Assembly: GCA_024137785.1 (NCBI GenBank)
Contig: JAHRHZ010000049.1
Location: 124,001-188,000, forward strand
Direction of reading: 5' to 3'
DNA: 64,000 nucleotides
Source of the DNA: Ginglymostoma cirratum
Taxonomy: Eukaryota
Both the position numbers and the translations under genes were made by a program. The notes beneath the pieces were generated by a model. It had not been told where the DNA came from. It saw only the letters and a list, made by a program, of their open reading frames with translations, and ran no database searches. Shown here piece after piece: positions 1 to 64,000 of this stretch (within the stretch, counting starts at the first letter, position 1; each line of letters opens with the position of its first letter).

Positions 1-760
1 CTTCAAGTCAATTTTGTATCCAAATAGCTAGCTCTCTCTGGATTCCACGTGCTCAAACCTTGTTAACCAGTCTACCATGAGGAACCTTGTTGAATGCTTT
101 GCTGAAGTCCATATAGACAATGTCCATTGCTCTGCCTTGATCAAACCTCTTTGTCACTTCTTCAAAAAACTCAATCAAGTTAATGAGACGTGATTTCCCA
201 TACACAAAGCCATACATATCCCTAATCCATCTTGCCTTTCCAAATACATGTAAACCCTGTTCTTCAGAATCCCCTCCAACTACTAACCCACCAGTGACAC
301 AGGCTCACCAGTCTATTGTTCCCTGGCTTTTCCTTACCACTGTTCCTAAATAATGGCAACACATTAACCACCCTCCAGTCTTCCAGAACATCACCTGAGG
401 CTATCAATGGTATAAATATCTCCACAAGGGGCACTAAAATCTTTTCCCTAGCTTCCCACAAAGCATTGGGATATGCCTTATCATGTCCTCGAGTTTTATC
501 CACCTTTACACATTTTAAGACACACAGCATCTCCTCCTCTGTAATATGGACACCTCAAGACATCACTATTTATTTCCCCAAGTTCTCTAGCTTCATATCC
601 TTCTCCACAGTAACTGAAACAAAATAATCGTTTAGTATCTGACCCACCCCCTGCCAAAGCTATCTCAAGTCCTCTTCTTGCCCTTTTGATTTCCTTCCAA
701 GTATATTCCTTCTGCCCTCACATACCTTGAAAGATTCATTCAATCCCAGCTTTCTGTACA
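1..760 (-). mobile_element. Degenerate CR1-type LINE ORF2 fragment (RT region)
   Basis: Minus ORF 264-530 reads DWRVVNVLPLFRNSGKEKPGNNRLVSL, the CR1 DWRxANVxPLFKKGxxxxPGNYRPVSL motif; frameshifted. Confidence 0.85.
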
Positions 761-784
761 TACCACATGCCTCCTTTTAAGCAA

Positions 785-1055
785 AAAAAAAATACAAAAA
801 GCGGCGAAAAGATGAATTATGTTGGTAAGCTAGCTGGTAATATCAAAGAAGATTGCAAATTTTTTTTTTGGATATATAACATTGGGCTACTGGAACGTGA
901 GGCTGGAGAAGTCATAGTGGGGAACAAAGAAATGGCAGAGGAACTGAATAGGTATTTTGCATCAGTCGTTATGGTGGAAGACACCAGTTGCATACCAGAA
1001 TTTCAAGAGATTTAAGCAGTGGAGGTGAGTGTAGTGGCCATCACTAAGGAGGTGG
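785..1055 (+). mobile_element. CR1 LINE fragment, interrupted by a Penelope insertion
   Basis: GNKEMAEELNRYFASV motif; similar to the CR1 segment near 48430-48700. Confidence 0.8.
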
Positions 1056-1061
1056 TGACTT

Positions 1062-2579
1062 GGTGACAGTAAGGACTGCAGATGCTGGAAACCAAAGTCA
1101 AAGTGAAGCTGGAAAAGCACAGCAGATCAGACAGCATCCGAGCAGCAGGAAAGTCAACATTTCGGGCAAAAACCCTTTGTCAGGACTGGGGAAGGATAGG
1201 GGACCCTACGAGTAAATAGAGGGAGAGCGGTAGGGATGAGGTGGGGCTTGGGGGAGGGTAGGTGGGATGGTGATAGGTGGATGCAGGTAGGATGTTATTA
1301 TGATTGGTCAGTGGGATAGCGGAGCAGGTAGGGAAGTAGGAAGGTGAACAGGTTAGGTTAAGTCAGGTCAGGGAGGTGAGGAGGTGAGGAGGAGGGGGAG
1401 GGCTAACGCTGGGGGGGGGGGGCGGGGAAGGGATATTGAAGCCATTGGGCTGTAAGGTCCCAACACAAAATATCAGGTGTTGTTCCTCCACGTTTGGCCT
1501 CACTCTGACAGTGGAGGCGGCCAAGGATGGACACGTCGCCAGGTGAGCGGAAGGGGAATTAAAATGGATGGCAACTGGAAGGTTGGGTTAGTTGGTGCGT
1601 GCAGAGAGCAAATGTTCCACAAATTTGTTACCGACTCTATGCTTGGTCTCCCTAATGTAGAGGAGGCCACATGAGAAGCAATGGATACAACAGATCAGGT
1701 TGGATGAAGTGCAGGTCAATCTCTGCCAGATCTGGAAAGATCGTTTTGCGCCTTTGATGGAAGTGAGAGGGGAGACATAGGGGCAGGTGTTGCAGGGAAA
1801 GGAACCGGGTATGGTGAAGAAGTTGGTGGGGAGTGTAGAGCTGACAAGGGAGCCGCGGAATGAACAGTCCCAAAGGAAAGCAGACACGGTGGTGAAGGAA
1901 ATATCTTTTTGGTGGCAGGGTCTGATTGTAGGTTGTAAAAATATGGGAGGATGATGCATAGGATTCAGAGGTTGGTGGGGCAGTACATGAGGACTAAGGG
2001 AACTCTATCCTTATTGTTGTTGGGGTGAGGGGGTTTGAGGGCAGGAGTGCAGGAAATGGAGGAGACGTGGTTGAGGGCATCCTTAATTACAGAGGAGGGG
2101 AAATTCCAATCTCTAAAGTAGAAGGATATCTGGGATGTAGTGGAGTAAAATGCCTCGTCCGGAGAGCAGACGCGGTGGAGGAATTGAGAGTATGGGACAG
2201 CACTTTTACAGGAGGGTGGGTGAAAGTGGTGTAGTCGAGGTAGATGTGTGAGTCAGTGGGTAGGTTTGAAATGGATGTCAGTGATGAGTCAGCTTCCGGA
2301 GGTGGAGACTGAGAGATCCAGGAAGGGGAGGGAGGAGTCAGAAATGGTCCAGGTGAATTGGAGGTCGGGGTGGAAGGTGTTGGTGAAGTTGATGAACTGC
2401 TCGATCTCCTCACGGGAGCAGAAAGCAGCAACGATGCGGTCACCAATAAAGCGGAGAAAGGGGTGAGAGATGGTGCTGGTGTAGTTGCGGAAGAGGGACT
2501 GTTCCACGAATCCTACCAAAACGCAGGCACAGTTCGGGCCCATGCGGTCCTCCACTACTACTTCGGCCCGTAGGCCCAA
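1062..2579 (-). mobile_element. Penelope-like retroelement (RT C-terminus, GIY-YIG endonuclease, 3' terminal repeat), 5'-truncated and degenerate
   Basis: Minus ORFs FLRFIGD...FINFTNTFHPDLQFTWTISDSSLPFLDLSVS (PLE RT) and TCTSSNLICCIHCFSCGLLYIRETKHRVGNKFVEHL (GIY-YIG); terminal repeat at 1075-1190 resembles the short palindromic elements. Confidence 0.9.
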
Positions 2580-2730
2580 TCAATTCCCCTTCACTGACAC
2601 TCATTTACTTGGCAGAACTGGTCCTCACCCTCAATAACTATTCCTTTGATTCCTCCCACTTCCTACAAACCAAAGGGGTGGCCATAGGCACCTGCACGAG
2701 CCTGAGCTATGCTTGCCGCTTTGTAGGATT
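2580..2730 (+). mobile_element. Inverted 5' segment of the Penelope RT
   Basis: Plus ORF LAELVLTLNNYSFDSSHFLQTKGVAIGTCTSLSYACRFVG is the PLE RT segment upstream of the minus-strand part. Confidence 0.8.
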
Positions 2731-3529
2731 CACATTAAGAGTAATTCCTTTTTCAACCCTCTTAACACTTCAATACAAAACTCCAGCCAGTGCTAAAACA
2801 CAGTTTAGATCCAAAACTGCAACAACAGCTACTTTTGTGGCAAAATATTCATTAAGAGTCACATACATGTCTCCTGCCTCCACATATAAAATACCTTTAT
2901 ATTTAATGAGCTATTACTTTTCTTCTATATAGTTTTTTAAAGTTGAAGGGTTTCTTTTATTCTGCTTATCAATCTTTTTCAATACACTACGTTTACTCCT
3001 CTAAACTTTTTAATTTAATAGCTGCAATTTGTGTACATAAGTTCCCACAGCACTGTGCCCTTCCTCAAGGCTTTCTGTAATCCAAAGTTCTTAACAGTTC
3101 AGTGGAAAGGACAACATAATGGTTAATTATTGAATTTGTAACTCAAGCCTTTTCCACAGAAGTTGAAATCCCACCGTGGCAATTGTGATTTAAAGAAAAA
3201 CTTCTTGATTTAATGTCTAAATTGCCTGCCAATCAGAGTTCATTTTCTTGTTCTAGATTCCACCCCATTTCTACACTTATTCCAAAGGAAATAGAAACTC
3301 TCACTTAGTGTTAAATATTTTCGATCGAATCATCTGCTAAATTGCAGAAAACGCAAGCCATCCTTTATGCTGCCTGTCCTTATATTAGCACGGTCACTTT
3401 GCTGTGCACTGGTTTCATGGTCACATATTCCTACGGAGATGGGGAGGCTGGGAGCCTGACCTGTCTATGCAGCCTTGTTATACAAAGTAATGTACAGCGT
3501 GTGCATTTCTCTCTGAAGGCAGGCTGCAG

Positions 3530-4000
3530 CCCTCACGCGGTGCCATTGTTCCCGTCAGATCCGGGCCATATTCGAAATCCCGGCAGCTCCGCATAGACCA
3601 CGCGCCGCCGGTCTTCGTGGCCTGAGAGTAACACCGAGCCGGTAACCAAACCCCACCGCCTTAAATCGAAATCTGATGTTGGCCCTCAAACTCACCTGAA
3701 CTCCCACCGCCCAAATTGAACGCCATAGTGCAGCGCGCCGGTCCGTCACGACAGTCTGATCCGGGTGGAGTGAAAACATCACCATTAAAACGTTCCGCCG
3801 CTCCTCTTGCACCCGGAACTTTTAGTCAGGTCACTAAAGTTGTTGATTCATTTCGCTTGCTGATCGGATTCGACAGGATTGCAATGAAGCAGCAAGCGAA
3901 AAACTTTCATCCGCACAGCCATTGCTTCCTCGTATCTGTAACATGACTGATGCGTAGGAGTGGGAGATGTTGTCACAAAGAAGGATGGCGTGAGGCGTTT
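3530..4000 (-). promoter_or_regulatory. CpG island / housekeeping promoter of NUP54
   Basis: Visibly CpG-rich against a CpG-poor background; ETS-like CCGGAA near 3813; spans the ATG exon. Confidence 0.7.
3696..3726 (-). CDS. NUP54: Nucleoporin 54, first coding exon (MAFNLGGGSS); rest of gene lies outside the window to the left
   Basis: Minus strand reads cactATG GCG TTC AAT TTG GGC GGT GGG AGT TCA G|GTGAGT. MAFN(F/L)G start and phase-1 donor are typical of NUP54; lies in a CpG island; NUP54 is the known downstream neighbour of SCARB2 on the same strand. Confidence 0.8.
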
Positions 4001-4499
4001 ATATGTTTACATCAAGCTACACAAGAAACCCACACGGATTTACACTTCCGTTGGAAGTCATGGGCAGTTATTTCTAAAATGTATCAGAAGTGCTTTTTTT
4101 TTATTTACAGAATGGCGAAAGAATAAAAATGCAATCTCCAGCAACTGATCAATTCAAATCGCGATCAAGTGGGATCTGGACTCACTTTGTTCAACAAACT
4201 AATGGCAAGCATCTTCTGAAAAAATACTGCTTTTGTTTACAAACATTTAATTTGTGACAAAGCCCTAATTAATCGGGACTTACAAGATTCTCGTTTAGAA
4301 TCACAATCAGCCTACACCTTGTTCCTGCTCCTATGATGCTGCTTGGCCTGCTGTGTTCATCCAGCCCCACACCTTGGTTATCTCAGTCTCACGTTGTAGC
4401 TGTGAGCGTCTTCAAGGAGATAGGATTGATTAGGGGAACTACGGAGGGCCCTCCCTGCTTTCCGCCACAGCCAATGTATGGCAAAAACCTTCCCCAAAC

Positions 4500-5135
4500 G
4501 CGACTTCCCAAGGTTTGAAAAGTTCTTAGCAGAGTCTATCCTTCAAGACATATAGCGGACATGATCTTCAGGGCAAGGCAAGACCAGGCTAACTGCAAAC
4601 GGCTTTCTTTAACCTCACAAGATTCTTTGACTCTGTCAAGCAGGAGGGACTGTTGAACGTGGCCCTCATGTTTTGTTGCCTGCCGAAATTCATCACCATC
4701 CTCCGCCTGCTGCAGGATAATATCCAAGCTGAAAACCTAACCAATGGATCCACAACGGCTACAATGTGTGTACAAACTGGAGCTAAGTAAGGCTGTGTTA
4801 TCACACCAATGTTTTTCTCCATCTTCCTTATCACACTACTCCACCCCATCTTCATGAAGCTTCCCACAGGAGTAGAACTAATGTATGGGACAAAACAGGA
4901 AATTGTTCAACCTATATCATCTCCAGTTCAGAACCAATACTAGCTCAACCTCTGCCATCAAGCTGCAGAATGCGGTCTGAAATGGCCTAACAAGCCACTC
5001 AGGTGTACGAATCCAAGAATCATTGATGCGTTCATGAGACATAAAGGAAAATGGAGCTTAAGCTAGACATTTTTAAGACAAAGATCCATCCACACAACAC
5101 TGCCAGTGGCCCCTGCACCCCAACCCATCAAGATC
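4500..5135 (+). mobile_element. RTE-clade LINE RT fragment (3' part appears to resume at about 7745-7900)
   Basis: Decayed FxDLTKAFDxV...FGCPPKFITILRLL...GVKQGCVIAPxLFSIFL motifs. Confidence 0.7.
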
Positions 5136-5884
5136 TCTATCAAGAGGCCATGACCTAGTGGTATTATCATTAGCTGAGCTTCTGGAATAATGTTCTAAGG
5201 GCCTGGGTTCGAATCCCACACTGGAATTTGAATTCCACCATGAATTTAAAATAAAGATCTGGAAGTAAGAATCTACAGTTGACTATGAAACCATTGTCAG
5301 GAAAAACCCACCTGGTTCACTAATGTTCTTCAGGAAAGGAAATCTGCCATCCTCACAGGGTTTGCCCAATATGTGACTCCAGTCCTACAGCAATAAGGAT
5401 GTCACTTACCCTCTGCAACAGCCTAACTAGCCACTCAGTTGTATCAATCCCTACAAGTCTCAAAGAAGTGAAATGGGATGGACCATCTGGCATCGACCTA
5501 GGCACCGGAGAAGACAATGGTAGAAACAGTCCTGCCAATCAAACGTGGGCGAGGTCTCTCAGAGACCTGTGAAGCAATAATCTGAGCAAGTCATATGCAT
5601 GGAATCATACCTCAGTGTCCCAGGCACCACCATCATCCCTGAATATGTCCTGTCTCACTAGCAGGCGAACACAGCAGAGATAGTGGCACAGCGGGATAGA
5701 GGAGGGGGTTTCCCTGGGACTCCTCAACATTGACTCTGGACCCCATAGGCATGGCTAAATATGGGCAAGGAGTAATCCAAGATTAAGGATGGAAAAAAAT
5801 TGTGGCCATAAAATCTGCTCCTTTTTGAGGTATTTTCAGTGTTGGTGCCAATTTCTTTGAATTCTTGGAGCAGTAATTTTTATC

Positions 5885-6180
5885 TTAAAAGGCATCTGGA
5901 TGGGTATATGCATAGGAAGAGGTTAGAGGGATAAGGGCCAAATGCTGGTAAATGGGACTAAATTAATTTAGGATATCTGGTTGGCATGGACATGTTGAAC
6001 CCAAGCGTCGGTTTCCATGCTGTATATGTCTATGACTGTAAGTGGTGAATGTAGGCACAGTTGCAACATTTAAAAGGCATTTGGATAAGTGGGACTAGTT
6101 TAGTTTGGGGTTATGCTTGGCTTGGACTGGTTGGACCAAATGGTCTGTTTCCGTGCCGTATGATTCAATGACTCTATGGC
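5885..6180 (+). mobile_element. Two tandem CR1 3' tails inserted in the LINE
   Basis: FKRHLDGYM-type ends with gactct-like tail repeats; closely match 19880-20030. Confidence 0.75.
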
Positions 6181-7080
6181 TGTAAGGAAACCTCCTGCTG
6201 GTTACCACGTACTGCTCTCCTTTTGCTGTTGAATCAATTGAACAACACTTGGGCACAAAATAGTCTCTGGTGAGGGTTTTCAAAGTCCACCATGAAGAGT
6301 GGCTCAGCAGCAGTACTACTGTTTGAGCTGGTCGGGTCCTAAAGAACATAGCTGCTAGACTGGGGTCTGCCGGTGGTGAGGGAACCATCAAGAGGGAAAA
6401 ACATACTTGACCTCATCCTTACCAATCTGCTGGCTGCAGATGCATCTGTTCATGACAGTATCAGTGAGAGTGACTACCACACAGTCTTTGTGGAAGCAAA
6501 GTCCCGCCTTCACATTAAGAATAGCCAGTATCGTGTTGTGTGGCACTATCACTGTGTGCTAAATGGGACAGACCAGACCGATCTAGCAACTCAAGACTGG
6601 GCATCCATGAAGTGCTGTCAGCCATCAACAGCACCAGAATTGTACTCCAATGCAAATCAGTAAAGTGATGGAAGGTGCCATCAATAGTGCTATTTGCACT
6701 TGCTGTTGACCTCATTACAGTCTTGTTTCAACCATTGTCAAAAAGGTCATCAGAGGCGATGTGAGAGTGACAGCCCTTGACATTAAACCTGCATTCAACT
6801 GAGTGTGGCATCAAGAAGCCCTACCAAACTAGAATCAATGGGTATCAGGGGCAAATTCTCCAATGGTTGGAGTCTTGCCTGGCATATAGGAAGATGATTT
6901 CATTGTTGGAAGTCAGTCATGTCAGCTCCAGGAGTTTCTCAGGTAGTGTCCTAGGCCCAACCATCTTCAGCTGCTTCATAAATGATCTTCCCTCCATCAT
7001 AAGGTCAGAAATGGGAATGTTCACCTCCTCAGATACTGAAGCAAACAGTGTTCAATAAAACAAATCTGGACGATATCCAA

Positions 7081-7273
7081 GTGTGAAGCTGGAAGAACGC
7101 AGCAGGCCAGGCAGCATCAGAGGAGCAGGAAAGTTGACGTTTCGGGTCGGGACCCTTCTTCTGAAGAAGCGTCCTGACCCGAAACGTCAACTTTCCTATG
7201 CTGCCTGACCTGCTGTGTTCCTCCAGCTCCACACTGTGTTATCTCTGACTCCAGCATCGGCAGTTCTTATTAT
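7081..7273. mobile_element. Palindromic non-autonomous Penelope-derived element with hammerhead core
   Basis: Inverted arms centred near 7161; CTGAAGA...GAAACGTC at 7161-7188; flanking direct repeat atctggac(g/a)atat(c/t)caag at 7064-7081 and 7274-7291. Confidence 0.8.
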
Positions 7274-8219
7274 ATCTGGACAATATTCAAGCTTTGGCTG
7301 ATGAGTGGCAAGTAAAATTTGTGCCTTGCAAATGCCAAGCTATGACCAGCATTGATAAGAGTGAATCTAATCACCACCCCTTGAAATTCAATAGTGTTAC
7401 CAAAGCATGAATGCCCCACTATCAACACCCTACGGGTTACCATTGACTAGAAACTCAACTGGCCTTGCCACATAAACATAGTGACTACAAGATCAGTTCA
7501 GAGGCAAGAAATACACTGGTGAGTGACTTATTTCTTGACTCCCCTATCAATCATCTACAAAACACAAGTCAGGAGTGTGTTGGAATACTCCCCACTTGCC
7601 TGGACGGGTGCAGCTCCAACAACAATCAAGAAATTTGCAGGACAAAGCAACCCACTTGATTGGCACCACATCCACAAACATCCCTTCCCTCCACCAACAA
7701 CGCTCAGTTGCAGCAGGGTGTACTATCTACAAGATGCATTATCCCCAACATTATGTGGGAATCTCTCGTCCAAGCCTGAACAATTTGGAGAGGTAGCATC
7801 CACAAAGGAACATAAAGTACATTTTGAGCATCTTCAACAGGCCAGGTGAAGAACAAGCAAAAAACAGTGGAAGATCTGTGAAAACTCAAGCATCCCGCCA
7901 CCTGGTTCAGCAAGCACCATGTGCCCCAGTTGTGACTATGTTTGAAGATCCAGTATTGAACTGTTTAGTCACCTCAGTGCCCACGTGACTGGAAAAGAAG
8001 AACGTCATCAAGGGGCTGCCTAAGAGGAAACAGATATTGGTTCCTGTTCTCCAAAAATGAAAGAGTATAGCTTTTTGTTTAAATGTAATTTGCAAATTCG
8101 TTTTGAGGAAATAATGAGATGACCTTTTATAGACATTCTGTGAAATAGATTGGATGGGTAAAACCAGAATACTGTATGCTTTCTCACAGAAGGTAAACTT
8201 GTATTTGAAGATCTGTAAC

Positions 8220-8690
8220 TTAGGTGTCAGTTTGGCTTAGTGATAGTACTGTGTCCTGTAAATCAGAAATCTACAGATTCAAGCCCTATACCAATTTTTA
8301 AACAGAATGTTGTTAGTGCCCCAAGTACCTGTAAGCATCCTTTCAAGCCACTCACCATCCCGACTTGGAAATATATCATGTTCATTCAGTGTCACTGGGT
8401 CAAAATCCTGGAACTTCCTCCCTAATGACATTTTGGGCATATCTACACAAAATAGATTGCAGCAGTTTGAGAAGACAGCCTGCTGCCATCTTCAATTAGG
8501 GATGGACATAATTTTTAAAAAAGTACTGAGGGACTGTGCTTCTATGAGAGGTGTTTTCCTTTACTAAGACCTTAAGATGAGGGCTCTTTCCACTCATGTC
8601 AATGTGAAAGTTTCCATTTGAAGAAAATCACTCCAAAAAATGTAATTGGTCATTTATTTATTTGCTGTTGGTGGGATTTGGTAGCTGAAC
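8220..8690 (+). mobile_element. Old Deu/SacSINE-like SINE split by a LINE 3' fragment (about 8305-8510)
   Basis: gtactgaggga...ggtcatt...ttgctgttggtggga resembles the Deu-domain SINE body; heavily decayed. Confidence 0.5.
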
Positions 8691-9099
8691 TTGTGTAAAA
8701 TCAGATGTGAAAGTACTCAGTTGAAGGTGAGTTAATTTCAGTGAGGTGAAATGGATCTGGCCCGACAGCTTTTATCAAAGATTTATGTAGAACACAGCAA
8801 TGTATTTTCTTTGAAGAAACATTCGGGGCACAGGTAAAGCAGATAAGAAGGGCATCCAAAACTAGAACTGGAAATGGGGAGTAGGCAGGAGATTGAAACT
8901 AGGAAATAGAACCAGTTGCAGGTACGATGGGCCGAATGGCCTGCTCTGTAACGATTCTGTGTAATCTCGGATCACACAATTAACTACCTCACAGTCCTGT
9001 GACAGTGCAGATGCTGCTCCGTCGTTCAAATTCGAGCTCTTAGAGTAATGAGCCTGAACCAGAATCCAGAACAAGGTGTTTTTTTTTTCCGGGTGGACT

Positions 9100-9240
9100 G
9101 GCTGTTGCCCTTTGCACACCTCCTGTTCACCGAGAGCCTGCCTTCCTCAGTGCTGATCAGGTGACAGGATAATAAACAATAAATAGCTGAAAGCCCTTCC
9201 TACACTGGTTCACAAACCTTGCACTGAAACAGTAGACAGC
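9100..9240 (+). promoter_or_regulatory. Putative LEAP2 proximal promoter and 5' UTR
   Basis: HNF4-like DR1 TGCCCTTTGCAC 9106-9117, forkhead-like AATAAACA 9171-9178, TATA-like ATAAATAG 9179-9186, about 55 nt before the ATG. Confidence 0.5.
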
Positions 9241-9306
9241 ATGAGGGCTAAGCTGAACCAGGTGCTTGCTGTTGCAGGGATGGTTTTATTACTTTCCACC
9301 ATGACG
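9241..9306 (+). CDS. LEAP2: LEAP2-family peptide, exon 1 (signal peptide MRAKLNQVLAVAGMVLLLSTMT)
   Basis: cagcATG start, hydrophobic signal-like peptide, ACG|GTAAGG phase-0 donor; joins in frame to 15002. Confidence 0.75.
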
Positions 9307-9540
9307 GTAAGGAACTGTTTTTAAAATGAAAATATGATTCTCACACCTCGATAAACTCTCATTTTAATAACTTAGAAAACAACAGGCGAAGAAAGAATAC
9401 ACATTGTCCGAATAGGAAAACAAACTGTGGCAGATAGGAAACCTCAAAGTATGTCTCAGAAAGTTGGACTTGCAGTTAGGCAGAATATCTGATGCTGCCG
9501 TGCGGGACCAAAAATAGGATAAGGTTTTATTTGCAAGCTA

Positions 9541-9735
9541 AAAACCTAAAGAACTGCAGGTGCTGTAAATCAGGAAGAAAAACAGAAGTTGCTGGAAAAG
9601 CCCAACAGGTCTGGCAGCATCTGTGAGGAGAAAATCTGAGGAAGGGTCACCGGACCTGAAACGTTAACTCTTGAGTTTTCTTCACAGATGTTGCCAGACC
9701 TGCTGAGCTTTTCGAGCAACTTCTGTTTTTGTTAG
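9541..9735. mobile_element. Palindromic Penelope-derived element with hammerhead core
   Basis: Inverted arms; CTGAGGA at 9636 then GAAACGTT; perfect 13-bp flanking duplication tatttgcaagcta at 9528-9540 and 9736-9748. Confidence 0.8.
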
Positions 9736-10295
9736 TATTTGCAAGCTATTGGGGGTTCGTTGCAAAAGAAAACCCCATGTAGTAAGCTGCGAAGGTCTGG
9801 CGTGAATGAGGTAGACACGGGAGGCCACGACCCTCAAATCTAATCTTCTTTTCATGAATATATAACTGTGACTCTTTTAAAGAATTGACGTTTTCCCACG
9901 CCAGAAGGAAGGATTCGTACAATATTTTGGTGGCAAACTAAAACCTGTAAAAAGATAAAAATCTTCAGAGAGGGATAAAGACATGCAGAAATCGAGCTGT
10001 TGATGTTTCCGTCATAGTAACGACGTTTTGCATTTTAAAAGAAATATAATCGTTCAATTATGTTTTTCAGGAATACAATGCCGCTTCAAGGCAGCTTAGC
10101 GATATTGAGTAAACTCGTATGGGAACATTTGAGTGTCGTTAAAAATGCTTATTTCACGGAATTACCCCATTTTCAAATGTATTGCTAAAACTCTACCAGG
10201 TTACGTGATCAAGGAGTGCTCTCAAATAGGGAGAGGGAAAAAATACACATTATCTTAATAGAACACATTTCTCAAACGAGTTATGGTGGCATTTT

Positions 10296-10335
10296 GAGTT
10301 CTGAGGAGGGGTCACTCGACCCGAAACGTTAACTC
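10296..10335 (+). ncRNA. Minimal hammerhead ribozyme motif in a Penelope-derived repeat (repeat runs to about 10400)
   Basis: Stem I GAGTT/AACTC, core CTGAGGA, stem II GGGTC-ACTC-GACCC, GAAA, palindromic AACGTT stem III, GUU cleavage triplet. Confidence 0.7.
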
Positions 10336-10904
10336 TGCTCCCTGTCCCTCTGGACATGCTGCCAGACCTGCTGAGCTTTTCCAGCAATTTGTTTTGTTTT
10401 TTTTCCTGTGTTTTAATTTGAAGTTTAATTGTCGCAATCGCTCTCGAAGTGAACCTCCAGCCGAAGAAACGTAAATAGCGAAAAAGTAACAAGGACTTCC
10501 TCCGTACGTCGAAGAAAATTCTTCTGATTCTGAAACGGGGGAGTATAATTGCTGTTTTTAAAATAGGGTCTAGGAATGACCAGTTCTGGCAACATTTGTG
10601 GAGAGACAAAAGGATGTGTTCAGGTCCACCAAGTATTCCCTGTATTTTCTTTTTTATTAGGACACTATTTTTTAAAAAAAAAAACTCTTTGCCTTACAAA
10701 CAGCATTCTCACGAGAATCTAAAAGGCGAACTGTCCGACATGAATTTACACTTTATATTAAGTGCCGGTTTTGTCCAGGAAACCGGGTATTTCACGGATT
10801 CAGTTGTGCGTTGCACAATTTGGATAGCGATAGCGTTACGAAAGGTACTGAATCACAAAGTCTCTGTCGCCCTACTGGACCACAGGGCTACTCAACAGAG
10901 AGCC

Positions 10905-11062
10905 GCCTGGTGGTATTTAACGTGAGGGTCAACCCGCTCGAGGCAAGGAGAGAGCTCGCTAACGACAGCCCGGCAGGGTAACCTCAGCAGGTGCGGAAAT
11001 TCAAACCATGCAGTCAGCATGGCTCTACATCATAAACCAGCCATTCAGCCAACTGAGCTAAC
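10905..11062 (-). mobile_element. tRNA-derived SINE fragment
   Basis: Minus strand begins ggttagctcagttggctg... followed by a B-box-like ggtttgaatttcc. Confidence 0.55.
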
Positions 11063-11399
11063 CTCCAGCAAGTCCTACATGAGGGGGGACAGTGCTCGGT
11101 CTACGCCTTAGGGAACAAAGCAGGCAAGCCCTTGGAGTGTCACTGGGAGAGCACTTCAGTGATAGTGGGCGGGAATAAAGGGTTTAAATTGAAAGAAGGG
11201 TTGGTTTCATTATGGTGTCTAGCCAAAGTGGACTGGAAGCAGCTACTTATCGGAAAATCCATTTTGGAGCGGTGAGAATCTTTCAAAAAAAAATGGTGGA
11301 AATGCAGGGTTAATATGTTCCTTGTAAAAGGTGAAGACTAGGACCAAATATTCTCGAACGCTAGACAGAAGAATACATAGGATTAGACGAGGAAAAGAG

Positions 11400-12450
11400 A
11401 AGCTTAAATGGGACTAGATTAGTTTAGGATATCGGGTCAGCATGGACGAGTTGGGCCAAAGGGTCTGTTTCCATGCTGTACATCTATACACCTATCTGAC
11501 TAGATGTGGATAAGAGTACTGTAGTTTATTATAAGACTTTTAACAAGGTCCCACATGGGACACTATTCAAGGTGGTAAGATCCCATGGGATCCAAAGGGA
11601 CTTTGGGGTAGGAGATAGAGGGTGACAGTCAGACACTGCTTTTGAGTGGAAACCTGTATCTAGTGGCATACCTAGGGTTGGGTGCTGGGTCACTTGCTGT
11701 TTTGTAGTGTACATTAATTATCGAGGCATGAATTTAAGAAGCTTGATCAGGAAGTTTGCAGATGACAAGTCATTTGGTAGTGTAATAGCGAGGCGGAAAA
11801 CCATAGGGTACAGGCCAGACATAGAGGGGGCTGGTCTGATGGGGAATAGTAAATGGAATTTAATTCTGCAAAGGGAGATGTGGTGCTCTTTGTCTACTCC
11901 TTTGCCTTGCTTGTCCTCCCAATGAATGGTAGGAACCCAGGAAGTGCAGATGATCAGAGGATCCACAGTTTATATATCTGCAAATCTTGGAAGACAACTG
12001 GACAGATAGATAAGATGATATTTTGGAAATTTACCTTCATTAGTCAAAGCGTTGAATATAAAGCAGGAAGGCTATAATGGAGCTGTATAAAACATGAGGT
12101 GATGGCTGGAGTAAGGATGTGACTGTGCTAACAAGGTTGCAGAGAAAATTCAGCAGGATGCTACCTCAGCTAGAGTGTTTCAGCAATGAAGAGAAACTAG
12201 ATAGTCTTGAGGTCATTTAACTTAGATCAGAGAAAGCTGGGTGTGGGGATGGGGTCTGCTTGAGGTGTACAGAATTGAGGGGAAGAAACTGTTCCCGTTA
12301 GCAGAGGGATAAATAACCAGGGATTATAGGTGGAAGGTAAAAGGACAGGAGGTTTAGAGACGATTTACAGAGGAATTGCTTTCACTCAATGAGTGGTGCA
12401 TATTGGAAACTCACTGCCTGAAAGTGTGGATGGACATTTACGTATTTACT
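11400..12450 (+). mobile_element. Old CR1 fragments
   Basis: FNKVPHG, KFADD and CR1 3'-end remnants. Confidence 0.7.
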
Positions 12451-12569
12451 AATTACTAAGCATGGTTTAGCAGGAAAGTATTGATGAATGTTCCAGCAGC
12501 CTAAAGGTTAAAACTTTATTCTGAAAATGAAGTTAAGGCTTTAGTCTTTCCTATGTTAGACCATAAATT

Positions 12570-13060
12570 CATAGAACTGTACAGCGTGGAAATAGACTCT
12601 TCAGTCCAAGTTGTCCATGCCGACCAGATATCCTTAATTAATCTAATCCCATTTGCCAGCATTTAACCCATTTCTCTCTAAACCATTCCTATTCATAGAC
12701 CCACAGAGATACCTTTTAAATGTTGTAATTGTACCAGCCTCTACCACTTCATCTGGCAGCTCATTCCATACACACACCACCCTGCGTGAAAACATTGCCC
12801 CTTTAGGTCCCTTTTAAAATCTTTCTCTTCTCTCCTATGTGCTCTATTTTTGGACTCCCTCATTCTGGGGAAAAGACCTTGGCTAATAACCCTATCCATT
12901 TCCCTCATGATTTTATAAACCTTTATAAGGTTTATAAACCTCAGCCTCCGCTGCTCCAGGGAAAATAGCCCCAGCTTATTCAGCCTCTCCCTGTAGCTCA
13001 AATCTTCCAATCCTGGCAACATCCTTGTAAATCTTTTCTGAGCACTTTCAACTTTCACAC
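12570..13060 (-). mobile_element. CR1 3' end
   Basis: QKRFTRMLPGLEDLSYRERLNKLGLFSLEQRRLR. Confidence 0.9.
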
Positions 13061-13239
13061 TAGGGGAATAAAGTTTACAGAAGTTAATAACAGCTAGAGT
13101 TAAACTCAGTTACTGGATGTATGGACTTTACATGAAATGTACAATTAGGTCCGGTAGTGGAGCAGTTTGAGCAAAAGGTCCTTTAAGACCTTGCATTTAT
13201 ACATTGGGACAAATGTATAAAAACAGAAACATGGACAGA

Positions 13240-13800
13240 GAGGAACAGGAGTCGGTCATTCAGTCCATTGAGCCTGCTTCACCACTTAATACAAACATGG
13301 CTGTTGAACACTTCAATACATTTTAACCCATCTACCCCCATAACCTTGTATGCCATTGATAATCAAAAAATTATTAACCTCTAATTTAAACATAAAGATT
13401 GAGTTTCTGCAGCCCTCTGGGACAGAGAATTTCAAAGATTCACCATTGTCTGATTAAAAATATTCTCCTAATCTCAGTCCAAAATGGTATCCCTCTTAAA
13501 ATGTGGTCCTTGGTTCTAGACTCCCAAGCAGATTTTTTTTTTTAAAAATAAAAACTTACCTGCAACTACCCTAAATATCCTTAAGTATTTTCTAAGTTTC
13601 AATCAAAACTTGTCTTATTCTGCAGGACTTGAGAATACGGGCCCTGATTGCCCAAACACACTACACAGGATATGCTTACTATCATGGGAACAAGTCTGGT
13701 GAACGTTTCTCTCGGTCTATGGCAATAATATCTTTTCCAAAACAGAGGCAAAACTGCACACAGTACTCCAGATGCTGTCTATCCAAACTCCTGCACAACT
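13240..13800 (-). mobile_element. Old CR1 3' end
   Basis: Reverse complement of LEYCVQF and LWNSLSQRAAE segments plus tail. Confidence 0.7.
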
Positions 13801-14371
13801 TAAAATGGAGAGGAAATAAAAATAAGGATATTTAACAAAACCAGAAGTCTTGAGAAAGCAAGGTCAAAAAGGCAGAGACATTTTAGGAATTGAATTCATG
13901 GGAATGTATAGGTGAAATCCTAGCTTCCTTTTAATAAACAATTTAACTACCTCTTCCCTTCCTGAAGTTTTTCTCCCCTTTATTTTCCATGCCCAATTGA
14001 TTAAATCACCAGGGTTAATAGACAACAAGTTAGCCATCTTCTTAAGCACTTTGGATGAGGTGAGGTAAGGCAACATTACTTTATATACAAAGCCTAATGA
14101 TGGCCCAGAGACCAACTAGATGAAACCAATTCTCAAACTGGTCCAAAATAAAATGAAGAATTGTGGATGTTGGAGATCTGAAACAAGCAAAAACAGAAAT
14201 GCTGGAATCATTGAACTTTAAAATGTTTACTGTTTTCCCTCTACAGATTGTGCCAGACCCGCTGAGTTTCTCAAACTGGACCTTCGGATAGAAAGTAAAC
14301 AAACAGTCTGCTGGGTTGCCAAGTTTACCATTAGTTGCATGAACTCTGTGATATGGCTTATGATATGGCTC

Positions 14372-14705
14372 GGGGGAGGTGATGGCCTAGTGGTATTATC
14401 ACTGGACCGTTAACCCAGAGACCCAGATAATGTTGTAAGGACCCAGGTTTGAATCCCACCATGGCAGATGGTTGGAGTCTGTATTTTAATAAAATCTGGA
14501 AGTCTAATGTTGACCATGGTTCCATCAGATTGTCAAAAAAACCCATGCCGTTTAGGGAAGGAAAGTGTCTTCCTTACCTGGTCTGGCCTACTTGTGATTC
14601 CAGACCCACAGCAATGTGGTTGATTGTTAACTGCCCTCTGGGCAATTAGAGTTGAGCATTAAATGCTGGCCTAACCAGCGACACCTCATTCCATGAATGA
14701 ATAAT
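14372..14705 (+). mobile_element. tRNA-headed SINE (about 330 bp family)
   Basis: ggggaggtgatggcctagtggtatt head, B-box ggtttgaatccc, atgaatga tail; homologous to 60241-60568 and 30205-30538. Confidence 0.85.
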
Positions 14706-15001
14706 TTAAAAAGAAATTGAAAGCTTTCAAGCATGTTCATATGGAAAGTGCCTGTTAACCAGATAAATCAAGATTTGCCACTCAGGACAGTGATATTAAA
14801 ATCTGATAAATGGTCATAATCTGTTGAATCGTTTCCATGATTTCTCAACGGTCAAAGTGAAGGCAATTACTTGTCAGAAAATTAATTTGTGAACTGACAA
14901 ATATGCAGTTTAAAGTCAATTGAAAAAATTTGTCATGTAGAGCTCATTTGATTAGAACAATTAAGCATTGACACTAAAGTATGTATAACAATTATTTTTA
15001 G

Positions 15002-15153
15002 GTGCAGTTGGCTCCAGTTTCTGACAACCAGAAACCATTAGTTCAGCGGATCAAGAGATCAATGCTTTGGCGCTGGATTACTCAGAGACCCACTGGTGCA
15101 ACTTGCAGGGTGGATGCTGAATGCATCACCAATTACTGTGCAATTCAGGATAC
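15002..15153 (+). CDS. LEAP2: LEAP2-family peptide, exon 2 (propeptide, RIKR furin site, most of the mature peptide)
   Basis: ttttag| acceptor; VQLAPVSDNQKPLVQRIKR-SMLWRWITQRPTGATCRVDAECITNYCAIQD; fits LEAP2 RPxGAxCRxxxECxTxxC; AC|GTATGT phase-2 donor. Confidence 0.9.
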
Positions 15154-16551
15154 GTATGTATTCAAATACCATTCCTTTGATTGCAACTGTCTTATCAAAA
15201 CAAAATGTTTTAGTAAGATCCCAAGAAACCTCTGGTTCTAACACACTCGGGAGACATATTATTTACAAAGCATAACTTCAGCAGTATTACAACAAATGGC
15301 AGTTTTGTCAGTAAATTAATTTTATTACCATGGCACAAGGTTTAGAGTATGTTTTTAAACTTGGCATCAAGAAAATACAACATAGGAGAAACAAAGAAAA
15401 TCTTGGGTTACAAAATCAATTTTGTTCTTGACATTTGGGGAAAAAAGGTCTTGTTGATCCCCAGATGTTAACAAGTCATAGACTGAAACATTCAGACTAT
15501 ACTGCACACAGTTTTACACTGATTCTTTCTACACCTTGGCAATAGGAGCTTAAGTGATTCATTCACATTCATTATGGTTTGATTTTGATGAACTACCAGT
15601 ATTTAAAACTGAGTAGGAAATCTATCCTTCATCTTACATGCTGGAGGAGTTTAACCATTACAGGAATTAGTTTGCTTTTCTACAGCATGTTCCTGGAAAA
15701 TGAAGACTTTGTTTTTACCTGTCCCAACACAAAATTCTGACCTATGACCATGAAGCAATATACTGTACTTCTGCTCAGATGAGGCATAGTACATTTTTCC
15801 ACTTCAGGGACACTCATTTAGGGCAATAGGATGATATGCATTGAAAGTGAAATGTTGGAGTTTGTTAAAATTATATATATTTGCATATCCTATTTTACAT
15901 TGTCTTGCAGATCTATTCCAGCTAGACAGCCTGGTAGCACCAAACTTAAAGGTTATGGTAAATGTTGGATAATATTGGAGTTCTGCAATCATAGTTGGAG
16001 CACAGTCAATACTCTACCTGTTTTCGCCATCTGGAAGGACACGCTGTTTGATACGATTCATCAATTATTGGGATATGCAGTGACACTAATTCATATACAC
16101 TTCACTCCAAACTCCTGTAATAGTATTACTGTCTGCTAGCCACCTTCAGTCAATAGATACATTGAAATTCCTACAGCTTCATGCAATACAAGTTTGATGT
16201 TAAAGCCAATCGCAGAATTAGGGTTTGGGCTATTTGCTGGTCATGCAAGCTTAATGCCAAAATAGGACACAAAGCTATCTTATGGATCAATGTCGACCGC
16301 AAATCAAGTCATTGCTTGCTGTTCATCTTGCAAACTTATATAAACACCTAAGACCACCACTTTCCATCCAAATACAGGTGAAATTTACTAAATAATCCAG
16401 AGTGTGCTAAGAATTAAATGAACCAATCAATTTAAGATAAATTAAAGTTCACATGACTCACTGAAGTTTGCTAGAAGATACAGGCAATCAAAACACAGGG
16501 CACTGTCCCTTGCAAGCTAAGTAAGGTTCTCAGCAACCAATTTTTTTTCTT

Positions 16552-16875
16552 ATCATAGAATCCATACATTGTGCGGAAGCAGGCCAAATCGACCCATCAA
16601 GTCCACACGACCCCTCCAAACAGCGGTCCACCCAGACCCACCCCTAACCCTATCCCAGTAACCCTGCATTTCCCACAACTAACCCACTTAGCCTACACAT
16701 CCCTGGTCTCGACAGACAATTTAGCATTGCCAATCCACCTAAACCCCACATGTTTGGGCTGTGGGAGGAAACTAGAACATAGAGGAAACCCAAACAGACA
16801 CAGGGAGAATGTACAAACTCCACACAGTCACCCAAGGCTGGAATTGAACCCATGTCTCTGGTGCTGTGAGGCACC
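16552..16875 (-). mobile_element. HE1-like V-SINE
   Basis: Reverse complement has tgcctcacagcaccag...ggttcaattccagcc...gtgtggagtttgtacattctccc V-domain and a CR1-type tail. Confidence 0.85.
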
Positions 16876-17229
16876 AGACAATACAAATTATTGCCCCCTT
16901 TGAAATCTGGTATGGCACCCCTCCTGATGATTGCAGGTCAAAAGTCTTCTACAGGAAGTTTGTTTTCAGCAATACCATCGACTGTTCCATACTATCAACT
17001 ATTTGTATCTCCTCTCTGTCTCGCTCATTCCTTTCGATTAATAGCTTTTCTCATGTTTCCTCCCTGGATTAGTATACCAGTAAGTATTCCAATAAATAGA
17101 CATTTGAGGTATATGCTGAAGCACTGATAACCAGCCATGAGAATATATAGAATAGCTTGCACTTATAGAGTCGGTTGAAATACAATGTGAACCAATACAA
17201 TTTGTGAATGAGTATTTCTCCCGTTACAG

Positions 17230-17266
17230 GAATTCAATATGTTCGTTACAAACATTCTCAGCCTAA
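17230..17266 (+). CDS. LEAP2: LEAP2-family peptide, exon 3 (NSICSLQTFSA-stop)
   Basis: Strong acceptor tttctcccgttacag|; phase 2; 37-nt coding part supplies the fourth Cys in a CSL context, as in the LEAP2 terminal exon. Confidence 0.85.
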
Positions 17267-17555
17267 GCCAGTGGACACGAAGGTCCAAACATCATTATCT
17301 TGAAGTAAAGAAACCACGCTTTGGAAACTAATCATTTTCACTCTTCCAAAAGTGATCTGTGGATTCAAAACTACTTCACTTTCCTGAAAGTCAAGGAAAT
17401 CTCTAGCCACAGAAAAAGAATACTGACGTCATAAAATCACCTCAGGTCACTGACAGTGATTAAGTGTGATTCTAACACATACTGTGGAAATTGCTGATTT
17501 GCCACAACCTACTGGATGATCTTGTACTGTGAAACTGTACAAGCATATTTGTATG

Positions 17556-17589
17556 ATTAAAGTGCATGAATTAAATAGCATATTTTATT
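17556..17589. terminator. Opposed candidate polyadenylation signals (LEAP2 plus; SCARB2 minus)
   Basis: ATTAAA at 17556 and 17570 on plus; TTTATT (AATAAA on minus) at 17584-17589. Confidence 0.45.
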
Positions 17590-19142
17590 AATATTTTGGA
17601 AATAACATTACGATTACATACATTCTGCAGTGCCAAACATGGGTCAGTACATCATAAACTGCTTGAATGAAGTGTTGTGCTTATATTTTTTTTAAAAAAT
17701 CAAAAAAATTATCTAAAACATCTTAATCCATATTAAAATATATACAGAGTGCACTACTTGGCATACAGGGTGAAGGTGAGTAAGGCCTGTCCTAAACAGA
17801 AATTTACAGTTGCTTTCTTGAAAATTTAGATCATATTTTGGACAGTGCTTAGCATCACATTATTGGCCTAAACGTAGAAGGCCAAGTTCAGAAATTTAAC
17901 CATGACATACCATTGGTAAGTACAGTTGCTGGGACAGATTCAAGGGTGGATGTTAACTTGATTATTAACCACCCTGGTAAATGAAGAGCTAACATGTTAA
18001 CAACTTCTACAAAATATTAATTTGATACATAGTGCAACTTGGATCCTTAAATTGCTTTTGTTCGTGCACTAAATTTTCGGTATGCCACAATTCATTGGTA
18101 AAACTCTCTACATTACACTGAATATGCCAGTGTTAATGTGAATAGTAAACTGCCCACAATTCCACTAGTGTTTTCACCAGAATACAAAACACGGGAATAA
18201 GAGGGAGGGATGTGTAAATAACAATATGTCCTTCCTCATATCTTTTCTATTACATTCTGAATTAAGTCATATACAACTGAGCGGATGATGGCTGGTGTGT
18301 AATTAAAGACAAACAGTACACAGAGACACCAACAAAATCCAAATTTATACATAGAAACAGAATATTGTTTGGCACGGACATTCCTCATTAATTTGACTAC
18401 CTTCTTTCTCCCCCAAATATGAGCAAAACCATTTTTTCCACCTGATCTCATCAATACTTTGATATTATTGACTGTAGCATCCTAACTCTCTTTTCTAATA
18501 TCACAAGAGGTGTATTTACAAAAAATACTTTCCAGTCCATATGGCAAGTGCAGAAGTAAATATAAATGCAGCTAAGGGATGAGGGAAGGATGTTATTTAG
18601 GAATAAGTGTTCTCATCTGAACAAACTAGGTCTCTCTAAACAGAAGAAAACACCCAACCTGTAACCACGATCATTAAAGTCAAATAAGCTAAGTTACATA
18701 TACTTCAATATCTACACAAATAAAACTTATTCAAAACCTCACAGTGCCAAATACAACATTGCTATGACAGCACACTTCTTCATAACTAACACAGATCTTA
18801 AGCAAATGCTTGGTTACAGAAGTTCTGCCTTTACAAACTAAAGTCATAGTGGTCAACACTGCAGAACTGCAATAGGTAGTTCATTTAAAAATCATAATTA
18901 TTACTTAAATTTATAAAAGCTGCATTTGATACCTGAAGTAGTGTTATATACCAAAGTATAATTTCGCAAGCTCAACCTTGAAAACTTATTAGTTATGTAA
19001 GTAGAATTTAAATTATAGGTAACAGATTGTGCTCTGTAAGACTTTGAAACCTGTGGCAATTCTAGAATATGTCAAAGAAAACAAACGTGCATCCTTTGCA
19101 TTGTTTCTCTCAACCAGGCTGCAGAAATACTCGCATGAAGTT

Positions 19143-19184
19143 TCAAGATGGTTTCAAAAGGGGTGTCCTTTCTGCCTCTGATGC
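19143..19184 (-). CDS. SCARB2: SCARB2/LIMP-2 exon 12 (ASEAERTPLLKPS-stop)
   Basis: aaacag| acceptor; ERTPLL acidic dileucine lysosomal sorting motif; TGA. Confidence 0.93.
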   Translation of the reverse strand, partial: ASEAERTPLLKPS

Positions 19185-19669
19185 CTGTTTATGAAAAAAA
19201 TATATTTCATTATAAAAATACAGAATAACGCAAGGGAAGTATGCACCATTGACCATTCCAACAAACTCCTGAGGAAGGTAAATGCTTCCTCACTGACATA
19301 TCCGCTCTCTTTTCCTTCCAAAAACCCATGAACTAAGGATAAATCACTCAGTAATTTACGTCATCACAGCTTACCTCTTCACTCAGCTCATTTGCGGATG
19401 ACCTCTCCTCTTGCCATCCTACTTTGGCCTCTCTAGTCTTAAGATTTGATCACAAGTAAGGTCATACCTAATTTCTTCCTTGTATTTGATACCACTCACA
19501 TCCCCTTTCTAATGCATGCTTTTCTACATCTCTTCCCAAATAAACTTTTCAGCAAGTTACTGACCATTGCACTTTAAAACTACCATCTGGACTTTTGTTA
19601 TGCATTTTACTGTCTTTGTAATTTGTCAATTTGTTCTATCATTCCCTCATCTACACATTTGAAGTACAG

Positions 19670-20030
19670 AGGTTTATAAAATCATGAGGAGTCTTGGATG
19701 GGGTAAATAGACAAGGTCTTTTCCCCACAGTGGGGGAGTCCAAAACTAGAGGGCACAGGTTTAAGGCGAGAAGGGAAAGATTTAAAAGGGACTCGAGGCA
19801 CAACTTTTTCATGCAGAGTGTGGTGCGTGTATGGAATGAGCTGCCAGAGGAAGTGGTGGAGGCTGGTACAGTTACAACATTTAAAAGACACCTGGATGGG
19901 TATATGAATAGAAAGGGTTTAGAGGGATATGGGCCAAATGCTGGCAAACAGGACTAGATTTTAGGATATCTGGTTGGCACGGATGAGTTGGATCGAAGGG
20001 TCTGTTTTCCATGTGTACAGCTCTGAGACT
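19670..20030 (+). mobile_element. CR1 3' end
   Basis: GESKTRGHRFK...VRVWNELPEEVVEAGTVTTFKRHLDGYM. Confidence 0.9.
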
Positions 20031-22705
20031 CTCCAGTAAAACACTTATTTTCTCCCATTCTATTTGATCCTCTGATTATGTCCCATATGTCTGATTATGT
20101 CTCTCAGATTCAAGGTAATGCAATGGATTTTCCCCATCTATAACCAGATATGCCTGGACTCTGTCAAGCAAAATCAGATCACGATAAAACTGTATATGCC
20201 AATATGATTGTAAAAGTAACTATAACTCTCCGTTTCTTTTCCCCAGTACAACTTTCAAACTTTCTCAATAACAACGAACTCAGAATTCTCTGTCACCAAG
20301 ATTCAGACTATTCATTTAGCACTCCCTTTATCTTGCCCCTGCCTAGGCACTGAACCCATTTTCTCAGTCTGGATTTTCAGAAAAACCTTGAAGATTCCAT
20401 AAGGGAAGTTAATCATTGAAGGGAAGTTCATCTGATATCCTGACCAATATTTTAATCAAGTAACAGAGAACTCTTGTTGCAATTTATACAGTCAAGTTTA
20501 CCATTTTAGATTAATAGTTAATTCCAGTTTGAGTTAACATTCCTCCGTCAACCATTAGTTAAGTCCTCATTTGATGAGGAAGAAACATCCCTCGAGAAAC
20601 TTGAAAATAATGGTGATATGTAAAATGTAAAAGATTATGCACTGTATAAGTTAAATTCTTTGCTTCCTTACAATGTAATCTCAAGATTGGTTACAGTCCA
20701 ACAGGAAAGAAAATGAACAAACTATATACAGTCCTCCCGTGAAAACTGGTGTTTTGTCACCTCATAATAGCCAATTAGTTAAGATAATTTTTGAATCTTC
20801 CTCAATAACTTCCCAAAACTCAATTTTTGACAATTATGTTGTTCCATTCAAGATGCTAATTCTGATGTTTTTGTTCATTCAGGGTGTCTAGGTATAAGTG
20901 GAATGGCCAACATTTATTACCCATTCTCAAATTGGGTTAATTTTGGTTCCTTGCCTTTATCCTAACTTTATCTTTGTATGATCCACAAACTCAATTGATC
21001 AAAGTCGTACAATATAGATTCTTATAAAGTACTGGTGTTAAAATGGCAGAAGAATTTCAAATATTTTTAAACCTTTCTTTAAAAAAAAAAACAAATAAAT
21101 TATTCATTAAACTTCATGACTGGGGAAGAAGCTACTTCTTGTAAATCAAAAAAATTGCAAACAACTAAATAGATATTTAATAAGTTTGTGTTGTGGATTG
21201 TTTGGCCAAATCTCCTGTGAAAGTTAAATGTTATCCTTCCATTTCAGAGAACATTTTGCAAGACAAGATATAGATTGACTGAAAGAACAAAATGTTCAAG
21301 TCATAGAAAAATAACAAAAGCTATAGCTTACAGTAACAGTTGAACCATTAAAAAAATGATGTACTCAATAAGACAGCCTCTGTCACCAAATTTCCTTCTG
21401 CAAACACCCTCTCCCACCACCGCCACCACTACATTCTGGACACTAAAAATAGTCTGGCTTTTTTTTTTTTAAAATGAATCGCAACACTGTTCTCAAAGTT
21501 TACGACTAGGATCGAGGACAAAGGTTAAGAGAGGTCATCAAATATGTGGGGAAAAGATGGAACTCTCATAATAGCGATTATTTTTCAAATTCTTAAACTG
21601 CAGTAGTGGATTTAAACATGTGCACACTGAAAATTGGTTCACATCTGTGTTTATTAGGCCTGTAGCATCACCACTAACACTGCCTGAAATCTAAACAATC
21701 AGACAATGTTTATTAAATTGGGTCTATTAAGAAATATATTGTGTTTTAATACTGTTGTGCCTAAGTTAAGTTCTCATTTTGAACTCCTGTTGCACCATCA
21801 TACACTGAGCTTTCACTTGGAAGGGGACGTTTGATAACATCACAGGCAGGATCGTTGAATCATGAATTCTCTATTTCTCAATGTCTTTTGTTGAGAAATT
21901 CACTGCTGGGATGAGAAAAAGAATATGCCCTCCATCAAAATGCCACTTAAGTTCTGACACCTCCAATAGATACGAGCAAATAAGCTTTTTTTCAAGCAAG
22001 TTTAAGGAATAAGGCAACACAATTAGTCTTTTCTCTGAAGAAGAGCTTTATCAGGCAAGATAAAGTTACAAACTAGAAGCTTTGGTCACACAAAAACTGT
22101 TGTCAACATAATGGTGACACAATGAATGCAGGTGGAGATGTGTTAAAAATAGGTATATATTGTCTATTTTCTTTGATCAGAACAGTATTTGTGAACTTTT
22201 TGTTTTATGGGGGGGATGTTGGGGGGTGTGGTGGAGAAAGTGGTGTTTGACTGGTTTGGTGAGTTTTATCAGTTAAATGTGCACAAGTTGTATTTGTTGG
22301 GGTTACAACAAAATGCTACATGCAGCAAATCGTACATCATTCATCAGTGGAAATTTAGGCCAGGGCAATGAGATGTTGCATTATGAAACAGTGCAAGCAC
22401 TCATCAAAAATACAGGACCTGTTATTTTTGGCTCAATCTTTCAATGATTCAATGGTTACAAGAGTGGCAATTTGTAAGGTGCAAATGGCACTGGATCTGA
22501 AGATAGAAAACAGCACAAGCCAGAAGACTGACAAGCAGAAACTTGCTTGCTCTGTACAGGTTATCACTCCCCAGCCAAAATTAAGAGAAGTAATTCAATC
22601 AGGTTAATAAGTATCCTATATGCCACCATAAGATTCATGTTGAATGGAATATAACCAGGGGGCAGCAAAATCAGAGCACTTTTCATATACATCATGAACA
22701 CATAC

Positions 22706-22864
22706 CTCATTAACCTCATTGCGATTAGTGCACACAAGTATGACAAAGATCAAACCAAAGAGAATCCCCAAACCCATTATCATAAATGGAATCACAGTTA
22801 CTACTTTGGACTGCAGGAGCATGGAATTCAACTTAGCAGCTGATGCATTGTCAATCAAAACACT
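22706..22864 (-). CDS. SCARB2: SCARB2 exon 11 (C-terminal transmembrane helix)
   Basis: 159 nt, cag|...|gtatgt; SVLIDNASAAKLNSMLLQSKVVTVIPFMIMGLGILFGLIFVILVCTNRNEVNE. Confidence 0.95.
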
Positions 22865-24249
22865 CTGGAACAAGAGAGAAAAAAAAAACATGAAGCAAAA
22901 GCAAAACTGAAAGAAACAGGAAATAAAAATCTACTGGACAAGGTAATCACAATCTACAATACAAATATTTATTGTTCTGAAAGTATCAAAACCATAAACT
23001 GTTCACTGCAATAAATTGTTCCACACTATCCACATTAATTTAATAGCCAACAGCCACTTGATAAGTAGACACACTTTTGATGGCATAGCAGAACTACTTG
23101 TAAAGCAGACCATATATTAGTGAGGTAGCAAGAAAACAAAGTGTGCAGCTGGAGGAACACAGCAGCCCAGGCAGCATCAGGGGAACAGGAGAGCTGACGT
23201 TTCAGTTCGGGACCATACATAAAGTCATTTTAATTCTATAATTGCAACGTAGAGTGTCTCCACTCCAATTCTTTGCTCTGCCTTTGGAATAGAGCAGTAT
23301 CAACAACAATGCTTTCCAAATTGTTCCCCGTTCTGACACATCAAAATCGGGTGACTGGAGTGAGGGGGAGGAGCTTACTTTTTAAATATTATTAATTCTG
23401 CCTGTTTTCTGTTAATCTCAATGCACTGAAGTTACTTCCCAAAAATGCAACATCCATATTTAAAAAGTCAAGATATTGTTTCTTGCATTCTTGAAAATGG
23501 ATGACTCCTAGCAATGGAAACACATTGCCACATCAAAACAAAAATTAAATGCAGCAGCCTAATATGATCCTAATCAGTCAACGTGATACACTCAGAATGT
23601 GGATTAGCAAGAAACATTATTAAATTAAAAGACTAGGGCAATTTGGAAAAAGGAAATCACAAGGTAGAGAAACTAGGTGGATAAACTCTTCAGAATGGAC
23701 AGCAAGGGACAACATTGGGAACATACAGGTGCCGCCAATCCTGCAATTTTTGGGGGCTTCATGCTCCAGGTCCAGTTTTCATGGGAATGTCTGCGAGGAT
23801 CTTAAAGTGTCCCAACAATAGTCTGCAAACTCAGGTTTTGGGAGTTTGGAATTCAGATGGGATAACAGTTAGCAAATGGCAATCTAAAAACAAGCCTAAA
23901 GAAAAGGTGAATCAAAGTGTGAAATTAACACTTAGCTGTCTGCACCATCCAGGTCCGACCTCAATGAGGTTCTCCCCCAACCTTAAATGGGTTGGTGACC
24001 CACAGCTTATGAAGTGCTGTTCTATGGCATCGTCTTGCTTTGTCATTGAAGAGAAAAGTATTCTAGACTGTCCATACTTTAAGCCTCTAATATCAAATTC
24101 TTGATGAACAGATTCAGTACTTTACATGGCAGTTCAACCAGCATTTTGTCTGCGGAATGGGAACAGTCTCAATTAAATGATGCATATTGCAATTTTGAAA
24201 CTTGGAAACCATCCAACTCCCTCCCACCTCACTCAGTGAAACAGTAAAT

Positions 24250-25570
24250 GAGACCTTGGGTCAGAAGTGATTGCAGAAGTATGAAAGGAAAATCCATTGG
24301 AAGACAATTTATAGAGTTAGAAACGTTAGTAGTTACAGCAATGCACTTAGATAGTTTCCCTTGTAAGAGAGAAATCATATTTGACAAATCTTACTGGAAT
24401 TATTTGAAGGCGTATGTGCAGTCAATAAAGCAGAACTGGATGACATACTGTACTTAGACTTCCAAAAGACAAGTGATAAAGTGCCTCATCAAATACATGT
24501 TTGTATGTTCACAAACGTTATTGAGGCAAATGAAAGCTCATGGTACACGAGGTAACATATTGGCATAGATAAAAGATGGTTGGCTAAAAGGAAGCAATTA
24601 GGAGTCATAAATGGGTCTTTTTCTGATTGGCAAGATGTTACAAGTGGTATTCCACGAACATCATTACTGGGACCTCAACTGTTTACAACTTATACAAATG
24701 ACTCTGATGAAAGGACAAAAGGTACGGTTGCCAAATTTACTGATGACAAAGATAGGTAGGAAAGTAAACTATGAAGAGGACTTAAGGAGGCTACAAAAAT
24801 ATATATGTAGATTAAGCGAGTGGGTAAAGACGTGGCAAATAGAGAAAATGGGAAATTGTTATTTTTGGTAGGAAGCATGAAAAGAAAGCATGTTGTTTAA
24901 ATGGTGTGAAAACTGCGGAGCTCAGGAGGTGCAGACGGAATTGTGAATGAATTGTACAAAGTTAATATGCAGGAACAGCAAGTAACAAGGAAAGCTAATG
25001 GAAAACAACGATCATTTATCATAATAAGAATTTAATACAAAAGTAGGAAGGGTATGCTCGAATTTTACAGGGCTCAAGGAGGGATGGAGTGAATCGACAA
25101 TCAGAAATGGTTTACTCAACTAATACACTGAATGGGGCTTAGCTGTGTGAAGAGGAAAGGGTGGAGAGGCTAGGCTTGTACCTTCTAGAGCTTAGAAAAG
25201 TAAATGGTGTCATGATTGAATCACGCAAGATCTGAGTGGTCTTGCCCAGGTAGATATGGAATGGCTGTTTAGCACTGTATATAAATCAGTGTTACTCATT
25301 TAAAAGAGATATAGCCTTTTTGCCCTAAGAGGGTCGAGAGCTTTTGGAACTCTCTCCATGTAATAACAGTAGAAGCAGAGTCTTTGAACATCTAACAATC
25401 CTCAAATATCTTTAAGGCAGAAGTAGGTAGATTCTTGTTAAGCAAGGGTGTGAAAGGTCATCAAGAGAATGTAGGAATGTAGGTTGGAGATTACAATCAA
25501 ACCAGTCATTATCCTATTAAATGGCAGGACAGGCTTATACAGCTGAAAGGTCTACTCTTGCTCCTTATTC
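24250..25570 (+). mobile_element. Old CR1 (RT to 3' end)
   Basis: YLDFQK..DKVPH, VAKFTDD and 3' tail remnants. Confidence 0.8.
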
Positions 25571-25660
25571 TTTTATTTATATGGAATAGATTAGTGCCTT
25601 CACATACTGGCAATAGTATTTGTATCATCAACCTGAAGATTGAGATTTAATTAGTCTTAC

Positions 25661-25712
25661 CTCGTTGAGGTACATCACAGGAAACACAAGTGTTTGGACA
25701 TTCTCAGTCTGA
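25661..25712 (-). CDS. SCARB2: SCARB2 exon 10
   Basis: 52 nt, ttgcag|...|gtaaga; QTENVQTLVFPVMYLNE. Confidence 0.95.
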
Positions 25713-28700
25713 CTGCAAAAGTAAAGTAGAAAATTTTAGTAATAACTAGAAAATATTCCTCTCAATTTCTGTCCTCTACAGTTTTACAAAGTCACCTTCC
25801 TTCTACTGCTCTCCTTTGAGGCCAAACAACTGAGCATGGAATTACTGGGCACTTTTTAAATCTTTGCACAGCTTAGCAGGGCAGAAGTGGATGGATTGTA
25901 TATACTGAGGAAGAAAGGGGAACAGGCATCACTGCTCAACTGCCAGTCCTCAACCACTGCAGACCTATCAGGGTGGGCTGGATAGTAATGAGAAGGAATC
26001 CATTCTTGCATTCCACATCGCCTGTTGTGCAAGTCGAAGGCACTGGAGACAACTGAAACATCCATCGTTGTGAATGATAGCGAATGCACTACATGCGTGA
26101 CTTCGGACTATAACATAAGTCACTATATTAATATATGCACTGAACACATCGAGTCAGCTTTAGCAGTGATGCAAAAACGAGGTACACTTAAAACAAAGCT
26201 TCTGCAGTTGAAAAAAAACTATTCCTACTTCCAAGTACAAGTATCTGAAAATGGTATGAATCCAACACATGCCGTCTGTTTCTTTTAAAATCTTACACTC
26301 TTGTACTTTTATTTATGCCAATGGACCTAGAATAACACCTACGCCCTTACTTTAAGCCTAAACATTGTTACAATCCTTGCAGACCAGCTCTCTCCTCTCT
26401 ACTTTACCTGGGTGAATCTTCCAGTGACCTTTTAAAAGATGTCCCTTCACTCAGACCTTCTGATCGCAATTGAATGGATGTCTCATTGCCAGGGACCCTC
26501 TGGTGATTCTGTGCAATTTAACCATTGCTTGGTGGTTAACTTACAGCACGTTTTGTGGATTTTCATCCTCTAAAATCTTAGTCTGACAGCCTCTGGGCTG
26601 CGTGAAGTTGCAACAGCCTTCTCCTGCGTGCCCTGAGGTTAAAGCACGGGCCTCAATTTTCATACTGTATTAGGTACTGGAAAGTACGACTAGTGTAGAT
26701 TCAATACAGCCTTGACAGTACACACGATGGGATGAAGAGCCCCTTCTGTACTGTATGACTCTACCCTTGACCTGGGCTTCTCTTCTCATGGCAACCAGGT
26801 GACATGGATTTCTTCCTGGGCAGACTTTGTACGAGGTCACATGCTTCTCTTCACTCTTCTATTATATAATTGATTGAATTCAATCAGTTTAAAACACAAA
26901 TCACAGCATACATTCTGTACTGCTGAGAATATTTCCATGCAAGAGATGAATAAAATATAACTCATCTATAATGCCCAGTTGTCATTACAACATATTTTGC
27001 CAATGCTTCAGGCACAATTCAGCTCTGAATTACATTAGTTACAGTTTCATATTAGGCCATAAATGTTACATATCTTGTAGGTAACAGCAACAAAATGTTG
27101 AGAGGTCTTATAACCTATATCTACTATATAAAAATATAGTTGGACAATGAATAGTCAAACAATGAAAGGCAAAATCGTCATAATCCACCATAAATTTTTT
27201 TTTGGAAATGAGATCACTTAGAATAGAATAGTATGTAAAGCATCATTTTGGTTTAATCTTAATATTCATTTGTGAACAATAACCAATGCAGTAGTAGGTC
27301 GTTCATGTGGTTGGGCAGTGAAATACAAAAATTTCTGTTGCCAAACAGTTGGTGATTCTTGCTTTTTTTTTTAAAAAAAAAATTGGATGGGAATTTAAAC
27401 CACATTTCAAGAATTTCTAATGGAACATAGCAGCTTTGCCTGCCTGACAGAGCCCAACGCTCTGTAAAAATTGCCTTGGATCACAGACAAAAACCAAAAA
27501 TGCACATGACATTATCTTTTAAACATTATATTCTTGGGGAATCAATTAACTTCTTTGCATTATGCAGAGAGGCAAAGTTTATACTGATGCTCCCAAACTT
27601 GCACTTCAGGTGCAGCAGGCAAGAAATTTAAATCTCAACTCTGGTAATGTTTAGAAGGCTTTATCTGGATCACTAGTCAACTTGTGCCATTTGCCATCCT
27701 TCTTCAGTTTATATGTTAATGAAGCAACACAAATTTACATTCTCACTTAGAAACCTTCACAAAAAGAAATTAAGAACTGGCTGTGAGTACCAACTCAAAT
27801 GGAAACCAGGACATGAAAAGCTGGATAATGTGTCCTAGAATAGTTAAGTTAAGATAAATGAGAGTTGTAGCCAAGACAGAAAAGCAGTGAGAAAATAAAA
27901 TGGGAAAGCTAAAGAATAATGTGGTAAGCAAAACTGAAGTAACGAAAACGTCGTTTTCAGTTCCAAGATAGTACAACACAAACTACTGTGGCAGTTTTAG
28001 TAACTTATTAACATTATTTCACCTTCACTGTACACAAGCTTAAAACATACAAAATCAAATGGTCCAAAAAGGCTAAAATTTCATCGATCTACTGCAGGTT
28101 GAGGAGTTTAATCAGTTGCCCTTATCACTGGACTGAAATTTTAAATCTACAAGGTCTGCACATCTGCAATGCAATCGAGAATGTGCCACAACTGAAATTT
28201 TCTGGTGCATTATATTTAAAAATTAAATTCCATACAAGGCAGAAGTAAAAATGATAAGTGTGCAAAAGGTGACCAATTCAATTGTTTGCACAATTACAAT
28301 GCATGGTCACTTTGGTTAAATGTATTTGGTTTGGTCGAATTCCTTTGTAGATCAGTTTCTGAAAAACTGTTCAAATAAATTAGAAAAAACACTCAAAAGG
28401 ATAGTGAAAGTTTTAAGACACTGATGCAAGGAACAACATATTTCCATGTTGCCTTTTGACAACATCTACTATCTAGACTGCACTTTATAACTTACTTCAT
28501 TTCCATCAACTTACGGTCATTGCACTGAACTGTAAAACTTATTAGAGGTCATCTCACAAAGTGACTTACATAAGTACATAACCATTATATAATTGGATCA
28601 GTACCATAGAACACATACTTTCAGTGACAGAAAACTACCGAAAAACATGATCAGACGAAAATTGACATCAACTAAGAAAAGACTTATCAAGAGAGATGAA

Positions 28701-29594
28701 GCAGAGAAAGAGATGGCCAAGAGTGGGCAGTTTTTAATGAGGGTCTTTAAAAGGAGGGAGACAGAGATTTAGAGACGTACGGTCAAGAATTCCAAAAGGA
28801 GTGTGCCTGGAGAGCTCACGTCACTGCTAACAACAGAGAGTCAAAAACGTGTTCTGTGCCTCATCGAGTGTGAGCTTCAATTCTTGCACTTTAGTCTGGA
28901 GTGGGATTTAAACCCATAATCTTTGGATTTGAAGACCAGAGTATCAATAATGGATACTCCAAAAGGGTGTGTAGGTTTCCAACACAGGATAAGAGAAGGA
29001 AGACTGCATCATCTGCAAAGGCAGAAGGCAGAAACACTGCAAGGTGGTCCCAATCATTCTGGTTCAATACATCACTGACGTCCGAACATTGACCCATCAA
29101 AAACATTCGAATAATGATGGTGCCTCTCCAGGTTCTCACTTTAAGCCAAGTCACACAAAGATTTCCACCAAGGTCCATTTGCCAAGTTCTGAGGTGATGG
29201 AGAATTGGTGACAGGGGCAGGGCTATGAACCTGGGAGCCCTTAGACAAGGATATTCACACAGGCAACAGATCCATAAAGGTTATTGTCTGAATAACTGAA
29301 TACCATCTCCCACACCATATCCTCTTTTCTCAACTCTCAGATAACTAATGTTTCAGAGTAAAACTAATAAAATGTTTCATAGACACTTGTTCTCAATGGA
29401 ATGCATCCTTAATGACTGTAAGGAGCTCACGACTAATATCTCCAATGATGAAAATTTGTCCATCAAGCAGCAATATGATTAGAGTCCAAATGCCTTAATG
29501 AAGGAAAAAAAGTAAATCTTTTACTCTGGTTCTCATTAACTCATGGGTCATCCTGCTGCAAAAGCCCAAAGATCGGTGGGTCTTTGATCAGAAA

Positions 29595-29812
29595 TCATAG
29601 AATCCCTACAGTGTGGAGGCAGGCCATTTGGCCCATTGAGTCCACCTGCCAATCCTATCCACGTAACCCCACATTTCCCATGGCAAATCTACCTAACCTG
29701 CACATCTTTGGACTGTGGAAGGAAACCAGTGCACCCGCAGGAAACCCACACAGACACTGGGAGAACACACAGACGGTCACCGGAATTGAAACCCGGCACT
29801 GTGAGGTAGCAC
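29595..29812 (-). mobile_element. HE1-like V-SINE (internally deleted)
   Basis: Homologous to 16552-16875 and 35007-35312. Confidence 0.8.
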
Positions 29813-30204
29813 CCCATGCACTTGTCAACATGCACAACTGTGAATAGAACTCTCAACACCAAAGCTTGATTAAACAGACAAGAAAATAATTTACTGACCA
29901 TATAGAATTAAAATGTTATGCATGGAAATGTGAGTACACTTAGAACAAACCAGTGTAGCTGTCGTCATCATTAAAAGTGCGGAAAGATATATTGTGTAGT
30001 GTTATAAAAAATTATTGAGCAACATCTTCAAATTTATGATCTGCATTTCACCTGCCAAGTTAGCCATGAATAAACAGATTTCACAAATGGGTGGAACCCT
30101 AAAAACCATTGATTTAATAAAAAATCCACACATAGAAGTCACAACAATTATAGCAGTACCCCCAAATGTTAACTGATTGGGAACAGCAGAAGAAGCCTCC
30201 ATTA

Positions 30205-30538
30205 ATTCATTCATGGGATGCGTGCATTGCTAGCTAGGCCAGCCCCAACAGCCCAAAAACCAGTTAATCATACACAATGTTACTATGGGTCTGGAGTCAC
30301 GTGTAGTCCAGACCAGGTAAGGACAGCGATTTTCTTTCCTAAAGAACATTATTGAACCACATGGGGTTTTTTAATCTGACAATCAACAATAGTTTCAAGG
30401 TCATCATTAGACTCCTAATTGTAAATAGTTACTCAATTCAAATTCTACCATGGCAGGATTTGAACCAGAGTTACCAGAACAGTACCAGGGTCTCTGGACT
30501 AACCGTCTAATGATACCACTAGGCTATCACCTATCCTT
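30205..30538 (-). mobile_element. tRNA-headed SINE (same family as 14372-14705)
   Basis: Reverse complement homology over head, body and tail. Confidence 0.8.
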
Positions 30539-30639
30539 GGCTGATACAATAATATCTGTGATGCAAAGTTATGGTGCACCACCACAGTGCACAGTGCTAC
30601 AAGCAACTGTGGAAGTGACAAAAGATCCCAGTGTCAGCA

Positions 30640-32908
30640 GCTGCACAAACATAAGCCGTGGTGTTCAGAGCTCAAGTGGTGCCTGAAATCACTGAGATGC
30701 ATGTGTGAGGCAGAGCTATGTGGACAGATGTTCAGAGAGGTGGTCTTACCACAAATTAGCAGTAAGCAGGCAGATAGGATTAGGTTACCACCAGACAATC
30801 CAAGGAAAACAGGCAAGTAGCATGGGACTCACCAGAAGACCTGTTCACTGACTGGTTATCCATTCCACGTACCGGTAAAGGTGATGGCTCCTCAAAGGAA
30901 TGCAGCAAGCGCGAAACCCTTGGCACCACAGGTAGCCAGGCTGCACAGAAAGGGAGGTTGATGAGTGGCAGAGCAATAGTGATAAGGGATTCATTAGACA
31001 GGGGAGCAGACAGGCATTTCTGTGGTCAGTGAAGAGAATCTAGGACGGTATGTTGCCTCCCAAGAGCTGGGGCATGGATGTCACAGAATTGCTGCAGGAC
31101 CTTCTGTGGGCGAGGGTGCAAGATTAGCGGTTGCAGTCCATATTGGAATTAATGACATACTATGAAGGGGGAAATATAGTTCTACAATCAGAATATACAA
31201 AGCAAGGCAGAAAACTGGTGAGCAGGACCTGTAAAGTAGCAATCTATAAGTAGATAAGACAGGCAAATGCATGCCTAGAAAGATAGCGCAGAAGAAAGGA
31301 CTTTAGATTTTTGGGACACAGGGACTAGCTGTGGGGGAGATGAAATTTGTACAAGTCAGGCAGGTTGCACCTGAATGGGAGTTTTGCTGGTGCTGTTAGG
31401 GACAATTTACATTAGCATAGCAGGGATGTGGTAAACAGGAGAGAATATTAGAAAGCAATACCAGAGTACACAAAATACTTGGAGAGGTGGACAGCACTAG
31501 AATTGAGAAGAGCAAATGAATGGATGGATTCAGAATAAGAAAAGTAAGTTTAAATCAGAGAATTACTTTGTGAACACACAAGAGTGTAGTTAAGATGATC
31601 AACTTAATTTAAAATAGAACAACAAAAGGAATAAGTTAAGAAAGACTTTAGTGTTAACTAACTCCTTATTTCTTTATTTTTCTACCTAGTCTATGAAGTA
31701 ATGCTTAACTTTTTAACACTGTTTCTCTTACTACTTTATACCTAATTAGGTTGGTACCTAAAATGACAAGTTATGTGGTGACATTATATACTTTTCATTG
31801 TACTCGTCTACTTGAGTGCATGTGACAATAAAATCTAAATCTAAAGGCAGTTTGCCTTATGAGATCATGATACTGTGGTGATAACAGTGGCCTGCTTCAA
31901 GAAAGTGGGACTGACTTAAATAATCCTGATAATAATGAGTTCAGAAAAGATCAGAAATGTGAAAAAAATTAGACTACTTTTAACGAAGAACACAGAGTGC
32001 TAGAGAAAGACACATCCCAGAGAGTTCAAGGTCAAAATTGATTTGACTGGTACTAAGGAACAAAAAAAGTGCAATTATATTTCTTGTTGTAGTGTATAGA
32101 TCACCCAGTGGTGCATAGGATATAGACGACCAAATGTGCAAGGAAATTACAGAGCAGTGTAAACATCAGAGTAGTTTGGTGGACTTTAATTATCTGAATA
32201 CAGACTGGGATAGTGGTAGCGTAAACCGCAGAGGTGAGCAAAGGCAAACATTCTGAGATTGCATTCAGGAGAATTTCCTACAGCATTACATGTCCAGACC
32301 AAGAAAGGAAACATTTCTAGAACTGGTGCTTGGAAAAGAGCAAGACCAAGCAGATCAAGTAACAGTGAGGAGACAGTGATCATTGTATCGTAAGGATGGT
32401 GCAAAATGACACTGGTCAATCCAGACTAAGTATAATCAACTGGTGGAGAGTGGACTTCAATTATCCAAGAACAGAGCTGGGCTGGGTAGACTTTAAATGT
32501 AAGGTTGGTAGTAGAATCCCAAAGACTTTAATAGGCACATAAATGGTAAAGGGTGGTAAGAACAGAAATAGAGCCAATTAGAAACTAAGAAGTGGTTTTA
32601 TAGATGGAGGCAGGACACATTCCATGTGCAACATCCTCCACATGTTCAATGAATAATTTCGTCGTCTACTGCCCAAGACAGAGGAGGAAACTCATCACTA
32701 GAAAGATTTAAAATTAGGAAGGAGATATTGGATAAACTACTGGAAATTAAAATTGATATGGCACAGGAATCAGATGAGATGTGTCAAAAGATTTTGAAGG
32801 AAATGACAGTGGAAATTGCAGAGGCACCAGCATATAATCTTTCAATCTTTCCTAGATTTGGGGGTGGTTCCAGGGGACTGGAGAATTGAAAATATTACAC
32901 CTTTATTC
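30640..32908 (+). mobile_element. Old long CR1 (ORF1 esterase-like region, APE, start of RT), interrupted by the LTR element
   Basis: RAIVIRDSL / VCCLP / VHIGIND ORF1 remnants; ends at VPGDWRIENITPLF immediately before the LTR TG. Confidence 0.75.
31650..31845 (+). mobile_element. Short non-LTR 3' tail (Rex1/Babar-like); second copy at about 38575-38820
   Basis: Shared cctaaaatg...tacttgagt(g/a)catgtgacaa end; family assignment tentative. Confidence 0.5.
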
Positions 32909-33731
32909 TGTTGGCCAGGAACTGATCACACACATGGAAACAACAGCTTGTAAACTGAAGTAACCAGAGTCCCATCCACTGGCTTGTGCTGGTGGAACCA
33001 GTTGGAACTGATGTGACTCAGGAAAACAAAGAAGGTGACTTAAGGTGCAAATCTTTATTTGGTGGAAGATTACGAAGGCCAGAGCCTACAATGAAAGACC
33101 ACAGGCTTAGCAGATGAGCCAGAGCCAACAAAAGCAAGACACCCCAGTTCAGAAAGATAAGGAAAAAAGGATGAAAATGAAGGATTTTGTGAATGCAGCC
33201 AGCAAAAACTCCAGAGATCAAACTTCACAGAAGTGGAGGACTTCTATGGAAGCATAGAGACTACATCAAGGACCCAAGGAATCGCCTGGCCAAGGTGAAC
33301 TCCTATTCTCAGGTATTAGCCTTTATATTCTGTGACTGTTCAGTGAATGTCAGGAAACTTAGTGGGTGCACGCATAGGTTTTAGTCTTGTATGAATTGCA
33401 TGCTTGCTTTTCACCCTTTCTTCACACCATATGGTGTGAATTGTATATCTGTTTTGACTTAACTAAAGTTAGTTCACAAGTGAAGAAAATAAACAGAGTT
33501 AACGTTTTGGGTCCAGTGACCCTTCCTCAGAACTCTGAGGAACAGTCACTAGACCAGAAACGTTAACTCTGATTTTTTTTTCTTCACAGATGCTGCCAGA
33601 CCTGCTGAGCTTTTCCAGCAAATTCTGTTTTTGTTCCTGATTTACAGCGTCTGCGGTTCTTTCAGTTTTTAATAAAATTAGTTGTTAGTTGATACAGATT
33701 TGACTCTCTTTCTCTTTGTTCCAAACCAACA
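32909..33731 (+). repeat. Putative 5' LTR, containing a palindromic Penelope-derived insert at about 33480-33670
   Basis: Begins TGTTGG exactly where the CR1 frame breaks and ends CCAACA (6-bp terminal inverted repeat); AATAAA near 33671. Confidence 0.65.
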
Positions 33732-35006
33732 ATTTGTTGAGGGTGGTAGCTGGGCAACACGATTGGCATACCTGAGGGGTGTAGAAAAGAAGCAGTTTGA
33801 CTGCTCCAACACCAGACTTGCCTCCAGCTCCTAAGCAAAAACATCCGGCCTGAGGTCCCAAGGGAGTGCCAGGAGGGAGAAGGAGCTAAAATTGACAGTG
33901 GAGTGAATCCTGAAGGACACAGAGCTTTTAAGTTAAAGGGTGCTCTGTGTCTTCTATACTAACTTCCACCGAGGTTAACTGTTGTCACAGACACAGACAG
34001 ACAGTGGGCGTCTCAAGGTTAAATCTCTCCGTTGAGTCAGTGGGAGACTCAATTTGGATCTGATTGTGAGAGTACAGAGAGAACTAGAGTCAGGGATTAA
34101 TTAAATACTACTAATCCAGGAAGATGAAGCAAAGGGAATCTCCGAGTCCTGGGGATTTGGATTGTTTTGATTGGAGGGGACTCCTCCAAATGTACATAAC
34201 GGGCAAGTGTCCGCAACTCCGGGAGAATGCTGGTCACTCCAGCAGTGAGAGAAAAACCGCTGGGAAAACCCTTTGGAAGGCTGCGCAAAGGAAACTGCTG
34301 ACAGGGAATTTAGAAAAGTTGCAGAAGTCCGTAGCAGTCGACTGTCTGCTGGAGGACTGGGCAGAAAAACCATCAGGAAAAGCTGAAGCTGGCAGATGAT
34401 CTTTGGAAGGAGTTAAACAGGTTTACAGAAAAAGCTGAGAATTATTGAACCCAGATGAAACAGTATGAGATAGAGTACAAGAAATTAAAGAGAGAGAGAG
34501 AGAGAGAGAGAAATAAATTAGAAGGCATTTAAACAAGATCATGAGGAGAAAGTGGCGTTGAAAAAGCAGTGCAATAATTTGAAGACTGCTATGAATGCAG
34601 TACATAAAACAGCTCAGGAGAGGAGCAGTACTATGGGAGATCGAAGTGTTTAGAGAGATAGAGAAATTACAGAGCTACATCTTGGCTCAGTGAGGCATAA
34701 GTGGGTACCTTCACACCCTTACCCTTTGAAGAGGAAGAGGAAGAGAAAATGTTAACTGGGGAGGTTTAACAGATACAGCTGCAAGGTGCAGCGAGGAAGA
34801 TAACCAGAACCCCCGAGTGAAAAGGGGAGGACTCAGCCACATCTGCTCCAATGCCTCCTGTAGTGACAAGTCGGACCAGAGTAGGGGATTGCTCAGGCTA
34901 TTAACTATTCCACTCCCTTTGCATTCTCAGAACTGAGCAACATTGCCAAATTTGTAGGTATGTGTCAGCTTAGGGATGATCCACTGGACCAGCATACTCC
35001 TAGCAT

Positions 35007-35312
35007 GGGCAGCACGGTAGCTGTTAGCATTGCTGCATCACAGTGCCAGGGACCTGGGTTCAATTCCACCCTCGGGTGACTGTCTGTGTGGAGTCTGCAC
35101 ATTCTCCCAGGGTCTGTGTGGGTTTCCTCCGGGTGCTCCGGTTTCCTCCCACAATGCAAAGGTGTGCAGGCAAGGTGGATTGGCCATGCTAAATTGCCTG
35201 TAGTGTTCAGGGATGATGTTTATTTGGGGGATGGGTCTGGGCAAGATACTCCGAGGGTCAGTGTGGACTTGTTGGGCTGAAGGGCCCGTTTCCACACTGT
35301 AGGGATTATACG
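35007..35312 (+). mobile_element. HE1-like V-SINE inserted in the gag region
   Basis: tRNA head, V-domain gtgggtttcctccgggtgctccggtttcctcccaca, CR1-type tail. Confidence 0.9.
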
Positions 35313-35620
35313 ATTCTCCGAGTTGCGGCCACTTGCCCATTACATTTGGAGGAGTCCCGTCCAATTAAAACAATTCAAATCCCCAAGGACAAACTCCCAG
35401 AGATTGATATACGGATCAGATAATGACAAGAAAAAATTAATATTAATGTGCCTGCACCCAAACGTTCTCACAGCCCTACCAAAAAAATAAAGGGCTAATG
35501 GGCAGGACGTGAGCCCTCACTCATTTAAAGGAACTTTTTTTTTTACAGCTCTGGGAGCTGACAGAGGTGGTCCTGTAGAATCATTAAATAAGTGCAAAAA
35601 ACACCCAACAGCTTTCACTC

Positions 35621-35833
35621 AGAGATAGTAGGAAGTGCCGATGCTGGAGTGCGAGATTACAAGGTGTGGAGCTGGATGAACACAGCAGGTCAAGCAGCAT
35701 CAGAGGGCAGGAAAGCTGACGTTTCGGGTCTGGGCCCTTCTTCTGAAGGCTGCCAGTCCCGAAACGTCAGCTTTCCTGCTCCTCTGATGCTGCCTGACCT
35801 GCTGTGTTCATCCAGCTCCACACCTTGTTATCT
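35621..35833. mobile_element. Palindromic Penelope-derived element
   Basis: Inverted arms around 35743; flanking duplication caacagctttca(c/g)tc at 35606-35620 and 35834-35848. Confidence 0.8.
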
Positions 35834-38800
35834 CAACAGCTTTCAGTCCTCCACTCTGTTCGGGGTTCGGGAATATTTATGGGCCGGATTTAGATCGCCA
35901 GAACCTACAGGACTGAGTGGGGCTGCTGTGGTTACATGGTATCACATGGTACAGAGAACTTAAAAAAAAAAAAGGTTTGCAACTTGGTTGACCGACAGAG
36001 GCCACACACATAGACGCATGGAGAATAAGACAGGTGAATAGAGCATGGGAAAAGTAAAAGTAAAATCCAAATATGACGAACTTGGCTAGGAATGGCATCA
36101 GCTAATACTGCCAGGAGGGATCAGGGTGGCTGGGGATGCTGGTAAAATAAAGGAAGGAGGTCTGTGCTGAGAGACCTGCGCCCGCCATCGGCGACAGACG
36201 ACCCCTAGAAAGAGCTAACCAGTGTTTAAATCTGCAGAGTGGGACACTACACTGGAGACTGTCTGAAATGCAAGTCCAATCCTTGCCACTAGAGGGACCC
36301 CAGCCCATATCACGAAATAACATATGGCCAAGTGAGGCAATGAGATGGTTATACCACTGCTCACAACGACAACTTCAGGCCTCTCTAACATGGAGGGGTG
36401 ATGCCAGGAGGGCTGGAACAGGAAGACCCATGGTGGACTGTGGGTTGGCTTCCAACCCTATCACTTTTCTTTGTGACACAGGAGGATCCCAAACCACCCT
36501 AAACACATCCACTTTACATCAACATAGCTGGAAAACAGAAGCACAAATTATTCTGACTGGGTTTAAAGGACATTCCCAAGCAGGATAGGTAACTACTCCT
36601 TTAATTGTCCAGATTGGATCGGTACTCTTACAGCACTGGGTTGTCCTACTACGACTACCACAGCAGGAAGGACGTATTTTGGGAAGTGACTACATGGTAA
36701 GAGCCAGTTTTGTTTTGATCTGGTAAACCGTATGAAGTGGCAAATGCCAGGAATTGAACGAGGAACAGTCTGTCACTGCAATTCCAGTTGGCCATTACAG
36801 GGAACAGGTTTGCACAGTGGGAGAAATGTGGAGAAACCCTACAGATGTGAGCTTTGCTCTAACGATCCAGGCCATACTAATAGAGAACCAAAATGCTTTT
36901 GCCAAAAGTAAACACAATTGCCGGAGGATGCAGGGGTTTTTCTTTTACATCCAAGGATGAGACTTGAAGCCACAGAAACAATACGGGTTTCTCAAACAAG
37001 GAGGAGACATCGAAAAAGCAATCCAGAGTCTAGTAACTCAGAGTACTACGACCTGTCACGTCCAGAAATAATTCTACAATTTGGCCCATTAAAAAGCCAA
37101 ACAGAAACTGGCAATTGACTACAGCGAACTAAGTAAAGTCACACCTATGGGTAGGTCCTAGCCCTGAAATTATAATTAAACAAAGCAAGTTAGCACAATG
37201 GTTTACAGTGTTAGACATCAACAATGGATTTTGGTCAATCCCTTTGACCAAGGGGTGTCAGTATAAATTTGCATTTACCTTTCAAGGACGGCAATGTACG
37301 TGGATAGCTTTACCACAGGGATTCAACAATTCCTCATGAATTTTTCATGAATGGTTAAGCAATGGGTTAGGGATTTTTCTAGGCCAGACTGTTTGATACA
37401 ATATGTCAATGACTTCTTTTGACAAACAAGAATGGAATGTGAGCATTACCAGTTCCTAAATGAGTTATTGCAACTATTAAAAGGAACTTGGGTTGAAAGT
37501 GAACCCAAAAAAGCTTCAGACAATGAGGCAAGAAGTGAGTTACTTAGGAGTAGTCTTAACACTGGGGGGAAAAAGTAGAAGAACAACAAATTGAAACAGC
37601 AGTTGAACTTTCCATCCCTACAGATTTGAAGGGATTAAGGTCATTTTTAGGCTTAATTGAGTATTGTAGAGACCTTATTGATAGTTTTGCCACCAACATA
37701 GCACCATTAATGATGTTATTAGAGAAAAATGCCCCACGAGAATGGAAGCCAGGACACACACAAGCAATAACAGCTTTGAAGTAGGGCTTGGTGAGCACTC
37801 CTGTCCTGTTTACCCCGAACCATTCTCCTTAGAGGTGGCTCCAACAGATTCCACAACATCAGTGGCCTTATTACAGGTGGTGTACGGTCAGTTAAGACCA
37901 GTAGCCTATGCCTCGCGCAGGCTTGTGCCAACACAGCATGTGAAAAGTATTTGTTGGCCTTCTGGGTGGTAGAATATTTTACCTACATTGTAAGGTGGAG
38001 CCTGTTGACAATTTTGACAGAATATACACCCATTCAAATGCTGCTGGATACACGCATCAACAATGGCGCAGTAAGCCAAAATAGAATTGCCAGATGGACA
38101 CTGACCACTGTAGTTACAGGAGAGAAATATAGCAGTAAAAGGGGTGAAAACCACTACTTAGTTAGGCAACAACTTAGTGTATCAAGGAGAAAAACATGAG
38201 TGCCAAGTTATGATACAAATGGTCCTGTGGGATCATTTGCTATCAAATCAAAAAAGGAAGGAATACGGGTAATTAACAAAATTTTTTTTTTAAAAATTTG
38301 TTAACTGCTCTTCATCTGTGCAGATAGGACAATAAAAGATGCCAAAGAAACAAACCACTCCTCGATCCCACCACAAAAAGAAATTGGTTCGGAAGAAACG
38401 GATAGCTAGAGTCCGAAGAAAATTGGGAGCAGGACTTGGATGAACTAGTAGGAAAAATTGAGAATTTAGACTTAAAATAAATGTAAGAAACAAGGTGAAA
38501 ATAAGAGAAGTTACACTTGTGTATTACAGGCCTCGTGCAAGATGAAGGGAATAACATATCTCATTGCAACCGGGTTAACCGTGACAGGGGCCACAGTCAG
38601 ACTCGCTCTGGAACTCTAACTTTAGTTCTTATTTTTCTTATACTATTAATATCTGTAAGGTGATGCAACTTTTTTTTTCCCTTTGTCTATCTATTTTGTA
38701 TCAAACGTATTTACCCCAGTACTGTGTGCCTAAAATGGTACCATGTGGGGGGATATTGTAAACTTTTTACCACACTCCTCTACTTCTGTACTTGAGTACA

Positions 38801-39999
38801 TGTGACAAGAAACCTAATTCAGGCTGACAAGCACACCTGTATCAGTGTCGACACTTAAAGAATACCCTGTGATCAAGAACAACTTCACTCAAAGGATCAA
38901 GATAATACAGATTAACAGAGGGGAAGTAGAGGGGTCAAACTTGTATTATGCAGGAGTGGATGGTTTGGCATGCGCAAGTAAAACTTTGAGTATCCAGGAA
39001 GGGGTACGGTTTTCATGCAACAAAATTCTAGAAGTGACAATGTCAGTCATCCCAGATGGAAAAATCATTAGTCAGTTTATACACCTATTATTGGGCAACC
39101 ATTCAGAAATGATGGCCAAGATAAAAATTATGGTTCACTGGGATCAGTACTTATGAAAATTGTTCATTGTCAATTTTACCCGAGAATAATCAGTTTTTTG
39201 TTTGCAACATGTACTCGTGGACAGACATACTATGTAGCGACAGCAGCCATGAATTATACCCAGGGGCAGAAATAGCTACATTGAGTCCCTCCAAAGGACC
39301 AGGTCGATAAAAGTGGCCTCAGTCCTGGTTATCGGAGAACAAAGCTTGCCTTAGCCAGTAATAAAAGTGGGAATGAAGGAAAATCTCACGATTCAACACA
39401 CCAAAACAGATCAGGATCTGTGGGCGTGCATTGCCAAAGTGCCACAATTTCCAAACCTAACAGCGAGCTGTGCACAAATTGCGGAAAAGGGAAAGGTGAC
39501 AATGAAATAAACATACTGGAACAAATGCCGATAAGACAAAAGAGGTGTTGCGTGTCCCTGGTTTTTGGAGTTAGTTTTGGAATTGTGGATCCAATGCTCA
39601 AATACACTCATGAGGGAGAATGTTATCGCATGCAGCTGTAATATTGATTTTGTGTATATTGGTAAGTGTAATACTGAACGGGCATCAGCTCAGAAGGTGG
39701 AAAGAATTAAATTCATACAGAAGTTAGAAGTTGAAGCTCTAACGAAACAGAAGGGACAAATGTTATTATAAAAGATTGTATGCATTAAGTAGTCAGACCT
39801 TTTAAACAAAGTAGGTGTATATAAATATATATATATAAAAAGAATATCTATATACAAACGCAGTGTAACACACCCACTGCAGGTCAGCAGCACCCCTCGG
39901 GCGGTGAGCAAAATGAAAGGCAAATGATGATCCTAAGATGAATATCTATGGATCAAGAGGTGGGGTGTGTGTCTTTGTGTGCGCGCGCCAGTTAGAACT

Positions 40000-40770
40000 G
40001 GCTCGATGCAGGTCAATGCACAAAACTGAGTTGATGCACTGTGGTACGAAAGAGCATGGAGAATAGTACGAAAATTGTTACTATTCCAAAGGGTATGCAG
40101 GATCACAGAGACCTGGGTTTATACATGTATAAGTCATTAAAAGGTGGTAGTACAGGTAGCAGATCTGTTACTAAAGCCTGCAGTATTCTAGCCTTTATTA
40201 ATAGAGAAAAGCAGTACAAGAGCAGGGAGATGATGCTTGACTTATACAGAACAACTGAATAGACCTCAGCTTGAGTAGTGCGTGCAGTGCTAGTTGTCAG
40301 ACTATAGGACGGATCTGAATGCATTAGATAGAGTACAGAAGAGGTTTATGAGAATGGTTCCAGGGATAAGAAACATCAGTTATTAAAATGTTTGAAGAAG
40401 TGGGGATTGTTTTCCTTGCACAAGACAAGACTAAAAGGAGATCAGATAGAAGTTTTCTAAATTGAGGGGTGGCTGAGCAGAGTAGATAGGGAGAAAATGT
40501 TCCTGCTTCTAAGGTGACACAGACAAAGTTTTTTGCACAAGAAAAACTTCTTCATACAGACAACAGTTAGGACTGGGAGTGGCAATGCACTGCCTGGAAG
40601 TGTGTGGAGAAGATTCCACTGAACACTTAAAGAGGGCATTGCTTCTACTTAACTAATCATCCAATGTGCAAGGTTATGGGGAGAAACAGAAGTTTGGCTC
40701 TAAGCCCAAATGCTGACATCCTGTGCAGTATGGTGGGCCAAATGGCCTCCTTTTGCATGTAACAATTTTG
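40000..40770 (+). mobile_element. 3' remainder of an old CR1, probably the one split by the LTR element
   Basis: ILAFINR..QYKSREMMLDLY, VQKRFMRMVPG, 3' tail. Confidence 0.75.
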
Positions 40771-40848
40771 TGACTCAGCACCAAAGAGAAATTGTTATTT
40801 CTGAACCGTGTCCCCATCACTACACAGAAACAAGCAGCACTTAGGCCT

Positions 40849-41341
40849 TCAGGGTTTGAGTGAGGATTTGTAGCTCAGGTGCTGGTTGTAGATGTTGGTG
40901 TGTTCACCGAGCTGGGAGGTTTGATGGCAAACGTTTCGTCCCCTTACTCGGTGACATTCTCAGTGCTGTGGAGCCTCATGTGAAGTGCTGTTGTCTTGTG
41001 CCGGCTCGAATTTATATATGGTCTGGTTTTTGCTGCTTCCTGCAAGTGCCGGTCCCAGTTCCGGTCGTGCATTCCCTCGGAGGGAATTCTTGGAGGCTTG
41101 GCATTCATCCGCGGACTCAATCAATAAACACATGGAATTAGACCCGATATGCTGACCATTACAATACACGACCGGAACAAGCACCTACAGGAAGCAGCAA
41201 AAGCCAGACCATATATAAATTCGAGGCAGCACAAGACAACTGCGCTTCACAGGAGGTTCCACAACACTGAGGATGTCACTGAGTAAGGGGGCAAAATGTC
41301 TGTTTTCAAACCTCCCAGCTCGGTGAATACACCAACATCTA
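40849..41341. mobile_element. Second Penelope family: long inverted terminal repeats around a GIY-YIG C-terminal stub
   Basis: Arms about 40885-41069 and 41167-41345; spacer encodes REFLEAWHSSADSINKHMELDPI; duplication cagcactt(a/g)ggcct at 40835-40848 and 41342-41355. Confidence 0.8.
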
Positions 41342-42436
41342 CAGCACTTGGGCCTGTTCGGTTATTAGAGTTAATAACAACTTATATATGTTCCATCTAC
41401 CCCTTGTTTTGGAGCATTTATGTCCTTGCCTAACAAAGTTGATCAAACTTAGTTTTGAAATTTGCAACTGAACTACCTTTAATAACATTCTGGAAGAGAC
41501 ACTTACTGGCATTCATTACCCTTACTGTCAAGCACTCTCCGGTGTACTCAGAATTTTTATTTTAAGATTAGATTATATAACAATTGTAAATCCATCCAGG
41601 GTAGACAAGAATCTGGGGTCAATATGGAATGGTGCTTGTCAAAACATAGCAAGCTAGTGGGAATGGGTAGCTGGCATAAAAGGGGAAATAGGCAGAGAAG
41701 CCTGTGCCCTGACAGCCTGCCAGCCATTTTACAATGGAGACAAACGTCATGCATTTAGCAGCTATGAATGGCATGTCAAAAATGCAAAATAGACTAACCA
41801 GTCAAAAATCTAGAGAAGAAGATAAATCTGAAAAGAAAATGGTCTCAAAATCTGATTCTTGTTTCAAGTGGTGCGATAAGTCAAGGAAAAAGTCTTCAAA
41901 AGTCTTCAAAGTTGACAATAAAGCTTGATAGGATGAAGCTGTTTTCATTTGTAAAAGAAACAAGAGGCCATATATTCAAAGTGATGTGCAAATGAAGCAA
42001 GGGTGATGTGAGAAAAAGAGAGTATGGAATCCCCTGCCTGGAAATACGGTGGAGACACATTCAATTGAAGGCCTTCAAGAAGGGTATTAGATGTTCATTC
42101 ACCAAGTAATGGTATGCAGAGATAAGGGGGAAAGGCAGGAGATTGGCATCAGATAATAGAACTGGTACAGGCATAAGAGGCTGAATAACCTCTTTCCGGC
42201 CTTTCCCTCTGGATTATTGGAACAAAAAAAAAATTCCAAAACATTTCTAGTGCTAAGAACCAAATCAAACAGCTTTTAAATTGTTCAAGTTTCCCTTTTC
42301 TGCTATTTTAGACAAAACCTAACAACACTATATTTCTAAACATGTACAATGCTAACAACATCTATAAAGGCAAGTGTATCCCCAAAAACTTCATCACCAA
42401 GTATGGATGTTGGACAATATTTGAAAATCTACTCAC

Positions 42437-42510
42437 TCAAATCCTGCTATTGGTTCAATGTAAACGTTGATCTGAACTCGTTTTGCTGCCCTCACGAGGA
42501 GTCCTGTAAG
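42437..42510 (-). CDS. SCARB2: SCARB2 exon 9
   Basis: 74 nt, tttag|...|gtgagt; LTGLLVRAAKRVQINVYIEPIAGF. Confidence 0.95.
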
Positions 42511-44559
42511 CTAAACATTACAACAAGTCAGCACAGATGGATATTCACTTGTGCGTTGTTATAGAAAATCAAGTTATTTTCTTGTAGGTGTTCACCATCC
42601 TGTAATAAACCTCTTTCAACTCTTTGCACCCATGCACATCATTTTATAAGTGAACAATTCTCACTGTCTGCTTACATTCTACATACTTCACCTTAAAGCC
42701 ACCCAACATTAGGTGGCACTCTGACTATTCACACATATTTGCCTATCATTAACTGTTGTCACATTTTAAATTTTCAAATTCAAAAATAAGATGTCTTTAC
42801 GTCACATTTACTTCTCCCACTTCCTTAATTTCAACCTCCCTTCCCACTCTCATTTGACGGAAAACCGCATTGACACGCTAACCGTGCAAAGGCCCTGCCC
42901 TACAGCCCTCTCTTCAGCCCCAGATTTCCCCGTTTGGTATTGTTTCCACTCAAAGTATTTTCCCAGATAATGATTGCTGGCGTGTGATATTGTGACTGGT
43001 GACATTTGCCACTTCTACTAGTATGGGGTATGGATTATTTGAGGCAACTCACTGCCTTCTTTGCTGTGTCTTGGGTCTATCAAAGAATTAGGGATACACT
43101 GTTGCAGTGTGAAGGCACTGTTTTTAAAGCTCAGAAAGATTACTATATGATAGCAAAAGGTACTATATCTGGTCAGGCATAATTAATAGGATCTTGTGAA
43201 GTGAGTACAGATACACTGGTTGCCTCCAAAAGCTAGGATAGAACCTATTGTCTCCACCCACAGACAGAGATATTGATAGAATGGTTGGAGTTAACGTAAC
43301 AAACATTAAGCCTTGTAGAACCACTGATGTTAGGAAGAAAGGGTGTTGTCTAAAGCAGAAATTTCAGTCACAATGGAAGTTGAATCCACAATAACTTGGG
43401 AAAAACGAGAAAAACGCAAACAATTTTTAAAAATGACTATTTGGTGTGCCATAGGCATCTGTTGTGTTTCAGTGGCATCAGTCACCACCTTAATCAGTTT
43501 GTTATATTGTTATAAACTAGTTACTTATTTACATATTTAAATTCATCATAGATGTGAAGCTGTATTTGGGTAAATCCAAATTAAGGCTAATTAAAATTGG
43601 AGCACAATTTCCTTCCTTGTACCAAACATTTACATGGTTAATTTTGCACAGTTTGTCTTTAAGAGTGAGGTCTGTTATTGAACAGTATTGCTGTGACTAT
43701 TCCCAGACCCAGTCAGCTAATTTGTAGATCCAGATTTTCACTGGATCAATGATTCTTTTGTTGGAATACAGCATTAGCTTTTACAGCAGAAACATGAGAA
43801 GTCAAGGTGCACATCAGTCTCCAACAACAAGAACTACAAAAGCATCAGATACAAAGCATGTTTGTAGCTAGTAGTGATAGTTAACAACGTCATAGCTTAA
43901 TAACACTGGAGACTTAGAACAGACTGTCTGCAGAGTGTTTTAATTCTAGTGACCCATACTATCAATGGCACTTCATTCCCATCAACAGAAATCATCCAAC
44001 TAACAGAAAACTGTATTAGCAGATAGAATTTGTCTATTGCTGAAGTATGCATTTCAGGTTTAACTTGTTAATATTAGTCTTCTCCAAAATCCAAAAACAT
44101 TGCCACTTTAGAAGAATATTCAAACAGCCAGATCTATCTTTATTTTATCCAGTACAATGCACGACGTTGGCACTGGAATCCAAATGCTATCCTCTTGTTA
44201 TCTGACAGAAAAACATTACAATGAGTACTATCTAGATCTCGAATTAGGCTTACCCATAGACAGTTATCATTATGTCCTTTATGCAAAGGTTGAGAGCAGG
44301 CCAATTCAAACTGTGCAGTACTTGTAAGGCTGCAATTGTTTGTTGGATTAGTGTGTGTTCTGCCTTTAACAATCTCAGGATACTTCCTTTGATCTTCACA
44401 AGTGATGATTGTTGTTTTGGCAGAAGCCATTGGACAGTTGAGCACAATACATAAAATCGTCCACGGCCTTTCAGAGTCACTGTCTGTAACAAAACCACTC
44501 ATCGGCAGAGACTCAACAACTTAATGCTGAACAAGCTTCCCACACAGCAATAAAAGGAG

Positions 44560-45260
44560 CTGGAATAGAGCTACTGGCCTGCTTACATTCTAATCGCGCC
44601 CTTTTGGTGGCTGCCCCAAGCTTTAGTGCATTCCTTAGCATGTAGTTCTGGACCTTACAATGTGCCAGACTGTAACACTCAGTCAAGGACAACAATTTAC
44701 ACTGGAAAACCCGAAAGTTTCAGGATGACAATCCTCCAGGCATAGTTGACCGTTGTCTTGGTGCACATCCCTGGGAGTAGCTTGTACAGCACAGAGTCCT
44801 GTACCACAAAGCTGCTTGGGGTATATCATGACAAAAACTGCTAAAAGGCAGACATGCAATTTTTTAACCACTGCAGCTGGCTCAAGGGCACTTTATGTGT
44901 CGCAGAAGCATCGCACAAAATTAAACAAAACAAAAATCAGGCAGAGGGCACCCTTCTCACCACTAGCCAAGTTTGTTTGAAAGTTCTGGTGAAGAAGCAT
45001 TCTGCCAAATGTCAGAGAGTCCAGAACCCAAAGGTAGGGTCAGCTGTTTCGATTACCCCAGGGCATCAAGGACATTACATATGACAACTGCCTGATGAAG
45101 CTGTGGTCAAAAAGTGTTTCTCTGTACAATTTTTTCCACAACAGATTAAATGGTACAGTCCAACTGCTTGGACTGCAAGGTGGCCAGATCCAGCCTATGA
45201 CACCAGGGCAGGTAGAAGGTTAGTACATAGTGACACTTGGTGTTTATGAATGAGGGTCCA
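44560..45260 (-). mobile_element. Decayed L1/Tx1-like LINE 3' region
   Basis: Minus strand NTKCHYVLTFYL and WQNASSPELSN...LAS/WLVVR-like remnants; family call from recall. Confidence 0.5.
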
Positions 45261-45489
45261 AGGCAGCCGCTAACGGCAAGTATTCTTTGGTCTTCTAAAG
45301 TAGAGAAGACTGATGGCAGCACATAACTGATTTTCAGTAAATCACAAGAGTCTATTGTTCAACTCACTCTGGTGCCAAATAACAGAAGGTGTGCTTCAGT
45401 AAATTGTCACCAATTCGGAATCCAAGGGAAGCATTAACTGACATCCAATCCCTCTCGAGATGCAACATTTGACTTGAACAACATGTTTA

Positions 45490-45780
45490 CAACTTGTACA
45501 TTTAATAAATGGTCATCCCAAGCCTGCATGTTGTCCAGATCTTGTTGAGTTTGCGCATGGACTGTTTCAGTATCTGAGGAGTCGCGAATGGTGCTGAACG
45601 TTGTGCAGTCATCGGCAAACATCTGCAATTCTGACCTCATGATGGAGAGAAAGTCACTGATGAAGCAGCTGAAGATGGTTTTTCTAGCACACTATCCTGA
45701 GGAACCCTACGGAGGACGACCTGGAGCTGAGATGACTGATGGCTGATGGCTCTAACTACTGGAGAGTTTTCCCCGATTCC
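45490..45780 (-). mobile_element. RT fragment of the same LINE family as 5144-7740
   Basis: MRSELQMFADDCTTFSTIRDSSDTETVHAQTQQDLDNMQAW. Confidence 0.8.
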
Positions 45781-45799
45781 CACCTGGGTGTTGATAGTA

Positions 45800-46470
45800 A
45801 CAACCAAGTGCACGATTCACAAAAGATTAGTACACAGGTACAGCAATCATTAGGAATATTAATAGATATTATCATTTATCAAAAGAAAATTAAAAAATAG
45901 GGAGGTTATGCTTCAGTTATATAGGGCACTGGCTATACTGCATTTGAAGAATTGCATACAGTATTGGTCACCTTACTCACGGATGGATGTAATTCTGTTA
46001 GTAGCTGTTCAGAGAAGGCTTACCAGACTAATACCCGAAATGGGTGAATTTTCTTAGGAAAAATGGCTGGGCTTGTATCTGCTGGAGTTTGGAACAGTAA
46101 GAGCAATTTCATTGAAACAGGAAGGGTATCGACAGGTAGATGAGGAGAGTTATCGGAAAATATAGAATTAGGGGTAACTGTTTAAAAAAAAAAAGGAACT
46201 ACCCATTTAAAACAGACAAGACAAAGTTTTTACTGTTATAGCATCTGGAGGCTTTGATACTCTGCTTCCATCACTTGTTTGGGGAAGAGTGTCTTTGAAT
46301 AATTTAGTGCAGAGGTAGAGTTTTGTTAAGCAAGGTGCAAAAAGTGGGGTGATGGTGAGAAGTTGTCATGGGTAGGCACAAATGCAGATTAGTGCTTACA
46401 ATCAGACCAATCACAATCTTGTTAAGTGACAGCACAGACTCAAGGGACTGAATGGCCTACTCCTGCACAT
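45800..46470 (+). mobile_element. Old CR1 3' end
   Basis: VMLQLYRAL, VQRRLTRLIP, 3' tail gggactgaatggcctactcctg. Confidence 0.7.
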
Positions 46471-46682
46471 TGTTCAAATTTCATGCCTCTCTTTGAAAGT
46501 TACAATATACACATTGTGCACTATATACACAAAGCAAATTGTCAGTGAGCAATAATAGGCTACTGAGTTGGATGATCAGAACGAATACCACAGCAGGCTT
46601 GAAGGGCCAATGGCACACTCCAGCTCCTTTTTAAACATGTTCCTATGTCCTATTTTTCATGAAGTTAACTACATTTACTTAC

Positions 46683-46801
46683 AGAATTTATATCCAGAAA
46701 CGTTTCATGGTTCGCCTTGTCTGGGTGCATTCCCTCAATGTCATCAATATATTTTTGATCTGCCTGGTAAAAGTGTGGAGATGAAAGGACGATAGGAGCC
46801 C
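46683..46801 (-). CDS. SCARB2: SCARB2 exon 8
   Basis: 119 nt, aatag|...|gtaagt; GAPIVLSSPHFYQADQKYIDDIEGMHPDKANHETFLDINS. Confidence 0.96.
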
Positions 46802-47534
46802 CTATTGTAGTAAAGGAGAGAAAAATAAAATGTTCATTGATTGAGTGTCCCTAAATGGTATTATACTTTGTAAATAAGGTGTTTTTTGGTTCAGTGAAAC
46901 TACTGCATATTTAATGGCTGCACAAGTTAAACTCACACCTTTAGTCAAATTAAAAGAGGAAGGTTCGATTAATTGATCGCATATGGTGAGCTGCCATAGA
47001 ACCGAATGAAGTTAGGTATCCAGGAACTAAGAAACATACACCCCCAATACAAGCAGTGACTTGATTAACAGGCTGGCCCAGTTGTAGCATGCTTACCTAA
47101 GTCATCTGAGACTATTTAAAGTGTTAAGTACACTCAGTCAATTTGCAAAAATCCACTGACTTTTCAGTGGGACTTTGCATAAGAAGTTTCCATGTTTTAT
47201 GAACTCAATGGTCAAAGGTGAGTTCTGTAAGTACAATCACAGGTTGCATGGCCTGCCAGTTCAAACTCCACACGGTCACACTCTGACCTACTATCGGTAA
47301 CATTACAAGAAGTCATTATAAACGCTTCAGAGGCGACAAACCTTAAAACACTGGAACTGTAACATTGGTCTTCTTCAGGTACCATTCTCAATTATTTGCC
47401 ATCATTTAACCATGGCTTACGCCACCATTGTCCTAAGGGACTGGATTAAGAAGTAGGCTCTAAACCTACCGCAGCAAGAATAGGGATCAAACCCTGCACC
47501 GTTGGCATCATGCTCAACCACATCTTAGCTATGG

Positions 47535-50280
47535 CGTGGTGAGCATCACGGAGGCATGGCTGCAAGGGGATCAGGATTGGGAGCTGAATATCCAAGGATA
47601 CACATCTTATCAAAAAGATAGACAGGTGGGCAGAGGGAGTGGGTTGCCTTATTAGTAAGAAATGAAATTAAATCAACAGTAGGAAACAAAGTAGGGTCAG
47701 ATGGTGTAGAATCTGTGTGGGTAGAGTTGAGGAACCGCAGGAGGCTTTAAAAAAACATAGTTGGAATTATGTACAGGCCTCCAAATAGCAGTCAGGAGCT
47801 GGGGCGCAAGATACATCAGGAGACAGAAAGGTGAAGTCACAGTGATCACGGGAGATTTCAATATGCAGGTGGACTGGGAAAATCAGATTAGTAGTGGATT
47901 GCAAGAAAAGGAATTTGTGCAATGTCTATGAGATGGCTTTTTGGAGCAGCTTGTGGAGACCACTAGGGAACGTGCAATTCTGGATATAGTGTTATGCAAT
48001 GAGGCAGACTTGATAAGGGGGCTGAAGGTGAAAGAACCCTTAGGAGGCAGTGATCATAAGATTTTACTCTGCAATTTGAGAGGGAGACGATAGAATCAGA
48101 GGTAACGGTATTACAGCTGAATAAAGGCAACTACAGGAGGTATGAGGGAGGAATCAGGCAGAATTGACTGGGAGAGGAGCCTAGCAGGAAAGACAGTGGG
48201 ACAGCAAAGGCAGGAGTTTCTGGGAGTAATTCAGGAGACGCAGCAAAAATTCATCCCTAGGAAAAAGAAGCATGGTACAGGGAGGATGAGGCAACCATGG
48301 CTGACTAGGGAAGTCAGGGATAGCATAAAAGCAAAAGAGAAAGCATATAATGTGGCGAAGGGGAGTGGGAAACCAGGGGAGTGGGAAGCTTAAAAAGACC
48401 AACAAGAGGGCAACAAAGGAAATAAAGGAGGGAGAAGATTAAATGAGGGTAAGCTAGCTAGTAATATAAAGGAGAACTGTAAGGCTTTCTTTAGATATAT
48501 AAAGGGCAAAAGAGATGTAAAAGTGGACACTGGATTGCTGGAAATGACACGGGAGAGATAGTAGTGGGGAACAAGGAAGTGATTGAGGAACTGAATAATT
48601 AATTTGCATCAGTCTTCACGGTGGAACACACGGGTAATATTCCAAAAAAATTCGAGAGTGTCGGGGGCAGAGCTGAGTATGGTGGCCATCACCAAGGAGA
48701 AGATGCTAGTAAAACTGATTGGCTTGAAGGTGGATAAATAACCAGGATCAGATGGACTACACCTCAGAGTTCTGAAGGAGAGAGCTGAAGAGATAGTGGA
48801 GGTGTTAGTGGTAATCTTTCAGAAATCGCTAGAGTCAGGGAGGGTCCCAGAGGACTGGAAAATCACTAACGTGACACCTCTGTTTAAAAAAAGGAAGTAA
48901 GGCAAAAGACTGAAAATTACAGGCCGATTAGCCTAACTTTGGTTGTGGGTAAGATTTTAGAGTCCATCGTGAAAGATGAGATTTCTGAATACTTGGAAAT
49001 GCATGGTAAAATAGGACAAAGTCAGCATGGCTTCATTAACAGGAGGTCATGCCTGACAAATCTGTTAGAATTCTTTGAGGAAGTAACGAGCTGGTTAGAC
49101 CAAGGAAAGCCAACGGATGTTATCTACCTGGACTTCAAGAAGGCCTTTTGACAAGGTGCTGCACAGGAGACTGCTGAGTAAGATAAGGGCACATGGTGTT
49201 AGAGGCAAGGTGCTAGCATGGATAGAAGATTGGCTGTCTGGCAGAAAGCAGAGAGTAGGGTTAAAGGGTCTTTATCAGGATGGCAGCCGGTGACAAGTGG
49301 TGTTCCACAAGGATCAGTGTTGGGACCACAACTTTTCGCTTTATACATTAATGACCTAGATGAAGGAACTGAGGGTATTCTGGCTAAGTTTGCAGTCGAT
49401 ACAAAGATAGGTAGAGGGACAGGTAATATTGTGGATGCGGGGAGGCTGCAGAAGGATTGGGACAGGTTAGGAGAGTGGGCAAAGAAGTCGCAGATGGAGT
49501 ACAATGTGGGAAAGTGTGAGATCATGCACTTTGGAAGAATAGAAGCATGGACTATTTTCTAAATGGGGAGAACATTCAGAAATCTTTAGTGCAAAGAGAC
49601 TTGGGAGTTCTCGTCCAGGATTTTCTCAAGGTAAACTTGCAAATTGAGTCAGTAGTTAGGAAGGCAAATGCATGGAATGGCATTTCTTTTGAGAGGACTT
49701 GAATATAAAAGCAGGGATGTACTTCTGAGGCTCTGGTCAGGCCACAATTGGAGTATTGTGCACATTTTTGGGCCCCATATCTTGGCAAAGATGTACTGGC
49801 CCTGGGTCAGTTTCAGAGGAGGTATACAAGAACGGTCCCAGGAATGAAAAACTTAACATATGAGGAATGTTTGAGGACTCTGGGTCTCTACTTGATAGAA
49901 GGATGAGGGGGATCTGACTGAGACTTCGGAATACTGAATGGCCTGGACAGAGTGGATGTTGGGAAGATGTTTCCATTGGTAGGAGAGACTAGGACCCGAC
50001 GGCACAGCCTTAGAGTAAAGGGAAGACCTTTCAGAACGGAGATTAAGAGAAACTTCTTCAGCCAGAGAGTGGTGAATCTATGGAATTCACTGCCACAGAA
50101 GGCTGTAGAGGCCAGGTCATTGAGTATATTTAAGATGGAGATGGATAGGTTCTTGATTGTCAAGGGTTATGGGGAGAAAGCCGGAGAATGGGGTTGAGAA
50201 ACTTATCAGCCATGACTGAATGGCAGAGCAGAATCGATGGGCTGAATGGCCTAATTTCTGCTCCTATGTCTTATGGTCTG
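47535..50280 (+). mobile_element. Near full-length CR1 ORF2 (APE+RT) with 3' tail, frameshifted
   Basis: QHGF..RSCLTNLLEFF, YLDFKKAF, SGVPQGSVLGP, RNFFSQRVVNLWNSLP, tcttatg tail. Confidence 0.95.
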
Positions 50281-50417
50281 TCTAGGCAGTGGAGCTAACC
50301 AACTCATTTTGTAATTCTAGTCCATAAAATCTCTAACTTTATCTTGAAGGATCCAAACCCTCCAAACAGAACCCTGTTCTTCCAACATCAGTCAATACGT
50401 GACTTTAAGCCAGTTAC

Positions 50418-50596
50418 CTTGCTTGCACGTGCTCACATTCAATAGACCTGAACCCAGGCAGTTTCCAGCTGGAACACAGAAACCAGCATTTTCTGGGTTC
50501 ACTGTGAAATTTGCAAAAATCTCACTTGGAGGCACAAATCGCAAAACTGGTATCCCTTTGACACTAAGTTCCTGCTCAAAATTGGCATAGAGGGAC
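50418..50596 (-). CDS. SCARB2: SCARB2 exon 7
   Basis: 179 nt, aacag|...|gtaact; SLYANFEQELSVKGIPVLRFVPPSEIFANFTVNPENAGFCVPAGNCLGSGLLNVSTCKQ. Confidence 0.96.
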
Positions 50597-52399
50597 CTGT
50601 TAACAAAATTTTAAAAAAAACACAATTAGTAAAACTCTTCTTATTTTCAAAAGGAAGATTTTCGACCATACAGACGGAGTTGTGTTCAGCGTTATTGTAC
50701 ACAAATTTTGAACCAGGAACAGAAGTTGCTTCGTAATATTAATATTAATAATAAAGGCCAACAGTATACATGCTGGTCTTGCCTGTTTAAGATGGCCGTT
50801 TTTAACAAGTTGGCAACTATGATTTGCTTGCTTTGTAACAACATCTTTATATTGACGCAGCAGCTCACTTTAATTTGACTTGTAACCTTGATGTCATTTG
50901 CTAACAAGCCTTTTACAATGTGAGTGTCCGAAACATTACAGCAATTATATTTATTCAATTCCCCTTAAGTCTTTGTGGTGCTGCAGTTCCACCGGTGTCT
51001 GGCAGCTCAAATCGATTCAGGCTGTTCACTACTGTCTGTTGTCACCTGATGTCCACGATCAAGAAATGGACATTCTCCTCCCATCCCTCGACACCTCCCA
51101 CAAGGTAAGCCAGCTCCACACAAATGGTGTTTGAACTAGGGCTGCTTAGTATTGTCAAAGCTACATTTATTCGACAGAATGAGGGAGTCAAGCAATTATG
51201 CATTGTCAGGTAAAACTGCAATTTAGTACCAAAGGACCTGAAACAAGCTATAATCAATGTATCAGGCTTTCTCCATTCCTAACAGTTTGGAAATCATCTA
51301 AAATTGCATGGAATTCCAAACATACACAAAAACAGTGGCTTTCAAAGGGAATTGCAGAGCATTCTTGTTTGTTCTCCTTGCACCATCTTGAAAAGCAAGT
51401 GATGCTCCTCTTTAAAGTGATCAAAAAGTATGGAGAGATGGGAGGATAATGTCCAATGTTTGTTCGTTTCTTCATATGCTGTACAGAACTGAACAGCTTT
51501 AGAAACTATATGAACATACTTTTATGAACAAAGTATGTTTTTGAAAGAAAAATGTCAGAAATTATAAACATCTTGCATTATAAAGTGGCTTTAACATAGT
51601 AGATATTTCAAGGCACTACACAGGCATGTTATTGAATCAATTTACTGAAATATATATTGATAAAATGTGCAAAAACAAGAAATAATTGAATATATTCCTA
51701 AAAGAATGGAGACAGATACAGTAAAGCAACAGTTCAGGTTGCACAGGTCTCCTCCTGGTGGAAGGCAGGCCAATAACTAAAAAGCAAGGAAAAAATGACT
51801 TCACTTTGAAGGAAAAGCTTCCCAGAAAAATTTCTTTCCAGTGGGCTGTGCTTTGAAATTATAGTGGTGTTATTTCGTTTTAAATTGCTGCCATGAATTA
51901 TTGATCCATAAGGTCACTTAGGTCTGCAAACTGATGAATACCAACATGTGGAAGTTCGAGGTGGTCCCCTGTCTATCCTGAGCACTCCTGCATCAAGAGC
52001 ATTAGACACAATAATATAGAAAGTGTGCAGCAGATTGAGTGCACTCTGCTCTGGCGCGTGTCTGATAGATTCAGAGACTTTTTATTCCTGCTCTAATAAA
52101 ATTGACCAAGCTCAGCTTTGTGCTTGGAGGCACCAAGGACCTTGTTGGGTGGTTCTGGAGTGGAAGGAGGAGCCACAGATTCATGGAACTGGAAGAAAAG
52201 GTGACTTCAGCTCCACATCTTATTTTCTTTTGTGCTTCATCTTGGTATTCATAAAACAAAAATGTTGAAGTGGGGAGTGATGGGACAGAAAGAGCAGGAA
52301 AGGGATAAACCAAAGAGAAAGAATGAAAAAATATACAAGAGTGAAAAAAGGTGCTCAAATGCCTTTGTGACTACACTTTCCCTGCCTTTTTCACTTCTA

Positions 52400-52717
52400 G
52401 AACACTCTTGAACTACCTGTGCTCCCCAATTCCGCTCACCTGCACATACCATATTTCCTTCACCCCCCAGTATTAGGCACCACGCCTTCTGTATCCTAAA
52501 AACTCAGGCATTCCCTTCCTAATCCTCTTGTCTCAGGAAACTCTCCTTCCTCCTTGAATACACTCCTTAAAAATTTTCTCTTTGGCTAAGCTTTACGTTG
52601 TCCTTCTCAAGATCTGCCTTTTTGGCTCAGTGTCAATATTTGTCTGATTACATGCATGAAAACTGTCAACGTGTGTTACTACATTAAAAGGCACTCTATA
52701 AATGCAAGTTCTTGTTG
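52400..52717 (+). mobile_element. L2-type LINE/SINE 3' tail
   Basis: ttactacattaaaaggcactctataaatgcaagttcttgttg end. Confidence 0.55.
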
Positions 52718-52774
52718 CAATCATCTTTGCTTAGTAGTTCAACAAAAAAAATGAAAATGCAAGAATAATCTTAC

Positions 52775-52894
52775 CGGCAAAGGTCTGAAGAAAAGAAGAG
52801 CAGGGTTTCATTTTTGGTTATCAAGGGGTGGAAAGAGGTTCCATCAGTCCCATTGATCATATTGCATGCATCTGTTGTCCACCAGTCCAATGAA
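52775..52894 (-). CDS. SCARB2: SCARB2 exon 6
   Basis: 120 nt, ttag|...|gtaaga; SLDWWTTDACNMINGTDGTSFHPLITKNETLLFFSSDLCR. Confidence 0.97.
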
Positions 52895-53260
52895 CTAATA
52901 ACATTGGTATAAAAATTGTAGGAGGAGTAAGAGAAACATTAAACCAGACAAAAAATAAGACTTGCATAAGAGCTGCATAAGAGGGAATAGCAAACACCAA
53001 TTTTAATGATGCACTACAAATTCTACTTGCACAAAACAGATCTGTGCATTAAATTGTCAAATTGACATTGTGTTAATTGATTTTTCTGTACATGTTCCCA
53101 CAAATTGCCAGCATTGGACATTCTATTGTAAATTGACTAACTGGAATTCAACCAGAGTTTAAAATTGCCAGATCAGCAGCATTTTGTTCAGGTTTGCACA
53201 AGTCATCAAATTCAGTCAGTTAATAACTCTCAATTGGAAACAAAAAGAAAACGCACTCAC

Positions 53261-53352
53261 TTGTTACCTCTCCATTCGACAATGGTAGTAAAATTTTTAT
53301 AACTTTTTTGCCCCGTAAGAAAAACATATTCACCATCATCTGTCTTGTTCAT
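53261..53352 (-). CDS. SCARB2: SCARB2 exon 5
   Basis: 92 nt, tttcag|...|gtgagt; MNKTDDGEYVFLTGQKSYKNFTTIVEWRG. Confidence 0.96.
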
Positions 53353-54004
53353 CTGAAAAATACAACAATGCATTACAAAGGAGGACAGATACACCAAGTA
53401 AATCACCTGACCTCCCCCCACCCCCATGTTAGAAACCTTTCCAAACACAATTCTAATCATTTAAACTGTTCCCCCAACCTTCCGCACAAAAATCAATTAA
53501 AGTGTCAATAACGAAACATAATAGTGCATAGGTTCATCTGGTCAGTCCATAAGAAAGCATACAACTTAAAAATATACTGTACAACAGAGACTGCTGGAGA
53601 AACTTAAAGTCTGGCAGCATCTGTGGAGAGAAAAACACCATTCTTCAGAACTGAAAGGTGTTGGAAAATGGTTATATTTTAATAGTTTTAATACAGGCAC
53701 AGAAGTAGCAAGGGGGAGATGGCATAGAGGCCCAGTACACTCCCCACAAGGGGTAATTAACAGTGGTAATAAGAGAAAATGAGATGTAAACGGGTGTAAA
53801 TGTGAAAAAGGAACAAATGGGTCCTCTCTACTAAGAGCAAGTAAACAAGGCAGGGCTGTGATGTTGGATGGTGTGGGGAGAAGAGGATACAAGAAAAAAA
53901 ATGCGAGAACAAACATAATGCGGTCAATTCCTAAAGCTCTTGTTCCTTGAGTTTCCGTTGTGCTTCGTTGGTAGATTGCAGCCTGCCCAGAAATTAAAAT
54001 ATAC

Positions 54005-56730
54005 ACATTGACTGAGAAATGTGCCAGGTCTTCGATGGGAAAGAGTGGAGGGGGGAGTTGTATTTTTGATTAAGAGGAGCATCACAGCAGTGGTCAGAGA
54101 TGAAATAACTGAGGGGATCATCCAGTGAGGCTTTGTCTGTGGAACTAAGAAATAAGGGGGGTGGTGACATTACTGGGGTTGTACTATAAGCCCCAAATAG
54201 TCAACAGGAATTAGAGCAACAAATATGCAGGGAGACTGGGGAGACTTGCAGGAGCAATAGCATGGTGATAATGGGGGATTTTAATTTTCCGAACATAGAT
54301 TTGGATAGCCATAGTGTTAAGGACTCAGATGAGGCGGAATTTGTTAAACGTGTTCAGGAATGTTTCCTTAAGCAGCATATAGAGGGTCCTACTCAGGAAG
54401 GGGCAAAACTTGACTCCTCTTAGGAAATAGAGCAGGACAGGTGACTGAGTTGACTGTGGGGAACATTTTGGGACCAGTGACCATATTTCTATTAATTTTA
54501 AAATAGTTATGGCAAAAGACAAAACTGGTCCACAGATTCAAGTTCGAAACTGGGGCAAGGTGAATTCTGATGGGATTAGACTGGAGCTTGCAGGGGCTGA
54601 TTGGAATAGTTTGTTTGCAGGCAAAGGGACCTCTGGCAAGTGGGAAGCCTTTAAAAATGTGATAGCTCGAGTTCAAGATCTTTATGTTCCTGTGAGTGTG
54701 AAGGGCAAGGGTGGCAGGTTTAGGGAACCCTGGATGATGAGGGATATGGAGGCTTTGACCAGAAAAAAAAACAAGGAATCTCGGTACAGATACAGATAGC
54801 TGGGATGAAGGGAATCCCTGGAGGTACACAGGGGATACAGGAGCTTACTGAAGAAGGAAATCAGGAAGGCGAAAAGGGGGCATGAGATAGCTTTGGCTGA
54901 GAAGATTAGGGTGAATTCAAAGAGATTCTCTAAGTATGTTAAAGGAAAAAGAATAACGAGAGAGGGAATAAGGACCCCTCAAAGACCAAAGTGGACATGT
55001 ATGTGTGGAAGCACAAGAGATGGGCGAGGTCCTCAATGAATACGTCTTCTCTGTGTTTACCGTGGAGAAAGACATGAAGACTTGGGAACTTGGGGAAGTT
55101 AGTGGCGATATCTTGGGGATAGTCCATATCACAGTACAGGTGGTGTTAGAAGTATTAGGATGTATGAAGACGGATAAATCTCCTGGTCCTAATCAGATAT
55201 ATCCAAGAACCCTGCAAGAGGCTAGGGAAGAAATTGCGGGGGCTCTGGCTGATATATTTGTATCATCATTAGCTAACGGTGAAGTCCCAGAAGACTGGAG
55301 GGCAGCGAATGTTGTGCCCTTATTCAAGGAGGGCTGCAAAGAAAACTCTAGGGATTATAGGCCAGGAAGCTTAACATCTGTGGTAGGTAAGTTACTTGAA
55401 AAGATTCTGAGGGATAAGATATACATGAATTTGGAAAGACAGGGTGAGATTAGGTGTAGTCAGCATGGCTTTGCGTGTGGGAGATGATGCCTCACAAATT
55501 TATTGGAGTTCTTTGATGAAATGACCAGGAAGGTTGATGAGGGCAGGCATTTCAGAAAGGCCTTTGATAAGGTTCCACATGGTAGGCTGCTTTGGAAGGT
55601 TAGATCACATGGAATCCAGGGAGAGCTGACAAATTGGAAACACAATTGGCTTGATGGTAGGAAGCAGAGGGTAATACTGGAAGGATGCTTGTCTGACTGG
55701 AGGCCTCTGACTAGTGGCGTGTCTCAGGGGTTGATGCTGGGCCCATTGTTGTTTGTTATCTATATCGATGTTTAGGATGAGAGTGTACAAGGCATGATTA
55801 GTAAGTTTGTGGATGACACTAAAATAGGCAGTATCATGGACAGTAAGGAAGGTTATCAGAAATTGCAGCAGGATCTTGATCAGCTGGGGAAGTGGGCCGA
55901 GAAATGGCAAATGGAGTTTAATATAGACAAGTGTGAAGTATTGCATTTTGGAAAGTCAAATCCAGGTAGGAGTTTCATGGTGAATGGTAGAGGCTTAAGG
56001 ACCGTACTGGAAGAGAGGGACCTTGGAGTTCAGGTGCACGGTTCTCTGAAAATGGAGTCACATGTAGACAGGACAGTGAAGGCGGCTTTTGGCACACTGG
56101 CCTTGAGTCAGTGTATTAAGTTGGGAAGTTATGATGCAGTAGTACATGACGTTGGTGAGGCCAAACTTGAAGTATTGTGTTCAGTTTTGGTCTCCTTGCT
56201 ATAGGAAGGATGTTATTAAACTGAAAAGAGTGCAGAAGAAATTTACAAGGATTGTAAATCCTTGTAAATACAAGGGACTGAGTTATAGAGAGGTTAGACC
56301 AACTAGGACTTTTTTTCTTTTTTTCTTTAGAGTGCAGGAGCCTGAGGGGTAACCTTACAGGAGTGTATAAGACCATGTTAGGTATAGGTAGAGTGAATGC
56401 ACTCAGTCTTTTTCCCAGGGTTGGGGAATGGAGGACTAGAGAGCATCAGTTTTAGGTAAGAGGGGAAAGAATACATGGGAACTTGAGGGGCAACTTTTTT
56501 GGTTTTTTTTTTTTTACACAGAGGATGGAATGAGCTGCCAGCAGAAGTGGTTGAGGCAGGTACATTAACAATATTTAAAAGGCTTTTGGACAAATACATG
56601 GGCAGGAAATGTTCAAAAGGATATGGGCCAAGTGCAGGGAAATGGAGTTAGCGTGGATGGACATTTTGGTCGGCACGGACCAGTTTGGGCCAAAGGTTCT
56701 GTCTCCATGCTGTAGGACCCTATGACTGAA
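54005..56730 (+). mobile_element. Near full-length CR1 ORF2 with 3' tail, frameshifted
   Basis: KSPGPNQIYPRTL, VPEDWRAANVVPLFK, KAFDKVPH, KFVDDTK, WQMEFNIDKCEVLHFG. Confidence 0.95.
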
Positions 56731-57321
56731 TAAATCGAAAAAAACTGAGTTTTAGTCTTTTTTCACAAAAATACTACTTTCGATTGTATGCATCTGACTT
56801 CATGCAATCAGGCTAACTTTCTAAAAGAAAGAACTGTGAGGGCAAGGAACCTTTCTTCCTTCCTGACCCCATGGAATCGCAGGGAATTCAAAATCATTGA
56901 TTCTTTCCTGTGCCCCAAGTTCAGCAGGGAAGAACAGTAATGTTGTTTTCATAAACAAAAGTCCAGGTCACTGCTGAAGTCATGGATGCAAGCTGATGTG
57001 TGCATTTTTCTTTCAAGCATCTTTGAGTACATAGGGCTCCATGGCTTCGAGATCTACTTACAGTTTGCAGGGTAGCCTCCTAAAATATCACTCAAGTCAG
57101 CAGTACCAAACAAAAAGCCACCATACACAAAATGGTGAGGGGGTGAATCAAACTATCATCAGGGTCTGAAGGGAAAGGTCAACATTGACTTGCACATCAT
57201 CACTAAGACTAGACTTTCAAAGTTTCCAGTCTCTCTTTTCAGAATGTTAGCTAAATCGCTGTGCATTTTCAACTTTCTTTGCAAATTCTTCACAACTAAA
57301 AAAATTGGAAGAATGACATAC

Positions 57322-57513
57322 CTTATAATAGAGCCCAAAGTAATCATCAATGTCCTTTTCCAAGAAGTGGATGGCTGAAAGCACTGGGTCTTTGTAACCC
57401 CAAAGGAGTTCATGTACTGTTCTTGTTGTAAAAATGGAAGCCCTTTCGATAATCAACAGAGCTCTTAGCAGTAAAATCTGCAGACTAGAATACCTTACCA
57501 TATTCATTACAGT
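57322..57513 (-). CDS. SCARB2: SCARB2 exon 4
   Basis: 192 nt, aatag|...|gtatgt; TVMNMVRYSSLQILLLRALLIIERASIFTTRTVHELLWGYKDPVLSAIHFLEKDIDDYFGLYYK. Confidence 0.96.
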
Positions 57514-58046
57514 CTATTTACAAAAAGAAACAAAAAAAAAGGTAAATCAATATAAATACAAACAGAATTGAAAAATAAAATCCAACTTTCATACATAGCT
57601 GATTGGGAAGAGAATTTTCTCCCTGTGGTTGAATACAAATAGAGTAGATGTTTCACTGCCTCACACCTTCTGGTAGTTGGCAGGGGGCATGGAGTGGGAT
57701 GAGGTATTTCTAAGATGCAGGGCTGTAACAAAAACAACCTTACCAACCTGTTACATCGACCCCTTTTCCCCCCTGAACTCCCTAAATGGTGAATAGCTAG
57801 GAATGGTGGGATGTAAAGAATATTGGGAGCCCAGCTATATAGATCGGTTAAATGTCACAAACAAGTACAATATGTTAGCCAAAAGTGGATGCAACATGGC
57901 TTTATATCTAGAGATGGCACTAGCAAAGCCCTGCTCCACCATGATTGTGTAAATAGGGGTCCTTCACTTAACGGATATGGTTGTGTTCCTGAGAATCATT
58001 ACTTGAAATGAAACAACTAAATGAAGCATGGGATCAATGTCAAAGC

Positions 58047-58141
58047 CTGAAGAAGGGTCTAGGCCCGAAACGTCAGCCTTCCTGCTCCTCTGATGCTGCT
58101 TGGCCTGCTGTGCTCATCCAGCCCTACACCTTGTTATCTCA
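58047..58141 (+). mobile_element. Single-arm Penelope-derived repeat starting at a hammerhead core
   Basis: CTGAAGA-AGGGTCTAGGCCC-GAAACGTC at 58047-58074 followed by the family arm. Confidence 0.75.
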
Positions 58142-58739
58142 AAGTCAGTGCTTGGTTCTTGCAGAATTTTTGACCCGGTAAAAAGTGTACAGGTGAAAAT
58201 ACTGTGCTACACGTGTGAAGTACTGTGTATTTCAAATTGATATGTCTTAAAACAAATCATTAAACATGCAAGAAACACCACACACACGTGCAATAAATTA
58301 GTGCTTTAAAAGAATTACTCACTTACAGTACATTACTTTTAGGCTGACCAGGCTCCATATGGGGACAGACGTTTAGTAAGTCGGTGCAGGTATTAGCTGG
58401 CCAGGAATACTTGCATTGACCAACTCTATGATTAGATGTAAGTGTGGTGGATCAAGTGTGGTTCAAGCGAGGCGTTCAAGAGAGGATTGGAAAATAGTGT
58501 AAACAGAATCATTGCGCAGGATTACGGGAAAAGGCGGGACAGCATAAAGTTAAAATTCTCAGAGAAGCTATGCAGACAGAATAGGATGAATGGTCTCCTA
58601 CACAAGTATTCTGTGAAATAAATACATATGCACTAATTATCTCCTTTCAAACAAAACAATGTTAAGCAAGTTGACTTTAAGTGAGATTTTTACTTCATAA
58701 AAATTAATAGCTTGCACTCGCCTGATGTTCAGTCCTCGT

Positions 58740-61300
58740 ACGTCCAGGCTACTACAAGCTGCTAATTATACATACACATGGCAGCAAATGATTAGAAGAT
58801 TCCAAAAAGCTGCAGCAAGTGGCACGAAAAAGCCCAGCAGCAGCATCAGAACAGTAGGTGTTGGAGGCCAGCCCAGCAACTGACCATGGGGAGGAAAACT
58901 GCAACGACAGGCCAGGGACAAGTACAAACAGCACCAGCGCAGACACGGACAACAGCTCAAGTTGAGTAATGAACTCCATCCAACCCCACCGAGGGACTTT
59001 CCAGAATGTGACAAAACTCTCAACAGGATCAACAAGAGTTTGGCAGGTGTAAGCCATTCCAAGTCACTCACCTTAGAAGGTGCAGAACCAAAAGAGCACT
59101 ACAGCAGCAAGCAGGGCCACAAAAAAAAGGGACCAACTACCAATGTCCCTGCTGTGGCAGAAGAAAGGTCTCCAGCTGTGAAGCAGGCTCTGTCAAAAGC
59201 TTATGGTTGTTGTAAGCCAAGTGGGTAAAACCTCTTGCATCACTTTGCTAAATAAACCTTAACAACAATTTTGAAAAAGATCAGGTGGACTGAACACCAA
59301 CAGTAATAACTTGAGCAAATTGAAAAGATGCTGATATCTTCAGAGGTCAAAGCTTCTAACTATTGTAATGGCAGATGCATTGTCCACAAATCTGTGAGCA
59401 ACTTTACTTCAAATTCAGGGGATAAAATGACACTTCAAAATATACTGACTGAAACAAAATGGCTATATTCAATAGGAAGAAAAAATGTTTGCTGTGACCT
59501 GGGTATGAAAATAAATCTCACTATGCCTTGGATCTATCATTTAAGATGGAAATTAACCATGAACTGTTGGTAACTACTGAATGCAAAATAATTCAAAGAT
59601 GCTATCCAGAATCTACATTTACATCAGCGATCAGCTCTTACTTCAAGATAAGGGCTTCCTGGTCCCATGATCTCTGTATCTAGACATCCTCCAGAAAATT
59701 CCACTGGGACATTTGGCCAGGACACAGCAAGCCACATGGTCACCAGGTATCTCAGCTTCTCACAAGGACATGATCACCAATTGTTCCATTCACAGACAGG
59801 ACCAGAAAGAAATCCCTCCCTAATGGCAGAGTATCGCTATGATTGCGGCTGATGTTCTTACTGGACAAATCAGATCTCCAATTAAAATCTAGCTTAATAG
59901 ATTTTTTTTTGAAAAAGCAAGGTGGCCTTTCACCAAACCATGAGCATGTAACACTGCAGACCAGAGTTTTGCAATAAATTAGATTATGCAAAACGATAAA
60001 CTAAATTTCACACAATGAAAGATTTTGAAATCTTAAAAGTACAATATTCTATCTTAATAGCAGTCCTTTACAGTACTCAGAATTCCCATCTCTATCGCAT
60101 TTGCATGCTTGACTTAACTGTTGCTCTCAGTTCCTAGTCATGAGAGTTTGATAGCCTCTTCCTTACATATTCACACAACTGAGATTACATCTTCTCAGCT
60201 TTGGAAATGCCTTCAGAGTTCAAACCAAATACTCTGGTCTGGGGAGGCAATGGCCTAGTGGTATTATCACTGAACTATTAATCCAGAGATCCAGATAATG
60301 TTCTGGGGACCCAGGTTTGAATCCCGCCAAGGCAGATGGTCGAATTTCAATAAGTATCTGGAATTAAGAATCTAATGATGACTGTGAATCCATTGTCAAT
60401 TGTCAGGAAAAACCCATCAGGTACACTAATGTCCTTTATGGAAGGAAACTGCCATCCTTACCTGGTGTGGCCTACATGTGACTCCAGACCCACAGCAATG
60501 TGGTTGAGCAATTAGGGTTGGGCAATAAATGCTGCCTAGACAGTGATGCCCTCATCCCATGAATGAATTTTTTAAAAAACTTCCAGAAAGACAAAACCCT
60601 TACTTGGAGTTAACATATTGCCTAACTGTTCTCTAGGGGAAACTCTTTCAACCAGGACTTCTCCAAACTAAAACCAAAAGTCTTTCCAAGCTATGTATCT
60701 TTCCCCTAGGCTAAATAAATCAAGTCCTGAATCATCTAAATGAAAGCGAGCTAGCACTTTTCAATGTTCCCTCTGTCCAACTGTAAAACAAATTCCTATT
60801 ACCTCTCCCAAAATTTCTCTCTTATACCGATTTCAAGAAACATGGCTCAAAAAATACTGACAGGTTAATTTTTAAAACCTCCTCATGCAAAAAGATATTT
60901 TCCATGTAGGGGAACACAGCCATGGTCATCTCTGACAATGGACCACAATTCGCTGAGTGTTTTCAGTTCTTTGCAGCCTCATGTAGATTTGTCCATGTCA
61001 CAAGTTCATGAAGGTGCCACTGGACCAACTGTATTGTGATTAATAGGTTACAGCCACCAAGATCATGCCTAGTCTAAACAGAAACTGGCATCATTTAAAA
61101 TAATAGGGGGTAAACAAAACTACACAACCAATAATAACAGGAGACAAAGAACGAACAGCCTCAAGAGGATGTGTTTGGAATAAACACGTCCTCAATTACC
61201 TCAAAAATAACTCAGTACATGGTTGGGCAGAATGGTGAAACCATCCCAGAGTATCCCAGTAAAAGACAAAGACTTTGGGGATGTATAAATAGTAAGTAGG
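58740..61300 (+). mobile_element. Highly decayed Gypsy-type LTR retrotransposon fragments with other inserts
   Basis: Integrase core VISDNGPQFAECF...FVHVTSS at about 60925-61010; RT-RH linker-like WTEHQQ...EKMLISSEV at about 59285-59350; outer limits uncertain. Confidence 0.55.
60241..60568 (+). mobile_element. tRNA-headed SINE (same family as 14372-14705)
   Basis: Full head, body and atgaatga tail. Confidence 0.85.
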
Positions 61301-62098
61301 GCTGAAGAATTGGAGACATGGATGAAAGAATAAATTGTGTCAATATTCTAACAATAGCTACTGAGTATGTGTGAAAACACATCATGACGATATCAGGTCA
61401 CACAGGACACAGACTCAATAGAAGGCAATTGCAAAACCCTGCTCTACCACACTTCTGCACACTTTATAGTTAGTAAACATACATAGTTTGCTCTAACCTA
61501 GTGTCTAGTCCTAGTCTGTCTATAGCTCCTAGAAGCTGCTAATGATATTTGTACAAAATGCACAAGTTTTCATTAGGCTAAAGTTATTGAAAATGACATG
61601 GGACAAAGGCGGATATATGGAGTTAGGTCACAAATGAGCCATGATCTCACTGGGTAGCAGAGCAAGCTTGAGGGGGTAAGTGGCATGTTCCTTTTCCTAT
61701 GCTGGTTGATCGGGTACCTTCAAAACTCTCCCGAGATGATTTCAAGTACCTTGTTGCCTAATTGACCTGCTGAACTTGATTCAAAAGTCTCATCATCAAA
61801 TGTGCAGTGCACAGGCCAAATGTCCCAATTTTCACTCGAACACAAACACAGACCTAACGTGGAGTGTCTAAGTTATCCAGGGCATCTGCCCCTTCAGGTG
61901 TAGTACCCCCTCAAAAACAATTTTCCTTTTGATAATCTGAAAATTCATCAGCAAAATTAGGAGTTTCTGAAGTTAGAAATTCCAGAGAAGCTTAGGAGCA
62001 GCTCAAATTTCTAAGTTTAGCTCCAATACATACAAGTTAACTTGACAGTACCTTGACATGGCAATTGCAAAGAGAGTTTTAAAAAGCCAGCAACTCAC

Positions 62099-62246
62099 CA
62101 CAACAGGAATATTCACTGTCCTAATCAGATCTGTCTCAGGATCACCATTACTCAACTCAGGGACAAACACGTAGGTCTTAGTGGTGACAGCAGACACTTT
62201 CTGTCCATCATCCAGAAACGTCACATTTTCTTTAGGTTTATATTCT
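62099..62246 (-). CDS. SCARB2: SCARB2 exon 3 (exons 1-2 not seen; presumably beyond the window)
   Basis: 148 nt, tttcag|...|gtgagt; EYKPKENVTFLDDGQKVSAVTTKTYVFVPELSNGDPETDLIRTVNIPVV; exon phases chain into one open frame through exon 12. Confidence 0.96.
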
Positions 62247-64000
62247 CTGAAAGCATATGCCAAAGCTGGTTGCTATGAAAAGGTAAATTATTAAGGCACA
62301 AAATACTGTATAATTACTCAAGTGTGTACACATTCCCCTCTGCACCTTAGACTGCATCTGTGTCGATACGACAGTGGGCTTAAATCAGCCCATTGCTCAA
62401 GCCACTGATCACTAACACAGGAAGGGGACAGAGATTACAATCGCTTTCAGGACTCCTGTACACAGCAAAGTGCAATGACAATTAATTGCCTCCAAAAGTT
62501 TAAATCACTGTTTTGTAGGCAAGCACAGCTGCCATTTGAACCGTTTATCTTACAGTCTCTACAAATGGATTTGGAATATATGTTAGCCCACAACAGTAGA
62601 AATCCATCTTTAACACAAAATGCTACAAAATATTTATGGCCACCTAAGCAGGAAGACAGAGTCAGAATTTAGTGCCTTGTGTACAACTCTGCATCTCATC
62701 GTTCCAGTTTAGGTGCGGAACTGAGAGTGAACCTACAAACTTCTGATTCAGGAACTTACAAAACTGACACTTTAACCTCTGGTTGACGCTAGATTGACCA
62801 ATCTCATTGTGAGCGCCAGGTTGTTTTTTCCTCAATAATGGTGACTGAGCCTCTTCTGCCTCATGCCCAGAGACATGAGAACAGTTTCAGAGGGGAATTT
62901 TAGAGCTGGAAGAAGAAGGGGAGAAGTGAAAAAAAGACCATGCGGAACAAGTAAGGTATTAAGATACTGAGGGTAAGGCATAGATGGAGATTTAAGAGGC
63001 AGAGTTTTGGGTCAACTGGAGTTGGGATTGGTGGGGTTGGGTCTGGGCAGGGATAAAGTATTAAACTAAATCAAGTCTAGAGGTAAAGTATTTAAGAGGA
63101 TCTCAGTACTGGACTGGTTGAGATAGGGGGATTTGCAAGTAATACAACGGAAGATTGAGCTGTTGAATTAGAGGAATTAGAGGGGCTGGCTCATAGGCTG
63201 GACCAACCAAAGACTGATTCCATCTTCCTCATGCTTTCAATGGGGAACCCGAATCCCTCTTTAGTCCCTTAAAACTCCATTCCTTTCTCAGGGATAGTAG
63301 GTTTAGCTGCAGGAATGGAAAATAAAGAACCAGTTTAACAGCAGAAAGGTGTGGAAAGCTCTTTGCCTGGAGGTCATTTACAGCAACTTCCTGTCGATAT
63401 GGTTGACAATACCTAATGTGGCACATACCCATTCCAATCCCTTAAACTTGTAATTCAACTTCAAACTGCCAAAAAAGGATTCTAATGTCATTATGAGGCA
63501 AACTGTGTGAAAGGTCAACGTTTGTCTTAAATTAAGCAAGTACCAGGTGAAACGATCACACAAAAAGGAACTGGAAGAGACTTAACAGTCGACAAGATAG
63601 TCTTCACTCACAGTTAAGTCAATGCAAGCACTTAGAATGTGTAAATTATCATGGTAAGCATTTCCTGCTGAGTAAGTTCCTCGAGACAAGATCAGATTTG
63701 AAAAGTAGGCTTTGGTTCAAGGTCCACATCATGAAACACAAGTTCATGTCAGTAGAAACAAAAACCAACCACAAATCAGTTAGTCAGGTGATCACAGATG
63801 CTATTTTGATTTAGATTAAAACATCACTTCTCGAAAAGAAAATCACGAACTATAACATCTAGGTTGGTTCATTTCAACATTTGCCATGTATTTCATTTAA
63901 GTAAGCCTAAATGCTAGCATTTCTAGAATCTGGAGAACAAGAATTGAAGTATTTAGTAAAATTAAAGAGAACTAAGCAAATATTCTTGCCAAGAAGAACA

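Follow-up and report, generated by a model that had tools for sequence, protein, structure and literature searches.

Gene structure and transcription of the locus

Within the window (the whole stretch of 64,000 nucleotides of nurse shark DNA that was analysed), a gene of the LEAP2 family, here called LEAP2C, was located on the plus strand. Its first coding exon (9241..9306, 66 nt) encodes residues 1-22 with a predicted signal peptide, and is followed by a repeat-rich intron of 5695 nt in phase 0 (9307..15001). Exon 2 (15002..15153, 152 nt), recognized by its match to the Pfam family PF07359 and by alignments, encodes the propeptide, the furin site and the mature peptide up to the third cysteine. 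After a second intron of 2076 nt in phase 2 (15154..17229), exon 3 (17230..17575) contributes 37 coding nucleotides with the fourth cysteine and the TAA stop codon (17264-17266), and then the 3ʹ UTR with an ATTAAA signal at 17556, ahead of the poly(A) site at about 17575. Among 625 combinations of exon boundaries within 2 nt, only one had GT-AG at all four sites; this set (9306/15002 and 15153/17230) gave an 84-residue precursor with introns in phases 0 and 2, in agreement with the gene model proposed in the earlier note. A motif scan also picked out TAAATA (9180..9185, plus strand), a TATA-like box that precedes the ATG by 61 nt and may belong to the promoter of LEAP2C.

Both splice junctions, for which a check in RNA-seq data had been suggested, were spanned by reads in X10, a poly(A) RNA run of which about 24% was read: 42 reads with 31 starts for 9306/15002, and 51 reads with 38 starts for 15153/17230. 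Contigs of X3 carried both joints and those of X1 and X4 the second one, while neither was present in the contigs of X6 and X7. A poly(A) tail was attached at 17575, where the genome has no run of A. A minor acceptor near 15911, inside intron 2, was also observed (3 reads).

The neighbouring SCARB2 gene was identified by its CD36 domain, a match to LIMP-2 structures (E 3e-12), its last-exon joint and a dileucine tail. Its last exon with a long 3ʹ UTR (15304..19184, minus strand; AATAAA at 17584 and 15321) is joined by a CT..AC junction, 19184/22706, in X10, X4 and X7 to the penultimate exon (22706..22864, minus strand), which encodes the C-terminal transmembrane helix. This last exon runs antisense to exon 3 of LEAP2C and to the greater part of intron 2; the strand of its 3ʹ UTR was deduced from splice sites and signals, the RNA libraries being unstranded. 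On the other side, head-to-head with LEAP2C and 5.5 kb apart, lies what is probably the first coding exon of NUP54 (3696..3726, minus strand), judging by the N-terminus that it would encode. Exons of the Nup54 domain were found on the minus strand approximately 41-46 kb left of the window (78-83 kb of the same contig). Of the location between NUP54 and SCARB2 claimed before, the SCARB2 side was thus confirmed and the Nup54-domain exons were found, whereas the first NUP54 exon is only likely.

The antisense overlap raises the question of whether the LEAP2C exons could be a chance reading frame or a pseudogene, with RNA derived from the SCARB2 3ʹ UTR. This UTR does span exon 3 and intron 2 and accounts for the coverage in X6 and X7, which we rejected as LEAP2C expression; contigs of X7 run across 15304-19186 without any LEAP2C joint. 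However, the plus-strand GT-AG junction reads refute this explanation, and the separate poly(A) site, the intact frame and orthologues in other jawed vertebrates also speak against it, so that we give it practically no credence. The structure, splicing and poly(A) site of the gene are firmly established.

The precursor and its assignment to LEAP-2C

Exon 2 alone matched the LEAP-2 profile PF07359 with 34.6 bits (cut-off 27, E 1.7e-8), which places the gene in the LEAP2 family with the same confidence, as had been proposed. In the PDB, the profile matched human LEAP2 alone, 2L1Q (E 2.8e-8). The furin-type motif RIKR (residues 38-41; 15047..15058, plus strand) contains R38 and R41, both invariant in 46/46 aligned LEAP2s, and SMLWRW, encoded from 15059 on, is the predicted beginning of the mature peptide. 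Its four cysteines are spaced by 5, 4 and 8 residues, whereas the usual last spacing in the family is 4; the longer loop comes from a four-codon extension in exon 2 that alignments indicate to be typical of cartilaginous fishes. In 15/15 non-teleost members, from chimaera to caecilian, S42, W45, W47, I48 and R51 were invariant. One conservation profile was discarded, since S1, W4, W6 and the cysteines were already imposed by the pattern on which it was built.

The putative signal region had a hydropathy peak of 2.8 and formed a helix (residues 2-24) in the model of the whale shark orthologue; its predicted cut is atypical, with Leu at position 25 in place of the small residue seen in several relatives. 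The core of this model was predicted with confidence (pLDDT 87-89). Fold searches with it gave no significant structural match; 2L1Q came up as a weak hit (Z 3.0, rmsd 2.4 over 32 aligned residues), on a par with other small folds with disulfides. From what is known of the family, it is highly probable that the precursor would be secreted, cleaved at RIKR and stabilized by Cys1-3 and Cys2-4 disulfides.

The phylogeny of LEAP2A/B/C suggested in the earlier note placed the shark gene in a clade with named LEAP-2C sequences, which share the S-x-x-W-R-W mature start without Met1, so that the proposed subtype was upheld and is as certain as the family. In one tree, 36 S-type sequences lay on one side of a branch opposite tetrapod LEAP2 (support 100/99). 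In a broader tree, to which lamprey, LEAP2A/B-type and third-type sequences were added, 19 S-type sequences were grouped with 92/84, a value below the starred level. Only 81-82 columns could be used. Relatives grouping with the shark gene were sturgeon ‘isoform C’, teleost, coelacanth, caecilian and axolotl proteins, and the branching inside the clade tracked the species tree. The cluster of the sturgeon relative includes AWM12222.1, named ‘isoform C’ (Acipenser dabryanus). Primers published for LEAP-2C correspond to LLWRWNT and NTLKPVG (PMC9986249), and both motifs are those of the teleost members of the clade in our alignment. The extension of the clade to caecilian and axolotl had not been foreseen. 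From amniotes and frogs no member came to light, and the claim of a paralogue of the MTPFW hormone without a mammalian counterpart held in this respect.

The suggestion that the gene is hidden from annotation did not hold for related sharks, in which RefSeq lists XP_048449204.1, XP_072406809.1, XP_043551556.1 and XP_007895115.1. The whale shark protein (XP_048449204.1) is identical to that of the nurse shark in 79/84 residues, with five substitutions, and the bamboo shark proteins (XP_072406809.1 and XP_043551556.1) in 69/84 and 68/84. The carpet-shark and elephant shark (XP_007895115.1 / V9LG19) proteins have 84-85 residues, with the same start motif and 8-residue Cys3-Cys4 loop. In these records the protein is called ‘LEAP2’ or ‘LEAP2-like’ (‘liver-expressed antimicrobial peptide 2-like’), with no subtype, and we found no functional study of them. 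By its sequence relationships, the nurse shark gene is a plain orthologue of the named subtype LEAP-2C, already in databases for close relatives.

Ray-finned LEAP-2C (AWM12222.1; trout GQ870279; grass carp OQ026323) shares with the shark gene three exons, an RXXR site, the S-x-x-W-R-W start without Met, the cysteine spacings of 5 and 4, and the clade. However, the shark mature peptide has 43 residues, in comparison to 38-39 in ray-finned fishes (Cys3-Cys4 spacing of 8 versus 4), and has ITQR in place of NTLK or NSMK.

Other LEAP2 types and the origin of LEAP-2C

Tetrapod LEAP2 (human, 2L1Q), an antagonist of the ghrelin receptor GHSR whose human locus is 5q31.1 (PMC11722547), has in common with shark LEAP2C the PF07359 domain, three exons, a furin site, the Trp-Arg pair and the core R-P-x-G-A-x-C-R...E-C-I-T, but it is cationic, starts with MTPFWR and forms a separate clade. 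The nurse shark genome contains a second, LEAP2A-like gene with an NTPFWR start (contig C267, 22.80 Mb), which could be a GHSR ligand, in line with another target for LEAP2C. The shark NTPFW-type gene (Pristiophorus UniRef100_UPI00398F50C3) and teleost LEAP-2A/2B share the family and exon-2 layout with shark LEAP2C, but are in a separate clade (100/99). A third type with an MTPLWRW start, seen in database sequences of white shark and two stingrays, may be the orthologue of tetrapod LEAP2. In the nurse shark genome this type was not found by Pfam and protein searches, which score top candidates only, or by exact pattern; the pattern matches (5/5) were non-coding chance or repeat matches, and a weak match on contig C111 had no LEAP2 features.

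The presence of orthologues in shark, chimaera, coelacanth, caecilian and axolotl indicates that LEAP-2C predates the split of sharks and bony fishes, and in the trees the split between LEAP2 types predates the jawed-vertebrate radiation. SHROOM and SEPT11 lie 0.7-0.9 Mb from shark LEAP2C. The second LEAP2 is beside a PHKA gene on a contig bearing SEPT6, a loose linkage, as SEPT6 is 33 Mb away. The location of the two genes on contigs with SEPT11 and SEPT6 suggests that they are twins from a whole-genome duplication. On a third contig SHROOM adjoins SEPT8, in the same order as in the SHROOM-SEPT11 block. Neither LEAP2 nor AFF was found beside this block in 600 kb (10.5% unreadable), and 21 long ORFs there gave no Pfam family above the cut-off. 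Searches scoring top candidates only found no LEAP2 downstream of three AFF genes (80, 60 and 60 kb) and no fourth AFF gene in the genome.

On balance, LEAP-2C probably arose in the early vertebrate genome duplications and was lost in amniotes. Alternatively, a single-gene duplication with relocation in early jawed vertebrates, which would change the origin only, might explain the different immediate neighbours (NUP54 and SCARB2 versus PHKA and a claudin-like gene) and the failure to find a LEAP2 by the SHROOM-SEPT8 block. We regard it as rather unlikely, as both LEAP2 genes are on contigs with different paralogues of the SEPT6 group, and elasmobranchs have three LEAP2 types in comparison to one in the lamprey sequences found.

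Receptor binding and antimicrobial activity

The loss of the GHSR-binding MTPFW start, as proposed in the earlier note, was only partial: Met1 is missing and Ser-Met replaces Thr-Pro, but the equivalents of Trp5 and Arg6 are kept, and Leu at the place of Phe4 also occurs in zebrafish LEAP2, which binds GHSR. The N-terminus of the shark peptide (WITQRP) is unlike that of teleost LEAP-2C (WNSMKP) and retains Trp5 and Arg6, so that it may still bind shark GHSR. The net charge (K+R-D-E) of the mature peptide was 0 in nurse shark and ranged from -2 to +1 among 7 further cartilaginous fishes. Sturgeon LEAP-2C had +1, and values of +3 to +5 were obtained for teleost LEAP-2C (19 sequences) and tetrapod LEAP2 (14 sequences). 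Shark LEAP2C thus lacks the net positive charge expected of a cationic antimicrobial peptide, which makes the purely antimicrobial role considered before less plausible.

In a preprint (bioRxiv 10.1101/2022.09.21.508860), teleost LEAP2A bound GHSR, whereas binding of a second croaker LEAP2, without Met1, to five GHSRs was close to nil; from the text, this croaker ‘LEAP2B’ is probably LEAP-2C. The lack of binding by the probable orthologue, together with the zero charge in the shark, makes another receptor the likelier target. We therefore slightly favour the explanation that this spliced LEAP-2C orthologue encodes a predicted secreted precursor, which would be cut by furin to a 43-residue peptide with two disulfides, signalling via a receptor other than that of ghrelin. 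Its conserved, exposed N-terminus S-M/L-x-W-R-W would be the receptor-binding part, like residues 1-8 in LEAP2; the chances that this start binds a receptor distinct from GHSR, and that membrane killing is no more than a minor function in sharks, seem about even.

Two other functions have to be weighed. LEAP-2C could be mainly an antimicrobial or immunomodulatory peptide of innate immunity, in sharks as in teleosts, as its N-terminus has two Trp residues and a Trp-Arg pair, which are able to anchor in membranes (PMC11722547). Bacterial killing has been published for teleost LEAP-2C only, and the charge in cartilaginous fishes, as well as the drop of trout LEAP-2C mRNA in gut after infection, are against this role. 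Peptides that face pathogens usually have a far less conserved N-terminus than the one found here, and we hold this role unlikely, though not negligible. Shark LEAP2C might also be a second antagonist or inverse agonist of GHSR, redundant with the NTPFW-type gene; the retained Trp5 and Arg6 equivalents, the Leu for Phe4 and a core near to that of tetrapod LEAP2 would fit. This appears improbable, since residues 1-8 hold key binding determinants (PMC11722547) and Met1 is absent, and since the probable croaker orthologue did not bind the GHSRs of human, coelacanth, zebrafish or croaker.

Taken with the preferred signalling role, a wider and quite tentative possibility is that three ohnologues of LEAP2 were passed on to jawed vertebrates. 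LEAP-2C, in the NUP54-SCARB2-SHROOM-SEPT11 block, would be a peptide hormone acting through a receptor of its own, retained in lineages from sharks to salamanders and caecilians but no longer present in amniotes. Teleost LEAP-2A/B would descend from a third copy (the shark NTPFW type, PHKA/SEPT6 block) as paralogues, not orthologues, of human LEAP2.

In the literature, LEAP-2A/B/C are seen as a teleost expansion from fish genome duplications (PMC11767564, PMC9986249). The wording ‘in Chondrichthyes’ for LEAP-2B/2C in one review (PMC11767564) is no report from sharks, as the cited paper treats chondrostean sturgeons. The nurse shark gene itself is ordinary. Orthologues in sharks, chimaera, coelacanth, caecilian and axolotl place the origin of LEAP-2C earlier than the divergence of cartilaginous from bony fishes, in contrast to the teleost-expansion view. 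The shark peptide is a sister of a drug-target hormone; it is strongly conserved, has no net charge and is itself unlikely to bind GHSR. As such, it is a ready candidate when ligands are sought for orphan receptors, and it can be compared with LEAP2 to see what lets the latter block GHSR.

Gene structure, transcript and neighbouring genes

The LEAP2C gene is real and expressed. Its coding exons (9241-9306, 15002-15153 and 17230-17266, plus strand; exon 3 continues as 3' UTR to 17575) were located as in the earlier note: among the 625 boundary combinations within 2 nt on either side, a single one had GT-AG at all four splice sites, and its translation gave the claimed product of 84 residues. 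Both exon junctions, which that note had offered for checking in RNA, were recovered from the poly(A) reads of run X10, about 24% of which was read (9306/15002, 42 reads with 31 starts; 15153/17230, 51 reads with 38 starts). Among five runs available as contigs, both joints were present in X3, the second alone in X1 and X4, and neither in X6 or X7. In one X4 contig, a poly(A) tail is attached at 17575, 14 nt downstream of ATTAAA at 17556-17561; the genomic sequence contains no A-run at this point. A minor alternative acceptor was observed in intron 2 (15153-15911; 3 reads, 2 starts), and the Cetorhinus protein P0008 is a model running through this intron in place of exon 3.

The gene lies, as proposed earlier, between NUP54 and SCARB2. 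Nup54-domain exons were found left of the window at 78-83 kb of the same contig (G000:C49), and the exon at 3696-3726 is presumably the first of NUP54, judging from the NUP54-like N-terminus it would encode. On the other side, SCARB2 (minus strand) was recognized by its CD36 domain and by matches to LIMP-2 structures at E 3e-12. Its last exon (15304-19184, minus strand, starting at 19184) encodes the dileucine tail and has a long 3' UTR, which reaches about 15304 and so lies antisense to exon 3 and the greater part of intron 2 of LEAP2C. Because this UTR spans the region, the coverage of X6 and X7 over LEAP2C, from which the LEAP2C joints are absent, was ruled out as LEAP2C expression. Two AATAAA signals are present in this exon: with the one at 17584, the end of SCARB2 would nearly coincide with the poly(A) site of LEAP2C, and with the one at 15321 it would extend antisense across the LEAP2C parts just named. 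The long form was seen without LEAP2C joints in X6 and X7, and both genes were seen in X10 and X4. Degraded open reading frames noticed by eye at 36100-38200, in a SCARB2 intron, resemble fragments of the protease, reverse transcriptase and RNase H of an LTR element, and many LINE fragments occur all along the window.

Family membership, subtype and age

Exon 2 by itself scored above the Pfam LEAP-2 cut-off, which bears out the proposed family membership, and human LEAP2 was the only PDB match of a profile built from close relatives. The suggestion that annotation had missed the gene did not hold: RefSeq already contains orthologues from the whale shark (79 of 84 residues identical), two bamboo sharks, the elephant shark, further sharks and a sawfish. 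The gene is an orthologue of a named subtype, annotated already in close relatives.

The wider protein search gave 91 matches, 49 with the S-x-x-W-R-W start (44 named, 5 without a name) and 42 LEAP2s of frogs, birds and tuatara. The named S-type matches came from cartilaginous fishes, bichir, sturgeons, gar, bowfin, teleosts, coelacanth, a caecilian and the axolotl; none of the 44 was from an amniote or a frog, in searches that were word-seeded or run on 50% representatives (the latter with 66 matches, 54 of them new, 36 of these examined and 10 named). Given searches of this kind, we infer a loss of LEAP-2C in amniotes and frogs; the claimed absence from mammals agrees with the named matches.

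The subtype is indicated by several observations, which agree with the earlier assignment. A tree of 51 rows separated the 36 S-type rows from the rest by a branch with support 100/99; when lamprey, LEAP-2A/B-type and third-type (MTPLWRW) sequences were included, in a tree of 43 rows, the 19 S-type rows stayed together at 92/84, the rows being hand-picked, without redundant birds and partial models, over about 80 usable columns. The sturgeon cluster includes AWM12222.1, deposited as 'isoform C', and teleost members share the motifs LLWRWNT and NTLKPVG, encoded by the LEAP-2C primers of PMC9986249. The shark gene is accordingly classified as LEAP-2C, and the species distribution and trees place its origin before cartilaginous and bony fishes diverged. 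In cartilaginous fishes, the Cys3-Cys4 loop of LEAP-2C is longer by four residues (15139-15153); since exon 3 supplies three residues before Cys4, the final codons of exon 2 appear to encode the additional ones. No publication on shark LEAP-2C, the NUP54-SCARB2 locus or LEAP2 ohnologues was found outside subscription journals, the main venue for fish LEAP2; papers on sturgeon and coelacanth may have taken up the age of LEAP-2C already.

Other LEAP2 genes and a likely origin by duplication

Exactly two genome matches, among 40 candidates scored, exceeded the PF07359 cut-off. The second LEAP2 gene (L004, G000:C267:22797990-22798202, minus strand, at 22.80 Mb) has an RVSR site and an NTPFWR start. 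It lies 17 kb upstream of a PHKA gene, whose best match was the muscle isoform, the sole alpha chain matched in PDB; a claudin-like gene, which we take to be TMEM47-like, is about 70 kb away. A sawshark protein of the NTPFWR type joined teleost LEAP-2A/B-type sequences (A-type label as in PMC12427373) and not tetrapod LEAP2, with support 100/99 on a long branch. A third type, combining a Met-Thr-Pro start with the W-R-W motif (MTPLWRW), occurs in white shark and two stingrays (Carcharodon P0157, Hypanus P0155, Hemitrygon P0194) and is a candidate orthologue of tetrapod LEAP2. Neither this type, also sought in the 600 kb beside SHROOM-SEPT8, nor a fourth AFF gene was found in this assembly.

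On the LEAP2C contig, SHROOM lies at 0.86 Mb and, at 0.99 Mb, there is a septin whose best match is SEPT11; on C289, SHROOM adjoins SEPT8 in the same order, and on C267, SEPT6 lies 33 Mb from the second LEAP2, which PHKA adjoins. We take these blocks to be paralogous products of early vertebrate duplications, and the neighbours of human LEAP2 to be SHROOM1, SEPT8 and AFF4. Human LEAP2 is placed at 5q31.1 (PMC11722547). An ohnologue origin of LEAP-2C is rather likely.

Peptide properties and possible function

The RIKR motif and the cysteines are present in the shark sequence; signal peptide, RIKR cleavage and two disulfides are predicted from what PMC11722547 describes for LEAP2. In the AlphaFold prediction for the whale-shark orthologue, a small core is modelled with confidence, and the match to 2L1Q is weak. 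The shark peptide has a net charge of 0 (values run from -2 to +1 in seven other cartilaginous fishes and from 0 to +3 in non-teleost bony fishes and amphibians), whereas 19 teleost LEAP-2C and 14 tetrapod LEAP2 are cationic (+3 to +5). Residues S42, W45, W47, I48 and R51 were invariant in 15 of 15 non-teleost members.

Killing of bacteria usually needs a cationic peptide, a character that the shark peptide lacks, and an antimicrobial role is rather unlikely for it, even with teleost LEAP-2C described as bactericidal in vitro. Antagonism of the ghrelin receptor GHSR seems improbable. The N-terminal segment of LEAP2 is the receptor-binding part (PMC11722547), and the second croaker LEAP2, without Met1 and with Leu for Phe4, had almost no binding to five GHSRs (bioRxiv 10.1101/2022.09.21.508860); since PMC11149183 gives croaker a LEAP2A and a LEAP2C, that peptide is probably LEAP-2C. 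Taken together, the zero charge, the invariant N-terminus and the croaker result lead us to favour, at about even chances, a secreted ligand of a receptor other than GHSR. After removal of the signal peptide, cleavage at RIKR and formation of two disulfides, mature shark LEAP2C would be secreted and would act on that receptor. The main value of the gene lies in the evolutionary and functional question it raises, that of an ancient, uncharged and probably GHSR-inactive sister of LEAP2.
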